A stretch of 64,000 nt of DNA from the NCBI GenBank assembly GCA_036012755.1, contig DASCPX010000127.1, positions 1 through 64,000 of the forward strand, given 5' to 3'. This DNA is from Myxococcota bacterium. GTDB taxonomy: Bacteria; Myxococcota_A; UBA796; CAJQPC01. Positions 1-64,000 of this stretch are shown in pieces. The notes below the pieces were generated by a model. The model was given only the letters and a program-made list of their open reading frames with translations. It made no database searches and had not been told where the DNA came from. Positions within the stretch are counted from its first letter, which is position 1; each line of letters begins with the position of its first letter. Position numbers and translations under genes: made by a program.

Positions 1-2
1 TG

Positions 3-3000
3 CTCAACGAGCAACCGGCGGGGGGCGGCCCGATCACCCAGACCGAGCTCGTCGGGGGTCTCACCGTCGCCAACCTCGGCGCCACCTACGCGCTCCACCG
101 ACGCGTGGGTGTCGGCGCCGGGATGCCCGTCTACCTCTCCCAGACCACCGACGGCGATCAGCAGGGTCCGGGCCTGGGCGACGCGCGCCTCTTCGTCCCC
201 GTGGGCATCATCATTCCCGAGGCCGACGGTACGGGGCCCGGGCTGTCCGTGATCCCCCGCTTCGGCGTAGGACTCGGCGACCAGAACCGCTACCTCGGCA
301 CGGAAGGCGTGACCTTCGGCGCCGTGGCTACCGCCGGGTATGGACGGGGCAAGCTGCGCTTCTCTGCCAACGGCGGATTGCTGCTGGACCCCCGGTCCGC
401 CGAGGGCGACGACGACTCGGACACCATCGAGCGCGCGGCGTCCCAGGTGGCCCTGGTCGGTGGAAGCGTCGGCTACCTGCCGACCGACAACATCGGGCTC
501 AGCCTCGAGGCCTTCTGGAAGCCCTCCGTTCCGAGCCACTCGACCGTCCACGAGACCGGCCCCGCCGAGCTGATCGGCAGCGCGCGGGTCGGTCTCCCCA
601 AGAACATGAACCTCGTACTCGGTGGCGCCTCCTCCCTGAACACGGCCGCTGGCGCCGCTCGGTACCGGGTCTTCGCAGGCATCACCTGGGGCCGCCGCGA
701 TCTGGAGGGCCCCGAAGAGGAGCTGGTCCCGGTCGTCAAGAAGGCGGAGACACCCTACGACCTGACCATCACGGCTACCGACCACAGCGGCGAGGGCGTC
801 GACGCCGACATCGTCGTGACCGGAGAGGGCGAGCGCTACGAGACGAACACCGGTCGCGACGGCGAGACCATCCTCAGCCTGCACCCGGGATCCTGGGAGG
901 TCACGCTGTCCTCGCCCGGCAAGGGGACCCAGAGCCGGGACCTGGAGCTCGACGAGGAGCGCTTCGTACCCCCCGAACTCGAAGCCATCCTCCACGAGAG
1001 CGACGGCGAGGGCAGCCTGGAGCTCGTCCTCATCGACCCCGAGTCCCATGGCATCGACGGGGCGCGCGTGTCGATCGACGGCGACAACTACGGCACGACC
1101 ACCAGCGGCGGCACCCTTCGGGTCGAGGGCGTCGCCGAGGGCGACCACACCGTGTCGGTGGACGTGGACGACTTCGAGGACACCGACACCTTCGAGGTCT
1201 CGACCGACGAGACCGAGACCCTCGTGCTCGAGCGCCCTCCCGGCGCGGTCGCGGTGCGCGTGCGCACAGAGGACGGGGGCGTCGTCGGGGACGCCCAGGT
1301 CCGCTTCTTCGGGCCGGATGTCCTCGAGTCCGAGCTCATCGGCCCTACGGGTGAGAAGCAGGTCGTCCTGGAAGAGGGCACCTGGACCGTGGTCGTCTCC
1401 TCCGAGGCCTTCGGCGCCCAGGAGCGGGAGGTGGTCGTGGACCCGCTCCGGAAGGTGCTGCAGGTGGTCGACGTCGTGCTCACGGAGACCCTGGGCTCGG
1501 CGGAGCTGCGCCTCGACGTCATCGACCCCGACGGCCTGCCGGTCCCCGGCGCGCGGGTCGAGCTCGACGGCAAGAGCTTCGGCCGCACCAGCAACGGCGG
1601 CTCGTTCTCGATGTCGGGCCTGACCCCCGGTCCCAAGACCCTCAGGCTCTCCGGTCCTCGCTTCGTGGACACGGAGCCGATCAGCGTCGAGCTGGTGGAC
1701 GGTGTCCGCGAGCTGCTCGTGACGCTGGACTGGAAGCCCGGCACCCTGCAGGTGGTGACCAGGGGGCGGGGCGAGGTGCCAGTCGATGCGAAGGTGCGCT
1801 TCGAGGGCCCCACGGCGATGGACACCCAGTCGGTCGGCCCAGACGGCGAGGCCTTCTTCGCCCTGCCGCCCGGAGACTGGGTCGTCGGAGTCTCGGCCGA
1901 GAGCTTGGGCCTCCAGGTCCGCGAAGTCCACGTCGAGCCGGACGCCACGAGCCTGATCATGATCTCCGCGGTCCTCCGGGAAGAGGCCGGCGACGCCGTC
2001 CTGGCGCTGGACGTCAAGGACCCGAAGGGCAACCCGATCGAGGGCGCGCGCATCGCCTTGGACGGCGAGCTCGTCGGATCCACCTCCACCGGAGGCACCC
2101 TCCGCCTCGAGGGCCTCGCTCCGGGGGAGTCGACCCTGGAGGTGGCCGGCGCCCTCTATGAGTACAAGAGCATCGACCCGGTCTCGCTGGAGTCTGGCGA
2201 CAACGGCCTCGACATCGTGCTCCAGTGGCTCGCCGGGACGGTGAACATCAAGGCCCGGACCTCGGCGGGCGACCCGGTGGACGCCCTGATTCGCGCCTAT
2301 GGCCCAGCAGTGCTGACCCCGGTCCGGGTCGGGCCGGACGGCGAGCGCGTGCTCTACCTCGAGCCTGGCGGCTGGACCGTGGTCGCTTCCAGCGAGATCC
2401 ACGGCATCGAGCAGGAGGACGTAGACGTGGAGCCGGGGCAGGAGTCGCTGGTCAGCGTCGCCTTCGAGCTCGAGGTCCTCGGCGAGGGCGAGCGGGCCTT
2501 CGTCCTCGCGATCCAGAACGTCGACGGAGACCCGATCGGCGGCGCAAGCGTGAAGCTCGGCGGCGCTGACTACACGACCCCCGATGGCGGCACCGTCGTG
2601 CTCGAGGAGGCCCCGGCAGGCGAGGTGGACGTCGCCGTGTCAGCGCCAGGCTACCTGCCGATGTCCGAGACACTCGAGACCGTCGGCGGCAACCAGACGC
2701 GCACCCTGACCCTCGCCTTCGTGGACCAGCCGGTGCAGGTCACGGTCAAGACCGACAAGGGGGAGCCCCTGGCCGCCGACGTCCGCTTCGTAGGTCCAGT
2801 CAAGGTCGACCCGATGGAGGCGGACCAGCAGGGTGTCGCCACAGCCGAGCTTCGTCCGGGCGAGTGGACCGTCGTCGCCCAGGCTCCGGAGCTGGGAGCC
2901 GGTCGCGCGGAGTTCGTCATCGAACCCGGCGTCGCCCCGGCGGCCGTGGAGATCGAGCTCAAGGACACCCGGGTCGAGGTGGTCGAGGGCGAGGTGGTCA

Positions 3001-3350
3001 TCCTCCAGAAGGTCCAGTTCGACACAGGCCGCGCGACGATCAAGGCGGAGTCCCACAACCTGCTCGACGAGGTCGCCAACGTGCTGCTCTTGAACCCGCA
3101 GCTCGTCCGCGTCGAGATCCAGGGCCACACCGACGACGTGGGCACGGACGAGACGAACCTGAAGCTGTCGCAGCGACGCGCCCAGGCCGTGCGGGACTAC
3201 CTCGTCGACAAGGGCGTCAAGAAGGCCCGCCTCGTCGCCGAGGGCTACGGCTCGACGAAGCCGATCGAGAGCAACGACACAGAGGCCGGACGCTCCGCGA
3301 ATCGTCGCGTGCAGTTCGAGATCGTCCAGATCGACGAGTCGAAGGAGTAG
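3..3350 (+). CDS. OmpA-family outer membrane protein (N-terminal beta-barrel, nine Ig/carboxypeptidase-regulatory-like modules, C-terminal OmpA peptidoglycan-binding domain); 5' end outside window
   Basis: Frame open from position 3; barrel-like GLGDARL segment; repeated GARVxxDG..G.T..GG modules; C-terminal VEIQGHTDDVG..NLKLSQRRAQAV..GYGSTKP..NRRVQF OmpA signature. Confidence 0.9.
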   Translation, partial: LNEQPAGGGPITQTELVGGLTVANLGATYALHRRVGVGAGMPVYLSQTTDGDQQGPGLGDARLFVPVGIIIPEADGTGPGLSVIPRFGVGLGDQNRYLGTEGVTFGAVATAGYGRGKLRFSANGGLLLDPRSAEGDDDSDTIERAASQVALVGGSVGYLPTDNIGLSLEAFWKPSVPSHSTVHETGPAELIGSARVGLPKNMNLVLGGASSLNTAAGAARYRVFAGITWGRRDLEGPEEELVPVVKKAETPYDLTITATDHSGEGVDADIVVTGEGERYETNTGRDGETILSLHPGSWEVTLSSPGKGTQSRDLELDEERFVPPELEAILHESDGEGSLELVLIDPESHGIDGARVSIDGDNYGTTTSGGTLRVEGVAEGDHTVSVDVDDFEDTDTFEVSTDETETLVLERPPGAVAVRVRTEDGGVVGDAQVRFFGPDVLESELIGPTGEKQVVLEEGTWTVVVSSEAFGAQEREVVVDPLRKVLQVVDVVLTETLGSAELRLDVIDPDGLPVPGARVELDGKSFGRTSNGGSFSMSGLTPGPKTLRLSGPRFVDTEPISVELVDGVRELLVTLDWKPGTLQVVTRGRGEVPVDAKVRFEGPTAMDTQSVGPDGEAFFALPPGDWVVGVSAESLGLQVREVHVEPDATSLIMISAVLREEAGDAVLALDVKDPKGNPIEGARIALDGELVGSTSTGGTLRLEGLAPGESTLEVAGALYEYKSIDPVSLESGDNGLDIVLQWLAGTVNIKARTSAGDPVDALIRAYGPAVLTPVRVGPDGERVLYLEPGGWTVVASSEIHGIEQEDVDVEPGQESLVSVAFELEVLGEGERAFVLAIQNVDGDPIGGASVKLGGADYTTPDGGTVVLEEAPAGEVDVAVSAPGYLPMSETLETVGGNQTRTLTLAFVDQPVQVTVKTDKGEPLAADVRFVGPVKVDPMEADQQGVATAELRPGEWTVVAQAPELGAGRAEFVIEPGVAPAAVEIELKDTRVEVVEGEVVILQKVQFDTGRATIKAESHNLLDEVANVLLLNPQLVRVEIQGHTDDVGTDETNLKLSQRRAQAVRDYLVDKGVKKARLVAEGYGSTKPIESNDTEAGRSANRRVQFEIVQIDESKE

Positions 3351-3356
3351 CCGACC

Positions 3357-4226
3357 TCAGGTCTCGTCTGCGTCGCGGGCGATCCGCAGGCCGAGGTCCG
3401 CTCCGCGGGTGCCCTTGCGCGCGAGCTCGCGGGCCTTGGCCCAGGACGCCATCGAGGGCTGCTCCCAGCTGCCCGGATGGATGACGCACTCGTCACCGAC
3501 TCGATCCCCGGTCCACTCAGCGACGTTGCCAGCGAGATCGTAGACCCCCTCCGGCGTGCGGTCGCCGCGGAACAAGCCGACGGCGCAGGGCTTTCCGAGG
3601 ACCTCTTCCCGAGTGTTGGCGTTGCCGCTGCCGAAAGGGGCGCCCCACGGATAGGGCCGCTTCTCGACACCGCGCGCCACCTCCATCCGCTCGGAGAAGC
3701 TCAACAGCCTGGCGCCGTGCTTGCAGGCATAGGCGCGGGCCTCGTGCCAGCAGATACCGACCACCGGTTGGTTGGAGACGACGAGGTGGCGGACCGAGTC
3801 CCGCGCGGCCAGCTCCGGCCACAGACGCCGGTTCGTGGAGTCACGCCACGCGAGGCCTTCGTCGTCCCAGACGTCGTCGTCCTCGTAGCCGCCCTCTGCG
3901 ACGAAGGTGCGCCACTCGGCGATCGTCACGGGGAAGCGCCCGACGAGCACGTCGCCGAAATCCAGCGGCACGAGCGCCCAGTAGTCCTCGGACTCGGGGC
4001 TCACGATGCGGGGATCGCCCAGCCGGCCGAGGGCCTCGCCGACGATCATCCGCAGCTGCGCGCTGCCCGCGTGGCCATCGACGACCTCGAGCATGGCCGC
4101 GATGGTGCGGTCGATACCGTCGGGCTTCTCGCCCGCAGCGGCGGCCTGGGTCAACTGATCCGCAAGGCGGACGAGGGCCTGCAGCCTGTCGTCTCCAGCG
4201 AGGTTCAGGGCGGAGTCCAGATTCAC
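3357..4226 (-). CDS. SUMF1/FGE-sulfatase domain protein
   Basis: FPVTIAEW, QPVVGICWHEA, YPWG, GVYDLAGNVAEW, LGLRIAR motifs; start inferred at GTG 4226 because the longer ORF overlaps the epimerase. Confidence 0.85.
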   Translation of the reverse strand: MNLDSALNLAGDDRLQALVRLADQLTQAAAAGEKPDGIDRTIAAMLEVVDGHAGSAQLRMIVGEALGRLGDPRIVSPESEDYWALVPLDFGDVLVGRFPVTIAEWRTFVAEGGYEDDDVWDDEGLAWRDSTNRRLWPELAARDSVRHLVVSNQPVVGICWHEARAYACKHGARLLSFSERMEVARGVEKRPYPWGAPFGSGNANTREEVLGKPCAVGLFRGDRTPEGVYDLAGNVAEWTGDRVGDECVIHPGSWEQPSMASWAKARELARKGTRGADLGLRIARDADET

Positions 4227-4260
4227 GGCAAGCGCTCCGGGATGAGGGACCTCTGAACCC

Positions 4261-5175
4261 CTAACTGCCCTTGTCCGCTCGATGCACGCCGCCGGTCGCT
4301 TCGAGCAGCTCCCGGAGACCCTCTTCGAGCTCGATCCTGGGGCTCCAACCGAGGTGCCGACGGGCCCTGCGTACGTCCGCCACGCTCTTTCGGAGATCGT
4401 GCTCCCGCCCGCCGACGCGGCGAACTCCGGGGCTTCCGAACAGAACACCGATCGCGTCCGCCAGCTCGCGAATCGAGGTCGCGCGGCCAGAGCCGATGTT
4501 GACCGTGCCGGCGCTGCGCCGGAGAGCCAGGACATTCGCTCGTGCCACGTCCTCCACGTGGATGAAGTCCCTGAGCTGCTCCCCGTCCCCCTCGATCTCG
4601 AACGGAAGGCCCGCGCGAGCCCGCAGCACGAAGCGCGGGACCACCGAGTTCGCCGAGGCCCCCGGGCCGAAGACGTTGAAGTAGCGAAGCAGCCCGACGT
4701 GCACGCCGCGGTGGGCATAGACCCGCCCCAGGGCCTCCATCCCCACCTTGCTCGCGGCGTAGGGCGAGCGCGGGTCGAAGGGATCCTCTTCGCGCAGCGG
4801 GCGGGACCCGCCCTCGCCGTAGACCGCGGCGCTGCTGGCCAACACCACCCTGCGCACCCCGGCGCCCCAGGCGGCGTCGAGGATGGACGCGGTGCCACCG
4901 TCGTTGACCGAGTCGAAGCGCACCGGCTCGACGAATGACTCGGGTACGGCGGAGAGCGCTGCGAGATGAACCAGGGCGTCGCAGCCCTGGACGGCCCGAC
5001 GACAGGCCAGCTGGTCGCGAACGTCCCCGTGGTGGAAGACGACGTCCTCGCGAAGCACGTCGCGCCGCCCGGTGCTGAGGTCGTCCAGCACCACGACATC
5101 GTGACCCTCCGCCAGCAAGAGCCGCACGGTGGCGGCGCCCACGAAACCCGCACCCCCACTGACCAGGACACGCAT
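4261..5175 (-). CDS. NAD-dependent epimerase/dehydratase (GalE-like extended SDR)
   Basis: GGAGFVG Rossmann motif, HLAA, SSAAVYG, YAASK, RYFNVFGP, GDGEQLRDFIHV. Confidence 0.93.
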   Translation of the reverse strand: MRVLVSGGAGFVGAATVRLLLAEGHDVVVLDDLSTGRRDVLREDVVFHHGDVRDQLACRRAVQGCDALVHLAALSAVPESFVEPVRFDSVNDGGTASILDAAWGAGVRRVVLASSAAVYGEGGSRPLREEDPFDPRSPYAASKVGMEALGRVYAHRGVHVGLLRYFNVFGPGASANSVVPRFVLRARAGLPFEIEGDGEQLRDFIHVEDVARANVLALRRSAGTVNIGSGRATSIRELADAIGVLFGSPGVRRVGGREHDLRKSVADVRRARRHLGWSPRIELEEGLRELLEATGGVHRADKGS

Positions 5176-5182
5176 GCCCCTG

Positions 5183-5203
5183 ATCGTACACGGGGGCTAC
5201 CAT
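5183..5203. promoter_or_regulatory. Back-to-back -10 boxes for two divergent, probably leaderless genes
   Basis: TACGAT (minus, 5188-5183) and TACCAT (plus, 5198-5203), each 7 nt before an ATG, in a 35-bp intergenic gap. Confidence 0.55.
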
Positions 5204-5210
5204 CGCCGGT

Positions 5211-5843
5211 ATGACCCGACTCTTGCTCCTTGCGACCACCGCGACGGCGTCGGATGATCTGGGCACGATCGAGGGCTTGCGCGACCCCCCCGACTGGGTC
5301 TGGAGCCTGGCGCTGCGGGGCGAAGCCGCGATCCCCCTGGGCGGAACCGGCGCAGCCTGGGGTCCAGGGCCTGGGGTTGGCCTCAGCGTGGAGCGCCGTA
5401 CGCGACCGGGGCTCGGCGTGTGGGTCGAGACCCAGGGTACGAGCCACCGGCTCCAGCGGCCCGAGCGCCTCGTCGACGGCGCCACGACCGCACCACTGGC
5501 GGGCAGCGAGCAGCAGGGCGCCGCGAGGGTGGGCCTGCGGTGGGGCGCCGAGGGGCACCCGGTCCTGACACCGACCTTCGGCCTCGGGCTCGGTGTCGTC
5601 TGGGTGCACACCCGACTGGAGGCGCCGAGTTCGGAGGGCCGGTCGTCCCTCGTCCAGGACATCGCGTGGCCCTCCCCCCGCGCCGAGTTCGCCCTGGCCA
5701 TCGCGCTGTTCGAGCCCATCGCCATCCGACCCTCGATCGGCGGCTCGGTGTTCGTCGGGATGGACGTCGGGGAACGAGGCGGGGACGCGGTCTTCGCGGT
5801 CTGGCGAGCCGAGGGCGCGCTCGATCTCGTCGTCAGGATCTGA
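5211..5843 (+). CDS. Hypothetical exported protein, probable small outer-membrane beta-barrel
   Basis: Short signal-like N-terminus; alternating amphipathic strands; stop overlaps next ATG. Confidence 0.55.
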   Translation: MTRLLLLATTATASDDLGTIEGLRDPPDWVWSLALRGEAAIPLGGTGAAWGPGPGVGLSVERRTRPGLGVWVETQGTSHRLQRPERLVDGATTAPLAGSEQQGAARVGLRWGAEGHPVLTPTFGLGLGVVWVHTRLEAPSSEGRSSLVQDIAWPSPRAEFALAIALFEPIAIRPSIGGSVFVGMDVGERGGDAVFAVWRAEGALDLVVRI

Positions 5844-7243
5844 TGCGCTCGACCGGGACCGTGCTCGCCTGGAGCGTGGTCGGTGTGGCCTTCCTCTACA
5901 CCGGCTCGCTCCCGGTCACGACCAACGACCTCCACATCTACCTCTCCATGGGCCGGTGGATGGTCGAGCACGGCGCGCTGTTGGAGCACGAGGTCTTCAC
6001 CTGGACAGCCGGAGGCACGCCCTTCGTCAACGGGACCTGGGGCTTCTCCCTGCTCTCCTACCTGCTCCACGAGGCCGTCGGCCTGTACGGGCTGCGCCTG
6101 CTCAACGGAGTCGCCGTCGCGCTGGCCGTGCTGTTCGTGATCCGGGCCTGCCTCGCCCGCGGGATCGACCGCCGGGCCGCCGCCGTCGCCGGCTTCGTCG
6201 CCTGGGCGCTGGTGCTGCAGAACACGGTGGTGCGCGGCCAGACCTGGGTCTTCCCGATCTTCGCGGGCCTGGTCTGGTTGGCGGCGCGACCGCGTCATCC
6301 GGCGCTCGCCCTGTTCGCCGGGGTGCTGGGGGGCGCTCTCTGGGCGCCGCTGCACGGCAGCTTCGGCGCGGGCGTCGTCTTCTTCGCCCTCGCCGGACTC
6401 GGGGCGGCGCTGGACGATCGACCCGGACGGGAGATCGCCACCCCATGGCTCATCTGCATCGGCGTCGCGATCGGTGCCTGCCTGGGTCCCTACGGGCCCG
6501 CCATCTGGCTCTACGTACTCGACAACAGCGCGCTCCCCAGAGAGCGGGACTTCGTCGAGTGGTACCCGCCGGACCCCAGCACCTTCGAGGGCATGCGCTT
6601 CCTGGTCGTGCTCGGAGGCTGGTGGATCCTGGCCGGCCTGCAACGACGCCGGCGTCCCTGGGCAGATCTGCTGATCCTGCTCGCCTTCGGTCTCCTCGGG
6701 CTCAGCGGGACCCGCTTCATCGCCTGGTTCGGCCTCGCCACCGCTCCCGCCCTTGCCCAGCGGCTCGGGGAGTCGATGGGCCCGGACCGTGGAAACAGGC
6801 TGCTCGGTCCCCTCGGCATCGTGCTCGGCGCCGCTTGGCTCGTCTTCATCGCACGACTCGTCCAGCCACTCCCGCAGCCGCTCCACCGGGACACGCCGGT
6901 CGAGCTGGTCGCAGCCCTGTCCGAACGCGGCGTCCAGAGACTGTTCAACGCCCCGGAGTACGGCGGCTACCTGAACTGGACGATGCCCTCGGCGAAGACC
7001 TCGATGGACATCCGGACCTGGATCTTCGACGACCCCACCTTCCACGCCTACATCCTCACGTCACGGGCTGAACAGCGCTGGGAGGAGGGGCTGGCAGAGG
7101 TCGACGGGATGCTGCTGTTGGAGGCCTTCCACGGGCAGACGCTGATCCCCGCCGCCACTTCGTCGCCGTGCTGGGAGCTGCTCCTGCGCGATGATCGCGG
7201 CGCGGCCTTCGCGAGAACCGCTGGCCCGCCGGAGTGTCCGTGA
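5843..7243 (+). CDS. Polytopic membrane protein, GT-C-fold glycosyltransferase-like
   Basis: NDLHIYLSMGRWM..FTWT..GTPFVNGTW loop after TM1, RGQTW, LWAPLHGSF, VEWYPP, FNAPEYGGYL; many hydrophobic segments; start ATG 5843. Confidence 0.65.
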   Translation: MRSTGTVLAWSVVGVAFLYTGSLPVTTNDLHIYLSMGRWMVEHGALLEHEVFTWTAGGTPFVNGTWGFSLLSYLLHEAVGLYGLRLLNGVAVALAVLFVIRACLARGIDRRAAAVAGFVAWALVLQNTVVRGQTWVFPIFAGLVWLAARPRHPALALFAGVLGGALWAPLHGSFGAGVVFFALAGLGAALDDRPGREIATPWLICIGVAIGACLGPYGPAIWLYVLDNSALPRERDFVEWYPPDPSTFEGMRFLVVLGGWWILAGLQRRRRPWADLLILLAFGLLGLSGTRFIAWFGLATAPALAQRLGESMGPDRGNRLLGPLGIVLGAAWLVFIARLVQPLPQPLHRDTPVELVAALSERGVQRLFNAPEYGGYLNWTMPSAKTSMDIRTWIFDDPTFHAYILTSRAEQRWEEGLAEVDGMLLLEAFHGQTLIPAATSSPCWELLLRDDRGAAFARTAGPPECP

Positions 7244-7250
7244 CGAAGGT

Positions 7251-7973
7251 ATGCGCATGAGCAATGTCTGGGACGACCTCAAGGACAGGGCCGATGACCG
7301 CCTCGAGACCGATCTGCTCCCGGCGATCTACGCCGCCGCCAGTCTCGAGACGGAGGAGGTCCGCGATGATCTTCGCGCGGCCGGAGTCCCCTTCGTCGAG
7401 ATGGGCTGCCACCCGACGGTCGAGGAGCTGGGCCTCGCCGCCGACGCCCTCATCGCGCTGGCCCGCCGTGAGGCCACCGCCATCGGCGCCGCCGGTGGGG
7501 CCGCCGGCGCCATCGGAGTGCCTCCGGAGGCGCTGGCCAGTGTCATCCATGTCCTGCGCCTCGCGCAGCGCCTCTGCGTGCTCTACGGCCACGACCCCGA
7601 GCAGGCGCGCGGCTATGTCGTGATGTGGAAGACGGTCGCAGCCGCCTGGCAGATCGAGCTGCCAGAGGAAATGGAGCTGCGGGTCAAGGACCTCCCGTCG
7701 ACAGCGGCTTCACAGCTCCCGGCGTCCAAGGAGATGGCGGCCTGGATCGCCCGAAAGGTCGCCACCCGAGCCGTCTGGAGCGTGCTGGGCAAGGGCATTC
7801 GCTGGATCCCCGGCATGGCGACCGGAATCTCCGCCTACGCGGCGAATCGCCGGATGAAGAGCCAGGGCCGGCGCATGAAGGCGTTGCTTCAGGACATGGC
7901 GAGGGACGCGGCCCCCCGCCTCCTGCCAGCTCCGCCCGTCGAGGAAGCCGAAGTGGTCGAAGACGATCAGTGA
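7251..7973 (+). CDS. EcsC family protein
   Basis: ATAIGAAGGAAGAIG..LCVLYGHDP..KGIRWIPGMATGISA pattern. Confidence 0.65.
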   Translation: MRMSNVWDDLKDRADDRLETDLLPAIYAAASLETEEVRDDLRAAGVPFVEMGCHPTVEELGLAADALIALARREATAIGAAGGAAGAIGVPPEALASVIHVLRLAQRLCVLYGHDPEQARGYVVMWKTVAAAWQIELPEEMELRVKDLPSTAASQLPASKEMAAWIARKVATRAVWSVLGKGIRWIPGMATGISAYAANRRMKSQGRRMKALLQDMARDAAPRLLPAPPVEEAEVVEDDQ

Positions 7974-8009
7974 CCTCGTTAGGGGAGCCTTGACTCGCTT
8001 CGAGGATCC

Positions 8010-8891
8010 ATGGGCGTCGTCCGAGACATGCTCCGCTTCGCGCCGCTGAGCGTCGGCGAGGAGGTGCCACCTCTGTCGCTGACAGCGGACGAGGGGACCT
8101 GGGTCAAGATCCGGGACTTCCGCGGAAACCTCAACGTGGTCCTCGTCTTCTTTCGCGACGAGAGCGCCAGCACAGAGGCCTACTTCAAGGCCATCGACGC
8201 CGAGAGGACCCGCTTCGAGACACTGGATGCCGTCGTCTACGGCATCAACACCGCGCCGACGGACCGCCTCCGGGACCTCAGAGCGCACCTGCGCGTCGAC
8301 GTCCACTTCCTCTACGACACCCTCGCGCTGACGGCTCGGGCCTTCGGCGTGAGTCGCAGGGTGCGCCCGCTCTGCCGCGACGCCGTGTACGTCGTGGACA
8401 AGGGCAACCGGGTCCTGCTCGCCGAGACCGAGCACGTCGACGTCGAGCGCGTCCTGGCCAGCCTCGCCGAGGCAGAGGGCCGGGACCTGCCAGTCGAGGG
8501 CGCCGCCGACACCACCGGTGACCAGCGCGGCAGCTTCGTCCGGGATCCCGGACGAGGCCCCGCCTCGGTCGTGGACTGCGACTCTGTCGAGGCCGAGGAG
8601 CTCATCACTGCCGCCGACAGCCCCTACAAGCTCGTCGACGTGCGAACGAAGTCCGAGTTCGACGCCGACCACAGCATCCACGCCGTCCACATCCCAGTGG
8701 ACGAGCTCCCCCACCGCTGGAGAGAGCTCGGGCAGCAGAACCACCTCGTCTTCGTGTGCCAGGGTGGAGACCGGAGCGCCGCCGCGGCAGAGTTCATGAC
8801 CAGCGTGGGAGCCCATCGGATCTACAACGTGCTCGACGGAATGAGCTCCTGGATGGGCCCACGTCAGCGCACGCCGGTGGAGAAGCAGTAG
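8010..8891 (+). CDS. AhpC/TSA(BCP)-like redoxin domain fused to rhodanese
   Basis: LSVGEEVPPLSL..VVLVFF..VYGIN..ARAFGV..VYVVDK; C-terminal LVDVRT..EF..HSIHAVHIP..VCQGGDRS..NVLDGMSSW. Confidence 0.85.
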   Translation: MGVVRDMLRFAPLSVGEEVPPLSLTADEGTWVKIRDFRGNLNVVLVFFRDESASTEAYFKAIDAERTRFETLDAVVYGINTAPTDRLRDLRAHLRVDVHFLYDTLALTARAFGVSRRVRPLCRDAVYVVDKGNRVLLAETEHVDVERVLASLAEAEGRDLPVEGAADTTGDQRGSFVRDPGRGPASVVDCDSVEAEELITAADSPYKLVDVRTKSEFDADHSIHAVHIPVDELPHRWRELGQQNHLVFVCQGGDRSAAAAEFMTSVGAHRIYNVLDGMSSWMGPRQRTPVEKQ

Positions 8892-9623
8892 GTGGACTCC
8901 GTGATCTGGGCCTACGTAGCCGCCACCCCCGCCGCCACCAGCCCCTCCATGACCGACCTCTTCCTCGAGGCGGACTTCGTCGTCCAGCTCACGCTGCTCG
9001 TCCTCGTCGTGATGTCGGTGGCCTGCTGGGTCATCATCATCAACAAGGCGATGTTGCTGCGGGCGGCGACCAACCAGTCGGCGGAGTTCCTCGACCTCTT
9101 CTGGCAGAGCCGCGCCCTGGACAAGGTCTACGAGAAGGCCGGGCGCTACGGAAGCTCCCCCATCGCAGAGGTCTTCAAGGCTGGCTACGTCGAGCTCCAC
9201 AAGCTCACCAGCGCCCAGAGGGAGAAGACGGACGGGCCGAACGTGATGGACCTGGGCGGGATCGACAACCTCGCCCGCTCCCTCCGGCGAGCGGCCAGCG
9301 TGGAGCTCACGGCGCTCGAGCGGCTCATCCCGGTCCTGGCGACGACCGGTTCGACCGCGCCCTTCATCGGGCTCTTCGGGACCGTGTGGGGGATCCTGCG
9401 CGCCTTTCAGAAGATCGGAGAGACGGGCAGCGCGTCGATCCAGGTCGTCGGACCGGACATCGCGCACGCGCTGGTGGCGACGGCGGTCGGCCTCGCCGCG
9501 GCCATCCCGGCGGTCATCGCGTACAACTTCTTCAACGCCCGCATTCGCGTGCTGGCCTCCGAGATGGACAACTTCAGCTCGGACTTCCTGAACATCGTCA
9601 AGCGCCACTTCGCGCGAGGTTGA
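8892..9623 (+). CDS. tolQ: TolQ (MotA/TolQ/ExbB proton channel)
   Basis: LATTGSTAPFIGLFGTVWGI..IAHALVATAVGLAAAIPAVIAYN. Confidence 0.95.
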   Translation: MDSVIWAYVAATPAATSPSMTDLFLEADFVVQLTLLVLVVMSVACWVIIINKAMLLRAATNQSAEFLDLFWQSRALDKVYEKAGRYGSSPIAEVFKAGYVELHKLTSAQREKTDGPNVMDLGGIDNLARSLRRAASVELTALERLIPVLATTGSTAPFIGLFGTVWGILRAFQKIGETGSASIQVVGPDIAHALVATAVGLAAAIPAVIAYNFFNARIRVLASEMDNFSSDFLNIVKRHFARG

Positions 9624-9626
9624 GCC

Positions 9627-10037
9627 ATGGCCATGACGGGCGGCGACGACCGGGGGATGCTCTCCGAGATCAACGTCACGCCCTTCGTCGACGTCATGCT
9701 CGTGCTGTTGATCATCTTCATGGTGACGGCCCCGATGATGGTGCAGGGGGTGGAGATCGACCTGCCGAACAGCGAGGCGCCGCCGCTCACGGGCGCTGAC
9801 GACCAGGTCGTGCTCTCCATCGACGCAGACGGGAACCTCTACATCGACAAGACGTCCTATGATCCCGACGAGATGGCGAGGAAGTTGAAGGCGATTCATG
9901 AAGCCAACCCGGAGGCGGCCGTCTTCGTGAAGGCAGACGGGGCAATCCCCTACCAGCGGGTCATGGATCTCATGGCGATGGCCAAGGATGCGGGCATCGG
10001 AAAAGTGGGCCTCGTCACCCAGCCGGTCCCCGAGTGA
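9627..10037 (+). CDS. tolR: TolR (ExbD/TolR)
   Basis: SEINVTPFVDVMLVLLIIFMVTAPMM. Confidence 0.95.
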   Translation: MAMTGGDDRGMLSEINVTPFVDVMLVLLIIFMVTAPMMVQGVEIDLPNSEAPPLTGADDQVVLSIDADGNLYIDKTSYDPDEMARKLKAIHEANPEAAVFVKADGAIPYQRVMDLMAMAKDAGIGKVGLVTQPVPE

Positions 10038-10747
10038 AGTCCGCCCTGCGGCCCGAGCCGTGGAAGCCCGGCAAGGCGCTGCCCGCTTCGCTCGGTCTGC
10101 ACGTCGCCGCGGTGATCTGCATCCTCTTTGCGGCCAACTGCGCGCCGCGCTCCGGCCCGATGTTCGACCCCGACGAGGTCATGGAGGTCAGCCTGGCGGC
10201 GCTCCCAAAGGCGGAGAACATGCCACAGAAGGAGGCCATCGCGGCCCCGCCCACCAGCGAGGTGGTGAAGACGGACTCGGAGCTGGTGAAGTTCGAGCCG
10301 GACGCCCCGCCGCCCAGCGAGTTCGACGCCGCTGCGCGTCAACGCATCATCGATCGCCAGAAGGCGCTGGCCGCGCTGGGCCAGGATGACAAGGACCGGC
10401 AGAAGACCTCGGCGGAGGGCGTCGAGGGCGCCGTCGGAACCAGCAGCCGAGCGATCGGGAACCCCATCCTCGCGGCATGGATGGCCAAGGTGCGCGGCGT
10501 CGTCGTCGACAGCTTCAACCCACTGCAGGACGACCCCGACCTCGAGACGGTCATCTCCGTGAAGATCGACAGGACCGGAGCCGTCCTGGACTTCAAGGTG
10601 TCGAAGGCCAGCGGGAACCCGTCCTTCGACAACGCCGCCGCACGCGCCGTGCGCTTGACGCCGGAGGTCCCCGCGCCCCCCCCCGAGATCATGCCGAACG
10701 ACGAGGACTGGTTCCTGATCCGGTTCCGCCCAGAGGACGCCAGGTGA
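10034..10747 (+). CDS. tolA: TolA/TonB-like energy transducer
   Basis: SLGLH transmembrane motif, Pro/charged linker, C-terminal SGNPSFDNAAARAV; lies between tolR and tolB. Confidence 0.85.
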   Translation: MKSALRPEPWKPGKALPASLGLHVAAVICILFAANCAPRSGPMFDPDEVMEVSLAALPKAENMPQKEAIAAPPTSEVVKTDSELVKFEPDAPPPSEFDAAARQRIIDRQKALAALGQDDKDRQKTSAEGVEGAVGTSSRAIGNPILAAWMAKVRGVVVDSFNPLQDDPDLETVISVKIDRTGAVLDFKVSKASGNPSFDNAAARAVRLTPEVPAPPPEIMPNDEDWFLIRFRPEDAR

Positions 10748-12045
10748 AGCGCTTCGCCGCACTCCTGCTGGGCCTGCTTGCCGTCGCTGTCCTTCCCGCG
10801 CGAGCCGAAGAACAGGTCACGATCGGCTCCGGCGTCGTCGAGGTCATCAAGCCGGGGGCTCGCGACATCCCGATCGCCGTCCCTCGCCCGACAGGCGGTG
10901 ACGAGGACACCGACTTGCTGTGGAGGGTGGTGAGGAACGACCTCGAGATGTCCGGCTTCTTCGACGTCATCGATCCCGACGCGTACATCGAGGCCCCCAG
11001 CGCGGGGATCCGACTCGGAGAGTTCAGCTTCGAAGACTGGAAGGTCCCGGATCCGGTCGTGCTCGCGAAGACCTCGCTCACGGCGACCGGCGAGGGCGTC
11101 GAAGCCGAGGTCTGGGTCTACGACGTGCCAGGCACCCGCAAGCTCGGCGCGAAGCGCTTCACCGCCAAGCGCTCCTCCGGGCGCCGGATCGGCCACCGGA
11201 TCACCGACGAGATCATCCGGCTCGTGACCGGCGAGCCCGGCATCTTCACGACCCGCATCGCCGCGGTCACGAGCGCCAGCGGCAACAAGGAGATCGCGCT
11301 GTTGGACGTCGACGGTCAGGGCCTCACGTCCATCACCAACAACGGCTCGATCAACCTGCAGCCGTCGTGGTCGCCCGAGGGAACGCGGATCTCCTTCACG
11401 AGCTACCGCAGCGGCAACCCCGACCTCTTCCTCGCCGATCTGGCGAAGGGGACGGTGAAGCGCATCTCCAGCAGACGCGGCGTCAACATCGGCGCGGCCT
11501 GGCACCCAGCCGGGGACAAGCTCGCCCTCACGCTCACCAGCGGCGGTGACACCGACATCTTCGGCATCTCGGACACCGGCGCGTCGATCGGGCAGCTCAC
11601 CCGCGCACCCGGCATCGACGTCGCGCCGACCTTCAGCCCTGACGGGACCCAGATCGCCTTCGCCAGCGAGCGCAGCGGGGGGCTGCAGATCTACGTCATG
11701 GGAGTCGAGGGTGGAGAGGCGCGGCGGGTGACCTTCCAGGGCAACCACAACACGGACCCGGCCTGGTCACCGGATGGAGACCGCATCGCGTTCGTGGGTC
11801 GCGACGGCCACTACGACGTCTTCACCGTCGGAGTCGACGGCAAGTCGATGGAGCGGGTGACCCAGGACCAGGGCAACAACGAGGATCCCACCTGGTCTCC
11901 GGACGGCCGCTACCTCGCCCTCGCGTCGACGCGGACGGGTCGCAGCCAGATCTGGATGAGCACCGCGGACGGGCGGCACCAGGTGCCGGTCACCTCGACC
12001 GGTGGCTGGAGCAACCCCAGCTGGTCCCCCCGGACCAGCTGGTGA
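10744..12045 (+). CDS. tolB: TolB (Tol-Pal beta-propeller)
   Basis: Signal peptide, TolB N-domain (NDLEMSGFF, TGEPGIFTTRIA), PD40 repeats (PSWSPEG, PTFSPDG, PAWSPDG); GTG 10744 overlaps tolA stop. Confidence 0.95.
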   Translation: MKRFAALLLGLLAVAVLPARAEEQVTIGSGVVEVIKPGARDIPIAVPRPTGGDEDTDLLWRVVRNDLEMSGFFDVIDPDAYIEAPSAGIRLGEFSFEDWKVPDPVVLAKTSLTATGEGVEAEVWVYDVPGTRKLGAKRFTAKRSSGRRIGHRITDEIIRLVTGEPGIFTTRIAAVTSASGNKEIALLDVDGQGLTSITNNGSINLQPSWSPEGTRISFTSYRSGNPDLFLADLAKGTVKRISSRRGVNIGAAWHPAGDKLALTLTSGGDTDIFGISDTGASIGQLTRAPGIDVAPTFSPDGTQIAFASERSGGLQIYVMGVEGGEARRVTFQGNHNTDPAWSPDGDRIAFVGRDGHYDVFTVGVDGKSMERVTQDQGNNEDPTWSPDGRYLALASTRTGRSQIWMSTADGRHQVPVTSTGGWSNPSWSPRTSW

Positions 12046-12384
12046 GGGCGGCGCCGTCCGCCAGAAAGAAGGGTGGTGCCCCGCGGACCGGGCCGCCCAC
12101 ATCCTGGAGTGTCTTTCCCGCGCCCCGACGGACCACGCGCCGGCGAGCATGATCAACGTCGCGGGCACTGCGACGACGCTCGCCGCGATCCCGGCCGGCC
12201 TCGCCCGGTACGCAGCGTGACGCGGATCAGTGACCCCGGCTGGCGCTACGGACTGCTGCTGTAAGTGTTCCAACGCTGGCCACGCCTGCCTTTGCGGTTT
12301 CCGAGACGGCGATAGGCAGCTAAGATGGGCGGCCACCCCCTGCGCGTATTGCGCCCTCTGAAGAACGGGCGCTGGAGGAACGAG

Positions 12385-15021
12385 ATGATCAGGCTGATCA
12401 CTATCGCTCTTGCCCTCATTGCCTTGGTCGCCTGCAACGGCGACAAGGACACCAACGCAGGCAATCTGGACAGCATGGCCAACGACGACTCCGGAGGCGG
12501 TGTCGACTACGACGGCGACGGCTACGTCGCATCGGAGGACTGCGACGACAACGACGTCTCGGTCAACCCGGGCGCGACGGAGATCTGCGACGGCAACGAC
12601 AACAACTGCAACGACGAGATCGACGAAGGCGTCACCACGACCTTCTACCAGGACTCCGACGCCGACGGCTTCGGCGACCCCGACAGCAGCATCGACGCCT
12701 GCGAGAAGCCGGCCGGCTACGTCCCCAACGGCAGCGACTGCGACGACGGCGAGGCGAACAGCTACCCCGGCAACACAGAGGTCTGCGACGAGATCGACAA
12801 CAACTGTGACGGCGACATCGACGAAGGCGTGACCACCACCTACTACGCCGACGGCGACCTCGATGGCTTCGGCGACCCCGACGCCTCGGACGACGCCTGC
12901 ACGCAGCCTGCCGGGTATGTCACGAACGACCTCGACTGTGACGACACCAACGCCTTCGCGTGGCCAGGCAACACAGAGGTCTGCGACGAAGCGGACAACG
13001 ACTGCAACGGCGAAGTCGACGAGGGCGTGACCACGACCTACTACGTCGACATCGACGGCGACGACTACGGCGACTCCGACCTCCCCACAGAGGCCTGCTC
13101 GCTGCCCACCGGCTACGCCGAGGTCGGAGGGGACTGCGACGACAACGAGCCCTCCGCGAACCCAGGCGAGACAGAGGTCTGCGACACGATCGACAACGAC
13201 TGTGACGGTGACATCGACGAGGCGGACGCGGCTGACGCCCTGACCTGGTACGCCGACACCGACGGCGACGGCTTCGGCGACGCCAGCAGCATCCAGATGG
13301 GCTGCACGGAGCCCGCCGGCTACGTCAGCGACGACACCGACTGCGACGACACCGACGGGGACACCTACCCGGGCGCTGACGAGTACTGCGACGGTCACGA
13401 CGACGACTGCGACGGTGACATCGACGAGGACAGCGCGGTCGACGCCACGACCTGGTACCGCGACGCCGACAACGACGGCTACGGTGACTCCGCCGTCAGC
13501 GACGTCGAGTGCTACCAGCCCAGCGGCTACGTCAACGACGCCACCGACTGCGACGATCTCGACTCCACCAGCTACCCCGGCGGCACCGAGGTGTGCGACG
13601 GCGCCGACAACGACTGCAACGGGACGGTCGACGACAACCCGACCGACGGCGACACCTACTACGCCGACAGCGACGGCGACGGCACAGGAGACCCCTCCAC
13701 CACCGCCGTGGCCTGCTCCACCCCCTCCGGGTACACAGACAACGACTGGGACTGTGACGACACCGACAGCGCCGAGCCCGTCGTCGCCGATGTCATCAGC
13801 GGCTCCAGCTCCGGCACCGGCTCCTACGGCGACCCGCTCGACACGCTCCAGGATGCGATCGATCGCGCCGGCACCTGCGTCATCGCCCTCCAGGGGACCT
13901 ACAACGAGGAGATCGACCTCTCCGGCGTGAGCATCACCGTCACCGGAGTCGAGGGCAGGAGCGTCACCTGGATCGACCCCAACTTCAGCGTGTGCAGCGC
14001 CGCGACGCTCGCCAGCGGGACCTGCTCGACCTACGGCCCCGCAGTGACCGTCGCTGGCGGCACCAGCGCGACCCCGACGCTGTCCGGCTTCACTATCACC
14101 GGCGGCACGGGCACGGCGACGACGACGAGCACGAGCACGACCTGTGCGGACTCGTCTTCCAGCTACGCCTCGGGCAACACGTGCACGGTCGAGATCTACG
14201 AGTTCTTCGGCGGCGGCGTCTACGTCGACGGTGACGACCCGATTTTTGACGACGTGGCGATCGAGGACAACCTCCTGCCCGAGTACGAGCAGTACAAGGT
14301 CCCCGGCGGGGACTTCCACCAGGTGTGGACCTACAGCTACGGCGGCGGCATCTATGTCGTCGATGGGTCGATCACGATCACGGGCTCCGACCTGACAGAG
14401 AACTTCGCCGATCAGGGCGGCGGGCTCTTCGTCGGCAGCGGCGGCACCGCGGACATCGACACCTCCAACGTCCTCGGAAACGAGGCCTCCGACGGCGCGG
14501 GCATCAACCTCGACGAGGGGGACGCCAACCTCGCCAACGCCGTGGTCGCGTTCAACGACGCGGACACCGACGGAGGAGGCATCTACCAGCAGACCAGTGG
14601 AACGCTGACCCTGACGAACGTCACGACGGCTGGCAACAGCTCCAGCACGAGCGGCAGCGCCCGCGGAGACGCCATCTACACGAGCTCTGGGACCACGGCA
14701 TACGCCTACAACTCCATCCTGCAGGGGGACAGCAGCAACGCCGTCGCCTACAGCGCCGGCACCGCCACCGGGACCTATGACGACTGGTACAACGCCAGCA
14801 GCGGGACGACGAGTTCTGGATGGACCAGCGGTACCGGCGATCTGTCGACCAACCCGAAGTTCAACAACTACAGCAACGACGGGAACATCAACAACGACGA
14901 CCTGTCGCTGAAGTCGACCTCTCCCTGCATAGACGCGGGCGACCCCTCCTCGTCCTCCAACGACGCAGACGGCACCACGAACGACATGGGCGCCTGGGGC
15001 GGCCCGGGATCAGACTGGTAG
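12385..15021 (+). CDS. Acidic surface lipoprotein with MopE-type putative metal-binding repeats and C-terminal beta-helix
   Basis: GGAGG RBS; lipobox LVAC; six complete DxDGDG..DCDD..PG..E.CD..DNDCDG.IDE repeats plus one partial; GGGIY beta-helix repeats; SPCIDAGDP..DMGAWGGP end. Confidence 0.88.
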   Translation: MIRLITIALALIALVACNGDKDTNAGNLDSMANDDSGGGVDYDGDGYVASEDCDDNDVSVNPGATEICDGNDNNCNDEIDEGVTTTFYQDSDADGFGDPDSSIDACEKPAGYVPNGSDCDDGEANSYPGNTEVCDEIDNNCDGDIDEGVTTTYYADGDLDGFGDPDASDDACTQPAGYVTNDLDCDDTNAFAWPGNTEVCDEADNDCNGEVDEGVTTTYYVDIDGDDYGDSDLPTEACSLPTGYAEVGGDCDDNEPSANPGETEVCDTIDNDCDGDIDEADAADALTWYADTDGDGFGDASSIQMGCTEPAGYVSDDTDCDDTDGDTYPGADEYCDGHDDDCDGDIDEDSAVDATTWYRDADNDGYGDSAVSDVECYQPSGYVNDATDCDDLDSTSYPGGTEVCDGADNDCNGTVDDNPTDGDTYYADSDGDGTGDPSTTAVACSTPSGYTDNDWDCDDTDSAEPVVADVISGSSSGTGSYGDPLDTLQDAIDRAGTCVIALQGTYNEEIDLSGVSITVTGVEGRSVTWIDPNFSVCSAATLASGTCSTYGPAVTVAGGTSATPTLSGFTITGGTGTATTTSTSTTCADSSSSYASGNTCTVEIYEFFGGGVYVDGDDPIFDDVAIEDNLLPEYEQYKVPGGDFHQVWTYSYGGGIYVVDGSITITGSDLTENFADQGGGLFVGSGGTADIDTSNVLGNEASDGAGINLDEGDANLANAVVAFNDADTDGGGIYQQTSGTLTLTNVTTAGNSSSTSGSARGDAIYTSSGTTAYAYNSILQGDSSNAVAYSAGTATGTYDDWYNASSGTTSSGWTSGTGDLSTNPKFNNYSNDGNINNDDLSLKSTSPCIDAGDPSSSSNDADGTTNDMGAWGGPGSDW

Positions 15022-15024
15022 CGC

Positions 15025-16674
15025 TCAGGGACAGCTGAGGCTGGTCCCGTCGAGGGTCCAGAGGGTGAGCGCGTTGTCGCCGCCCTCGTCGCGTGAAGCG
15101 GGCGGGCCGAGTCGGTTGAGCAGAGCACGCTCGAGCCGAGGGTAGTCGCTGCGCGTCCCGGTCGCGCTCGGCCTCACGTAGGCCTGTTGTCGCACGAGCA
15201 CGTATCGGTAGCCGAGGTCGATCAACGCGCTGCGGCCACTGAGCTCCTCGCCGCCGCGCAGGAAGTCCCCAGCACCGAGCGCCACGAGCTCCTCGGCGAA
15301 GCCGTTCGTTCGCAGCAGCGCGTCCACCTCCTTCGAGCCGAAGCTCGGCTTCCTGGAGAGCATGCCGCCCAGCTGGGGCTTTCCGTGTCCCACCTGCTGC
15401 CAGAGGTGACGCTGGTCCTTTGCCAGGGGCAGATCGATGACGGCGCCCTCCGGAGCGCCCGCGAGGCAGTCGCTGGTCCCCGTGAAGGCCGCCTCCCAGG
15501 ATGACAGGGGCGCGTGACCGAGCGGCCAGGCGAGCGCAAGGACGATGCCCAGGCCGAGCTGGCGGCGTGGCCAGGCCCTCGACAAGCGCGCGATGGCAGC
15601 AGCGGCCAGCACGGCCACGGCGAGGTGGACCACGACCGTCCCCCGCATGGGCCACCACCATCGCCGGAGGAGGCCGACCTCGACCGCGACACCCTCGTAC
15701 AGCCCGGTCTGTGGCCCAGCCCCGACGATGAGGCCCACGACGACCAACACCAGCAAGGGGAGACTTCGGCGCCGAAGCGCCACCACTCCGGCGACAGCGG
15801 CCAGCAGCTGCACCGGTCCCAGCAGGCGCGCCCCCACCAGGAAGCCACCAGAGGAGAGCACACCAGCCTGTCCGAGGAAGTCCGTCACGAACAGCGACTG
15901 GCTGTCGCCCTCGACGGTCTGGAAGAGCAGCCGACCCTGCTCGACGGCGAGCAGACCCGGCACGGAGCCCTCGCCGAGCCCAGCCAGCATCGGCACCGCC
16001 GCCGGCGCGACCATGAGCCCGCACGTGACACCCGCGAGCGCCCACGCGACGAGCGTCTGCCGGCGGCCCGGTTCCAGGAGCGCGATGGGCAGCAGGAGCA
16101 CGGCGCAGGTCCCCGCGACGACTCCCGCGTACCAGTAGGTCCAGCCAGCGAGCCCAAGCCAGAGGCCAGCGGCGAGCCCCCGCCGCTCCAGGAGCGCAGC
16201 GAAGGCCAACGCGATGAAGGCTGCGAGAGCCTGAGTGGGACGGCCCTGCTCGAGCTCGACCAGGAAGTAGGGAGACAGGGAGAACAGCACCGCTGCGATG
16301 CCCTGCCCGACCCGCCCGATGCGAAAAGCCGAGGCCAGTCGGCCCCCGGCGAAGGCGTTCAGCGCAAAGACCCCCAGCACGAAGAGGTTGTAGCCGAGGA
16401 TGGGCCCGAAGACGGCACGGAGGGGCCACGCCAGGAGCGCGTCGACGAGGTTCCCGCCCGTGTGGAGGAAGACCTCTTTGCCCCAGGGGTAGAAGAGCAT
16501 GTCCGTATGGACCAGGCCGCTCCGGCCTTCGAGGACCCAGCCCGGCAGCGCGTAGAACCACTGGGTGCCCATGCCGTCCAGGAAGGCATCACCTGCCATC
16601 GACTCATGGGGGGCCAGCCAGACCCGACCAAGGACCAGCACGCCCACGAGCAGTCCGAGCCCGGCGTTCTTCAC
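15025..16674 (-). CDS. Polytopic membrane protein, GT-C/YfhO-like
   Basis: HTDMLFYPWG, GYNLFVL, FSLSPY, WYAG, WWWPMR, GAVIDLP..QQVGHGKP motifs; many TM segments; start GTG 16674 inferred. Confidence 0.65.
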   Translation of the reverse strand: MKNAGLGLLVGVLVLGRVWLAPHESMAGDAFLDGMGTQWFYALPGWVLEGRSGLVHTDMLFYPWGKEVFLHTGGNLVDALLAWPLRAVFGPILGYNLFVLGVFALNAFAGGRLASAFRIGRVGQGIAAVLFSLSPYFLVELEQGRPTQALAAFIALAFAALLERRGLAAGLWLGLAGWTYWYAGVVAGTCAVLLLPIALLEPGRRQTLVAWALAGVTCGLMVAPAAVPMLAGLGEGSVPGLLAVEQGRLLFQTVEGDSQSLFVTDFLGQAGVLSSGGFLVGARLLGPVQLLAAVAGVVALRRRSLPLLVLVVVGLIVGAGPQTGLYEGVAVEVGLLRRWWWPMRGTVVVHLAVAVLAAAAIARLSRAWPRRQLGLGIVLALAWPLGHAPLSSWEAAFTGTSDCLAGAPEGAVIDLPLAKDQRHLWQQVGHGKPQLGGMLSRKPSFGSKEVDALLRTNGFAEELVALGAGDFLRGGEELSGRSALIDLGYRYVLVRQQAYVRPSATGTRSDYPRLERALLNRLGPPASRDEGGDNALTLWTLDGTSLSCP

Positions 16675-16693
16675 TGCTGTTCGCTCGCCGCGG

Positions 16694-19597
16694 TCACAGC
16701 GTCCCAAGGCTCAAATGGAGTCTGGCCGGAACCTCGCCACGAGGCTGGGCCCAGTCCTCCTGAAAGTAGACCGGGTTGACCCCGACGTCGAGCCGCAGGG
16801 GACCCAGAGGGGTGGCCTGGCGCAGGCCCACGCCCACGCCGTAGCGCAAGAGCGGCTCGGGATCGATGGCCTCGCTCGTGGCGAAGACCTCTGGGTCGAG
16901 GAAGTAGACGTTCCCCACATCGACGAAGGTCACCAGCGCTGTGGACTCGAGACGCTCGGCGCCGACGAGGGAGAGCGGAACGATGAGCTCTGCGGAGCCA
17001 CGGACCAGCGCCTCACCGCCGGTAGGCACCCAGCGCTCGCTGCGGTCCCTAGCGGCGAGATCGACGAGCGGGGAGACGCCGTCCGGGAGCCCGAGATCGA
17101 GGTCGGCGACGCGCATCTTCGGCCCCACCGAGTCGACCGGGTAGCCCCGGAGACTGCCCGCTCCGCCGAGCCGGAAGCGCTCTTCCAGCGGCAGGGTCGT
17201 GCCTCGTCCGGGCGCCATGCCCACGCCGAGCTCGCCCCCGAGACCCACCCGCAACGGACCGACAGGTACCAGCGCCTCGCCTTGGGCGAGCCCCCGAAAC
17301 ATCCACCCGTCGATGCTGGTCAGGGGCTCGACCAGGTCGATCTCCACGCTCGCAACGACCCCCCGCGAGGGGTCGAAGGGATCGTCGCGCCGGTCCAGCA
17401 GGGCCTCTACCGACAGCGCCCCGCGCCGCCGGGTGGCCTTGCCGTCGAGCCAGGGATCCCCGGGGACGAGCGCCCCCGGATCGACATCCTCCATGCGACG
17501 GAGCTGTACACCGTAGCTCCCATTGAGCCGGAGCTCGCCGAGCTCGTACTGCGTGCCTGTCCCGACGCCGCTGCGGGCCAGCCGGAACGTCGGCTCCTGC
17601 TCCCGCTGGTTGGCGAGGAGCTCGATCCAGCTGAGCTGCCCCAGCGTTGGCGTGTGCGGCGCGTCGTAGCGGAGACCCGCCCGCCACTCCAGGGCGGTTG
17701 GATCCAGCGCCCACCCAGTGGAGCCGTAGCCCAACCCGACCTGCCCCAGCAAGCTGACGCGATGGGCGACTCCGAACAGGTTCCGGCGGCTGACGCTGCC
17801 GTATGTGCGGACGCCCTCGTCTGTCGCGACGCCCGCGCCGAGCTCGACCGACCAGCTCGGCTTCTCGTCCAGGCTCACGACCAGGTCGCGAACGTGGGCG
17901 CCCTCACCCTGCAGCGAGAGATCCACGGAGCGGAAGCTGTCGAGGTCATAGAGGTTCGACCGCGCACCATCGAGACGATCAGGCGTGACGAACTCGCCGG
18001 TCTGGAGCGGGATCTCCCGCATCACGACGCCGGTGCGAACGCGACGATTGCCGCGCACGATGACATTGCGAAGCACGAGGCGTTCACCTGAGTCCACCTC
18101 GACCACGACATGCGCCCGGCCGTCCTCGATGTGGGTCCGCGCGCGGGCATCGACGGTGGCAAAGCCAGCGTCGCGGTGAACGGTCATGGCGTGCTGGACG
18201 AGCTGCTGCACGGAGAGAGGGCGATAGGGCTGCCCTTCGAGCTCCGCCGCCAGCGCGAGCAGGGCCGCCTCCAGGGACGGCGCGGCTCCGCTGACCCGAC
18301 ACTCGACGAGCTCCGTCCGGGTGCCCTCGTCGACGTTCATGACGACGGAAAGCCGAGTGCCTTCCTTCTGGATCGGACCCGGAGAGACCTCGGCATCGAG
18401 AAACCCCTCGGCCGCGTAGGTGGCCTCGAGGGCGTCCACCGCCTGCGCGAGACCGTTGTCCGACAACCGACCACGCCCGAGGACGTCAGGGCTTGCCTCC
18501 ACCGCTGCCGCGGCGAGCCAGTCGGAGTCGAAGTTGCTGTTGCCCACAAAAGCGAGACCGCCCCTGGCGAGCCGATAGCGGGGCCCGGCGACCGTGTTGG
18601 AGTGCACCACCAGTCCACCACCGGGCTCGACGGTGTTCACCGACTCCGCGTCCAGGTAGCCCTCGTCCTGCAGCGCACGCGTGACTCGCGCTTCCAACAC
18701 AGGGGCCAGCGAAGCGTCGATGCGTCCCTCTCCCTCGAGCCGGAGCCAGGGCCGAAGCCGCCGGGCGCTCACGTCGCCTCGCGCCTCGATGCGCAGTCGC
18801 GGTCCAGCCGAGACCACGAAGGTCACCAGCGTTCCGCGCCGCTCGCCCTCTGGCAGCACCGCGCCGACGCGGGCTTCGAGGTAGCCCGCCTCCACCAGGA
18901 CGGCTTCGACGGCATCTCGAGCCGCGCGAACGTCCCGCGCCCGCAGCGGCTCCCCCTCCGCCAGGCCCGCCCGACGGGCCGCCAGGCGCAGCCGCGCCGG
19001 AGAGACGGGACTCTCCGTGAACACGATCTCCTCGAGCACGACAGGCTGGCCCTCGACGAGCTCGACGAGGAGATCGACGCGGCCATCGTCGAGCTCGATC
19101 ACCCGGACCTCGGCGCTGGTCTCGTCGAGCCCGGCCTCTGCAGCGAGGCCAAGGACCCGGATCGTGACGCGGATCTCGACATTCGCCGGCACGTGGTCTC
19201 CGCGCACCAGCCCCGTCGCCGCGGAGACCTCCCGACGAGCCAGGCGTCGGGCGCCCGAAACCCGGACCCTCCTCAGCGTGGGCGCGGGGGTCACTCGATA
19301 GACGACGAGCACGGCTGGGTGGCTGCGCCCCGCTTCATCGACCCTGAACCACGGCTCCACGTCGACCGCCGCACCCTCGAAGGCGCCCGTGGAGTAGAGC
19401 ACCGCGAGATCGGACCGCAGGTCCTCTCGGCGCAGCGTCTCGCCTGCACGGACTGTCAACAGCGGCAGGAGGCTCTCCCGTGGCAGCTCCCCCCGGGCCG
19501 CCTCGACCTGCACCTGCGCAACGGGGAGGTCGAGGTACCACGTCCCCTCCGAGGCGCCCGCCAGGCCCAGCCAGAGAGCGATCAGTCCGCTTCCCAC
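16694..19597 (-). CDS. Omp85 family (TamA/BamA-like) with multiple POTRA domains
   Basis: POTRA motifs (GYLEARV, GFLDAEV, LYDLDSFRSV); barrel ERFRLGGAGSLRGY, FVDVGNVY, TPLGPLRLDVG. Confidence 0.92.
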   Translation of the reverse strand: MGSGLIALWLGLAGASEGTWYLDLPVAQVQVEAARGELPRESLLPLLTVRAGETLRREDLRSDLAVLYSTGAFEGAAVDVEPWFRVDEAGRSHPAVLVVYRVTPAPTLRRVRVSGARRLARREVSAATGLVRGDHVPANVEIRVTIRVLGLAAEAGLDETSAEVRVIELDDGRVDLLVELVEGQPVVLEEIVFTESPVSPARLRLAARRAGLAEGEPLRARDVRAARDAVEAVLVEAGYLEARVGAVLPEGERRGTLVTFVVSAGPRLRIEARGDVSARRLRPWLRLEGEGRIDASLAPVLEARVTRALQDEGYLDAESVNTVEPGGGLVVHSNTVAGPRYRLARGGLAFVGNSNFDSDWLAAAAVEASPDVLGRGRLSDNGLAQAVDALEATYAAEGFLDAEVSPGPIQKEGTRLSVVMNVDEGTRTELVECRVSGAAPSLEAALLALAAELEGQPYRPLSVQQLVQHAMTVHRDAGFATVDARARTHIEDGRAHVVVEVDSGERLVLRNVIVRGNRRVRTGVVMREIPLQTGEFVTPDRLDGARSNLYDLDSFRSVDLSLQGEGAHVRDLVVSLDEKPSWSVELGAGVATDEGVRTYGSVSRRNLFGVAHRVSLLGQVGLGYGSTGWALDPTALEWRAGLRYDAPHTPTLGQLSWIELLANQREQEPTFRLARSGVGTGTQYELGELRLNGSYGVQLRRMEDVDPGALVPGDPWLDGKATRRRGALSVEALLDRRDDPFDPSRGVVASVEIDLVEPLTSIDGWMFRGLAQGEALVPVGPLRVGLGGELGVGMAPGRGTTLPLEERFRLGGAGSLRGYPVDSVGPKMRVADLDLGLPDGVSPLVDLAARDRSERWVPTGGEALVRGSAELIVPLSLVGAERLESTALVTFVDVGNVYFLDPEVFATSEAIDPEPLLRYGVGVGLRQATPLGPLRLDVGVNPVYFQEDWAQPRGEVPARLHLSLGTL

Positions 19598-22500
19598 CGG
19601 ACCTCTACGTCTGCGCCGTAGGCGCCTCCCAGGTCCCGGCTGCGCTCCCGCTCGAGCGAGGACCAGAACAGCCGCAGGTAGATGTTCCGCGCCAGCGCCT
19701 TCTCCATCGCCAGGTAGCGGTCGTCGAGGGAGAACTCCCCGATGAGCGTTGCATCCGCTGGCGCCTGGACGTCACGCTCTACGAGGATTCGCCACGTATC
19801 GGAGCCGACCGTGCCCCGCTGGGACACGCCACTCACCACGTCCATCCGTGTGTACTGGAAGACCTCGACCAGAGCGTCGGAGCCAAGTCGATCGAGGGCT
19901 CGGCTGCCTTCGCCGGTGACCAGGAGATCGATGCCCTCGGCCGCCAGGGCAGCGCTGGCGCCGCCGGAGCTCTCGAGCTCCTCGCGCGTCATGCCGAACA
20001 GCAACAGGGCGTGGATGTCAGCCGAGGGCAGATTGGGGTCGGAGTGGGGCTCGGCCCGCCAGTCGGAGAAGGGCCCGACCACGGGGTAGGTCACCCGCCA
20101 GGTGCGCTCACGACTTCGAACCTCGGTTTCGAGCAGGATGTCGAGATCAGGGTCATAGCTGTAGGGGTCGACGTACCGGATCTCCGCCCGAGCGACGACG
20201 AACTCCCGCCCCTGGACGAACACCCGCCCACCCGGCTCCATCCGGATCGTGCCGACGAGGCCGATGCGCGTATCGTCCCCAACCAGTCGCAACTCGGCGT
20301 CCGCGAGACCCTCGCCGACGTTGTTCCGGATGCGCACGGAGTCCTCTGCCACGATGGCAACGTCGATGTCGAAGCTCGGGCGCTCCGTCACCGTGTCCTC
20401 GCCCTCGACGAGCCGCTGCTCCCGGAAGTCGACGGCCCACTGCTCCCAGTCGATGCGCTCGACGAAGACCATGTCGTCGATCGTCGCCGTCCCGCCCAGG
20501 ACGAGCTCATCCGGAGCACCCCTGAGGTGCAGATCCGCGTCGCCGACCATGGGCGGGAGATCGTCGAGCGCAGAGATCCGGGCGTCGAAGACCCTGGCCT
20601 CGAGCTCGTAGCGCACGGGCCGCCAGCGCTCGGCGAGCACGCGCCCACCGACCTCCACCCGTCCCCCGCCGAGCTCTCCCCGACCCTCCTGGACCTCCCA
20701 GAGGGAAGGCCCCCCGCGGAGGCGTAGCTCCGCACGCTCCAGCGGCTCGGGCAACAGCGGCGAGACCAGGCGCCCCTGGTGAATGCCCAGCCGGAGCTCT
20801 CCGTCGGGAGCCTCCAGGGGCCCGTCGAGCGCGAACTCGATGCGGCCGATTCCGTGGGCGTCGCTGAAGGCATCGCTCAGCGCGGGGATCCAGGCCACGT
20901 CCCAGGCACCATCGACCGTCGCCCGCACACGCCCGCCGGAGATGGCCACCGCCGCAGCGAGGTGGGTGCGGTGGCCCTCCAGCACGAGGTCCTCTATGAC
21001 CACACCGTCACTGTCCCAGCGTAATGTCCAGGTCCCCGGCGCCACCAGCGCGAGGTCAGCCCACGCCAACTCGGTCTTCGAGGCCGTCAGCTCCAGCCTG
21101 CCATCGGAGCCTTCACCCCTGGCTATGACGAGTCCGGAGAGCTTGCCGTCGATGGCGCGACCGTCAGCCGCGACCGGGGCGAGCAGGTGGAGTGGCGCCT
21201 CGTCCAGCTCACCGAGAGCGCTCCAGGCGCCCGCCCGATCGACGCGCGCCTCCGCCTGGATCCGCCCGTCGCGGGAGCCGCCAGCGAAGCGGACCTCGCG
21301 GGCGTCGCTGCGTACGTCGACGCTCAGTGCGGGTGCGCGGGCGCCGTTGATGCGGAGGTCCGAGGCTACGAGGCGCCCCTCGGGCTCCATCGAGGCCAGC
21401 GCGCCACGTATGCGCAGGTCGGCGACGAGGTCTCCCGTGACTCGCCCCTCGGCGGGCTCCAGGGCACCGAGTCGCTCGAGCCGCAGCCCCACGCTCGAGG
21501 CGCGCAGGTCCACCTCGAGTTCCTCGCCGACGGTACCGGTGACGACGAGACGCTCGTCACCACGCTGGACCGACAACTCCTCGATGCCCAGGACACCGCG
21601 GCTCATCCGAGCGACCCCGCGGCCGCTTCCGAAGCGCTCCCCATACAGCGCGACGTCACTCAGCCGGAGGTCGACCTCGCCGTCGAGCGTGCTCGGAGGC
21701 CCGTAGAGCGTGAGCACACCCGTGACGTCGCCCTCGACGCCAGGGAGCTTGGCAAAGGGCTCGACGAGGTCCTCGATGCGCCCCTCCCCCACCAGCACGC
21801 CCAGGTCCATCTGGAAGTCGTCGGTGAAGTCGAGCAAGAGCTCCCCCCGCACCCGGGTCGAGCTCCTTCGAGCCCGGAAGTCGAAGACCACCGTCTCCAG
21901 GTCGTGGCAGATGACGGGTCCCTCGAGCCGTTCGAAGGCGTCGTAGCCGAAGATGCCGAAGTCGTGGACACTGACACGACCGTCGATGTCGGGATCGTCA
22001 AAGGGCCCGTGGATTCGCGCCTCGACGAGCCCACGGCCGACCAGCCCGACATCGGCCAGGGGGGAGAAGGTCCTCAGATCCGCTCGGGGGAGGTGCGCCT
22101 CGATGTCCATGTCGCCCTCGTAGGGGAGCCATGCATCGACCCGCCCCGAGGTCCGACCTGCGACGAGGTCGCGCGCATCGATGCGCACGCCGTCCTCGTC
22201 GAAGGACAGCACACCGTCGAGGCTCCCGGTGGGGATGACGAGGATGCTGTCGTGTGGCCCGCGGAGCCCGTCGTCGCCGACCTCGAACTCGGCGAGGGCC
22301 AGCGACATCGGACCCTCCAGGGAGAGCGGGGAGAGAGCTCCTGCCAGCTGGATCTCGCCGTCGATCAGCAGGTCGACATAGGGGTTCGTGAAGGCGGCGC
22401 TCTCGATCAGGGCCTCGTGCAGTGACAGGCCCTCCATGCGCAAGGTCAGGCCGTGCACCGCGCCATCCCAGCCGACGAAGCCCTCTCCCTCGAGGTGGCC

Positions 22501-23427
22501 CTCTCCGATCACTTGCTGCAGGCGCTCGATGTCGACCCCGCGCCCGTGCAGCCGGAGGCTCGCCTCGAGGGCCCCGAAGCCGTGCCGATCGCCCTCGTGT
22601 CGCAGCGCCGGCGTGCCCACGACCAGCGCTTGGAGCTCCGGCGCCGATGACGTTCCGCCGAGTTGGAGGTCCGCGAACAGCTCACCCTCGGCCGAGAGTC
22701 CTTCGGGAAGAGGAAGCTCTGTGGGATCGATGTCGACGGACAGGAGGCCCTCCAGCTGGCCAGCCAGCTCGACGCGCAGCTCCCCGTCGACATGGGCAAC
22801 GGGGAAGTCGAGGTCGAGGTCAGGGATCTCGATCCGCTCGGGGCCGACCTCGAGACCAGAGAGCTCGACGCCCTCGATGGCCTGGACCCACTCGTCCTGC
22901 TCCACTGCGAGTCGCTGGATTGCCAGCGTCGAGCGCCCGACGATGGGGTCCGGACCGAGGTCGAGATCCTCTGCAACCAGGCGCGTGCCGTGGATGTCCA
23001 ACTCGACCCGGGCGCCCTCGACCACGAGCTCGTCCCACGGAAGCCGCTCCAGCGGACCCGAGTCCCCCTCTGCGAGTCCAGGTAGATCCTGGCCGATTCG
23101 GAGGGTCACGTCCGGTGAATCGAGCACGAGGCGAGACGCGCGCAGTGGGAACAACGCGATGTCCGCGTCAGCCGACTTCATGGTGACGAGGACCCGCCGG
23201 TCCTCTCGGGATCGAACGACGAGGCCCTCCACGTGGATCGACGGCGGCCAGAGCGAGGGTTCGAGACGGCCGATGACGACGTCCTCTCCGAGTGCATCGG
23301 CCGCTGATGCCTCCACCGCACCAGCGAGCCACGCCGCCGCCCGGGGCGAAGTGACCACCGAGTGCCCGCCCGCCCCCACAGCGAGGGCGACCGCAACAGC
23401 GACGAGGCTCTTTCGCAGTCGGCTCAT
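19582..23427 (-). CDS. tamB: Translocation/assembly module TamB (DUF490) protein
   Basis: N-terminal anchor, long beta-taco-like body, C-terminal VRIRNN..DPDLDI..SDPNLPSADIHALLLFG; adjacent to Omp85 gene; ATG 23427. Confidence 0.85.
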   Translation of the reverse strand: MSRLRKSLVAVAVALAVGAGGHSVVTSPRAAAWLAGAVEASAADALGEDVVIGRLEPSLWPPSIHVEGLVVRSREDRRVLVTMKSADADIALFPLRASRLVLDSPDVTLRIGQDLPGLAEGDSGPLERLPWDELVVEGARVELDIHGTRLVAEDLDLGPDPIVGRSTLAIQRLAVEQDEWVQAIEGVELSGLEVGPERIEIPDLDLDFPVAHVDGELRVELAGQLEGLLSVDIDPTELPLPEGLSAEGELFADLQLGGTSSAPELQALVVGTPALRHEGDRHGFGALEASLRLHGRGVDIERLQQVIGEGHLEGEGFVGWDGAVHGLTLRMEGLSLHEALIESAAFTNPYVDLLIDGEIQLAGALSPLSLEGPMSLALAEFEVGDDGLRGPHDSILVIPTGSLDGVLSFDEDGVRIDARDLVAGRTSGRVDAWLPYEGDMDIEAHLPRADLRTFSPLADVGLVGRGLVEARIHGPFDDPDIDGRVSVHDFGIFGYDAFERLEGPVICHDLETVVFDFRARRSSTRVRGELLLDFTDDFQMDLGVLVGEGRIEDLVEPFAKLPGVEGDVTGVLTLYGPPSTLDGEVDLRLSDVALYGERFGSGRGVARMSRGVLGIEELSVQRGDERLVVTGTVGEELEVDLRASSVGLRLERLGALEPAEGRVTGDLVADLRIRGALASMEPEGRLVASDLRINGARAPALSVDVRSDAREVRFAGGSRDGRIQAEARVDRAGAWSALGELDEAPLHLLAPVAADGRAIDGKLSGLVIARGEGSDGRLELTASKTELAWADLALVAPGTWTLRWDSDGVVIEDLVLEGHRTHLAAAVAISGGRVRATVDGAWDVAWIPALSDAFSDAHGIGRIEFALDGPLEAPDGELRLGIHQGRLVSPLLPEPLERAELRLRGGPSLWEVQEGRGELGGGRVEVGGRVLAERWRPVRYELEARVFDARISALDDLPPMVGDADLHLRGAPDELVLGGTATIDDMVFVERIDWEQWAVDFREQRLVEGEDTVTERPSFDIDVAIVAEDSVRIRNNVGEGLADAELRLVGDDTRIGLVGTIRMEPGGRVFVQGREFVVARAEIRYVDPYSYDPDLDILLETEVRSRERTWRVTYPVVGPFSDWRAEPHSDPNLPSADIHALLLFGMTREELESSGGASAALAAEGIDLLVTGEGSRALDRLGSDALVEVFQYTRMDVVSGVSQRGTVGSDTWRILVERDVQAPADATLIGEFSLDDRYLAMEKALARNIYLRLFWSSLERERSRDLGGAYGADVEVRWEAD

Positions 23428-23481
23428 AGGGTATGAGACACCACTCACAACGTAGCGCGGCCGCCGCACGCCAGCCCCGAA

Positions 23482-23511
23482 GCGGCAGGGGGAAAGCCTC
23501 CCCCCTTCCGC
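23482..23511 (-). terminator. GC-rich hairpin immediately 3' of the tRNA (terminator or processing stem)
   Basis: GCGG-C-AGGGGG pairs with CCCCCT-T-CCGC; only a weak U tail. Confidence 0.35.
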
Positions 23512-23517
23512 CGACAT

Positions 23518-23590
23518 AGCGGGCGACGGGATTCGAACCCGCGACAACGAGCTTGGGAAGCTCGGACTCTACCAGCTGAGCTACGCCCGC
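23518..23590 (-). tRNA. tRNA-Gly(CCC)
   Basis: GCGGGCG-TA-GCTC-AGCTGGTA-GAGT-C-CGAGC-TTCCCAA-GCTCG-TTGTC-GCGGG-TTCGAAT-CCCGT-CGCCCGC-T cloverleaf; CCA not encoded. Confidence 0.97.
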
Positions 23591-23618
23591 TCAGCGTCCG
23601 CCTCTTAACCCCTCCCAT

Positions 23619-25424
23619 TCACCGGGCAAGGAGTCGCTCCAGCAGCGCAATGCGCTTGGTCACCTCGGCTTTTTGGTGCCGCGGAGCGATCTTCTGGAGG
23701 CGCCTCAGCGTGCGGATCGCGAGCTTGGCCTTGCGGGATGCGCTGGCGAGTTCAGCCATCACGAACAGCGCCTCCGCGAAGCCTGGGTCCTCTTCGTCAG
23801 ACTCGTCAAGGACGTCCCGAAGCTCGTCGAAGGCCGCGCGCGCGCCCTCGATCTCCTTGCGACAGCGGGCCCGGATCACCGCGGCGGGGAGTCCCTCTGC
23901 GTCTCCCAACGCGCTGAGCGCCTCTGCGTGGAGACCCATCTCGAGCATGCTCTCGGCTTCGTCCATGTCAGCGCCGCGGGAGCGCCTCGACTCGTCCTCT
24001 TGGAACGGGTCATCGAGATCACCGAAGTCCGGCGCGAGCTCGTCCGGGTCGACCTCTGCGAAGGTACCGCCGTCCCTGAAGACGTCATCGAACATCGGCT
24101 CGGGAGGCGCCGCCAGCGGGTCCGGCTCCTCGGGTGCCGGTGCCGCGGGAGGGGGAGGTTCGGTCTCGTCGTCGTCGATGAGCTCCTCGTCGTCATCCAC
24201 CTCGTCGGGGGCCTCCTCCAGCTCGACATCCCCGCCCATCGCCTGGATGCGCAGCTGCGCTCGTCGCCGATCCTCTTCGGCCTCGATGAACTCGAGGAGG
24301 ACGCCGGCGTGCTGAACGGCGTCCTGCTTCTCGCCGCGGGCCAAGGCCACCTCCGCGGCCCACGCGTAGACGACGGGGTCGTGCTTGGCTCGCAGCGCGT
24401 CTTCGAGCTCCGTCGCAGCGCGGTCGTAGAAGCCGTACCGAGAGAAGACCTCGGCCCGGACACCGATACGCAGGATGGCCTCGTCCTTCGCCTCGACCTC
24501 CGGCAGATCGGTGAGACGGAAACGTGCCTGCTCCACGGCCTTCTGGGCGCGAGCGACGTCGTCGTCGAGTCCGGATGCGCCGAGATCGCGTGCGCCGAGC
24601 AGCGCCTCCAGCCAGCCTTCGGCCCTACCGAGTGACTCGTTGAGCCGAGCCAGCTCGAGCAGGACAGGCTGGGCCTTCCCCGGCTCCGGCCCACGCTTGA
24701 AGCAGTCCGCCAACAGCGCGAGCACGTCGGGGTCGTCAGGACGCCTGGCGTAAGCAGGCTGGAGGTGTCGGAGCGCCGCCTGGTAGTCGTTGACGGCGAG
24801 GCAGGCCTCCGCCGCGGCTCGCAGCAGGTGGGGCTCGTCAGGCCGAATCTCCAGCGCCCGGACGGCGAGGCGCCCCATGTCCTCCAGCTGACCGCACCGC
24901 TTGTAGTCCTTGATGGCGCGCATGTAGAGCTCGTAGCCCTTGCTCACCATGTTCTGGGCGACCACGACCTCCGCCATGTCCACCAGGAACTGCACATCGT
25001 CCGGACGCAAGCGCAGGATGGCCTCGCCGTACTGGAGGGCCTGCTCCAGATCGGTCTTGCTGAGGATCTTCCAGGCCTTCATGTAGGAGGGGATGGACTC
25101 CTTGCGGTAGCCGCCGAGGTCCTTCGCCCGAGCGAGCTCACCGTGGAGTTCGCCGTCCTTGGGGTTCATCTCCACGAGCCGGGTCAACACGCTCAGCGCC
25201 GCGCGGTGGTTGCCGTCGTACGCGTAGGCCTTTGCGAGCTGGCGGAACTGCTTGTCCGCGTCCTTCCGTCTGCCGAACTTGAGGTAGGTCTCCGCGAGCT
25301 TCTGACGGATGCGGCGGTCCTTCGGATCGAGCTTCAGGATGCTGATGTAGCTGAGGATCGCCCGGTCGGTCTGACCCCGACCCAGCTCCCTCAGCGCGCG
25401 CTGTTCGAGCTCGTTCTTGTCCAT
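23619..25424 (-). CDS. Tetratricopeptide repeat protein, SgmX-like by architecture and position
   Basis: N-terminal TPR array (LKLDPKD..QKLAETY), acidic/Pro linker, C-terminal TPR; directly downstream of accC in the pil operon; ATG 25424. Confidence 0.75.
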   Translation of the reverse strand: MDKNELEQRALRELGRGQTDRAILSYISILKLDPKDRRIRQKLAETYLKFGRRKDADKQFRQLAKAYAYDGNHRAALSVLTRLVEMNPKDGELHGELARAKDLGGYRKESIPSYMKAWKILSKTDLEQALQYGEAILRLRPDDVQFLVDMAEVVVAQNMVSKGYELYMRAIKDYKRCGQLEDMGRLAVRALEIRPDEPHLLRAAAEACLAVNDYQAALRHLQPAYARRPDDPDVLALLADCFKRGPEPGKAQPVLLELARLNESLGRAEGWLEALLGARDLGASGLDDDVARAQKAVEQARFRLTDLPEVEAKDEAILRIGVRAEVFSRYGFYDRAATELEDALRAKHDPVVYAWAAEVALARGEKQDAVQHAGVLLEFIEAEEDRRRAQLRIQAMGGDVELEEAPDEVDDDEELIDDDETEPPPPAAPAPEEPDPLAAPPEPMFDDVFRDGGTFAEVDPDELAPDFGDLDDPFQEDESRRSRGADMDEAESMLEMGLHAEALSALGDAEGLPAAVIRARCRKEIEGARAAFDELRDVLDESDEEDPGFAEALFVMAELASASRKAKLAIRTLRRLQKIAPRHQKAEVTKRIALLERLLAR

Positions 25425-25478
25425 CGAAACTCCGGGGGGCGCACATCTTCGCACAGGCCAGACGAAGGCCCCAAGCTC

Positions 25479-26843
25479 TCAGGCGCGCTCGGTTCCCCGC
25501 CTCGTGAGCCAGTCGTCGATGAAGCGCGTCGACAGCCGAGCGTCTCGGAACTCCGGCGTCGCGAGCAGCTCCTTGTGGAGGTCGATGGTCGTGTCGATCC
25601 CTTCGACCACGTACTCGTGCAGCGCGACCTGGAGCTTGGCGATGGCCTGCTCGCGAGTGGGGGCCGAGGCGATGACCTTCGCCACCAGCGAGTCGTAGAA
25701 GGGCTGCACCATCGCCATCTCGTGCACCGCAGAGTCGACACGGATGCCGGGCCCGCCAGGCTGGTAGTAGCCGCTGATCCGTCCAGGGCTAGGGCGGAAG
25801 GTGAAGGGGTGCTCCGCGTTGATCCGCGCCTCGATGGCGTGGCCAGCCACGACGATGTCCTCCTGCTTCAGCGGCATGACCTCGCCAGCGGCAAGCCGGA
25901 GCTGGAGCTGGATGAGATCGACGCCGGTGACGAGCTCGCTGACCGGGTGCTCCACCTGGATGCGGGGATTCACCTCGAGGAAGAAGTAGTCCTCTCCATC
26001 GACGAGGAACTCGCAGGTGCCGACCGTGTGGTACCCGACCGCAGACACGAGCCGGACCGCCGCGCTGCGGATGCGCTCGACGAGCCCGTCCGGGAGCCCT
26101 GGCGCGGGCGCCTCCTCGATCACTTTCTGGTGGCGACGCTGCATCGAGCAGTCGCGTTCGGCGAAGTGGACTGCGTTTCCGTGAACGTCCCCGGCGAACT
26201 GCACCTCGATGTGCCGTGGGTTTCGCAGGAAACGCTCGACGAAGACCTCGCCAGAACCAAACGCCAGCATGGCCTCTGTGGCGGTCAGGTCGAAGACCTT
26301 GGCGAGCTGAGCGCTGTCCTCGACGACCCGCATGCCCTTGCCGCCACCCCCAGCCGCGGCCTTGAGCATGACGGGGAAACCGATCTCCTCGGCGGCCGCC
26401 ACTGCATCCGCGATGGACGCGACGGCCCCTTCGCTGCCCGGAATCAGCGGCAGTCCAGCCTCGCGCGCCGCCGCCTTTGCGCTCAGCTTGTCCCCGAAGG
26501 TGTGCAGCATCTGGACGTTGGGACCGATGAAGGTGACGCCGTGGGCCGTGACAACGCTTGCGAACTCCGCGTTCTCCGCCAGGAACCCGTAGCCGGGGTG
26601 GATCGCGTCGGCTCCAGTGATGTCGGCCGCCGAGATCACGTTCGAGATCTTCAGGTAGCTCTCGCTCGCCGGGGCCGGTCCGATGCACACGGACTCGTCC
26701 GCAAAGCGCACGTGCAGCGAGGTCGCATCGCACTCGGAATAGACAGCCACGGTCTCGATACCGAGCTCGCGGCAAGCCCGGATGACTCGTAGCGCGATCT
26801 CGCCGCGGTTCGCGACGAGGACCTTGTCGAAGGGCCTGGACAC
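25479..26843 (-). CDS. accC: Acetyl-CoA carboxylase biotin carboxylase
   Basis: KVLVANRGEIALRV, HPGYGFLAEN, KAAAGGGGKGMR, ERDCSMQRRHQK, RIQVEHPVSE; GTG 26843. Confidence 0.97.
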   Translation of the reverse strand: MSRPFDKVLVANRGEIALRVIRACRELGIETVAVYSECDATSLHVRFADESVCIGPAPASESYLKISNVISAADITGADAIHPGYGFLAENAEFASVVTAHGVTFIGPNVQMLHTFGDKLSAKAAAREAGLPLIPGSEGAVASIADAVAAAEEIGFPVMLKAAAGGGGKGMRVVEDSAQLAKVFDLTATEAMLAFGSGEVFVERFLRNPRHIEVQFAGDVHGNAVHFAERDCSMQRRHQKVIEEAPAPGLPDGLVERIRSAAVRLVSAVGYHTVGTCEFLVDGEDYFFLEVNPRIQVEHPVSELVTGVDLIQLQLRLAAGEVMPLKQEDIVVAGHAIEARINAEHPFTFRPSPGRISGYYQPGGPGIRVDSAVHEMAMVQPFYDSLVAKVIASAPTREQAIAKLQVALHEYVVEGIDTTIDLHKELLATPEFRDARLSTRFIDDWLTRRGTERA

Positions 26844-26845
26844 CG

Positions 26846-27301
26846 TCAGTCGGTCTTGATCTTGAAGAGCGGCTGGCCGAACTGGACCGGCTGGGCGTTG
26901 TCCACGAGGATGGCCGCGACCACCCCGTCGAGCTCGCTCTCGATCTCGTTCATGAGCTTCATCGCCTCGATGATGCACAAGGTCTGACCCTTGGACACCC
27001 GATCTCCGAGCTGGACGAAGGGCTGGGCGTCGGGCGCTGGCGCTCGGTAGAAGGTGCCGACCATCGGCGAGTTCGCCGCGGTGAGGCTGGGATCGTCCTC
27101 CAGCTCCGGCTGCCCCGGCTTGGGCGCGACAGGGGCGATGGCAGCTGGGACAGCGGCCTGAAGCATCGGCGGTGCGATCTGGACCGGCTGCGTGCCACCG
27201 AAAGAGACCCGCAGGGTGCAGGACTCATCCTCGTAGTCGAACTCCGCAACCTCGTTTTCCACGAGGACCTTCAACAGCGCCTCGATGCGCTCGACATCCA
27301 T
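26846..27301 (-). CDS. accB: Biotin carboxyl carrier protein
   Basis: SPMVGTFYRAP..EAMKLMNEI biotinylation motif. Confidence 0.97.
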   Translation of the reverse strand: MDVERIEALLKVLVENEVAEFDYEDESCTLRVSFGGTQPVQIAPPMLQAAVPAAIAPVAPKPGQPELEDDPSLTAANSPMVGTFYRAPAPDAQPFVQLGDRVSKGQTLCIIEAMKLMNEIESELDGVVAAILVDNAQPVQFGQPLFKIKTD

Positions 27302-27324
27302 GGCTCACCTCTGGGGCGAGCAGC

Positions 27325-27759
27325 CTATCCGGAGCGAAGATGTGCGACCAGTGCCCGCAGGCCCAGGAGATAGGAGTCGGCGCCAAAGCCGGCGATCATG
27401 CCGACAGCGACATCCGCCAGCAGGCTCCTGCGGCGGAAGCGCTCGCGGGCGTGGACGTTCGAGATGTGGACCTCGACGAAGACGGCGCCGGTCCCGAGGA
27501 GGGCGTCGCGGAGTGCCACAGAGGTGTGCGTGTAGGCGCCGGGATTGAAGACGATCCCGTCTCCGCCCTTGTGGATCTCGTCGATGAGCACGCCCTCGTG
27601 GTTGCTCTGGACGTGGGTCAGCTCCACGCCGAGCTCCACCGCGAGAGCGTCGAGCTGCCCCGTCAATTCGTCCAGGGTGACTCGGCCGTACTGATCGGGC
27701 TCACGAGAGCCCAGGAGGTTCAGGTTTGGACCGTGCAATACGACGATCCGGAGGCTCAA
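27325..27759 (-). CDS. aroQ: Type II 3-dehydroquinate dehydratase
   Basis: [46 protein letters not shown] start overlaps upstream stop. Confidence 0.96.
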
Positions 27760-28331
27760 TTCGATGTTTCGATCTTGATCGTGCTCGTGCCGTTGACCGT
27801 TCCCAACGTGACCGTCACGAACGCGGGATCGAATTCGTCGTCTCCACTGCTGGGGAGGGTGTCGACGTAGATCCACATCCGAGCCCGACCGAACTGGTCG
27901 GTGGCGATCAACGCGTAGTTTGGCTTGTACTCACTGGAGTAAGTGGAGGACAACTCGAAGTACCGATCGCTGTCGCTGTCGTACCAGGCGCAGTTCTCGA
28001 TGTCGTAGTCCTCTGCTCCGGGAGTACAGTTCGAGCCCGCCTCCTGCGGGTCCGGCGGGTCGACCTCCTGGATCGCCGCCTCGGGCAGGACGTAGACGCC
28101 AGCGCTGCCGGAGATGAACTCGACGCGGATGTTCGACTGTGGGTTTTCTTCTTCGTCCGTTACGAGAGCGTCTACGGGGATCAGCGCGCCGAGCCCGTCG
28201 TCGTAGTCGTTGTACGACGAGTCCCAGACGAGGAGCACGTTCTCGATCGTCTCCACTTCGTAGGCGCTGGGCGCCTGGTGGCCGAGGTCAGAGAGGCAAC
28301 CCAGCGAGAGGGCGAGGGGCAGAAGAGTCAT
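27756..28331 (-). CDS. Hypothetical acidic lipoprotein
   Basis: Lipobox SLGC; translationally coupled to aroB and aroQ. Confidence 0.7.
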
Positions 28332-29413
28332 CAGTTCTCCGTAGGTTCGGAAAGCCGTCGGGCGGCCTCCAGCAGCTCAGCTTGTTCGACTCCAGCGATG
28401 CGCACCCGCCCAATCGAGACCGGATAGGCCACGCGGACCATACCACGCAGCCGTTTCTTGTCCATCAGGGCGGCCTCAGCGATGTCCTCAGGGCACACGC
28501 CGGGCCACCGCAGGGGTAAACCGAGCTTCGCCAGGAGCCGCCCGATCTCAGCAGGCAGCGACGGATCGGCCTCCCCTCGGGCCACGGCGATCCAGGCCTC
28601 CGCGACCAGACCGATCCCCACCGCCTCGCCGTGCCGCAGCGCACCGTAGCCGAGCACTCGCTCGAGCGCGTGACCGAGCGTGTGGCCAGCGTTGAGGACA
28701 GCACGCAGCCCCGCCTCGCGCTCATCACGAGCGACGATCTCAGCCTTGATAGCGCAACACCGGGACACGACATGGACCAGCGCGCTGCGATCCCGACCGA
28801 GCACCTCCGAGCTGTGGCTCCCGAGCCAGGAGAAGAAGTCCGCGTCGGCGAGCACAGCGTGCTTGACGACCTCGCCGAGACCACAGCGATACTCCTCTTC
28901 GGAGAGGGTGGCGAGGGTGTCGAGGGCAGCGAGCACGAGCTGGGGCTGGTGGAAGGCGCCGACCAGGTTCTTGCCCCAGACCGCGTTCACCCCGGTCTTT
29001 CCTCCGACCGAGGAGTCCACCATGGCCAACAGCGTCGTCGGGACCTGGACCAGTGGAAGCCCACGCATCGTCGACGCCGCCGCGAAGCCCGCGATGTCAC
29101 CAGTGACGCCGCCGCCGAGGGCGACCACGCAAGTGCCCCGATCCACCTGCAAAGCCAGCAGGTCCTCGACGAGCCGCCTCCACGTGTCGAGGTGCTTGTG
29201 AGCCTCGCCGTCGGGGATGACCAGGACATCGACATCGAAACCGCCGTCCTCGAGAGCGCCGACAGCGGCCTCGCCGTAGAGGGGGTGGACGACGTCGTTG
29301 GTGACCAGGACAGCCCGCCCGTCGCGGAGCAGCGCCAGCTCGGCTCCGAGCATCGCGAGCTCGCCGAGCACGATTGCGTAACTGCGCTCGCCGAGCTCGA
29401 CGCTGAGCCTCAC
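28331..29413 (-). CDS. aroB: 3-dehydroquinate synthase
   Basis: ALGGGVTGDIAGF, PTTLLAMVDSSVGGKTGVN, LNAGHTLGHALE, HGEAV; GTG 29413. Confidence 0.96.
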   Translation of the reverse strand: MRLSVELGERSYAIVLGELAMLGAELALLRDGRAVLVTNDVVHPLYGEAAVGALEDGGFDVDVLVIPDGEAHKHLDTWRRLVEDLLALQVDRGTCVVALGGGVTGDIAGFAAASTMRGLPLVQVPTTLLAMVDSSVGGKTGVNAVWGKNLVGAFHQPQLVLAALDTLATLSEEEYRCGLGEVVKHAVLADADFFSWLGSHSSEVLGRDRSALVHVVSRCCAIKAEIVARDEREAGLRAVLNAGHTLGHALERVLGYGALRHGEAVGIGLVAEAWIAVARGEADPSLPAEIGRLLAKLGLPLRWPGVCPEDIAEAALMDKKRLRGMVRVAYPVSIGRVRIAGVEQAELLEAARRLSEPTEN

Positions 29414-29880
29414 AGCGCCGCCAGGATGGCCGCGACCACCTGCTCCGGTGGCCGGGTCGCGTCGACACGCTGATGAGCGAGCCGGTACACGGGCTCCCGC
29501 AGTGTCAAGCGCTCCGCCGCCTCGGACCACACCGGGCGCCCCTTGCCCTCGCCCACGCGCTCGGCGAGGACCGCCAGAGGCGCCTCCAGGTAGACGACAT
29601 GGCCCCAGGCCATCAGCGCATCCATCGCCCCGGCCTGGCAAGGGGTGCCTCCTCCGGTCGCCAGCACGCAGTCTCCATCAGCGATGACATCGGCAAGGGC
29701 GAGCCGCTCGGCCTCACGAAACCGGGCCTCGGACACGGCAAACAGCGCTGGGATGCTCGAGCCCTCCCTCGCCTCTACGAGCGCGTCCAGATCGACGAAC
29801 GGGAGACCACTGCGGGCCGCCAGGCGCCTCCCCGTCGTGGTCTTGCCAGCGCCCATAAAACCCACGAGCGCGATCCGCAT
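29410..29880 (-). CDS. aroK: Shikimate kinase
   Basis: LVGFMGAGKTT, DLD, FREAE, ATGGG. Confidence 0.95.
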   Translation of the reverse strand: MRIALVGFMGAGKTTTGRRLAARSGLPFVDLDALVEAREGSSIPALFAVSEARFREAERLALADVIADGDCVLATGGGTPCQAGAMDALMAWGHVVYLEAPLAVLAERVGEGKGRPVWSEAAERLTLREPVYRLAHQRVDATRPPEQVVAAILAAL

Positions 29881-29894
29881 GGGCGCTCCGAGAG

Positions 29895-32246
29895 CTACTG
29901 CTGGGCCTCGACGACGATGGAGGGCGTCACGAAGACGAGCATCTCGTTTCGGATCACCGAGACAGACTTCGAGCGGAACAGCGCCCCGAGGATCGGAATG
30001 CGGCCGAGGCCCGGGACGTAGACGACCCCCTCGGCCTCCTCCGTCGCGAAGACACCACCGATCACCATGGTGTCCCCGTCGGCCACCAGCAGCTCGGTCG
30101 AAGCCTCCTTGATCTGGATGGCCGGCTGGCCCTGGACGGCGGTCGAGAAGTCAGGACGGTTGTTGTTGACCACGAGGGTCATGAAGATCTTGCCGTCCGA
30201 GGTGATGTGCGGCGTGACCATGAGGTCGAGGGAGGCCTGGACGAGCTGGACCTGCGTACCCTGTGCCGAGATCGACAGGTAGGGGATACGAGCGCCCTGG
30301 CTGATGCTGGCCGTCGTGTTGTCCAGCGTGGTGATGCGCGGCGCGGAGACGATCTCGCCCCAGCCCTCCGTCTCCATGAGCTGCAGGCGGGCGTCCAGCT
30401 CGACCAGCCCGGGAACGCTCCCGAGGGCGATAGCGAGCGAGCCACCGCCGGATGGGACGGGAAGGTCGACGGCGAGGTTGTCACCCGTCGGATCGAAGCC
30501 CGAGACGGTGCCCTGCTGTCCACTACCGCTCTGAGCGCCCGAGAGTCCGATCGTGCTCGGGAAGAACAGGCCCGTTCCGTAGCCAGTGGTGGGGCTCGCA
30601 TCGAGAAAACCGCCCCACTGGACACCCATCGCCTTGGTGAACGTCGAAGTAGCCTCGACGATGCGCGCTTCGATCTGGACCTGTGGAGTGGCCTGATCGA
30701 TGTGACGCAGGAGCTCCCGCATCTGCGCGAGCCGCTCCTCTGTCTCCTTGATGATCAGCTGGTTTCCGCGCTCATCGACCTGGACGCTGCCGCGGTTGCT
30801 GATCAGCTTCTCCAACTCGGCCTTGATGTCATCAGCGCTGGAGTAGTTGAGCGGAACGACGAGCACCTTCAGCGGGGTGAGCTCCTCCTTCGCGCGCTGG
30901 GCCTCCAGCGCGGCCTGCTGCTCGGACTTGATCGTCTCGATCGGCGCGACGCGCACGATGTTCCCGAAGCGCTGGGCGCCCAGACCCTTGGCCTGCAGGA
31001 TGGCAGCGAGCGCCTGGTCCCAGGGGACGTCCTCGAGGCGCACGGTGACCGTCCCCGTGACGTCGTCTCCCGCGACGATGTTGAGCCGGCTGACGTGGCT
31101 GATCAGCCGGAAGACACTGTGGATGTCGGCGTCGACGAGGTCGATGTTGATGCGCCGACCGCTGTAGGGCACGTCGGTCGCGCTCGTCATGTCGAACATG
31201 AAGCCCAGCGAGGTGCCGGCGAGGGCCGCAGCCTCCTGCGACCCCATGCCGCTGCCGAAGGCCTTCTGCGGATCGACGGTACGACCGGACTGGCCGATGA
31301 GGGTCTCGGAGCTGGAGTAGCCCGAGAGCCCCTCCTCTGTGTTCTCCGGGCCGCTCGGGCTCACGGCGCTGAAGCCCTGCTTCGCGAGGTCCCGGTCATC
31401 GAGCATGCTCGGTGGGATCTCGACGTCGATGTAGAGGAGGTTGTCGGCACCAGCCCGCACCGACCACTCCGTGTTCTGGCGCAGGCTGACAGCGACTCGC
31501 ACGCCCGTGCTGGTGCTGTAAGCGCGCACCATGCGGACGGGGCTGAGGAACTCCGAGGTGTCCAGCACCCGGCTGAGACTGCTCGGAAGCGTCGCGCCCG
31601 GGATGTCCACTACCACCAGGGTCGGTTCTGGCTGGCTCGTGGTGTAGTCGACCGAGCCGCTCGTCCCGATGACGATCCGCGACGTGTCGTCCAGGTTCTC
31701 GAAGTCCAGAGAGGACAGCGCCCGCCCCCGGACATCGGTCGGACCCGAGACCGAGTCGACCTCCTCGCCGCGCCCGAGCTGGTCGCGCAGCTTTCCGCTC
31801 TCGCTCGAGGCCGCCAGCAGCGGATCCGACGACGCCGCACCGGCTGTGATCATCAGCGTCAGGGTGTCTCCGTCCTGCAGGATCTCGACGTCGGCGGCGT
31901 CGCTCGTCAGGAAGATCCGCGCCGTGGCGGTGGCGCCATCAGCGGACTGGGCGAGCTCGACACGATCGACCATGCCGCTGCCGCGCGCCTTGGAGATGTC
32001 ACTGACCACCGCACCAGGGATGTCGACGATGATCGTGAGGCCCTCGTCCATCGTGAAGTGGCTCGCGGATGCGGCGACGGCGGCGGGGACCACGAAGGTC
32101 ACCTCGGCGCCGCTGGTGGTCGCATCGACCTGGACGGACTTGATCGCGCCCTCGGGATCCTGCGCCGCCAGCGGGCCAGCCGCGAGCGCCAGGGTGGTGA
32201 CGAGTGCCAGGGTCGCGACGCGACCTACGATCTTTCGGATAGTCAT
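29895..32246 (-). CDS. pilQ: Type IV pilus secretin with AMIN domains
   Basis: YSGRRINIDL, VRLEDVPWDQAL, QVQIEARIVEA, APRITTLDN, VPGLGRIPILGALF, EMLVFVTP. Confidence 0.96.
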   Translation of the reverse strand: MTIRKIVGRVATLALVTTLALAAGPLAAQDPEGAIKSVQVDATTSGAEVTFVVPAAVAASASHFTMDEGLTIIVDIPGAVVSDISKARGSGMVDRVELAQSADGATATARIFLTSDAADVEILQDGDTLTLMITAGAASSDPLLAASSESGKLRDQLGRGEEVDSVSGPTDVRGRALSSLDFENLDDTSRIVIGTSGSVDYTTSQPEPTLVVVDIPGATLPSSLSRVLDTSEFLSPVRMVRAYSTSTGVRVAVSLRQNTEWSVRAGADNLLYIDVEIPPSMLDDRDLAKQGFSAVSPSGPENTEEGLSGYSSSETLIGQSGRTVDPQKAFGSGMGSQEAAALAGTSLGFMFDMTSATDVPYSGRRINIDLVDADIHSVFRLISHVSRLNIVAGDDVTGTVTVRLEDVPWDQALAAILQAKGLGAQRFGNIVRVAPIETIKSEQQAALEAQRAKEELTPLKVLVVPLNYSSADDIKAELEKLISNRGSVQVDERGNQLIIKETEERLAQMRELLRHIDQATPQVQIEARIVEATSTFTKAMGVQWGGFLDASPTTGYGTGLFFPSTIGLSGAQSGSGQQGTVSGFDPTGDNLAVDLPVPSGGGSLAIALGSVPGLVELDARLQLMETEGWGEIVSAPRITTLDNTTASISQGARIPYLSISAQGTQVQLVQASLDLMVTPHITSDGKIFMTLVVNNNRPDFSTAVQGQPAIQIKEASTELLVADGDTMVIGGVFATEEAEGVVYVPGLGRIPILGALFRSKSVSVIRNEMLVFVTPSIVVEAQQ

Positions 32247-32273
32247 GGGAACCTCCTGCTGCCTCGGCGAGGC

Positions 32274-32831
32274 CTACTGCTCGACATCATCGAAGGGAAG
32301 CTCCATCACGATCTGGTTCGTGACGAGCTCACCGTCGATGGTCTGGTACTCCTCGGTGATGACGACCGAGTCGCTGTTGATCTGGGTGACCTTTCCCCAG
32401 TTCTTGCCAATGTACGTGCCAACCTCGATGACGTGCCCTACCTGTGAGGGATCCTGCACCATCGCCCGGGCGTTGGTGATCCCCCACACGATGCCGACCA
32501 GCTGGTACTGGTCGACCTCGAAACGCTGGAGGGCTGTCGGCGAGCTGATGGACTCTGGTCCAGCAGTCTTGAAGAACGAGCGGAAGGGGTCTCGCTTTCC
32601 GATCGGGTTGTAGGCGTAGGAGACACCGTCATCGATGGGGATGAAGATGTCACCGGACTCCTCCTCCTCCTCGCTGGGCTCTTCCTCGACTTCGGCGACT
32701 TCGGTGCCCTTCTTGCCCTTCCGGCCCTTTCGTTCCGTCTTCTCCGTAGCGCCGCCGCCATCGTCGCCGCACGCAACCATGCCGAGGCCCAACAGTCCGA
32801 ACACGAGGGGGATCAACAGGAATCGCTTCAT
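32274..32831 (-). CDS. pilP: Pilus assembly lipoprotein PilP
   Basis: Lipobox MVAC; YNPIGKRDPF, LVGIVWG, GTYIGKNWGKV. Confidence 0.93.
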   Translation of the reverse strand: MKRFLLIPLVFGLLGLGMVACGDDGGGATEKTERKGRKGKKGTEVAEVEEEPSEEEEESGDIFIPIDDGVSYAYNPIGKRDPFRSFFKTAGPESISSPTALQRFEVDQYQLVGIVWGITNARAMVQDPSQVGHVIEVGTYIGKNWGKVTQINSDSVVITEEYQTIDGELVTNQIVMELPFDDVEQ

Positions 32832-33484
32832 GAACCCTTCTTCCTCTTGTTCGCACTCTTGCCACCCCGGCCGCGCCGGCTTTCCTGGGCGTCGGCGTCA
32901 CCGACCTCGGTGTCCGTGAGGAAGCGGAACGTGACGGCCTTGCCCCTGACGAGCAGGTAGACCTTGCCAGCCCGGTCCTCCGGATCGGAGAACTCGATGT
33001 CGCGTACGTACACGATCCGGCCGAGCTTGCTCAGCCGGTCGAAGAACATCGCGACCTCGTGGTAGCTGCCGTAGACCTCGATGGAGACCGGGACCTCGGC
33101 GTAGTACTCGCGCCTGACCTCCGGCAGCGGCTGGAAGGCCCGGATCTCGAGGCCCGCCTTCTTGCCGATGGCGCTGACGCGCTTGAGGAGCTCCGGGATC
33201 TCCCGGTCGTTGGGCAGCTCGCGGAGTGCCTGCTTGAGATCGTTGGTCAGCTGGGCCAGCTCACGCTCGAACTCCTCCCGGTTCTCCGCGCGCGCCTTGA
33301 CCTGCGCCTTCTTGGCGACCAGCTCGGCGTTCTCTGCGTCCAGCGCGAGGGACTCCTCGTGCGCCGGGGTGTAGATCATGAACCAGAAGACCGCGGCGAT
33401 GACCGCGTAGACCAGCACGAACAGCGCGATCCGCTGCGAGCGCGGGAGGGCAGCCAGGCGATCGAGGAGGTCGGAAGCGTGCAT
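32828..33484 (-). CDS. pilO: Type IV pilus inner-membrane protein PilO
   Basis: TM plus coiled coil; LPNDREIPELL, YAEVPV..GSYHEVAMFF. Confidence 0.94.
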   Translation of the reverse strand: MHASDLLDRLAALPRSQRIALFVLVYAVIAAVFWFMIYTPAHEESLALDAENAELVAKKAQVKARAENREEFERELAQLTNDLKQALRELPNDREIPELLKRVSAIGKKAGLEIRAFQPLPEVRREYYAEVPVSIEVYGSYHEVAMFFDRLSKLGRIVYVRDIEFSDPEDRAGKVYLLVRGKAVTFRFLTDTEVGDADAQESRRGRGGKSANKRKKGS

Positions 33485-34066
33485 CTAGTCCTCCTCCTCG
33501 TCCGTGGTCGCGGGCTTCTTGGCGGAGGGGATGATGGCGCGTGCCGTCACCTGGAACTCCTTGAGCTTGTACCCCTCCTCTTCGACCTGATCGATGCCGA
33601 CCAGGTACACGTCCGTGAACCAGTCGGAGCGCTCCAGGTTCGACAGGAACTGGGAGATGACCTCGTTGGAGACCGCCAGACCGGTGAGGTTGAGCTGCTT
33701 GTTGCTCTCCTTGAGCCCGACCAGCTGCAGCTTCTCCGGCGTGGCGTCGGAGAGCTCGTCGAGCATCCGCACCGGACCCTGCTTGTTGGACTTGAGCTGG
33801 CCGATGACGTCCAGCTTCTTCTGCAGGTCCTGCTTGAGCTTGTCGACCTCGTCGACCCGAGCGACGATGGCCTTGAGGTTGTCGATGTCCTTCTTGAACT
33901 GGGCGTTCTCGGCCTTGAGGTCGGAGACCCGGGCCCCGACGATGACGTAGGCGATGCCGCAGACTACGAGCACCACGGCCATGCCCACGCCGCCGAGGAC
34001 GAGCTCGCGCTTGACCGCGTCCTGCCGCCGTGTGGCTTTGACCGGGAGGAGGTTGACCTTGATCAT
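33485..34066 (-). CDS. pilN: Type IV pilus protein PilN
   Basis: MIKVNLLP motif, TM, GPVRMLDEL. Confidence 0.95.
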   Translation of the reverse strand: MIKVNLLPVKATRRQDAVKRELVLGGVGMAVVLVVCGIAYVIVGARVSDLKAENAQFKKDIDNLKAIVARVDEVDKLKQDLQKKLDVIGQLKSNKQGPVRMLDELSDATPEKLQLVGLKESNKQLNLTGLAVSNEVISQFLSNLERSDWFTDVYLVGIDQVEEEGYKLKEFQVTARAIIPSAKKPATTDEEED

Positions 34067-35136
34067 GAATCGCCGATCCTCCGCATCGCCAAGCCGACCG
34101 CGACGGCCGCCTGGAGCGAGACATCGTGCAGGTAGCGGGGGTTGAAGGCGCGCTCGTCGATCTCGATGCGCCGGAAGGGGTCCATGATCTCGATCGGAGC
34201 CCCGGTCTTCTCAGCGATCGCTCTCGCGAGGCCGGGGGTCTTCGCAGCCCCACCGCTGAGGTAGATGCGCGCGAGAGACACGCCGGGCGTCGCGCTGAGG
34301 TGGAAGTCGAGCGAGCGATGGATCTCGGTCGCGAGGTTGTCCGAGACGTGACTGAGGATGGTCTCGATCTCCTCTGGGATGACCGCGTCCGCGTCGCCCT
34401 CGCTGCCGCCGACCTTGAGCATCTCCGCCTCTTCGTAGGAGATGTTGAGGTTCCGCTGGATCTCTTCGGTGAACTGGCGACCGCCCATGCCCACATCGCG
34501 GGTGAAGGCGGTCACGCCGTTCTGCAGCACGTTGATGTTGACGGTGCTAGCGCCGACGTTGACGAGGCCGACGAGATCCCGTGGCGCGTCGTAGTTCATG
34601 CAGAACATGTTCTCGACCGCGAAGGCGTCCACGTCGATGATGGCTGGCTTGAGCCCTGCTTCCTGGATCAGCGACTGGTACTCGTTGACGAGCTCTTTGC
34701 GGGCCGCGACGAGGAGCACCTCCATCTGGCCCGCCTCGTCTCCCTGCTCGTCGAGGATCTGGAAGGAGATGTTGACGTCGTTGATGTCGAAGGGAATGTA
34801 CTGCTCCGCCTCCCACTGGATGGACTCCTCGAGCTCTTCGAAGGTCATCTGGGGGAGGTTGATGCGCTTGATGATCACCGAGTGGCCCGAGATCGAGACC
34901 GTCGTGTCGCGTGTCTTGATCTTGTGGCGGTCGACGAGCTCGCGGATGGCGTCGACGATGACGTTCGTGTTCATCACCGCCCCATCGACGATGGCTTCGG
35001 GCGGAAGCTTGACCATCCCGAAGGTCTTCAGCCGCCAGCCCCCCGACTTCTTGTCATGGAGCAATTCCATGACTTTCACCGAACTCGATCCGATGTCCAG
35101 TCCGATGGTCTGGGTGCTCCTCGAAAAGAGGCCCAT
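34063..35136 (-). CDS. pilM: Type IV pilus protein PilM
   Basis: IGLDIGSSSVK, WEAEQYIPF, VLLVAARK, YLSGG, AVAVGLAMR; ATG 35136. Confidence 0.96.
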   Translation of the reverse strand: MGLFSRSTQTIGLDIGSSSVKVMELLHDKKSGGWRLKTFGMVKLPPEAIVDGAVMNTNVIVDAIRELVDRHKIKTRDTTVSISGHSVIIKRINLPQMTFEELEESIQWEAEQYIPFDINDVNISFQILDEQGDEAGQMEVLLVAARKELVNEYQSLIQEAGLKPAIIDVDAFAVENMFCMNYDAPRDLVGLVNVGASTVNINVLQNGVTAFTRDVGMGGRQFTEEIQRNLNISYEEAEMLKVGGSEGDADAVIPEEIETILSHVSDNLATEIHRSLDFHLSATPGVSLARIYLSGGAAKTPGLARAIAEKTGAPIEIMDPFRRIEIDERAFNPRYLHDVSLQAAVAVGLAMRRIGDS

Positions 35137-35199
35137 TTTGTGACTCCCGCTTCTGCTACCTACTGCGTCCAGCGTCGACCCCGACGGGGGCCTCACCGC

Positions 35200-35208
35200 A
35201 TTTTACCA
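35200..35208 (-). promoter_or_regulatory. Extended -10 promoter for the pilM operon
   Basis: TGGTAAAAT (TGn-TAAAAT) about 64 nt upstream of pilM ATG. Confidence 0.55.
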
Positions 35209-35449
35209 CGGCTGCGCCGGAAGGTCCCCAAGAGGACCTTGGCGTTCTACCGCATCCGCTACTGCTAATACAGACGTGCCAGTCGGTATCTGTTCCTCCG
35301 ATGGTCTTGACGTGGCAAGCTAGGAATAGCAGAAACCCAGCAATCGCGTCAACATCCACGCGCGCTGGGCGCGCATCCGGGCTTGCAGGCGATTTCGTGG
35401 AATCCTCGTGCAGACGTGCCTGCTTCGGCAGGCGCGCTATCCTCTCGTC

Positions 35450-38401
35450 GTGAGCGTGAACGCCGCACGACTCGCGGGTTCGACGTCCGCGCTGAGCCTC
35501 GGAGTCGCCCTGGGAATCGGGCTTCGGATGGGGCACGACCGCTACGGTGCCGCGCCCTTGGTGCTGGTCTCCGCGATGGGCCTCGTGGCGATGGGGATCG
35601 GCCTGGCAAGGGTGATTCCGGAGTTCGGCCCCTGGGCCCGTCGGGCCGCGCCGTGGCTCGGCGGCGGGGTCCTCGCCCTCACCCTTCAGGCCGACTCGGT
35701 CGCCCTGTGCGCGGTGGGGCCGCTCGCGCTCGGGCTCACCTGGGGATTCGCGGCCCGGTCGAGGCGCCACGCGGCCCTGTCGGTCATCGGCGCTCTCGGC
35801 CTCGTGATGGGATTCGCGCTCCCCGTCTACCTCTTCGTCCTCGCGGCGACGGCGCTGACCGTCCTGGACCTGCGACCCGACGACGACCTCCGACGGCCAC
35901 CGCTGCGACTCGGCGGAGTCCTACCGACGCTGGTCATCGCTGGCGGCGCATTCCTCGTCGTCGGGTGCTGGAACGCAGCGCGCGCTGCGCTCGACCCGAC
36001 CGCCGGCGGCTTGGTGATGGTCTTGCTGGTCGCCGCGGTCGTGGCCGCGGTAGCCGCGCTCGTCCCGACCGCCGCTCGACGCTGGTGCGATCCCACCGGA
36101 CTGGGCCTGGCTTGCCTTGCCGTCCTGGCAGCCCTCGCGGCTCTCCCCTACCGTGCGGAGGTCCACGTCGTCCCCCTCGCCGGTGTCGAGGACCCCCGGC
36201 CCTATCTCCTGGCCCTGCTGGGACTGGCGGGCGTCCCTGGAGGCCTGGCCATCGGTCTGGGCGCTCGGCGGCTGCAGGAGACAGGCGCCTCGCAGACGTT
36301 GATGTGGTTGGCCCTCGCGGCTGGCGCGCTCCTTGGCGTCCACAGCGGACCCGAGACCCGAGACCACGCGCTCGGCATCGCCTGCCTGGCGGGCCTGGCG
36401 ACGATTCTCGTCGCGCGTCAGTGGCTCGCGAAGGCGACGGGAGTCCTCGTGTGGGTTGGCGCCGCCGCGGTGATCCTCGGCCCCCTGCCCTGGCCGGAGA
36501 AGGAGTTCCTGCAGAGCCGCGCATACATCCTTCGGACTTCGGAGGCACCGGAGCTGGAGGCCGCACGCCGCGAGCGGCTGGAGGTAGCAGCCGGCGGCTG
36601 GGGACCCGCCGGCGCGATCTCCGTGGAGACACGGGGCGAGCGCTTCGACAGGCTCTCCATGGACGGCTTCACGGTCTCCTCGGAGGGGCGTGCCGAGGCC
36701 GCGACCCGACTCGCAGGACACCTGGGCCCGGCCCTGTCCTCACGCTCGGAGAGCGCCCTGGTGCTGTCCGACGGCGTCGCCTCCGTGACGCCGGGCCTCA
36801 TCGCCCAGGGCGTGGCCTCGATCACCGTCGCGGTCTCGGACACCGGGGGGCTCCGCGCGCTCCACGAGGTGGCCCCGGAGAGGACGGGCGAGCTCCTCCA
36901 CCCCTCGATCCGCCTGGAGGCCGGGCCTCCAGAGCGCGTCCTCGAGCGCGTGGGCGAGGTCGACGTCCTCGTAGAGGTGAGCCGGACGCCGTGGAGCGAC
37001 GCCTGGCAGGGCTTGCCAGCGGCAGGAGCCCTCGAGCGCCGTCGGGACCGGCTTGCCCCAGGTGGGGTGTACGTCCTCGTCGTGCCGCTGTCGTGGATGA
37101 CCGAGGGCGACCTCCTCGGGCTGTTCGCGGACCTCGTCGAGGTCTTTCCCGACGTGCGGGTCTTCCGATCACCCGAAGGGGCCGACAACGTCCTAGTGGC
37201 TGGCTGGGCCGAGGAGGGAGTGGCGACGTGGGACCGTGTCGTGCAGGCCGCCATGTTCGGCCTCGACGAGCTCATCCTGTTGGACATCCGCTCTCCCCTG
37301 GACCTGGCAGACCGCGCTCTCGCAGGCCGAGAGGCGCTGGCGGAGCTGAGCGCCGGCGCCGCTCGGGAACCGACCTGGCGACTCGGTCCCGTCCTCCACA
37401 CGCGCCCGCAGATGCTGCTGCCGGTCCTTCGCGATCACGTGGAAGGCGGTGACTGGCTCCTCGGAGTCGACGAGGCGACCCTCGAAGAGCTCGAGCTGCG
37501 CGCGGAGACCAACAGCTGCTGGCTCGAGGTCCTCGCCAGCGCCGCCGTCGGCGACTTCCCGGCCATCTTCGAGGGCGGGCGATGCCTGGATCGGCGCAAC
37601 CTCGACCCGCTGGTGGAGCCCCACCTCCAGGCAGCGCGCGAGGCCCTCGATCAGGCCACCATCGAAGGGCCGGGCTCGATGAAATGGCGGGACTGTCTCA
37701 CCCACGTCTCGACGGTGACGATGCTCCACCCGACCTCTGCGGAGGCATGGGCCATCGCGGGACGCTGCCGCCTCGTCGTAGACCGGACGCACGCCCGACG
37801 GGACTTCGAGAGGGCCCTCGAGTACGACCCCGCGCACCTCGACGCGCTGCTCGGACTGGCACTGGCACAGGTGAGAGGTGGCGAGCTCGGCGCCGCCGAA
37901 ACGACCCTCCGCAACGCGACGCGTCACCACAACCTGGAGTGGCGGCCCCACTACCACCTCGGCGCCCTGCTCATCGATCTCGGCCGCTACGACGAGGCCG
38001 AGGACGAGCTGGCTCGCGCCAAGGCCTTCGCCAAGGACGAGTCGTCCTTGCCGCTGGTCGCGCTCGCCCACGTCTACCTGCTCCAGGACCGACCCAACGA
38101 CGCCATCTTCTGGGCCGAGGCAGCCGTCGACCAGGACGAGACCGCGAAGAGCCTCGACATGCTCGGTCGCACCTGGCTCGAGCTGGACCAGGTCCAGGTC
38201 GCGGAGCGCAACTTCCGCAAGGCCATCCTGCAGGACCCCGACTACTGGCCCGCCCACGGCGGCCTGGGCCGCGCGCTGGCGATGCAAGGGGACTACGAGG
38301 GTGCCATCGAGTCCTTCGAGCGGGTCCTGTCACTCGACCCGAGGAACCCCATCGCGCTGGAGTCCCTGGCCAGGGCGAAGGCGATGGCCGAGCAGCCCTA
38401 G
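35450..38401 (+). CDS. Fused membrane domain / spermidine-synthase-like domain / C-terminal TPR protein
   Basis: Many TM segments, then LSMDG..RLAGHLG..ALVL..RLAPGGVYV degenerate methyltransferase fold, then TPRs; GTG 35450 lies 6 nt after TATCCT. Confidence 0.72.
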   Translation: MSVNAARLAGSTSALSLGVALGIGLRMGHDRYGAAPLVLVSAMGLVAMGIGLARVIPEFGPWARRAAPWLGGGVLALTLQADSVALCAVGPLALGLTWGFAARSRRHAALSVIGALGLVMGFALPVYLFVLAATALTVLDLRPDDDLRRPPLRLGGVLPTLVIAGGAFLVVGCWNAARAALDPTAGGLVMVLLVAAVVAAVAALVPTAARRWCDPTGLGLACLAVLAALAALPYRAEVHVVPLAGVEDPRPYLLALLGLAGVPGGLAIGLGARRLQETGASQTLMWLALAAGALLGVHSGPETRDHALGIACLAGLATILVARQWLAKATGVLVWVGAAAVILGPLPWPEKEFLQSRAYILRTSEAPELEAARRERLEVAAGGWGPAGAISVETRGERFDRLSMDGFTVSSEGRAEAATRLAGHLGPALSSRSESALVLSDGVASVTPGLIAQGVASITVAVSDTGGLRALHEVAPERTGELLHPSIRLEAGPPERVLERVGEVDVLVEVSRTPWSDAWQGLPAAGALERRRDRLAPGGVYVLVVPLSWMTEGDLLGLFADLVEVFPDVRVFRSPEGADNVLVAGWAEEGVATWDRVVQAAMFGLDELILLDIRSPLDLADRALAGREALAELSAGAAREPTWRLGPVLHTRPQMLLPVLRDHVEGGDWLLGVDEATLEELELRAETNSCWLEVLASAAVGDFPAIFEGGRCLDRRNLDPLVEPHLQAAREALDQATIEGPGSMKWRDCLTHVSTVTMLHPTSAEAWAIAGRCRLVVDRTHARRDFERALEYDPAHLDALLGLALAQVRGGELGAAETTLRNATRHHNLEWRPHYHLGALLIDLGRYDEAEDELARAKAFAKDESSLPLVALAHVYLLQDRPNDAIFWAEAAVDQDETAKSLDMLGRTWLELDQVQVAERNFRKAILQDPDYWPAHGGLGRALAMQGDYEGAIESFERVLSLDPRNPIALESLARAKAMAEQP

Positions 38402-38403
38402 AC

Positions 38404-41400
38404 CTAGAAGACGTCCCGCATACCCAGGGTGATGACCGCACCGAAGGGGTCCGTGGCGCCGGTGAGCTCGCCGATGAGCTCGCTGTCCGAGGCGCCGTAG
38501 TACACGGTACCGGTGTCGGAGATGGTGATGGCGCTGGGGTACCCGTCGATGCTCACGTACTCATCGGTGACGCCGTCACCGTCGAGGTCCGTCGTGCCCT
38601 CGCAGTCCTCGAAGGAGAGGCCGTAGATGCGGCCAGTGCCGCCATCGCAGCGGTCCTCTGCGGGCTCGTAGGTCGAGAAGTACACCGTGCCCGCGTAGAC
38701 CACCGGGTTCCCCGTCAGGCCCTCGCCCGAGCGCAGCTTGTAGTAGCCGTCGTTGCCCTGGCAGTCCAGCGTGGTGGCGACGCTGCAGCTGGACGGCGTC
38801 TCGTCCGTCACCGCGAAGAAGTAGCCGTAGTCGCTGGACTCACGGTCGTAGGGAGAGCCCGTGCCCCAGTAGACACCGAGGCTGCCGTCGGTGTGCCACG
38901 CGGTCGTCGCCGAGTAGTAGACCTCCGGGCGGACGCCCAGATCATCGTTCGGATCGTAGAACTCGCACCACTCCGGATTGTCGGGCTCGCTGATGTCGAT
39001 GATGGCCTTGTACATCCACGTGAAGCCGGGATCGGCGAGGTCGTCCACGCCGTTGTCGCCGTCGCCGTCGACGTCGCCCATGTCCGTCGGTTCGTAGGCC
39101 GTCGTCACCGGGAAGTAGATCACGTCGACATCACCGTCGCTGTTCAAGTCGACCGCTGCCAGGGCGCCGGAGATGTAGGCGTACTCGTAGGTGGCGTCGC
39201 TGTCGACGCCTGACTTCAGCGTGCTCGTGTCGCCCGAGACGCCGCCGTCCTCTGGGTGGCCGTTGCTGCCGTAGTCGTTGTAGTTCACCGCACCGAGCTT
39301 GGTGTCGCCCGAGGTGGCCCAGTGGTCGTCAGCGATGTGCCAGAAGTAGAGGTTGGCCTCTGAGCTCTTGTAGTAATCGGCGTCGGTCGAGTAGGGCACC
39401 GCTCGTCCGCCACCCCAGATGGCGGACCAGGAGTCACCGGGGTTGTTGGTGTCCTCTTGGTTGTAGAGGTTCGCGATGACCGGACGCGAGGTCGTGTAGC
39501 CCATCGCGGCCGGATCGGTCTCGTTGGTCTGCTCCCACAGGTACTCGGGCGCGGTGGGATCAGTGATGTCGAGGGCCAGCGTGACCGGACCACCCTTGCC
39601 CTGCTGCACGACGATCACACGCCGCCACTCGGAGCCATCAGGGGCCTTCTTTCCGTCGCCGTCGTCGTCGATCCAGACGTCCTCGACCACCGGTGAGCCG
39701 TCGAAGAGGAAGGTCCGGCCGTACCACATCATGTCCGTGAGGTTGCCGGCCCAGTCGGCGTTGCTGTGGTCCTCGTACAGGAGGTAGGCGGGAATCCAGG
39801 CCCAGAGCTCCTCGCCAGCCTCGTCGGCGTCTGCCGAGGTGCCGGAGGAGGTGGTCGAGGTGTCGTCGTAGAGCCTGAAGGCATGCAGCATGCCGTCGTT
39901 GGCGGCAATGAACACGACCTGTGGCTGGTCGTCCAGATCCGTCAGGAACGCACGGTAGCTGCTGTCCGCAGTGTAGATGTCGTCACGGTTTCCGGCGATC
40001 ACGGGGATCGAGTGCGGCGAGTCGCCCAGCTTCCACGTCCCGCGCGCCTGGTCGATGTAGCGGTACTCCGAGGTGGGCAGGCCACGCGTGAAGTCCACCA
40101 GCGCCTGCATGTCGTCCTCGTCGACGAGGCCCGCCGAGTCCTTGTCGAGGTTGTAGGCGGAGTCGCTGGTGTCGAAGAAGAGGTCCAGGAAGGTGGTCCC
40201 CAACTTGACCACCGAGTCCGCCATGTCGGCGTCGAAGTCCATGCGCCGCTCGGACTTGCCGTCCGTCTTGAGCGCTGAGGATCCGAGGGACATGGCCTCT
40301 GGGATGAATGTGTAGATGTCCCGCTTGCCGAAGCCGTCCCGGTCCTGCTCGTTGCTCTCTGAGGTGGCGACCGGTCGAGAGACCAGCAGGTCACCGGCGT
40401 CCCACTGGGCCCCGCCGAACTGGGTGTCGCCGTCGTAGACCACCGTGCCGTAGTCCGAAGAGGTCGGGTCGGTGTCGATCTTGTAGGCCCTGACGTGACC
40501 CTCGGCGAGGGGGTTGTCGCCGGAGATCTCGTAGAAGCTGTAGACGATGCGCTCACCGTCGACCGAGAGCGTCGGCGCCGAGCGGCTGTAGTAGCCGCTG
40601 CGGATGTAGCTCATCACCGTGGTGATCCTGCCGAGGATCTCGTCACCGGAGTTGGCGACGGTGTAGATGCCTTCGTTGCTGATCTGGTCGACCGAGTTGC
40701 CGAAGACGGCCTCTGCGATGCTGGAGCCGTCGACCTTGATGGCGATCGTGTGGGTGATGATGTTCTGGTCGCCGTCGAGGTCGGAGCGGTAGTCCCCGTC
40801 ATAGACCTCTGTGACGATGTTGTCGTAGATGCAGTCCGTGTCCGAGCCGGTGGTGATGCCTGTGATCCAGGTGCACTTGATGTCCGGGCTGATGGTCGAG
40901 CCGCCGACGCCACCGTTGTAGTCATCCTTCGGGCGCTGGGCGGTGATGGTGATGATGTGGGTCTCCTGACAGGCCCACTGCACCGGGACGCCGCAGAAGT
41001 CCTCGCCGGTGACGTACGAGGTGGAGGCCCAGGAAGGGCAGGAGTCGGAGGCGTCCTCGCGGTCGATGTAGTCGTTGGCGAGGTCATAGACGACCTCGCC
41101 GAGGTTCCGCGTGTCCGTGCCCGAGCCGGAGACCAGGTCGAGCGCTGCGCTGATCTCCGAGTGTGAGGAGCCCAGGGGTGCGATGGCGACGGGCCAGTTG
41201 TTGCTCGCCCCATCAGAGGTCCCGACGACAGCGAAGTAGGCCCAGTCGTAGTGCTGTGTGAGCTGGTCGATGGCGTCGAGGGCGTCCTCGAGGCAGGTGT
41301 CGGCGGAGCTGGAGGCGCTGTCCCCGCCCGTGTCACCGGAGTCCTCCGCCTCTCCGCAGGCCTCCTCCATCTCGTCGGAGAGATCCAGGACGAAGATGAT

Positions 41401-41550
41401 GTTCGGAGGCGCCGCCTCTGCGTTCGAGAGGAACTCGGAGCCAGCCGAAGACGACGACGCCTGAGCGTGACCCGAGAAGACCAGCGGGATCGCCGCCACC
41501 CCAGCGAGGGACAGGAGGCGAAGCACGGTGTTGTTGCAGGTGTTGTTCAT
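38404..41550 (-). CDS. pilY1: PilY1/PilC-type pilus tip adhesin
   Basis: Signal peptide; PNIIFVLD; WKLGDSPHSIP, AANDGMLHAF, GEELWAWIP, DGSPVVEDV, ALDITDP, DLNSDGDVD, VYFSTY; ATG 41550. Confidence 0.92.
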   Translation of the reverse strand: MNNTCNNTVLRLLSLAGVAAIPLVFSGHAQASSSSAGSEFLSNAEAAPPNIIFVLDLSDEMEEACGEAEDSGDTGGDSASSSADTCLEDALDAIDQLTQHYDWAYFAVVGTSDGASNNWPVAIAPLGSSHSEISAALDLVSGSGTDTRNLGEVVYDLANDYIDREDASDSCPSWASTSYVTGEDFCGVPVQWACQETHIITITAQRPKDDYNGGVGGSTISPDIKCTWITGITTGSDTDCIYDNIVTEVYDGDYRSDLDGDQNIITHTIAIKVDGSSIAEAVFGNSVDQISNEGIYTVANSGDEILGRITTVMSYIRSGYYSRSAPTLSVDGERIVYSFYEISGDNPLAEGHVRAYKIDTDPTSSDYGTVVYDGDTQFGGAQWDAGDLLVSRPVATSESNEQDRDGFGKRDIYTFIPEAMSLGSSALKTDGKSERRMDFDADMADSVVKLGTTFLDLFFDTSDSAYNLDKDSAGLVDEDDMQALVDFTRGLPTSEYRYIDQARGTWKLGDSPHSIPVIAGNRDDIYTADSSYRAFLTDLDDQPQVVFIAANDGMLHAFRLYDDTSTTSSGTSADADEAGEELWAWIPAYLLYEDHSNADWAGNLTDMMWYGRTFLFDGSPVVEDVWIDDDGDGKKAPDGSEWRRVIVVQQGKGGPVTLALDITDPTAPEYLWEQTNETDPAAMGYTTSRPVIANLYNQEDTNNPGDSWSAIWGGGRAVPYSTDADYYKSSEANLYFWHIADDHWATSGDTKLGAVNYNDYGSNGHPEDGGVSGDTSTLKSGVDSDATYEYAYISGALAAVDLNSDGDVDVIYFPVTTAYEPTDMGDVDGDGDNGVDDLADPGFTWMYKAIIDISEPDNPEWCEFYDPNDDLGVRPEVYYSATTAWHTDGSLGVYWGTGSPYDRESSDYGYFFAVTDETPSSCSVATTLDCQGNDGYYKLRSGEGLTGNPVVYAGTVYFSTYEPAEDRCDGGTGRIYGLSFEDCEGTTDLDGDGVTDEYVSIDGYPSAITISDTGTVYYGASDSELIGELTGATDPFGAVITLGMRDVF

Positions 41551-41564
41551 CGTGATCTCCCGAC

Positions 41565-42089
41565 TCATCGGAACTTGCACGGGCCGCTCTCGAGCTTCCT
41601 GTGCGTGGCGACCGACGTCGTGATGGTCTGGTTCTGGTTGGTGCCGCTGCCGTCCACCTGGCGGGCATAGGCCCACATCGCCCAGTAGTCCGAGTGGAAG
41701 CCCTGGTTGCCCTGCTCGGTCGAGTAGCCAGGGGGCGGGTTTCCACACTTCTCGAAGATCGCGTCCACCCAGTAGACGCCCAGGTTCTGGTCGAAGCCGA
41801 TGCCGTCGAACTGGTTGTCGCCCTCGCTCTTCGTCAGCCAGCCAGTGTCAATCTCAGAAGCGGGCATGGTCGAATCGACCGTGAGCTTGAGGCGGGCGTG
41901 GTCCGCGCCGGCGTGAGAGGTCGTGATGAGCATCATGTACTTCTGGTTGTGGTGCGCGATGCGGTGATCGATGCCCGCGGCCGACAGCGTCGATGCTCCG
42001 ATGATGCCGATGATGCCCATCAACAGGAGCGCGACGAGCATGACGTAGCCGCGCCGATCAGAGAGGAGTGGGGACAGTCGCTTGCTCAT
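41565..42089 (-). CDS. pilX: Minor pilin, PilX-like
   Basis: RRG/YVMLVALL prepilin site without Glu5; position before pilY1. Confidence 0.8.
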   Translation of the reverse strand: MSKRLSPLLSDRRGYVMLVALLLMGIIGIIGASTLSAAGIDHRIAHHNQKYMMLITTSHAGADHARLKLTVDSTMPASEIDTGWLTKSEGDNQFDGIGFDQNLGVYWVDAIFEKCGNPPPGYSTEQGNQGFHSDYWAMWAYARQVDGSGTNQNQTITTSVATHRKLESGPCKFR

Positions 42090-43171
42090 GGGGCGTACAT
42101 CACTCGAAGGTTGGCGAAGGTGACGGAGGTCGTGATGGCCCGGCGCCAGAAGTAGTCCTCGGCTTCACCGGAGCGGTTGGCGTTGGCGATGCTGGGAGGC
42201 TGCATCAGGTGGATGGCCTGCGTGTCTTCCTTTCGCGACCGCGCGACCACCGTGTACCGCATCATCCAGACGCTCATGCCCTCCGTGAGGGTCACGTCGT
42301 CGACCCAGACGGTGTCGTCCGTGCAGTCGGTACCCTCGAGGCAGTACTCGATCTGGAGGTCCTCGATGTCATCGACGAGGGGGATGTCGTCCGCGTCGGG
42401 CGTCCCGTCGGCGAAGTCGAAGTCGAGGTCCATCATCAGCACCGGGTGCTCCGGTGAGCCCGGCCCGGTGCCGTTGTCGGTGTTGTCGATGTAGAAGGTG
42501 ACGAGGTTGGCCCGCGAGCAGTGCATGATCGGCGGGAGGTTGCCGTCGCAGCTGTTGGTGTAGTCGGTGTAGGCGGCGTTGCTGGCGACGCCGATGGTGC
42601 CGGCGGTGCCGTCGCCGTCGGCGTTGATGACCCACATCCAGGAGTCCGTACCCACGAGGGACGCGTAGTCCCAGCAGATCAAGAGCTCGCCGGTGGCGTA
42701 CTGCTCGAGCGCGGTCGCGTTGTCCGCGTCATCGACGTCGAACGAGATCTCGCTGGCGGAGCAGTCCTCGAGGACGCCTCCGTCAGTCATCATCTCGACT
42801 GCGGGATCTGCGTAGAGGAAGGTGACGGCGTCCGTCTCGTAGCTGGTGTCCCAAGCGTCCCAGGAGATGACGGCAGGGAAGGAGTCGCCGTTGGAGCTGC
42901 TGCTGCCATCCCACCCCAGCGCGCCGTCGGTGGAGCCGCCCGTGCCGTAGCCGGCCATGCGACCGCTGCGGCTGAGCACGTCAGCGCCGAAGCGCGCGTT
43001 CTGGTTCATGCTCTGCTGCAGGTCCTGGAGCAGGAAGGCCCGAGACTGACTGAAGAACAGCGCGTAGAGGCCCACGACGACGATGACGGAGAGGACGACG
43101 GCGACCATCAACTCGACCATCGTGAAGGCCCTGCGCAGTCCGAAGCCGGTTTCCCGCTGTCGTCCGTTCAT
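42086..43171 (-). CDS. pilW: Minor pilin, PilW-like
   Basis: RRA/FTMVELMV; QNARFG..RMAGYG; LVDDIEDLQIEY; ATG 43171. Confidence 0.88.
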   Translation of the reverse strand: MNGRQRETGFGLRRAFTMVELMVAVVLSVIVVVGLYALFFSQSRAFLLQDLQQSMNQNARFGADVLSRSGRMAGYGTGGSTDGALGWDGSSSSNGDSFPAVISWDAWDTSYETDAVTFLYADPAVEMMTDGGVLEDCSASEISFDVDDADNATALEQYATGELLICWDYASLVGTDSWMWVINADGDGTAGTIGVASNAAYTDYTNSCDGNLPPIMHCSRANLVTFYIDNTDNGTGPGSPEHPVLMMDLDFDFADGTPDADDIPLVDDIEDLQIEYCLEGTDCTDDTVWVDDVTLTEGMSVWMMRYTVVARSRKEDTQAIHLMQPPSIANANRSGEAEDYFWRRAITTSVTFANLRVMYAP

Positions 43172-43692
43172 CCCTGGTCCTTGAACTTGTAGGCGGAGAT
43201 GGTCTGGCCGTGCCAGTTGCCGAAGGCGCTGTCCTCGAAGCTGCACCGGACCCAGACCTGGAGCCACTCATCATCGCCGGTGCTGTCCACGACCTGCCAG
43301 GTCACGTAGTAGGAGGCAGTGGGCATTCCCGCCGTGGTGGACCCATCGTCCTCGTTCAGCGAGTTCACGGCGGTGGGCTGCCCGCCGCCGGACATGGGGT
43401 GGTAGAGCGGCAGCCAGTCGTTCGAGCCCGAAGACGTGGTCGAAAGGCCGTCGGCCAGCCCCGTCCCGATGCGTGAGTTGTCGTCGTCCCAGAGGTGCGC
43501 CATCAGGAGGTCCATCCGGTCCTTCGCCAGGAAGGAGCAGTCCGTGATCTTGCGCGCCATGACGTTGGACCGGATCGCCTGAGCGTGAAAGCCGAACATC
43601 ACGACGAGGGAGAAGCCGAGCAACGCGGTCGCGACGAGCACCTCGACGAGCGTGAAGCCGCGGCGGCTCTGGTGGAAGGGGGCTGTCGTCAT
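43168..43692 (-). CDS. pilV: Minor pilin, PilV-like
   Basis: RRG/FTLVEVLVA; operon position. Confidence 0.82.
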   Translation of the reverse strand: MTTAPFHQSRRGFTLVEVLVATALLGFSLVVMFGFHAQAIRSNVMARKITDCSFLAKDRMDLLMAHLWDDDNSRIGTGLADGLSTTSSGSNDWLPLYHPMSGGGQPTAVNSLNEDDGSTTAGMPTASYYVTWQVVDSTGDDEWLQVWVRCSFEDSAFGNWHGQTISAYKFKDQG

Positions 43693-44361
43693 TCAGTTGC
43701 TCGTGGAGGTGGAGGCGGTGCCTGCGGTGCCGGCGTCGCGTCTCCCGAGTGAAGAGGTCATCGTCGGATTGCCCGACCGCGCGATGCTGAGGACGACCGT
43801 GTCCTCGACATCGTCGTTCAGCGCGTGCTTGTTGATGAGCGTGAGCTCGAGGTAGCCGTTCGGACCGAAGTCGGAGCTCGGGTTCGTGACGGAGCCGAAG
43901 GGAGAAAAGACGATCGCGTCACCGGTGATGCCGCTCCACGGCACCAGCGACACGTCGAGCGCCTCGTCCTGGCCCCCAGCGCTGATCTCGACGGTGCCGA
44001 GCCCGACCTCGTCGTCGGTACCGTCGTCCATCGCGTCGGCGGGGAAGGTCTCCCAGGAGGTGGAGCCGTGGGACTTGTCTCCGACCTGCAGCTTCCACTG
44101 GCCCACGTTGCGGGTCTCCGGGTCCTTCCAGTTCGAGTCCGCGTCCACCAGCAACAGGCGCGTCTCGAGGCCGGTCTCGGCGGCCGTGACACCGAGCTCC
44201 ACGAGGTCCTGGCGGAGGTCCTTGCCCGTCTTGACCATCCGGAACCGCGGCATCATGTCGCGCACGCTCCCGAACCCGATCGCCGCGACCACGCTGACGA
44301 TCACGAGGACGAAGAGGACTTCGACCAGGGTGAAGGCTCGGCGGGGGCGGCTCATCGACAA
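43693..44361 (-). CDS. fimU: Minor pilin, FimT/FimU-like
   Basis: RRA/FTLVEVL; IVFSPFG; first gene of operon; GGAGG RBS. Confidence 0.78.
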   Translation of the reverse strand: MSMSRPRRAFTLVEVLFVLVIVSVVAAIGFGSVRDMMPRFRMVKTGKDLRQDLVELGVTAAETGLETRLLLVDADSNWKDPETRNVGQWKLQVGDKSHGSTSWETFPADAMDDGTDDEVGLGTVEISAGGQDEALDVSLVPWSGITGDAIVFSPFGSVTNPSSDFGPNGYLELTLINKHALNDDVEDTVVLSIARSGNPTMTSSLGRRDAGTAGTASTSTSN

Positions 44362-44401
44362 GGGGTGTCCTCCGGGCGTAGATCGGGGCTCAGCTTTCTA
44401 A

Positions 44402-44417
44402 TGCAAGATCCGATCCA
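44402..44417 (-). promoter_or_regulatory. Sigma-54 (-24/-12) promoter of the minor pilin operon
   Basis: TGGATCGGATCTTGCA = GG-N10-GC with TTGCA, about 40 nt upstream of fimU. Confidence 0.7.
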
Positions 44418-44459
44418 CCTGCTGAGGCCGCAAAACCGCGCGAATCGTGCGATCCGATA

Positions 44460-44491
44460 GGAAAAGATTTCCTGTCTGGGAAAAGATTTCC
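44460..44491. promoter_or_regulatory. Tandem near-palindromic sites, probable enhancer (UAS)
   Basis: GGAAAAGATTTCC at 44460-44472 and 44479-44491; AT-rich in a GC-rich background. Confidence 0.65.
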
Positions 44492-44504
44492 CATCGATCG
44501 TGCG

Positions 44505-45317
44505 TCATCGAGGCCCCGCGGCAGGGCACCACTCCGTGACGACCGAGCGTCTCCTGTGGACCTGCCGCCTCGTCGACGCGGACACGGTCGCGTCGATGCC
44601 CTCCGTATCGGCCTGGTCCAGGGCTCGGTCCGCGGCGGCGAGCCAGGTGAGCACTGGAGGTGCCGTCGCCTCGCAGTCGTTGGCGTCGACGCGTCCAGCG
44701 GTCATCCCGACGAGCACCCGCGCGCGCAGCTCCAGCAACAGCCCACGGAAGCGCAGCTCCTCGATGTCGCCGGAGAGGGCGGCGTCGACCGTGACGAGTG
44801 CGGTGTCCAGGTCTCCGCGCTGCACCTGCACCTCGGCCACGTTGTAGCCGAACTCGCCGGAGCTCGGCTTGCCCGCGAGTGCCTCTTCGAAGCGCCGCAA
44901 GGCGGCCTCCTCGTCGCCCTCCGCGAGGTGCGCGAGCCCGAGCGAGTTGAGCACGCGAGGTTCGCCCGGGGCCTTCTCGAGGGCGTCGTCCAGGTGAGTG
45001 CGGGCGAGCATCGGGTTGCCGTCGGACAAGGCGATGGCGCCCAGTCCGCGGTGGCCCCGAAAGTCATCTGGCGCGAGCCGGACGCAGCGCTTGAAGTACT
45101 CCCGTGCCCGGTCGCGCTGCCCGACCAGGTGGTAGGTCCAGCCGAGGCCGTAGAGGGCGTCGACGTTGTCGGGGTCGTCGTCGAGCACCTCGCGGAAGTC
45201 TGCCTCCGCGCCGGAGTAGTCCCCCGCGCGAAGGGCCACCTCTGCGCGCTCGACGCGGGCCTCGTCGGAACAGACCGGGAGGCACCCGAGCACAGCGAGG
45301 AACCAAAGGCGTCGCAT
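44505..45317 (-). CDS. Exported TPR protein, probable lipoprotein
   Basis: MRRLWFLAVLGC leader; TPRs (ALYGLG, GHRGLG, VLNSLG, FGYNVA). Confidence 0.8.
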   Translation of the reverse strand: MRRLWFLAVLGCLPVCSDEARVERAEVALRAGDYSGAEADFREVLDDDPDNVDALYGLGWTYHLVGQRDRAREYFKRCVRLAPDDFRGHRGLGAIALSDGNPMLARTHLDDALEKAPGEPRVLNSLGLAHLAEGDEEAALRRFEEALAGKPSSGEFGYNVAEVQVQRGDLDTALVTVDAALSGDIEELRFRGLLLELRARVLVGMTAGRVDANDCEATAPPVLTWLAAADRALDQADTEGIDATVSASTRRQVHRRRSVVTEWCPAAGPR

Positions 45318-45332
45318 GGATCTCCCTGGCCC

Positions 45333-46703
45333 CTACTCGCCGAGGCCATAGTCACGGATCTTGTACACCAGCGCCTTGTAGGAGATCTCCAGGAGCTTCG
45401 CAGCCTGCGTGCGGTTTCCGCTGGTGCGCTGCAGCGCCCTGCCGATGAGCTCGCGCTCGAGCTCGGAGGTGCGCCGCTTGATGGAGAGGTCGTCGTCATC
45501 GACCGGGCTACCGCTCGAGACGCCGCGGAGGTGCCCGGGCAGATCCGTGAGATCGAGCGTGTCCCCCTCCGCGAGGAGCACGGCGCGCTCGATCACGTTC
45601 TCCAGCTGCCGCACGTTCCCTGGCCACTCGTTCCGCATGAGCGCCTTCATGGCCGCGGGGTCGATGCGGAGCACGCGCTTGTCGAAGCGCTCGCCGAAGG
45701 CCTCGATGAAGTGGCTCGCGAGGAGCGGAATGTCCGCTGCTCGCTCACGCAGCGGCGGTATGCGCAGGTGGACGACGTTGAGTCGGTAGTAGAGGTCGTC
45801 GCGGAATCGCCCGGCTGCGACCTCGGCCCGGAGGTCCCGCGCGGTCGCCGCGACGACCCGGACCGACACGCTGACGTCCTTGCTCCCCCCTACCCGCCTC
45901 AAGACCTGCTCCTGGAGCACGCGCAGGAGCTTGACCTGGAGCTCGCGGGGCATCTCGCCGACCTCGTCGAGGAGCAGCGTGCCGCCGTCGGCCTGCTCGA
46001 AGAGCCCCGCGTGCTCACGCACGGCGCCGGTGAAGGCACCCCTGACGTGACCGAAGAGCTCGCTCTCGAGGAGGTTGTCGGGGATCGCGCCGCAGTTCAC
46101 GGCGACGAAGGGCTGGTCATGACGGTCGGACAGCGCGTGCACGCTTCGAGCGAGGAGCTCCTTGCCGGAGCCGCTCTCGCCGGTCACGAGCACGGTGCTG
46201 GGGTAGCGCGCCACCTTTCGCACCATCTTCGAGAGATCCTGCATGGCGCGGGACTCGCCGACCATGCCCTCCAGTGTCCGCCCTGCCATGCGGGCTCGAA
46301 GCCGCTGGTTCTCGAGCGCCAGCCGCTCGCGCTCCTCGACCTTCTTCAGGGTGAGCAGGATCTCGTCGGGCTTGAAGGGCTTGTTGATGTAGTCGTAGGC
46401 GCCCTTCTTCATGGCTTCCAGGGCGAGGTCGTTGCTGCCATAGGCTGACATCATGATGGTGTGGACGTGGCGACGGCGCTGTCCGAGCCGCTCCAGGAAG
46501 CCGAGGCCGTCCAGCTTGGGCATGCGCACGTCGCAGAGCACCAGTGAGAGCTCCGACTCGCGCTCCAGGACTTCGAGGGCCTCCGCACCGTTGGTCGCGG
46601 TGATGACGTCGTACCCGCCGCGCCGCAGGATGACGGTCAGCAGGTGCCTCAGCGACTCCTCGTCGTCGACGACCAGCACGCGGCGTTGAGCTTCTGAGCT
46701 CAT
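45333..46703 (-). CDS. Sigma-54-dependent response regulator (NtrC/PilR family)
   Basis: REC (VLVVDDE, CDVRMP), AAA+ [35 protein letters not shown], Fis-type HTH. Confidence 0.96.
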
Positions 46704-46709
46704 GCATCG

Positions 46710-46729
46710 ATTCTACTCGCGGGTAGATT
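46710..46729. promoter_or_regulatory. Back-to-back -10 boxes for two divergent, probably leaderless genes
   Basis: TAGAAT (minus, 46715-46710) 6 nt before ATG 46703; TAGATT (plus, 46724-46729) 5 nt before ATG 46735. Confidence 0.55.
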
Positions 46730-46734
46730 CAGCC

Positions 46735-47958
46735 ATGCCTCGCCTGGTCCAACTCGTGCACGGTTACCCCCCCCGAGAGCTCGCCGGGACCGAGATCTAC
46801 ACCCGGCGCGTGACGGAAGGCCTGCGCCGCCGTGGATGGGAGGTGCTGGTCATCGCCTCGACCCGCGCGCCGGGGCGAGACCACGGAACGGTCCACGCGG
46901 AGGGCGGGGTCGCCCGCGTCGTGAACAACCTCCCCTGGCGCCCCCTCGCCCAGATCGAAAGGGACACGCTCGTCGAGGGGCGCGTGCACGGGTTGATGCG
47001 GGACTTCGGCCCCGACCTCGTGCACGTCCAGCACCTGCTCTTCCTCTCCGCACACCTCGAGATGCCCTGTCCCTCCATCGCGACGCTCCACGACGCCTGG
47101 GGCTGGTGCCCGAGGAGCAACCTGCTCTTCGGGGGCCGGGAGCTGTGCCCGGGTCCATCCGAGGAGCGCTGCCCGGACTGCTACGCGCCTCTCTGCAACA
47201 CCTCGTCCGGAGACGAGCGCTTGAGCCGACTCGCTGGGGCAGCGTCCCGCCTGGTCGAGCCCGAGACCCTGCACGCGGCGTGGCGGCGGGTGCCCGCGGT
47301 GTTCAAGGCGATGCGTCCCGGCCACGAGGTCCCCGTCGGCGCGCTGGGACCACGCCAGGAGGCGGTGGCCGGAGCCTTCCAGCGCCTCGACCGACGCCTC
47401 GCGCCCAGTCGCTACCTCGCCGATCTCGCAGCTGACGAGGGCCTGGGCGAGGTCCTCCTCCTCCCCCACGGGGTCGACCCGGGGGCACCGCGCCGCGGTG
47501 GCGAGCCGCCGGTCTTCCTCGGCAGCCTGGTACCTCACAAGGGGGCGCACCTGGTGAACGAGGCGGTCCCGGAGGCCCTGATCTTCGGACCCGCGACCGA
47601 CGCGAGCTACGTCGCCGGGCTGTCCAACCTCCGGGGCCCGGTCCCGAACGAGGAGGTGCCCGACCTGCTCGCCGCGGCCGAGGCGCTGGTCCTCGGGAGC
47701 ACCTGGCCCGAGAACGCGCCGTTGGTCGTCCTCGAAGCTCGGGCCTCGGGTTGCCCGGTGGTCGCGCCGCGCATCGGCGGACTGCCGGAGTCGATCGAAG
47801 ACGGCGTCGACGGCGTGCTCTACGAACCTGGAGACGTAGAGGACCTCCGCCGGGCGATGCGGAGCCTTCGGGAGCGGCCGCACTCCCCTCGCCCGCCGAT
47901 GACCTTCGAGTCCCACCTGGACGGGCTGCTCGAGCACTACGAGGCGGTCCTGACGTGA
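46735..47958 (+). CDS. Glycosyltransferase family 4
   Basis: VHGYPP..AGTEIY, HVQHL, TLHDAWGWCPR, FLGSL..HKG, WPENAPLVVLEA. Confidence 0.92.
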   Translation: MPRLVQLVHGYPPRELAGTEIYTRRVTEGLRRRGWEVLVIASTRAPGRDHGTVHAEGGVARVVNNLPWRPLAQIERDTLVEGRVHGLMRDFGPDLVHVQHLLFLSAHLEMPCPSIATLHDAWGWCPRSNLLFGGRELCPGPSEERCPDCYAPLCNTSSGDERLSRLAGAASRLVEPETLHAAWRRVPAVFKAMRPGHEVPVGALGPRQEAVAGAFQRLDRRLAPSRYLADLAADEGLGEVLLLPHGVDPGAPRRGGEPPVFLGSLVPHKGAHLVNEAVPEALIFGPATDASYVAGLSNLRGPVPNEEVPDLLAAAEALVLGSTWPENAPLVVLEARASGCPVVAPRIGGLPESIEDGVDGVLYEPGDVEDLRRAMRSLRERPHSPRPPMTFESHLDGLLEHYEAVLT

Positions 47959-48974
47959 GGGCACTTCACATCGTGCACGGCAGTCCCCACGACGGCGATG
48001 TCGGAGGGACCGAGCTCTACGTCGACGCCCTTGCACGGGCGACCGGAGACTCGGTGCTCGTTCCCGGCGAGGACCTCGTGGAGCGTGACGTCGGCTACCC
48101 GTTGTGGCGCGGAGGGGTCCCGGCGGTGGTCGAGGCCAGCGGCGCCGACCTCCTCCACGTCCATCACCTCGCGAAGAGGGGCATCCGGCTCCCGCGAGTC
48201 CCAACCGTCGTGACGCTGCACGACTACAACCTCGCGTGCCTCCGTGGTCAGCTGGTCGACCTCGCGGGGCAGCTCTGCGAGGGACCCCGGGTGATCAAGT
48301 GCAGCCGCTGCGTGGGCTGGTTCCCCACCCACATCGCCCTGCGGGAGCTCCTGGTGAAGCGCCTCCTGGCACGATCTCGGCTGATCTCTCCGAGCGCCGA
48401 TCTCGCTCGCCGCATGGAGCGTCTCGGGTGGGCGGAGACCGTCCACGTCCTCGACCTCCCCCTGGTCGACCCGGTGCGGCCCGCCCCCGAGCCCGGCGAG
48501 GGTCCCGTCCGCTTCCTCTTCGTCGGGAGCCTGATCGCGACGAAGGGCATCGGCATACTGCTGGCCGCCTTCGAGGGCCTCGACGCCGTCCTCGATGTCT
48601 GGGGTCCCACTCCGGACGCAGGCTTCGCGGAGCGTCTCGACCTCCGCCACCACCGCGGCGTGTTCTCGGCGGCCAGACGGGAGGAGGTGCTGCACGCGGC
48701 GGACGTGCTCGTGGTGCCATCGACCTGGCACGAGAACAGCCCCCTGGTGGTGCGCGAAGCGGTCGCCGCGGGCCTGCGCGTCGTCGCGTCGGACGTCGGG
48801 GGCATCGCCGAGATCGATCCGGACGCGCGGCTCGTGCAACCGGGTGACGTCGCAGCCCTACGCGGTGCCCTGCTGGCCGAGATCGCCACCGGGCGGGGGC
48901 GGAGGCCGCCCCGTGAATACCCGATGGAACCCCACCTCGAGGCCCTGCGCCTACACTACGAAGCATGCTGTTGA
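47955..48974 (+). CDS. Glycosyltransferase family 4
   Basis: GGTELY, TLHDYNLAC.RGQL, FVGSL..KG, WHENSPLVVREA; GTG 47955. Confidence 0.92.
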   Translation: MRALHIVHGSPHDGDVGGTELYVDALARATGDSVLVPGEDLVERDVGYPLWRGGVPAVVEASGADLLHVHHLAKRGIRLPRVPTVVTLHDYNLACLRGQLVDLAGQLCEGPRVIKCSRCVGWFPTHIALRELLVKRLLARSRLISPSADLARRMERLGWAETVHVLDLPLVDPVRPAPEPGEGPVRFLFVGSLIATKGIGILLAAFEGLDAVLDVWGPTPDAGFAERLDLRHHRGVFSAARREEVLHAADVLVVPSTWHENSPLVVREAVAAGLRVVASDVGGIAEIDPDARLVQPGDVAALRGALLAEIATGRGRRPPREYPMEPHLEALRLHYEACC

Positions 48975-49867
48975 TGACGGGCCTCTCGGCCCTCGCCTTC
49001 GCCGGGGCCGCCGACTGCCGCGCCTGCTGCAACGAAGCCGGTGTCTCACCTTGCGAGCCTGCAATCCGGCTCGTCGGCGAGGGTTCACTCGTGATCGGCA
49101 CCGCAGGCAGCTGGAGCGTGAACGGCCTCTGGGTCGTCGAGTGTGATGGCACGGCCAGCTGGGACGACTCAGCCTCTCTGGCCTTCGACCACGCCCCCAA
49201 CGTCGGCGAGGTCGCGACCGATGGAGCGTCGGCGGCATTCCTCAAGTGCTTCGTGGAGAACTGCCACTTTCCCGAGGGTTTCTGCCCCCGTGCAGAAGGC
49301 GCCTACCCGGCGCTGAAGACCTGCAACGACGGATGGGCGTTGTCCGACGCCGACCTCGAAGCGCCGGCCGAGCCCCAGCTCGACCCGCCCCCGTCGCCGA
49401 CTCGGGTGGTGATGGGAGCCCAGACGCTGCCCCGCTCCGCGCCCCGCCTCGAGCTGACACCGCCTCCAGGACCGATTCCCCCCTGCCGGACCTCCGAGCA
49501 GCTCGTCGCCGAGTCCCAGCTCCAGGTCGACACCGGCAACGACGAGGAGATCGCCGGCAACGACGCCGCGGCTGCCGGCGCGTACAAGGCGGCGCTGTCC
49601 CTGGATGCATGCAACACGGCTGCCTGGGTGGCGCTGGGGAACATGACGCTCCGCCACGATGAGCCTGGCTCGGCAGCGCACGCCTTCGACGCGGCGTTGT
49701 TGCTGAACCCAAACCACTACGGCGCCGCCGCAGGTCTGGGCACCGCCCGCGAGGTCCTCGGCGACGACTCGGGCGCTGCGGAGGCCTACCAGCAGGCTCT
49801 CGACGCCCGACCCGGGCTCCCTGAAGCCATCGATGGGCTGCAGCGCCTCGGCGTCGCCCCTCGTTGA
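48965..49867 (+). CDS. Exported protein with Cys-rich N-terminal domain and C-terminal TPRs
   Basis: CRACC..C..C..C..C..C..C cluster, Pro-rich linker, AWVALG/AAAGLG TPRs. Confidence 0.7.
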   Translation: MLLMTGLSALAFAGAADCRACCNEAGVSPCEPAIRLVGEGSLVIGTAGSWSVNGLWVVECDGTASWDDSASLAFDHAPNVGEVATDGASAAFLKCFVENCHFPEGFCPRAEGAYPALKTCNDGWALSDADLEAPAEPQLDPPPSPTRVVMGAQTLPRSAPRLELTPPPGPIPPCRTSEQLVAESQLQVDTGNDEEIAGNDAAAAGAYKAALSLDACNTAAWVALGNMTLRHDEPGSAAHAFDAALLLNPNHYGAAAGLGTAREVLGDDSGAAEAYQQALDARPGLPEAIDGLQRLGVAPR

Positions 49868-49893
49868 CGTGCCAAGAGGGCCACAAGTAGCAT
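49864..49893 (+). promoter_or_regulatory. Sigma-70-like promoter
   Basis: TTGACG-N18-TAGCAT upstream of gene at 49920. Confidence 0.5.
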
Positions 49894-49919
49894 CGGCAAC
49901 CGCGTCTCGAGGACCGTGA

Positions 49920-51191
49920 GTGAGCAAGAAACGTCCCAGCCCTGGCATGGTCATTCCGGCAGGCGCCGCCTTGGAGATCGTCGATGGCGGCGTCGTGATC
50001 ACCTACGCTGGCGACATCACGCTCGAGGGCCTGGACGGAGGCCCCTTCCGGCGCCTGGTCAGCACGGCCGGGACCATCACGCTCAGGGGTGAGCACATCT
50101 TCGGAGAGGTCATCGCCGAGCACGGCTCGATCGTCGTGGAGGGCACTCTCCAGGCGAAGCAGCTCCTCGCCGAGCGTGGAGACATCACCGTGACCGGCGA
50201 CCTGCTCGCCGACGAGGTCGCCGCACCGGGCGGCTCGGTCTCGGTCAAGGGCGAGATCGAGGTCCGCCGCATCGAGGCCAGGGACGAACTCGTCGTCGAG
50301 GGGCGCGTCAAGGCCGTCTCCCTGTGCGGCGGCACTGTCCGGCTCGCCGCCGATCCCTGCGAGGTCAAGGGCGTGGAGGGCACCTCCTGCGTCCACCTCG
50401 GCGCCGCGTCCTACGCGATCGAGGTCGTCATCTCCCCGACTGTGAGCAGCGACGGGGCAGCCACCGGGCGCATCAACGTGCTCGAGTGCGACAACCAGCC
50501 GAGCCAGAACAACCTCAAGGGCAAGTTCCGCCTCGCGGAGTACGCCCAGTTCACGGGAGTCGACCCGGCAGGCTTCCTCGCCGAGCGTGGGGTACGGGCG
50601 CTGGAGGCGCTCGACGCCAGCGTCGACGACGTGGAGCTCGGCGAACCGGTGGAGGAGGTCCCGAGCGAGGGGACCGGGATCATCCCCGACGTCGTCCAGG
50701 AGCCTCAGGAGGGGCCGTCCACGCCCCGACGGGTGGTCTCCACCGACAGGAGCACCCGCGTCGTCGCCGCCCCAGCCGCAGAGAACACGGCCGACCTCCC
50801 GGACCTCGAGGGCGATGAGCTGACGGACGAGCTGATCGAAGAGCTCCAGCCAGAAGCCATCGAGCAGATCGTGGACGAGGACTCCCTCATCGAGATCATG
50901 GACGGTGAGGACAGCGAGGTGCAGGTTCCGCCCCTGGTGCTGACACCTGCAGCTCACGACCAGCTGGTCGCGTCAGTGGACGAGATGGCCCGGACCTACC
51001 CCGACCGGATCCCGCAGCAGCTCTCCTGCCTCCGCACGCTGGTGGACGGCAAGCAATACCGGGTCCTGCAGATCGAGCTCGCCGAGCTCTTCAACGCGCT
51101 GGTGATGAAGCACATGAAGGCCAGGACCAGCCCCCACCACCAGGTCTACTCGAGCTTCAAGACCATCCGCGCCATCGTGGGTGACCACTGA
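49920..51191 (+). CDS. Beta-helical (bactofilin/polymer-forming-like) protein with acidic linker and helical C-terminal domain
   Basis: Repeats GSIVVEGTLQA, GDITVTGDLLA, GSVSVKGEIEV, DELVVEGRVKA. Confidence 0.6.
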   Translation: MSKKRPSPGMVIPAGAALEIVDGGVVITYAGDITLEGLDGGPFRRLVSTAGTITLRGEHIFGEVIAEHGSIVVEGTLQAKQLLAERGDITVTGDLLADEVAAPGGSVSVKGEIEVRRIEARDELVVEGRVKAVSLCGGTVRLAADPCEVKGVEGTSCVHLGAASYAIEVVISPTVSSDGAATGRINVLECDNQPSQNNLKGKFRLAEYAQFTGVDPAGFLAERGVRALEALDASVDDVELGEPVEEVPSEGTGIIPDVVQEPQEGPSTPRRVVSTDRSTRVVAAPAAENTADLPDLEGDELTDELIEELQPEAIEQIVDEDSLIEIMDGEDSEVQVPPLVLTPAAHDQLVASVDEMARTYPDRIPQQLSCLRTLVDGKQYRVLQIELAELFNALVMKHMKARTSPHHQVYSSFKTIRAIVGDH

Positions 51192-52402
51192 TGCTCCTCG
51201 TGCTCCTGGCCGGAGCACGGCCCCCCGAAGCGCGCATCCTCGAGTACCGACGGCTCGCCGACGAAGGGGGGGTCGAGGCCGCCGAGACCCTCAGCGGGGC
51301 CCTGGTCTCAGAGGACGACCCGGCCGCCCGAATCGCGGCGCGGGATGCGCTCTCCCGTGTGGACCTCACCCAGGACGAGCTCCTCGGCGTGCTCGAAGAC
51401 TCTGCGACGTCGGAGGCTCGGGCCTGGGCAGCCCACAGCCTCGGGCACTATGGCGGACTGACAGCCGCCGAGGGCCTGCTCGCGGCGGTCGACGACCCTG
51501 ACGACCGGGTCCGGGCCGAGGTCTACGAGGCCCTCGGTCGGAACAAGGACCCGCGGGCCGTGGCGGTGCTCCAGCGGGCAGCGGTGCAGGACCCCAGCTC
51601 CGACAACCGAGAGACGGCGATAGTCGCGGCGAAGCGCTCCCTCCAGGACGAGAGCGTGGACGTGCCGATCGAGCTGGCGCGCCTGGCGGGTTCCGACCCC
51701 GGCGCGCGCATCCAGGCAGCCCAGGCCCTCGGCGGGAGCGAGGACTGGCGAGCCGTGACCCCGCTGGTAGCGGCCGCGGAGTCCGGGGACGTCGAGCTGC
51801 GAAAGGCCTCCTTGCTCGCGCTCGGACACCTCGGCGACCAGCGCGCCGTGGACCCTGTTCGCGAGATCGCCGCCTCCTCGACCGGTCATGTGCGCTACGC
51901 CGCAGTCGCGGCGCTCGCCTACCTCGCCGACGAGTCGGCCATCCCCACCCTGGTGGAGCTCTGCGGCGACTCGGACCCTTCGACCAGGCAGCTGGCGGTC
52001 CGCGCGCTGGCCTGGACGGACGCACCCGGGACCGCGGCGATCATCCAACCGCTGTTGTCGGACCCCAGCGAGAACGTCCGAGCGGAGGTCGTGCTGGGCC
52101 TCGGGGAGATCGCGGACCCCGAGCGCACGGCTGGCCTGGCCGAGGCGCTGGGGGACCCCTCCCCATTCGTGAGGGCGGAGGCCGCTCGACTACTCGGGAT
52201 CTCCGGCGACACGGCGGGAGGCACGGCGCTGGTCGCGTTGCTGTCCGACCGCGACGCCCTCGTCCGCATCTCCACAGCGGGGGCAGTCGCTGACCTGGGG
52301 CTGACCGACGCGATCTCGCCGCTGGAGAAGCTGGTCTCCAAGACGAAGGACGAGGACGAGCGCGGCTACTACGAAGCGGCCTTGAAGAAGCTCGGGGGCT
52401 AA
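51191..52402 (+). CDS. HEAT/PBS-lyase repeat protein
   Basis: Repeated D.D..VR..A..ALG units. Confidence 0.88.
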   Translation: MLLVLLAGARPPEARILEYRRLADEGGVEAAETLSGALVSEDDPAARIAARDALSRVDLTQDELLGVLEDSATSEARAWAAHSLGHYGGLTAAEGLLAAVDDPDDRVRAEVYEALGRNKDPRAVAVLQRAAVQDPSSDNRETAIVAAKRSLQDESVDVPIELARLAGSDPGARIQAAQALGGSEDWRAVTPLVAAAESGDVELRKASLLALGHLGDQRAVDPVREIAASSTGHVRYAAVAALAYLADESAIPTLVELCGDSDPSTRQLAVRALAWTDAPGTAAIIQPLLSDPSENVRAEVVLGLGEIADPERTAGLAEALGDPSPFVRAEAARLLGISGDTAGGTALVALLSDRDALVRISTAGAVADLGLTDAISPLEKLVSKTKDEDERGYYEAALKKLGG

Positions 52403-52447
52403 CCCGCATCGTTCATGAGACGCCGTGAGTCGGCTCTCGGGAGCGGA

Positions 52448-52637
52448 ATCGAGATCGAGAGTCGATGCTCGTGCTCGGTCCTCGGTGCTCGTGCTCGGTC
52501 CTCGATGGCTCGATGGCTCGATGGCTCGATGATCGATGCTCGATGCTCGATGCTCGATGCTCGATGCTCGATGGCTCGATGGCTCGATGTCTCGATGATC
52601 GATGGCTCGACGGCTCGACGGCTCGACGGCTCGACGG
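52448..52637. repeat. Intergenic tandem array of 7-8 bp units with TCGA core
   Basis: 18 units of CTCGATG(G)/ATCGATG/CTCGACGG at 52501-52637, preceded by duplicated TGCTCGTGCTCGGTCCTCG. Confidence 0.95.
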
Positions 52638-52646
52638 AGGTACCAG

Positions 52647-53012
52647 CTAGACCAGCTGCGGCCCTGCCTCGAACTCCCCGATCATCTCTCTCACGCAGCG
52701 GGCGTCTCCCGGAGACAGGGCATCGAACTGCACGCCCATGCCGGGTGACATCGGGCCGGCCGTCTCGGAAGGTATGCTCCAGCGGACCTCGGCATAGGTC
52801 TCGATCGGGCGCTTCCGGCCCGGGACCTGGAAGCGGAGCCTGAAGCGGGTGCCGATGTCCAAGGGCTTGTCCGTCTGGATGAACATCCCGCCGACGGAGA
52901 TGTTCGCCGTGTAGTCGTGGAGGAAGTCCTCGAGGAGCTCGTACTCGATGAGCACGCGTATCGGCAGACGGCGCAGCGTGCGGCGCTCCATCATCTTCAG
53001 GGCAGCACCCAT
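52647..53012 (-). CDS. PilZ domain protein (myxobacterial TIGR02266 type)
   Basis: ERRTLRR (RxxxR), NISVGGMFIQT, PGMGVQF; AGGAGG RBS. Confidence 0.92.
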   Translation of the reverse strand: MGAALKMMERRTLRRLPIRVLIEYELLEDFLHDYTANISVGGMFIQTDKPLDIGTRFRLRFQVPGRKRPIETYAEVRWSIPSETAGPMSPGMGVQFDALSPGDARCVREMIGEFEAGPQLV

Positions 53013-53100
53013 CGTGACCTCCTGGATGCCTGTCCCTTCGGCACATCGAGCGGTGCCTTGAAGCCCGAGTCAAGGCGGCGTCAGGCGCTGTCCGGGTACG

Positions 53101-53129
53101 TTGCGCAGCCAACGCCGCACCCCTATGCT
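53101..53129 (+). promoter_or_regulatory. Sigma-70-like promoter of the cglB-like operon
   Basis: TTGCGC-N17-TATGCT, then GGAGGAG RBS before ATG 53157. Confidence 0.5.
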
Positions 53130-53156
53130 GTCCGCTGCTTCGGAGGAGCCCACGCC

Positions 53157-54437
53157 ATGGGTGCATTTGCACTTCTCGCCCTGGCTGGTTGCAACCAGTA
53201 CGAGATGTTCCGGCTGGCCGGCTACGAGCAGGCGAGCTTCTCCAACGACGCCGACATCATCTTCGTGATCGACAACTCTTCGTCGATGACGGACGAGGTC
53301 GAGGATCTCGCCCTGAACTTCGCGGTCTTCATCGATCTGCTGACCTCGACCGAGGGCGGCAAGCTGCCGGAGGGCAGCGTCTCGGACGCGGTGGACGCCT
53401 ACATCCTCTACACCCGCGAGCGTGGCCGTTTCCTGGACTACAACCTGGGCATCACGACGACCTCGGTCGAGGACCCGGGCACCGACCCTCCAGGGCTCTA
53501 TGGCGAGCTCGTCGGTGACAACCAGGTCGTCGACGACAGCTTCGAGGACATCTCGGGCGAGTTCTCGAAGAACCTGTTGTGCGAGGCCACCTGCTGGCAG
53601 TCCTCGACGGTGCCGAGCGACCCGACCTACGAGTGCGGCGACGAGCCGGATCAGATCACGCTCCAGTACCTCGACTGTGTCTGCGGGCTGGAGGCCTGGG
53701 AGGGCAACTGCGGGAGCGGCGACGAGGAGCCCCTCGAGGGAGCGTTCCTGAGCCTCTGCCGCTCCGTCGAGTACCCCCCGGACGAGTGCTACGACAACAC
53801 GCCGTTCACCAACGGCGACGTCATGACGAACCCGAACATGCTGCGGGACGGGGCGACGATCATCTTCGTCGTGGTCACCGACGAGGGAGACGGCAGCCGC
53901 CGCCTGGGTCAGGGGGAGTACGACGCGACGCCCTACCTGGAGCTCCTCGATCTCTTCGACAAGACCTACCGGTTCGCCGTCATCGGCCCCAACTACGACC
54001 AGGAGGTGGGGACGCTCACCTGCAACTCGGGCGGCGCGACCACCTGGGGCACGGAGCGTCTCCAGCAAGTGGCCGAGGAGACCGGCGGTTTCTACAACAC
54101 CATCTCCCAGGAAGCGGCCGGTGGAGACTGCGAGAACACGGACTTCGCGAAGCACCTCGAAGACCTCGGGGCGCTCCTGAACCAGCTGTTGGTCTCATTC
54201 CCGCTCCAGTCGGTGCCGGACATCGAGACGCTGCTGGTCTACGTCGACGGCGAGGAGATCCGGCTCGCGGACGAGGCCGACTACACAGAAGACGGCGAAG
54301 TCATCTGCGACTGCTGGACCTACGACCCGGCCGAGAACGCCGTGATGTTCCACGGCGCAGCAATCCCCGACTACAACCAGACCGTCGAGATCTACTACAA
54401 GCCCCTCGAGGGCATGCCGCGCACGCTGCCGTTCTGA
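53157..54437 (+). CDS. Cys-rich vWA (MIDAS) lipoprotein, CglB-like gliding adhesin
   Basis: Lipobox LAGC; DIIFVIDNSSSM (DxSxS), LGITTT, GSGDEEPLE, LRDGA..VVVTDEGD; upstream of glt-like genes. Confidence 0.75.
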   Translation: MGAFALLALAGCNQYEMFRLAGYEQASFSNDADIIFVIDNSSSMTDEVEDLALNFAVFIDLLTSTEGGKLPEGSVSDAVDAYILYTRERGRFLDYNLGITTTSVEDPGTDPPGLYGELVGDNQVVDDSFEDISGEFSKNLLCEATCWQSSTVPSDPTYECGDEPDQITLQYLDCVCGLEAWEGNCGSGDEEPLEGAFLSLCRSVEYPPDECYDNTPFTNGDVMTNPNMLRDGATIIFVVVTDEGDGSRRLGQGEYDATPYLELLDLFDKTYRFAVIGPNYDQEVGTLTCNSGGATTWGTERLQQVAEETGGFYNTISQEAAGGDCENTDFAKHLEDLGALLNQLLVSFPLQSVPDIETLLVYVDGEEIRLADEADYTEDGEVICDCWTYDPAENAVMFHGAAIPDYNQTVEIYYKPLEGMPRTLPF

Positions 54438-54445
54438 GGTCCCTG

Positions 54446-55120
54446 ATGAAGCTCGCGTTCGCACTCCTGTTCGGAGTGACCTTCCTCTTCTCCTCCACCG
54501 CCCTCGCCCAGGACACCCTGGACCTGGGGACGCTCAAGAACGAGGAGATCGTCGTCGTCCAGAAGCTCCTGTACCCGAAGACGGACAAGAGCGAGATCGC
54601 CTTCCAGCTGGGCGCAATCGCCTTCGACCCGTACATGCTCGCGCCGAAGGTCCAGCTCTCCTTCGAGAGGCACCGGAGCGAGACGATGTCCTTCGGCGCC
54701 CAGCTCGGGGCCGGCTACGGACTCGGCAAGCGCTCCTACCGCGAGCTCGGCGGCACGGCCTACGGCGTGCGCCCAGAGGCCTACCGCTACGTCGCCAGCC
54801 TGACCGGCGGCGCGAACTGGTCGCCCATCTACGCCAAGCTCAACTGGCAAGGTGTGAAGGTCCACCACTTCGACATCTACTTCCCCTTCGTGGTCGGAGC
54901 GACGCTGGAGCGCCTGGCCTGGGGCGAGGAGTACTTCACGGTCGCACCGGGCGTGGGAGTCGGCGTGGGCTTCCGGGTCTTCCAGGGTGACAACGGCGTC
55001 ATCAAGCTGGAGCTGAGGGACGACCTCATCGTCGAGTCCCGCAAGCAGTCCGGCACCGTCGTGCCCAAGCAGAACATCGGCATCCACCTTGGCTTCGGCC
55101 GGATGACGGGGGGCAAGTGA
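54446..55120 (+). CDS. Outer-membrane beta-barrel, GltA/GltB-like
   Basis: Signal peptide; IVVVQKLLYPK..EI..DPY, WSPIYAKLN, HFDIY, GVGFRVF, KLELRD; ATG 54446. Confidence 0.78.
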   Translation: MKLAFALLFGVTFLFSSTALAQDTLDLGTLKNEEIVVVQKLLYPKTDKSEIAFQLGAIAFDPYMLAPKVQLSFERHRSETMSFGAQLGAGYGLGKRSYRELGGTAYGVRPEAYRYVASLTGGANWSPIYAKLNWQGVKVHHFDIYFPFVVGATLERLAWGEEYFTVAPGVGVGVGFRVFQGDNGVIKLELRDDLIVESRKQSGTVVPKQNIGIHLGFGRMTGGK

Positions 55121-56607
55121 CCCTCCTCCTCCTCCTGAGCCTGGCCTTCGCGGAGGACCCGGTCGAACAACCGGCCTACACCGAAGAAGAACGCGTCGAG
55201 GCCTTCACGCCCTTCACGGAAGCAGTCGTCCAGGGTGACACCAACACGGCCCTGGACGCCCTGGTGGAAATCCTCGACGACGACGAGCAGGTCCACTTCC
55301 ACGGCCTCGCCTATGGCTCGATGGGCGGCCTGCTGGAGTCGAAGGAGCTGCCCTATGCGGCGCTCGCCGCCTGGTCGAAGGGCATCGAGCTGGACCCGGA
55401 CAACAACGGCTCCTCCGTCAAGCCAGCGCTGGCGGTCGCGGAGAAGGTAGGAGACACGGCCTTCCTCGAGAAGGTCTTCGCCACCAACGTCGGCCTCGAC
55501 GTCGACAAGGAGACCCGTGGTCGGCTCGCCTACCTCGCGGCGCGAGGCAGCTACGACCAGGGCAACTACGCCACCACGCTGGGCATCCTGACGCTCGTCG
55601 CCAAGGACGATCCGCACTTCGCAAGGGCCCAGTCCCTGAAGGGCATCGTGCTCGCCCAGCAGGGCAAGTACAACGAGGCCATGGCTGCCTTCCTCACTGC
55701 CCAGGCCCTCGTACAGGAGGATCCGGAGACCCTCGACGTCGTCAACCTGAACCTCGCGCGGACCTACTACGCGGCCGGGAACTACGCGAAGAGCATCGAG
55801 TTCTACGCGAAGGTCAGGCGCGATTCCCACTGGTGGCCAGAGGCGCAGTTCGAGCGGGCCTGGGCACACTTCATGATCGAGGACATCAACGGCGCCCTCG
55901 GCCTGCTGCACAACCACGTCTCGCCCTACTACCAGGACTGGTACTTCCCGGAAGCCCAGCTGCTGCGGACCTACTCGCTCTTCCTGATCTGCAAGTTCCC
56001 CGAAGCGAGCAAGCAGATCGACGCCTTCCAGGACCAGTGGACGCCAGTCCGCGACGAGATGGACGACGTTCTCGGACCGATGTCGAACCAGGACACCTTC
56101 GAGGACGCCCGGGCCTATGTCGAGGGAGACCACCACCAGCTCCCCGAGATGATCTGGCGGGATCTGCCCGAGAACGAGCGCTTCCTCTCCGCGATCCAGG
56201 CCGTCGACGCCGCACAGGTCGAGCTCGACCGGCTGCAAGGCGAGCGGGCGAGCTGGGCCCAGGTGGCCTTCAACCTCGTGCGCGAGCGCCGAAAGGAGAT
56301 CGTTCTGGGCGAGGGCGAGCGTCTCAAGGACCAGGCGCAGCTGAGCGTCGACGAGCTGACCAGCATGCTCAACGACACGGAGATCGCCAAGCTCGACATG
56401 CTGAAGCTCGAGACGCGGCTCTACGAGCAGGCCTCGATGACGGGCAAGCTCGCGGACATCGAGAGGACCGCGATGCGCAGGGAGCGCGTCCGCCGGGGCT
56501 TCGTCGCCTGGCCCTACGAAGGCGAGTACTGGGTGGACGAGGTCGGCTACTACAAGGTCAACGCCCGCCCCGAGTGCCCCGAGGGGTTGATGACCGGCAG
56601 CGACTGA
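55117..56607 (+). CDS. gltC: Periplasmic TPR protein, GltC-like
   Basis: LNLARTYY, WPEAQFERAWAHF..GALGLLH..SPYY..FPEA..IC, C-terminal WPYEGEYWVDEVGYY..C. Confidence 0.8.
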   Translation: MTLLLLLSLAFAEDPVEQPAYTEEERVEAFTPFTEAVVQGDTNTALDALVEILDDDEQVHFHGLAYGSMGGLLESKELPYAALAAWSKGIELDPDNNGSSVKPALAVAEKVGDTAFLEKVFATNVGLDVDKETRGRLAYLAARGSYDQGNYATTLGILTLVAKDDPHFARAQSLKGIVLAQQGKYNEAMAAFLTAQALVQEDPETLDVVNLNLARTYYAAGNYAKSIEFYAKVRRDSHWWPEAQFERAWAHFMIEDINGALGLLHNHVSPYYQDWYFPEAQLLRTYSLFLICKFPEASKQIDAFQDQWTPVRDEMDDVLGPMSNQDTFEDARAYVEGDHHQLPEMIWRDLPENERFLSAIQAVDAAQVELDRLQGERASWAQVAFNLVRERRKEIVLGEGERLKDQAQLSVDELTSMLNDTEIAKLDMLKLETRLYEQASMTGKLADIERTAMRRERVRRGFVAWPYEGEYWVDEVGYYKVNARPECPEGLMTGSD

Positions 56608-56651
56608 GTCCCCGGTTGACTGGTTCACCGATTCACTGATTCACTGCGCGG

Positions 56652-57389
56652 ATGCTCCGAGTCCTCCACAGAAAAGCGGCGCTCACGCGAGCACAGGAGC
56701 GCCTGGAGACCCTGTTCCGCGAAGGGAGCGACGGGCCGAGGCAGCTGGACCTGGGCATCGGGCCGAGACGGGACGTCTGCTACGTCGAGGCCTGGGATCT
56801 GTGGGCCGGCTTCGGCAAGGACACCCGCCACTACCTGAACCTCTTCGGGCTGGGCTACCCCTTCGAGAAGAAGCCCGTCGAGGTGGTCGAGATCAACTCG
56901 CCCTTCTCGAACGTGGACCGCCGCATGGGTGGAGCCTTCGCGCGCAGCGAGGAGGGCGAGCTGTGGCTTGTCCACCGAGGCATCGTGAGCCGCGGCAAGA
57001 CGGCCATGGTGCAGTGGCACCGCGGCCAGCTCATCCCCGTCCACGACGGCAAGAAGGTCAGCAAGGTCATCCCGGTCGCCAGGCTCGACGGCCCCTCGCC
57101 GATCGCCGAGGTGGCGGGCTTCGTACAGGGGGTGGCCGCATTCAAGGCCGGAGAGCAGGCCCCGCGACCGAGGCTGCGCGCCGCGCTGGAGGAGGCCTTT
57201 CGGCGAGGCCGCCCCGGGGTCGCCTTCGAGGTCGTGACCACCGACCTCGCCGCCGCCTTCGGACGCCTCGTTCTCGCAGGAGGAGCCGTGCTCGTCGCAC
57301 CCGAAGACGTCGACATCGAGAGGGTGGTCGAGCTCGGCTACGAGGTCGTCCGCTACCGCTTCGAGGACGGCGAGGCACGGTTCTCCTGA
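56652..57389 (+). CDS. Hypothetical protein
   Basis: Clean ORF filling the gap and abutting the next gene; VVEINSP..RRMGGAFA..LVHRG motif. Confidence 0.7.
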   Translation: MLRVLHRKAALTRAQERLETLFREGSDGPRQLDLGIGPRRDVCYVEAWDLWAGFGKDTRHYLNLFGLGYPFEKKPVEVVEINSPFSNVDRRMGGAFARSEEGELWLVHRGIVSRGKTAMVQWHRGQLIPVHDGKKVSKVIPVARLDGPSPIAEVAGFVQGVAAFKAGEQAPRPRLRAALEEAFRRGRPGVAFEVVTTDLAAAFGRLVLAGGAVLVAPEDVDIERVVELGYEVVRYRFEDGEARFS

Positions 57390-58820
57390 ATGGTGAGCTG
57401 GCTCGCGGTCCCGCTGGTCGAGTGGCTCTTTGGCCTCGGCGCCTGGTCCCGCCCCGACACGCACGCCTTCCTCGTAGAGTCCCTCGGCTGGCTCGCCCTC
57501 GGTCTGCTCCATCGACGCGTCGCCAAGGAAGGCTGGGCCGCCTCGTTGGCCTGGGCCCCGGTGTTGTTGGTGTGGGCCTTCGTCGCTCGCTGGTCGTGGG
57601 TCGCCGGGGCCATCGGGCTTCCGGTGATGGTCGTGTTGGTGCGCGTGCTCGACGACGGCCTCCGTCGCTGGCCGGTCCTGCTGGTCCCGCTCCTGCTCGT
57701 CTCCGGCGGGACCGCGCGGCTCGTCGAGCTTGCCGCTGCGCCGGTGGCCGATCCTCTCGGAGAGCTGTGGCACCAGCTGCCTGATCGCAGGGTGGAGTCG
57801 ATCTCGGCCCCGCCGATCGTCCTGATCACCGTCGACACCCTGAGGGCGGACTCCCAGGCGACGATGGCGGCGTACAAGCGCTTCCCCGTGCGCTGGGACC
57901 ACGCCCTGTCGACCTCGTCGTGGACCGTGCCCGCCTTGGCGTCGGCACACACGGGCCTCCTCCCCGACGAGCACGGTTCCGGACGAGGAGCGTCGGGCTT
58001 CACCGCGATCCGGGCCGATGTGCCCACCCTCGCCGAGCTCCTGGAGGGCGAGGGCTACACGACGGCCGCCTTCGTCGCCAACCCCTTCGCCTCACGGCAG
58101 CTGGGCCTCGCCCGGGGGTTCGCGCGCTGGGACAACCCCGACGAGAACGCCCCCCACGGCTACGCGCTCATCGGCGGGGTCGAGGGTGACCCGCGGGACG
58201 CGACGCAGGTGGTCGACCGCGCCCTGACCTGGCTCGAGACGGACGCCCCGGAGCGCGGCTTCTTCCTGTGGGTCCACCTCATGGACCCACACTGGCCCTA
58301 CCTCGACCTCGGCCCCGAGGAGCTGCCTCGCCTGGTTCGGAAGGGAGAGACCCAGCTCTCCAAAAAGGACCGCCAGCGCTTCCGGCTCTTCTACGACGCG
58401 GAGGTCGAGCACGCCGACGCGGAGCTCCTGCGCCTGGTCCGGGGGCTGGAGGGCCACGGAGTCTTCGAAGGCGGCGTGCTGGTCCTGACCAGTGATCACG
58501 GCGAGGAGTTCTGGGAGCGCGGCGGCTGGGAGCACGGCCACGGCCACCAGCCAGAGGTCGTGGACATCGCCATCGGACTGTCCGCCCCGGGCTGGGAGCC
58601 CGCAGCGCGCACTGACACGGCGTCGCTGATCGACATCTTCGCCTGGGTGCGCGGCACGCCAACTCGGCCGGAGCGGGTCGTACAGGGGACCCTCTACGGG
58701 CCACAGCTCGAGACCCGGGTGGAGGGCTCGGTCCGCACGACAACCGGGTGGTCAGGAGTGGACGGCTCGGCGGTGGACGTGAACGAGGAGGCCCTGAGGA
58801 GGCTCGGCTACCTGGACTGA
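57390..58820 (+). CDS. Membrane-anchored sulfatase-like (alkaline phosphatase superfamily) protein
   Basis: N-terminal TMs; LITVDTLRAD, SSWTVPALAS, WVHLMDPHWPY, TSDHGEEF, HGH, LRRLGYL. Confidence 0.9.
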   Translation: MVSWLAVPLVEWLFGLGAWSRPDTHAFLVESLGWLALGLLHRRVAKEGWAASLAWAPVLLVWAFVARWSWVAGAIGLPVMVVLVRVLDDGLRRWPVLLVPLLLVSGGTARLVELAAAPVADPLGELWHQLPDRRVESISAPPIVLITVDTLRADSQATMAAYKRFPVRWDHALSTSSWTVPALASAHTGLLPDEHGSGRGASGFTAIRADVPTLAELLEGEGYTTAAFVANPFASRQLGLARGFARWDNPDENAPHGYALIGGVEGDPRDATQVVDRALTWLETDAPERGFFLWVHLMDPHWPYLDLGPEELPRLVRKGETQLSKKDRQRFRLFYDAEVEHADAELLRLVRGLEGHGVFEGGVLVLTSDHGEEFWERGGWEHGHGHQPEVVDIAIGLSAPGWEPAARTDTASLIDIFAWVRGTPTRPERVVQGTLYGPQLETRVEGSVRTTTGWSGVDGSAVDVNEEALRRLGYLD

Positions 58821-58826
58821 GCAAGG

Positions 58827-59180
58827 TCAGCATCGAGCACTCCTGCTGTGGTGGGCGACCGTGTCGACGAGGCCCCCGACGCAGACGCAGGGCAGCAAGC
58901 TGAGGATCGCAGCGACCAAGCCGAGCAGCGGATGGAACGCGATGGCCGCGAGGGTGCCGGCGAGGATGGGGGCGCCGACGACACAGAGGGTCACGGCGAG
59001 CCCCCGGTTCCGTCCGGCGGCGCAGCCCATCGCCAGGCCCAACAACGGCACGACGAGCACGCAGACGCCGAAGAAGAGGACCGCGTTCCCCAGGAAGTCG
59101 GAGAAGCCGGGGTAGGAGCAGCCGGCGAAGGCGGTGGAAGGGATGACCAACAAGGGGAGCAGGAGCGTCAGGCGTTTCAT
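58827..59180 (-). CDS. Small hypothetical membrane protein
   Basis: Signal-like leader plus about three hydrophobic segments; ATG 59180. Confidence 0.55.
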   Translation of the reverse strand: MKRLTLLLPLLVIPSTAFAGCSYPGFSDFLGNAVLFFGVCVLVVPLLGLAMGCAAGRNRGLAVTLCVVGAPILAGTLAAIAFHPLLGLVAAILSLLPCVCVGGLVDTVAHHSRSARC

Positions 59181-59221
59181 GCCTCGAGCCTCGCCGGGCC
59201 CCTTGAACACGACGCGACCTC

Positions 59222-62200
59222 TCAGTTGAATCCTGGTTGAACTCCCGCCTTCACCCCCAACATCACTGTCAGCGGCGCCACCGGCCGGGCACCGTAGGGG
59301 CGCCAGGAGCTCGCAGAGGTCCGGGAGCTCAGGTTCGACCCGGTGGCGTAGAGCGTGAAGCGACCCAGCGGCACGTGCAGACCGGCGTCGATCAGCAACA
59401 GGGCAGGGATGTCGGTGTCCGTGACCGGGAAGGTCCCCGCCGTGTCCAACATCCCGCTGCGAGCCGAGGCTCCGAGGGTGAGCGCCGCGCGCGGGTGATC
59501 CAGGGTGAGGCGAGCAGCCCCTGAGTGCTCGGGCACGTAGGGCAGGGAGTCTCCGATCTCGACGACTCCGAACTGGGGGAACTCGGAGGAGAAGCCCGTC
59601 ATGAAGCTCGAGCGGGTCCAGGCGTAGCTCGCGGAGAGCGGGATCTTCAGCTCGATGGGCAGGTTGATGACGAAGCCGCCCGTGAGCTCGGCGCCGTAGA
59701 TGCGCACCTCGCCGCCGTTGAACTCGAGGCCGACCTGGTCGCCGTTGCAGCCGCCCGAGAGCGTGCAGGGGCCGGTCAGGTTGTCGTAGTCGTTGTAGAA
59801 GCCGACGACTTCGAGCTCGCGCTCGGCGCCGTCGAGCCGAGCACCCGCCTCGTAGTTCCAGCTCGTCTCTGCCTCTACCTCCTCAGGCTGGCCGGGAGCC
59901 ACTGGAGAGAAACCACGGTGGACACCAGCGAAGACGTGGAGCTGATCGCCGACGCCATAGAGCGCCCCGAAGCCCGGCAGGACCGTGGTCCGGGTGAGGG
60001 CGGGGGCGGCCTCCGCGCCGACATCCAAGCGCTCACCGCGCACGACCTCGACGCGGGCGCCGGGCAACAGGTGGAGCTCGCCGATGCGCAGGTCTTCGTG
60101 GGCGTGCAGCGCCAGCGCCTGGGCGGTGGCGACGGAGTCCAGGGTCGTCTCCTGGCCGAGGCCGGACTCGACGAGCTCGCCCGAGGCCATGCCGTGAGGG
60201 ACCTCTGTGTGGAGGCGCCGCACGTTGTCGCCGTGAAGACGGGCGCCCAGCTCCAATCGGGAGCTGACGAGATCACCGGGGACGCTCCACGCCGCGGTGC
60301 TCTGGATCCCGAAGGCGTGGAAGGTCCGGTCGTTGGTGCCGATGAGCAGGACCTGGCCGTTGGTGTCCTCCTCGCCGCGCAGGATGGCCATGTAGACCGC
60401 CGCCTGGCCGCTGGTGGGGTCCGCCTCGATCAGGTCGTGCAGCTCCGGCCCGTCCTCGAAGCCGTTGAGCTTCGTCCACGACCGGGTCAGGTAGTGGTGG
60501 TAGGCGACGGTGCGCACCTCGAATGCAGAGGAGGGCTCCGCGTGCCAGGCGAGCTCGACCTGGGTCCGGGACAGGTCCATGAGCCCGGCCCCGCTGGCGG
60601 CATAGCGCCGGTAGGGCGAGGCCTCCAGATCGCTCGCCGTCAAGCCCAGGTAGGTCTCGTGGGAGACCTCGTCGGAGTAGCCCAGCTTCAGCTCCAGGCG
60701 ATGACTCGCCGAGGGCTCGAAGAAGCCCTTGACCATCGCCTCGTTCTTGTCGAAGCCGGTCGGCCCGCCGCCGTCGAGCTCCTTGAAGCCCTCGCTGCGC
60801 AGGTTCACGGCCTCTACCAGCAGCCCGGCGCGCCCTGACGAGAAGCCTCCGTAGGCGTGCACCTTGGTCGTTCCGTAGAGCCCCGCGGCAAGGTCGACCC
60901 GGGCATCGACGTCATCTGGCACGGCTCGTGTGCGCAGGTTGATGGCGCCACCCACGGTGTTCGGACCGTGGCGCGTCGCGGCAGGACCCTTGAAGACCTC
61001 GACCCCGACCAGCCGTGTGCTCATCGGGAAGTAGTAGGCGGATGGGGCGGCGTAGGGCGCTGGCGCGAAGAGCACGCCGTCCTCCATCAGCGTGACCTTC
61101 GCCGAGCGATCCGAGTTCGCGCCGCGCATGCCGATGTTGGGGCGGAGTCCGAAGCCGTCCTCGCTGCGGGTGGTGACCCCGGGCACGCCCTCGAGCACCC
61201 GCTCGATGTTGTCCTGCTCGAGGGCCTCGAGGTCCTCTTCTCCGACGACGTGGGCGCTGCCAGCGACCCGGGGCGTGCCGCGCTCGCCCTCGACGATGAT
61301 CGTCAGGCCGAACTCCTCGTCGTGGTCCTCGTCAGCTCGAGCGAGGCCCGGGACCAGCATCGCCAGGAGCAACAGGGGCAACAGCGCTCGGAAGGGGCCG
61401 AGCCAGGCCGAGATGAGGTTGTCGCCGTGGTTGCGCTCACCCTCTGGCAGGCCGAAGCGCTCACGCGGCTCACCGCTCAGCACCAGGGTGCCGGCGAGAC
61501 GATCCCAGATCGCCAGCCAGGTCCCCATGTTCTTGTGGGCGTCCTCTGGCGTGTGGTGGATCTGGTGCTGGGCCGGGCTGAGGAACCACCGCTCCACCGC
61601 GGGCGGAAAGCGCAGCCAGACGTGGCTGTGGCGCAGGTTGCCGAGGATGATGTTGAGGAAGAGCCCGATGGCCGGAATACCCAGGAGCTGCCAGGGCTCG
61701 GCGCGCTCGCGGAAGACGTAGAAGAAGACCGCCGTGATGCTGCCCGTGGCCAGAACGCCGCGGAGCTCGTAGAGCGCGGACTCCACCGGGTGGTTGCGGT
61801 GGAAGGTGAGCGGGGTGAGCACCTCCGCGCTGTGATGGACCTGGTGGAAGGCCCAGATCCATCCCACCCGATGCGCCAGGTAGTGCAGCACGAAGCGGCT
61901 GAAGTCCCAGCCCACGAACAACACGGCGGTGTAGAGCCCGACCACCAGCCAGGCAGGCCAGTCCGGGGCCTCCAGCACGCCGAAGCGGGCATCGAGCCCC
62001 CGCACGGCGTGGGTAGCCAACAGCCAGGCACCGCCAAGGCCCATGGCGCCGCGCAGCGTCCACAGCAGGCGCCGACCCAGGTAGAGCTGGACATCGAGCC
62101 GGGTGGAAGGGTGCTTCAGCGCAACGAGCAAGGGCGTCCGGTTGAAGACCGCGATGACGACCAGGCTCGCCAGGAGCGCCGGCCACCAGATCCGGCTGGC

Positions 62201-62263
62201 CGGATCGGTCAGCGGAACGAGCAGGCTGGTCCCTACCGAGGAGAGGGCCTCAGTCGTTGTCAC
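59222..62263 (-). CDS. Fusion: sterol desaturase/fatty acid hydroxylase domain + internal signal peptide + FecA-like TonB-dependent receptor
   Basis: His boxes HYLAH, HQVHH, LRHSH, HQIHH; RALLPLLLLAMLVPGLARA/DED; plug EDGFGLRPNIGMRG, LMEDGV..APY..YYFP, VEVFKGP..GGAIN; barrel HRGFSP, ETSWNYEAG, LPYVPE. Confidence 0.9.
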   Translation of the reverse strand: MTTTEALSSVGTSLLVPLTDPASRIWWPALLASLVVIAVFNRTPLLVALKHPSTRLDVQLYLGRRLLWTLRGAMGLGGAWLLATHAVRGLDARFGVLEAPDWPAWLVVGLYTAVLFVGWDFSRFVLHYLAHRVGWIWAFHQVHHSAEVLTPLTFHRNHPVESALYELRGVLATGSITAVFFYVFRERAEPWQLLGIPAIGLFLNIILGNLRHSHVWLRFPPAVERWFLSPAQHQIHHTPEDAHKNMGTWLAIWDRLAGTLVLSGEPRERFGLPEGERNHGDNLISAWLGPFRALLPLLLLAMLVPGLARADEDHDEEFGLTIIVEGERGTPRVAGSAHVVGEEDLEALEQDNIERVLEGVPGVTTRSEDGFGLRPNIGMRGANSDRSAKVTLMEDGVLFAPAPYAAPSAYYFPMSTRLVGVEVFKGPAATRHGPNTVGGAINLRTRAVPDDVDARVDLAAGLYGTTKVHAYGGFSSGRAGLLVEAVNLRSEGFKELDGGGPTGFDKNEAMVKGFFEPSASHRLELKLGYSDEVSHETYLGLTASDLEASPYRRYAASGAGLMDLSRTQVELAWHAEPSSAFEVRTVAYHHYLTRSWTKLNGFEDGPELHDLIEADPTSGQAAVYMAILRGEEDTNGQVLLIGTNDRTFHAFGIQSTAAWSVPGDLVSSRLELGARLHGDNVRRLHTEVPHGMASGELVESGLGQETTLDSVATAQALALHAHEDLRIGELHLLPGARVEVVRGERLDVGAEAAPALTRTTVLPGFGALYGVGDQLHVFAGVHRGFSPVAPGQPEEVEAETSWNYEAGARLDGAERELEVVGFYNDYDNLTGPCTLSGGCNGDQVGLEFNGGEVRIYGAELTGGFVINLPIELKIPLSASYAWTRSSFMTGFSSEFPQFGVVEIGDSLPYVPEHSGAARLTLDHPRAALTLGASARSGMLDTAGTFPVTDTDIPALLLIDAGLHVPLGRFTLYATGSNLSSRTSASSWRPYGARPVAPLTVMLGVKAGVQPGFN

Positions 62264-63362
62264 CGCTGGCTTCCCCGGGGACGGTCAGGACCAGGACGGT
62301 CACGAGGTCCCCCTTCAGGATGTCGGTGACGCCCTTCAAGGCCGCGTGCAGCGCCTCGACCTGTTCGGGCTGGGACTCGATGAGCTCGTCGAGGGGACCC
62401 TCGAGCCCCGCGGCGACGGCGATGGCGGCGTCGGTGTTGGCGAGGACCTCGTCGGAGAGGTCCCCGTGACCGATCTCTGCGAGGAGGTCGTCCATGCCGG
62501 CGCCCTCCCCTCCCGAGAAGAGCTCGCGGAAGCCGTCGAGGTTGGCCTCGATGGCGTCCACGCCGATGCCCGAGGCGAGGAGCTCGACGTCCTCGGCGCA
62601 GGTCGCCTCGCCGCAGTCGGAGAGACCCAGTGGCTTGGCCAGCTTCTCGTCCTTTGAGACCAGCTCGAGGTAGAAGAGCGCCGCGAAGACCTCGTCGAGG
62701 GCAGCTGGCTCGTAGCCAGCGGCCCAGCGCCCATCGAGCGCGGCTGCCTGCTGTCGAACACCGCCAGCGAGGGCGACGGCGAAGGCCGCGCGGTTTTCGT
62801 CCACCCCCTCGGACCCCAGCGCAGCCCAGTCCTCGTCGATGCCGACCTGGCTCGGACAGACCGTCTCCTCACCGGCGTAGAGCAGGTGCTCGAGCGCGTC
62901 CATGCCGTAGCTGTTCACGAGGTTCGCCTCGTAGAAGTCCCCCGCGTCCCACTCCTCTTCGACGGTCTCCTGGTCGACCCGGCAACCGTTCACGGTCGGC
63001 CAGGAGTAGATCTCGTCTCGGAGATCCTCGCCCCCGACCACCGTGACCGAGCTCCCCGCCGGTCCGACCTGCTGGACCTCCAGCTCCTCCCAGACGAGCA
63101 TCGCCGCGGTCCACGCGGGTCGGGCGTCCTCGCGAGCCCCGCCCGCCTGCCAGGAGGCCAGCGCCGAGTCGAGCTCGTCGAGCGAGGAGTCGAAGTCCGC
63201 CAGCGAAGGACGGACCACCTCTGGTCCCACAGCAGCGAGCGCCTCCGCCAGAAGGACATCAAGCGCGCCGCTGTCATCCCCACCCCTGGTGCAGGCCTGG
63301 GCTACCGCCAGGGCGCCCAGGATCCCGAGGAGCAGCCAGGAGCTACCAGCCGCCCTGGCCAC
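62250..63362 (-). CDS. Imelysin-family (peptidase M75/IrpA-like) lipoprotein
   Basis: Leader ending AQAC; W..LE..QVGPA, IYSWP, GMDALEHLLY, KDEKLAKPLG, C-terminal GDND; start GTG 63362 or ATG 63401. Confidence 0.82.
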   Translation of the reverse strand: MARAAGSSWLLLGILGALAVAQACTRGGDDSGALDVLLAEALAAVGPEVVRPSLADFDSSLDELDSALASWQAGGAREDARPAWTAAMLVWEELEVQQVGPAGSSVTVVGGEDLRDEIYSWPTVNGCRVDQETVEEEWDAGDFYEANLVNSYGMDALEHLLYAGEETVCPSQVGIDEDWAALGSEGVDENRAAFAVALAGGVRQQAAALDGRWAAGYEPAALDEVFAALFYLELVSKDEKLAKPLGLSDCGEATCAEDVELLASGIGVDAIEANLDGFRELFSGGEGAGMDDLLAEIGHGDLSDEVLANTDAAIAVAAGLEGPLDELIESQPEQVEALHAALKGVTDILKGDLVTVLVLTVPGEASGDND

Positions 63363-63999
63363 TGTCGTCTCCGAGGTTGGCAGGATCGAAGCCGTAGGCA
63401 TCGGCGATCAGCCCGCGGGCCTCCAGCAGATCCGCGACGTAGGCCTCGCGGACCTCGACCGGGGAGTCGGAGAGCACCGGAGCGATCCCCACCAGCTCGT
63501 GCAGGGCGGCGATGTCCGGATCGGTGATCTGGGAGCGTGGGTTGAACTGCAGCGAGAGCGCGAAGCCCTTCATCTCCGACCAGTGCTTGGCGTGGTCCTC
63601 GAAGGAGTAGTCGTCGCTGCCGATGCTCTCTGTGTCGACGATCACCTCGTTGACGTAGTGGACGACCGTAGAGGAGACCGACCTCTCCCAGGCGTCGATG
63701 GCCTCGTCGCGATGGCCCCGCAGCTCCTCCAGCTCATCCGCCGTCAGCTGGCGCCCGGAGCTCTCGGACAGCAGGGCACGTCCGGCGACGAAGCTCTCGA
63801 AGGCCTGGGCGCTGTAGTCCGTGCCGGAGACGCTGCCGAGGTCCCGCTTGGCGGCGTTGACGGAGTAGCCCCAGTTGTACTCGGCGGTCAGGTCGATGAA
63901 GCCGTCACCGTCGACGTCCTTGTAGCCAGGAGACTTGATCTCCTCGTCACTCCAGTCGCCGTAGGTCCGGGCCGCGCCGAAGTAGCCGAAGCCCTCGTC
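63343..63999 (-). CDS. DUF4856-like protein (C-terminal part; 5' end beyond window)
   Basis: Frame open to window edge; DEGFGYFGAARTY, VNAAKRD, VVHYVNE, AKHWSEMKGFALSLQFNPRS. Confidence 0.75.
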   Translation of the reverse strand, partial: DEGFGYFGAARTYGDWSDEEIKSPGYKDVDGDGFIDLTAEYNWGYSVNAAKRDLGSVSGTDYSAQAFESFVAGRALLSESSGRQLTADELEELRGHRDEAIDAWERSVSSTVVHYVNEVIVDTESIGSDDYSFEDHAKHWSEMKGFALSLQFNPRSQITDPDIAALHELVGIAPVLSDSPVEVREAYVADLLEARGLIADAYGFDPANLGDDSGQGGW

Positions 64000-64000
64000 C

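Follow-up and report, generated by a model that had tools for sequence, protein, structure and literature searches.

A conserved fusion of a di-iron membrane hydroxylase to a TonB-dependent receptor: a candidate polyprotein with an internal signal peptide in a predicted Fur-controlled iron cassette

A single bacterial gene encodes both a membrane enzyme of the fatty acid hydroxylase (FAH) family and a TonB-dependent receptor (TBDR). This FAH::TBDR fusion is real and conserved, well beyond what chance would give: 118 of the 120 best homologs carry all three expected domains (hydroxylase, plug, and barrel) in proteins of 985-1102 aa, at 49-75% identity. Its product is probably a precursor polyprotein cut by signal peptidase, specified by the third gene of a predicted Fur-controlled iron cassette.

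According to this model, residues 1-292 would form a polytopic inner-membrane enzyme whose His-rich parts and C-terminus face the cytoplasm. Residues 293-310 would act as an ordinary Sec signal peptide placed inside the chain, inserting N-in/C-out and starting translocation of everything behind it. Signal peptidase I would then cut after A-R-A(310). The released FecA-like receptor, 703 residues beginning DEDHDEEF, would follow the normal route to the outer membrane, and the hydroxylase would remain in the inner membrane, keeping the signal peptide as an extra C-terminal helix. The C-terminus of the hydroxylase would lie on the cytoplasmic side, the very place from which a signal peptide has to start, and this would explain why the fusion is tolerated. 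Since the gene is third in an apparently Fur-controlled cassette, both products would be made when iron is scarce.

The precursor gene occupies 59222..62263 on the minus strand of the window (the whole stretch of 64,000 nucleotides that was analysed), and is defined by its ORF, Pfam matches, bridging contigs, and homologs. The ORF listing and translation agree with the uninterrupted 1013-aa frame of the original prediction: a single ORF of 1013 aa plus stop, with a GTG start and no internal stop. GC3 is 0.90 across the entire frame. The HMM scan proposed at the outset matched PF04116, PF07715, and PF00593, all within this one frame.

The di-iron domain (residues 1-292; 61388..62263, minus strand) is identified through Pfam, its His residues, and an AF2 model. 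The FA_hydroxylase profile PF04116 matches residues 113-259 (E 2.2e-22; 80.3 bits, Pfam gathering score 31). In this family the His boxes HX3H, HX2HH, and HX2HH are cytoplasmic and bind a di-iron centre. Here the boxes are H127/H131, H140/H143/H144, H212/H214, and H233/H236/H237. An alignment of 29 sequences bears out the earlier claim that all four lie within residues ~1-292: H127, H131, H140, H143, H144, H158, H233, H236, and H237 are invariant, and H212 is kept in at least 90%. The distribution of charge, with K/R-rich segments at 41-73 and 211-292 and short loops free of charge at 95-103 and 189-195, agrees with the positive-inside rule. The subfamily, with ~1,200 cluster representatives at E up to 1e-30, is distinguished by an additional helix at the N-terminus and by a C-terminal RNHGDDLxSAWxGP motif that is conserved.

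In the AF2 model of the enzyme half (pLDDT 89.9), one continuous helix, 283-303, runs into the hydrophobic segment. Structure adds little to the Pfam assignment, since Foldseek against the PDB gave no match at E <=0.001 and VIA wide gave nothing at Z >=5. The top match in both was Scs7p, and a weak one (Foldseek E 0.46, TM 0.32/0.37; VIA Z 4.8, rmsd 5.0, 168 residues aligned). A profile search of PDB sequences with hydroxylase alignment A1 returned 0 hits at E <=1, and NCBIfam gave a weak match to the lipid hydroxylase OlsE (E 1.9e-4, far below cut-off). We infer that the enzyme is an O2-dependent di-iron oxygenase that serves iron acquisition by acting on a substrate embedded in the membrane.

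The receptor half lies on the same strand. It opens with an acidic mature start, DEDHDEEFG, that leads to LTIIV at residues 320-324 (residues 311-324; 61292..61333), nine residues past the predicted cut; by the TonB-box consensus, LTIIV is the TonB box. There follow the plug domain (residues 333-440; 60944..61267; PF07715, E 1.1e-13) and the β-barrel (residues 549-978; 59330..60619; PF00593, E 1.5e-27). Sequence and Pfam together thus confirm the TonB-box-like motif, plug, and barrel predicted to follow D311. Homologs display TIIV-, EILV-, or LIVY-type motifs behind an acidic linker of varying length. The C-terminal signal of such barrels usually ends in an aromatic residue; this receptor ends in PGFN, not an aromatic residue, and so is atypical.

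By sequence, the closest solved relative is the FecA plug (E 5.9e-19), and JGI labels many of the homologs 'Fe(3+) dicitrate transport protein'. The receptor is not a FecA orthologue, since the NCBIfam FecA equivalog NF041676 gives 77.3 bits against a cut-off of 1100. Pfam found no N-terminal signalling domain in FAH::TBDR. Standalone receptors from other phyla (38 loci, 22-45% identity, used as outgroup only) have no hydroxylase relative within 6 kb.

The segment between the halves is a predicted internal Sec-type signal peptide (residues 293-310; 61334..61387, minus strand), identified from sequence, conservation, and split receptors. It stands behind a membrane domain of 292 residues, unlike the usual N-terminal cleavable signal of a receptor. 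In signal peptidase I substrates, a basic n-region precedes a hydrophobic h-region of ~7-15 residues, and positions -1 and -3 are occupied by small residues. Here the junction is R292-ALLPLLLLAMLVPGLARA(310)|DEDHDEEFGLTIIVEG, with R292 as n-region, ALLPLLLLAMLV as h-region, and PGLARA as c-region. The predicted signal peptidase I cut falls after A310, the small residues at -3 and -1 being A308 and A310. The D311 codon begins at 61333, as originally placed.

Junction statistics were drawn from 111 fitted fused proteins out of 121, 10 being dropped. A small-x-small site is present in 108 of the 111; the other three lack one, and eight full-length homologs could not be anchored. Among those 108, alanine occupies -1 in 96 and -3 in 83. 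Across the junction set, +1 is E, Q, or D in 76 proteins and the n-region has K or R in 107. Median values are 17 for the h+c length and -6 for the net charge of mature residues 1-15. Because the sites were picked by a home-made rule that favours A-x-A, a control at other helices was needed. By the same procedure, A-x-A followed by D, E, or Q was found at 61/111 junctions and at 0/111 for each of four other TM segments of the same proteins.

Split forms tell the same story from both sides. Unlinked or standalone receptors (G147, G177, G242, and G392) have a methionine and signal peptide at the homologous place, and standalone hydroxylases (G147, G177, and G112) have a C-terminal end without the hydrophobic segment. 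Together with the conserved c-region, this comparison backs the original reading of 293-310 as a signal peptide with an A-x-A site, and favours a signal-peptide role for the segment over that of a simple membrane anchor. Cleavage, and the final locations of the two products, would follow from these sequence features. In the tree of receptor halves, the split forms are nested within a fused clade (SH-aLRT 98; 25 fused, 7 split) of which the deepest branches are fused; one fused gene, L092, groups with the outgroup (support 90). The fusion is apparently ancestral in this lineage.

The receptor is not the only passenger. Members of the hydroxylase family are also fused to imelysin, to di-haem peroxidase, and to a solute-binding protein (SBP), three other partner classes that are all exported proteins of kinds found in iron-uptake systems. 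An internal lipobox with its Cys is present in all six FAH::imelysin representatives (that of P0256, ISAMQC, is not canonical) and in 2/2 genomic cases. Type I sites are present in 3/3 FAH::peroxidase fusions and in 1/2 full-length FAH::SBP fusions. Across the hydroxylase fusions, then, the predicted signal type matches the passenger type.

The gene's surroundings point to iron. The cassette order, DUF4856-imelysin-FAH::TBDR, is conserved in relatives. The 3' part of the DUF4856 gene fills 63343..64000 on the minus strand (Pfam DUF4856, E 4.7e-9; 36.1 bits, cut-off 22.3); the whole gene is at contig C127 63343-64722 (459 aa), its start just outside the window, and its product is 42-59% identical to those of related cassettes. 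The imelysin (Peptidase_M75) gene (62250..63401, minus strand; PF09375, E 5.7e-21) runs into the fusion gene, so that its stop and the GTG of the latter fall within a 14-nt overlap. Its product contains a Cys after an N-terminal hydrophobic core (AVAQAC), which is lipobox-like and not canonical. Imelysin adjoins FAH in 24/25 short loci and in 18/19 long loci.

A predicted Fur box lies at contig C127 64736-64754, 14 nt upstream of the DUF4856 ATG and just outside the window. It matches the classical 19-mer, a consensus from E. coli, at 15/19 positions, and is the only site of that quality among 63,964 positions (the 32-kb own region). In 14/19 loci the Fur box outscores every other site of the locus, and five variant-cassette loci have further Fur boxes (14-15/19) on the upstream side of the cassette. 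EfeU/Ftr1 and EfeB are absent from the window neighbours and from 171 neighbour ORFs of 22 loci. The predicted Fur box, the DUF4856-imelysin cassette, and the sister fusions lend weight to the link to metal uptake drawn in the original prediction. The gene lies in an apparent iron-starvation operon of a marine bacterium, and both products would belong to one iron-acquisition pathway under predicted Fur control.

Downstream, an ORF for a 127-aa membrane protein (58827..59210, minus strand; ORF only) may be the last gene of the operon. It has no Pfam or NCBIfam hit and no tblastn match in any related locus, and was rejected as a cassette member because it is not conserved in related loci.

The chain could be cut as proposed and the link with iron still be illusory: the fusion would be a neutral read-through between neighbours, and the hydroxylase would perform ordinary lipid chemistry. 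In the receptor-half tree at least five lineages have reverted to split genes, which hints that being fused could in itself be close to neutral. Also in keeping with this reading, the G177 hydroxylase is alone, with no imelysin nearby; two imelysin-TBDR cassettes (G230 and G215) lack a hydroxylase in the region examined; and the weak NCBIfam match is to a lipid enzyme. However, the cassette retains the hydroxylase in four guises: as a fusion with the TBDR; as a fusion with imelysin; as a gene behind that of the TBDR, the two overlapping at TGATG; and beside DUF4856-imelysin, the TBDR having moved away. Moreover, its three further partner classes are all of iron-uptake kinds, and the upstream Fur box is conserved. 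A neutral read-through with a hydroxylase unrelated to iron is thus an unlikely explanation of this locus.

Alternatively, the chain might stay uncut, with the hydrophobic segment serving as a fifth membrane helix that anchors the C-terminal part. Either the protein would then bridge the two membranes, or a receptor-like domain would stay attached to the inner one. The AF2 helix that runs into the segment is compatible with this arrangement; acidic or Pro-rich linkers of >100 residues before the TonB box in some homologs could in principle span the periplasm uncut; and a tether would be workable for periplasmic passengers (imelysin, peroxidase, or SBP). But the nine residues between A310 and the TonB box in the window are, given the width of the periplasm, too short a linker for an uncut receptor to reach the outer membrane. 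An A-x-A site with an acidic +1 residue, enriched at the junction and absent from the other helices, would be pointless in a plain anchor. The segment is missing from standalone hydroxylases and is the N-terminal signal peptide of standalone receptors, and the lipobox Cys is kept in the imelysin fusions. Finally, we know of no way for a 22-strand barrel to fold in the inner membrane. An uncut chain is therefore very unlikely, and cleavage by signal peptidase is the preferred reading.

The frame could also be continuous and the receptor nonetheless be made separately, by initiation at a codon shortly before the signal peptide, in which case being fused would be of little consequence to the receptor. 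Of 26 fused genes, 20 do have an in-frame GTG, TTG, or ATG codon no more than 20 codons from the signal; in two of these (L085 and L063, the only ones) an SD-like motif precedes the candidate, and the database gene call P0051 begins inside the signal. Against such starts, the in-frame ATG, GTG, and TTG codons of the 26 genes occupy no conserved position, six genes have no candidate, and a Met near the signal is found in only 9/108 proteins. The only candidate in the window is a TTG two residues into the h-region, without SD, and a start there would yield a signal without n-region. No sigma-70-like promoter was detected within the gene, but this promoter and terminator scan (0 and 0) says nothing, because shuffles at 69% GC gave 0.0 and 0.9. 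Thus the internal TBDR start that the original prediction had named as its own possible undoing is represented by no conserved start codon or SD motif in the 26 genes, and separate synthesis of the receptor is highly improbable.

The continuity of the gene itself was examined in other assemblies and genomes. A 3163-nt contig from run X5 spans 59200-62201, and a 3023-nt contig from run X6 spans 60981-62300, each with 0 differences and 0 gaps. Neither sample is among the possible sources, although both belong to the same two studies; X8 and X10, runs of other studies, have no coverage of 61280-61903, hence none of the junction. Neither a stop nor a frameshift interrupts the junction in the X5 and X6 contigs, and close homologs are mostly fused, contrary to two outcomes against which the original prediction had warned. 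The fusion also appears in independent genomes, as had been proposed for checking, with a single open frame across the junction in 22/29 genomic loci of the same phylum. Some relatives are damaged (an in-frame TAG in G197, frame changes at the junction in G014 and G337, and a barrel frameshift in G050), but with the junction identical in two other samples, nearly all best homologs fused, high GC3 over the full frame, and all catalytic His residues invariant, it is next to impossible that the gene is a pseudogene or an artefact of a stop codon lost or a frameshift in this single assembly.

The literature searched for the fusion yielded no description of it, in line with the original claim that no characterised example was known; a Tenacibaculum genome paper and a Caulobacter cold-shock paper each touch just one of the two themes.

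A bolder proposal joins two ideas. The hydroxylase subfamily would be a dedicated inner-membrane component of Fur-controlled imelysin/TBDR uptake, a functional counterpart of the permease EfeU, which is missing from outer-membrane-type imelysin operons, and would also define a class of export polyproteins. In the first role, it may provide an iron-accepting or iron-releasing step at the cytoplasmic face. In the second, barrels, lipoproteins (by Lgt and LspA acting on an internal lipobox), and periplasmic proteins would each be cut off a polytopic carrier. The joint proposal is tentative, and doubtful in its full extent.

These results provide concrete leads. For iron biology, a di-iron membrane enzyme tied to imelysin systems by gene order, a Fur box, and four independent kinds of fusion is a testable candidate. 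Fusion with an iron receptor ties this hydroxylase family to iron uptake; no PF04116 member linked to Fur or iron uptake was found in the literature searched. For export, the barrel is encoded behind a polytopic inner-membrane protein, so delivery of the receptor to the Sec channel is probably co-translational, with the receptor trailing a membrane protein. From the sister lipobox fusions it would follow that the lipoprotein pathway also accepts signals located elsewhere than at the N-terminus. To our knowledge, every lipoprotein signal is N-terminal, and no paper on internal ones was found by a literature search that was aimed at the fusion, not at internal lipoboxes. For annotation, the subfamily is filed as 'TonB-dependent receptor', 'Fe(3+) dicitrate transport protein', or 'sterol desaturase family protein', names that convey neither the architecture nor the iron context.

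How does the fusion compare with known systems? With the PF04116 family, including Scs7p and OlsE, the enzyme half shares an above-cut-off profile match and complete His boxes, whereas structural likeness to Scs7p is weak (Z 4.8, 168 residues). With FecA-type receptors, the other half has in common the plug and barrel, the TonB box, and iron regulation, which is predicted here. It differs in that the signal peptide is internal and the neighbours are imelysin and DUF4856, not fecBCDE.

The EfeUOB and outer-membrane-type imelysin operons (Xu et al. 2011) likewise place imelysin in an iron-regulated operon, and some relatives here have a di-haem peroxidase as well. In contrast, the neighbours scanned here include no EfeU/Ftr1 permease and no EfeB, and the hydroxylase is the only conserved inner-membrane protein of the cassette. 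Outer-membrane-type imelysin systems have no known inner-membrane partner according to the accessible portion of PMC3143127, in which the word 'desaturase' has 0 occurrences.

FbcH of Bradyrhizobium japonicum, a cytochrome b/cytochrome c1 precursor, has the same general plan: a polytopic inner-membrane protein, then an exported protein with its own internal signal peptide. The FbcH precursor is cleaved post-translationally at this internal signal. Fusion of cytochrome b to c1 is noted for the Bradyrhizobiaceae in the available text of PMC4986455. Further, in E. coli, a passenger was released from a polytopic protein by means of an engineered signal peptidase I site behind one of its internal TM helices, as reported in the available part of PMC5449189. 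There are two differences. Both FbcH products stay at the inner membrane in one complex, whereas the halves of FAH::TBDR are predicted to reside in different membranes. Moreover, the N-terminal partner here recurs with four exported passengers, which carry predicted type I and lipoprotein signals.

The gene at 59222-62263 (minus strand) is an uninterrupted frame of 1013 codons with a GTG start. Pfam finds in it the three domains that had been predicted, each well over its cut-off: FA_hydroxylase (residues 113-259), Plug (333-440), and the TonB-dependent receptor barrel (549-978). Enzyme and plug are connected by the stretch R292-ALLPLLLLAMLVPGLARA-310, followed by DEDHDEEFG and LTIIV, and translation puts the D311 codon at 61333, exactly where it was first placed. 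GC3 is 0.90 across the entire frame. Contigs of two other samples bridge the junction with 0 differences and 0 gaps (sequencing run X5, 59200-62201; X6, 60981-62300). Both samples and the possible source samples come from one pair of studies; in two runs of other studies, parts of the gene are present but the junction is not. The original prediction, a single frame fusing a hydroxylase to a receptor, is confirmed by the frame, its domains, and the bridging contigs.

The same fusion is widespread in relatives: all three domains are present in 118 of the 120 best ones from a 5.8-billion-protein collection (985-1102 residues, 49-75% identity). The other two are the window's own protein in truncated form and a gene call that starts within the signal. 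Matches at E up to 1e-30 occur in 150 of 401 species-representative genomes of the same phylum, including all 11 other members of the window's family. Among 29 loci listed from this phylum, 22 keep one open frame over the junction; three have adjacent halves whose reading frame is broken (by an in-frame TAG in one, by a frame change in two); and four encode the receptor without the enzyme half. The enzyme-half profile alone matches 1,235 cluster representatives among 1.84 billion at E up to 1e-30.

Individual defects include an in-frame TAG in the enzyme half (locus L052, genome G197), a frameshift in the barrel (L056, G050), and a frame change at the junction (L079, G014; L078, G337). Either gene decay or sequencing error may account for them. 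The window's own genome has a 238-codon open frame resembling the receptor part of the fusion (contig C18, 4087-4695; L002, L004). It matches residues 817-960 at 72% identity and 641-697 at 47% in one frame, with the intervening part missing, and appears to be what remains of a second copy. Contig C119 encodes, at 21882-22469, an FA_hydroxylase paralog on its own (about 305 codons, 33-38% identity to residues 74-277), with no receptor nearby within that locus (L003).

Is the junction a signal peptide? Junction statistics were drawn from 111 of 121 proteins that could be anchored (2 were too short, and 8 without anchor motifs were dropped). A small-x-small site ends the hydrophobic core in 108 of the 111. 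Of these sites, 96 have Ala at -1, 83 have Ala at -3, and 76 have Glu, Gln or Asp at +1. In 107 proteins the core is preceded by a Lys or Arg; the uncharged h and c stretch has a median of 17 residues; and the 15 residues after the site are strongly acidic. The site picker is biased toward A-x-A, so four further membrane helices of these proteins were put through the identical procedure. A-x-A with D, E or Q next was found at 61 of 111 junctions versus 0 of 111 at each control helix, and plain A-x-A at 75 versus 25, 0, 3, and 3. The distance from predicted cut to plug varies widely among homologs, as expected of an unconstrained mature N-terminus. Judged by these signatures, the junction is a predicted signal peptide, in line with the internal signal first proposed.

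The receptor might instead be translated from an internal start of its own, an alternative recognized at the outset. In-frame ATG, GTG or TTG codons do occur near the signal in the DNA of 26 fused genes, but they are scattered and share no position, so no conserved candidate start emerges. Six of the 26 have none inside 20 codons of the signal, and a Shine-Dalgarno-like motif lies upstream of a candidate codon in only two. At the protein level, Met is close to the signal in only 9 of 108. The window itself has near the signal only a TTG, two residues inside the core and without such a motif.

Natural split forms bear on which half owns the segment. The genomes G147 and G177, of one genus, have receptor and enzyme genes far apart, and their receptors open with Met and a signal peptide precisely at the position of the fusions' internal signal. 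In G242, the flanking genes are those of its congener G202, but DUF4856, imelysin, and the enzyme half are absent; the receptor starts with MLPVLALLLQSSPVWA followed by QAPS, immediately after a Fur-box-like site. G112 has the genes side by side but out of frame with each other; its enzyme stops just short of where the signal would start, and its receptor brings a signal of its own. A hydrophobic tail is missing from all three standalone enzymes that were aligned, so the segment belongs to the receptor half. (In the G147 and G177 genus, the unlinked receptor has as neighbors a TRAP-T transporter, with components TAtT, DctP and DctQM, and a lamin-tail-domain protein, at L074:1613-7679 and L076:10197-15996.)

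A maximum-likelihood tree of the receptor half (47 sequences, quick IQ-TREE search, SH-aLRT support only) was rooted with 14 standalone receptors from other phyla. One clade (support 98) unites 25 fused and all 7 split forms. Because its two deepest branches are fused and every split form neighbors fused relatives, the fusion is ancestral in this clade and has reverted at least five times. One fused gene (L092, contig C27 of G139) instead joins a standalone receptor from Thalassotalea, away from the main fused clade (support 90), which may reflect transfer, independent fusion, or a tree artefact.

The enzyme also carries other passengers. From the best 150 enzyme-profile matches, 51 were picked by eye at 361 residues or more and scanned; a further 98 of the matches are shorter. 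Twenty are full fusions to the receptor, and four are truncated, with enzyme and plug only; six join the enzyme to imelysin (P0249, P0256, P0263, P0273, P0308, P0292), three to a periplasmic solute-binding protein, one match being partial and weak (P0288, P0316, P0359), and three to a di-haem cytochrome c peroxidase (P0353, P0365, P0366). One has a weak protease-prodomain match, and 14 have no partner. P0059, among the best 120 relatives, is one additional full receptor fusion.

The imelysin fusions make up clusters with 10-13 members each, and some of the contigs that carry them reach 3.4 Mb. Two further families of the phylum also have such a fusion in one unbroken frame (L103:1871-3916, L104:8914-10998), both with a Fur box before and a receptor gene after. 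The imelysin-fusion junctions carry a lipobox and Cys: ALTATC and LLLGGC in these two genomes; LVIVAC, LLLVGC, LLLSC, ALAAGC, LLTATC, and the non-canonical ISAMQC in the six representatives. The peroxidase fusions all have type I sites (3 of 3); of the two full-length solute-binding fusions, one has a type I site and the other a lipobox. Lipobox with imelysin, type I with peroxidase: the signal type follows the passenger type, so the junction segment is probably not a mere anchor. An internal lipobox and Cys would imply that the lipoprotein pathway handles a signal placed away from the N-terminus.

G275 (L105:7316-10326) has imelysin first, then the receptor, then the hydroxylase, whose start overlaps the receptor's stop (TGATG), an overlap that suggests the two are translationally coupled in the reverse of the window's order. 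Related cassettes in G230 and G215 have no enzyme in the region examined. The enzyme is nevertheless tied to the cassette in four arrangements.

The fusion's minus-strand operon begins with DUF4856 (contig C127, 63343-64722; Pfam E 4.7e-9), continues with imelysin (62250-63401), whose hydrophobic core is directly followed by Cys, and the fusion, and then reads a non-conserved 127-residue membrane protein. Of the short loci, 24 of 25 have imelysin beside the enzyme, as do 18 of 19 long ones (the exceptions: a locus ending at the enzyme, and G177), and DUF4856 precedes the pair in most loci. A Fur-box-like 19-mer, GATATTGATATTCGTTTTC, lies just outside the window (C127 64736-64754; L072:736-754), 14 nt upstream of the DUF4856 ATG, as an AT-rich island within DNA of 69% GC. 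It agrees with the classical Fur box, in its E. coli consensus, at 15 of 19 positions; no other among the 63,964 positions of its own 32-kb region scores as high. In 14 of 19 loci, the best match of the locus (12-17 of 19) falls in the 360 bases that surround the first cassette gene's start. Two further loci have a top score tied with one other position, one has a 12 of 19 site with five equals, and two have none. In five variant-cassette loci, too, sites scoring 14-15 of 19 lie upstream of the cassette.

Among 171 neighbor ORFs in 22 loci, no conventional inner-membrane iron transporter is conserved; a FecCD permease occurs in one locus. According to Xu et al. (PMC3143127), imelysin operons of the outer-membrane type lack EfeU. 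Three genomes have an Oar-like receptor (PEGA or CarboxypepD_reg plus plug, in one case with TonB_C as well) immediately upstream of the cassette (L077:1106-3952, L078:215-2857, L084:4592-6952). Convergent with the window's operon is a 476-residue membrane protein with a sulfatase/phosphodiesterase domain (57390-58820, plus strand); since its N-terminal part is hydrophobic, it may be an enzyme of the lipid-headgroup transferase type.

How might the fusion be exported? The His boxes of the FA_hydroxylase family face the cytoplasm. Here they are flanked by Lys/Arg-rich segments (41-73 and 211-292), and the short loops 95-103 and 189-195 carry zero positive charge. The C-terminal end of the enzyme half would lie in the cytoplasm; the signal after it would insert N-in/C-out, like one at a free N-terminus; and signal peptidase I would then cut at the periplasmic face. 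Only nine residues separate the predicted cut from the TonB box, so the receptor would have to be released. PMC5449189 describes an engineered signal peptidase I site, after an internal helix of a polytopic protein, that released a periplasmic passenger in E. coli. Junction statistics, split-form receptors, and the tree support the original reading as a putative processed polyprotein; cleavage by signal peptidase I is what we infer.

All His ligands are invariant in the enzyme-half alignment, so a working di-metal center is likely. The predicted fold is confident (pLDDT 89.9), and the top match in both structural searches is, weakly, the fatty-acid hydroxylase Scs7p. For its role, we infer, in descending order of preference: an oxygenase acting on a membrane-embedded substrate for iron acquisition; an inner-membrane iron-handling step; unrelated lipid chemistry.

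By family, the enzyme half belongs to PF04116; the receptor half resembles FecA but, at 77 bits versus a cut-off of 1100, is no orthologue of it. A fusion of cytochrome b to c1 in Bradyrhizobiaceae is described in PMC4986455. A search of the literature outside subscription journals returned nothing relevant on this fusion or an enzyme-iron link. Against what could be found, an outer-membrane barrel as passenger is new, as are the recurrence of a single inner-membrane carrier across four passenger classes and both signal kinds, and the link of this enzyme family to a Fur-controlled imelysin cassette. FbcH, the cytochrome b/cytochrome c1 precursor of Bradyrhizobium japonicum, is cleaved, and its processing principle is the same as that proposed for the fusion.
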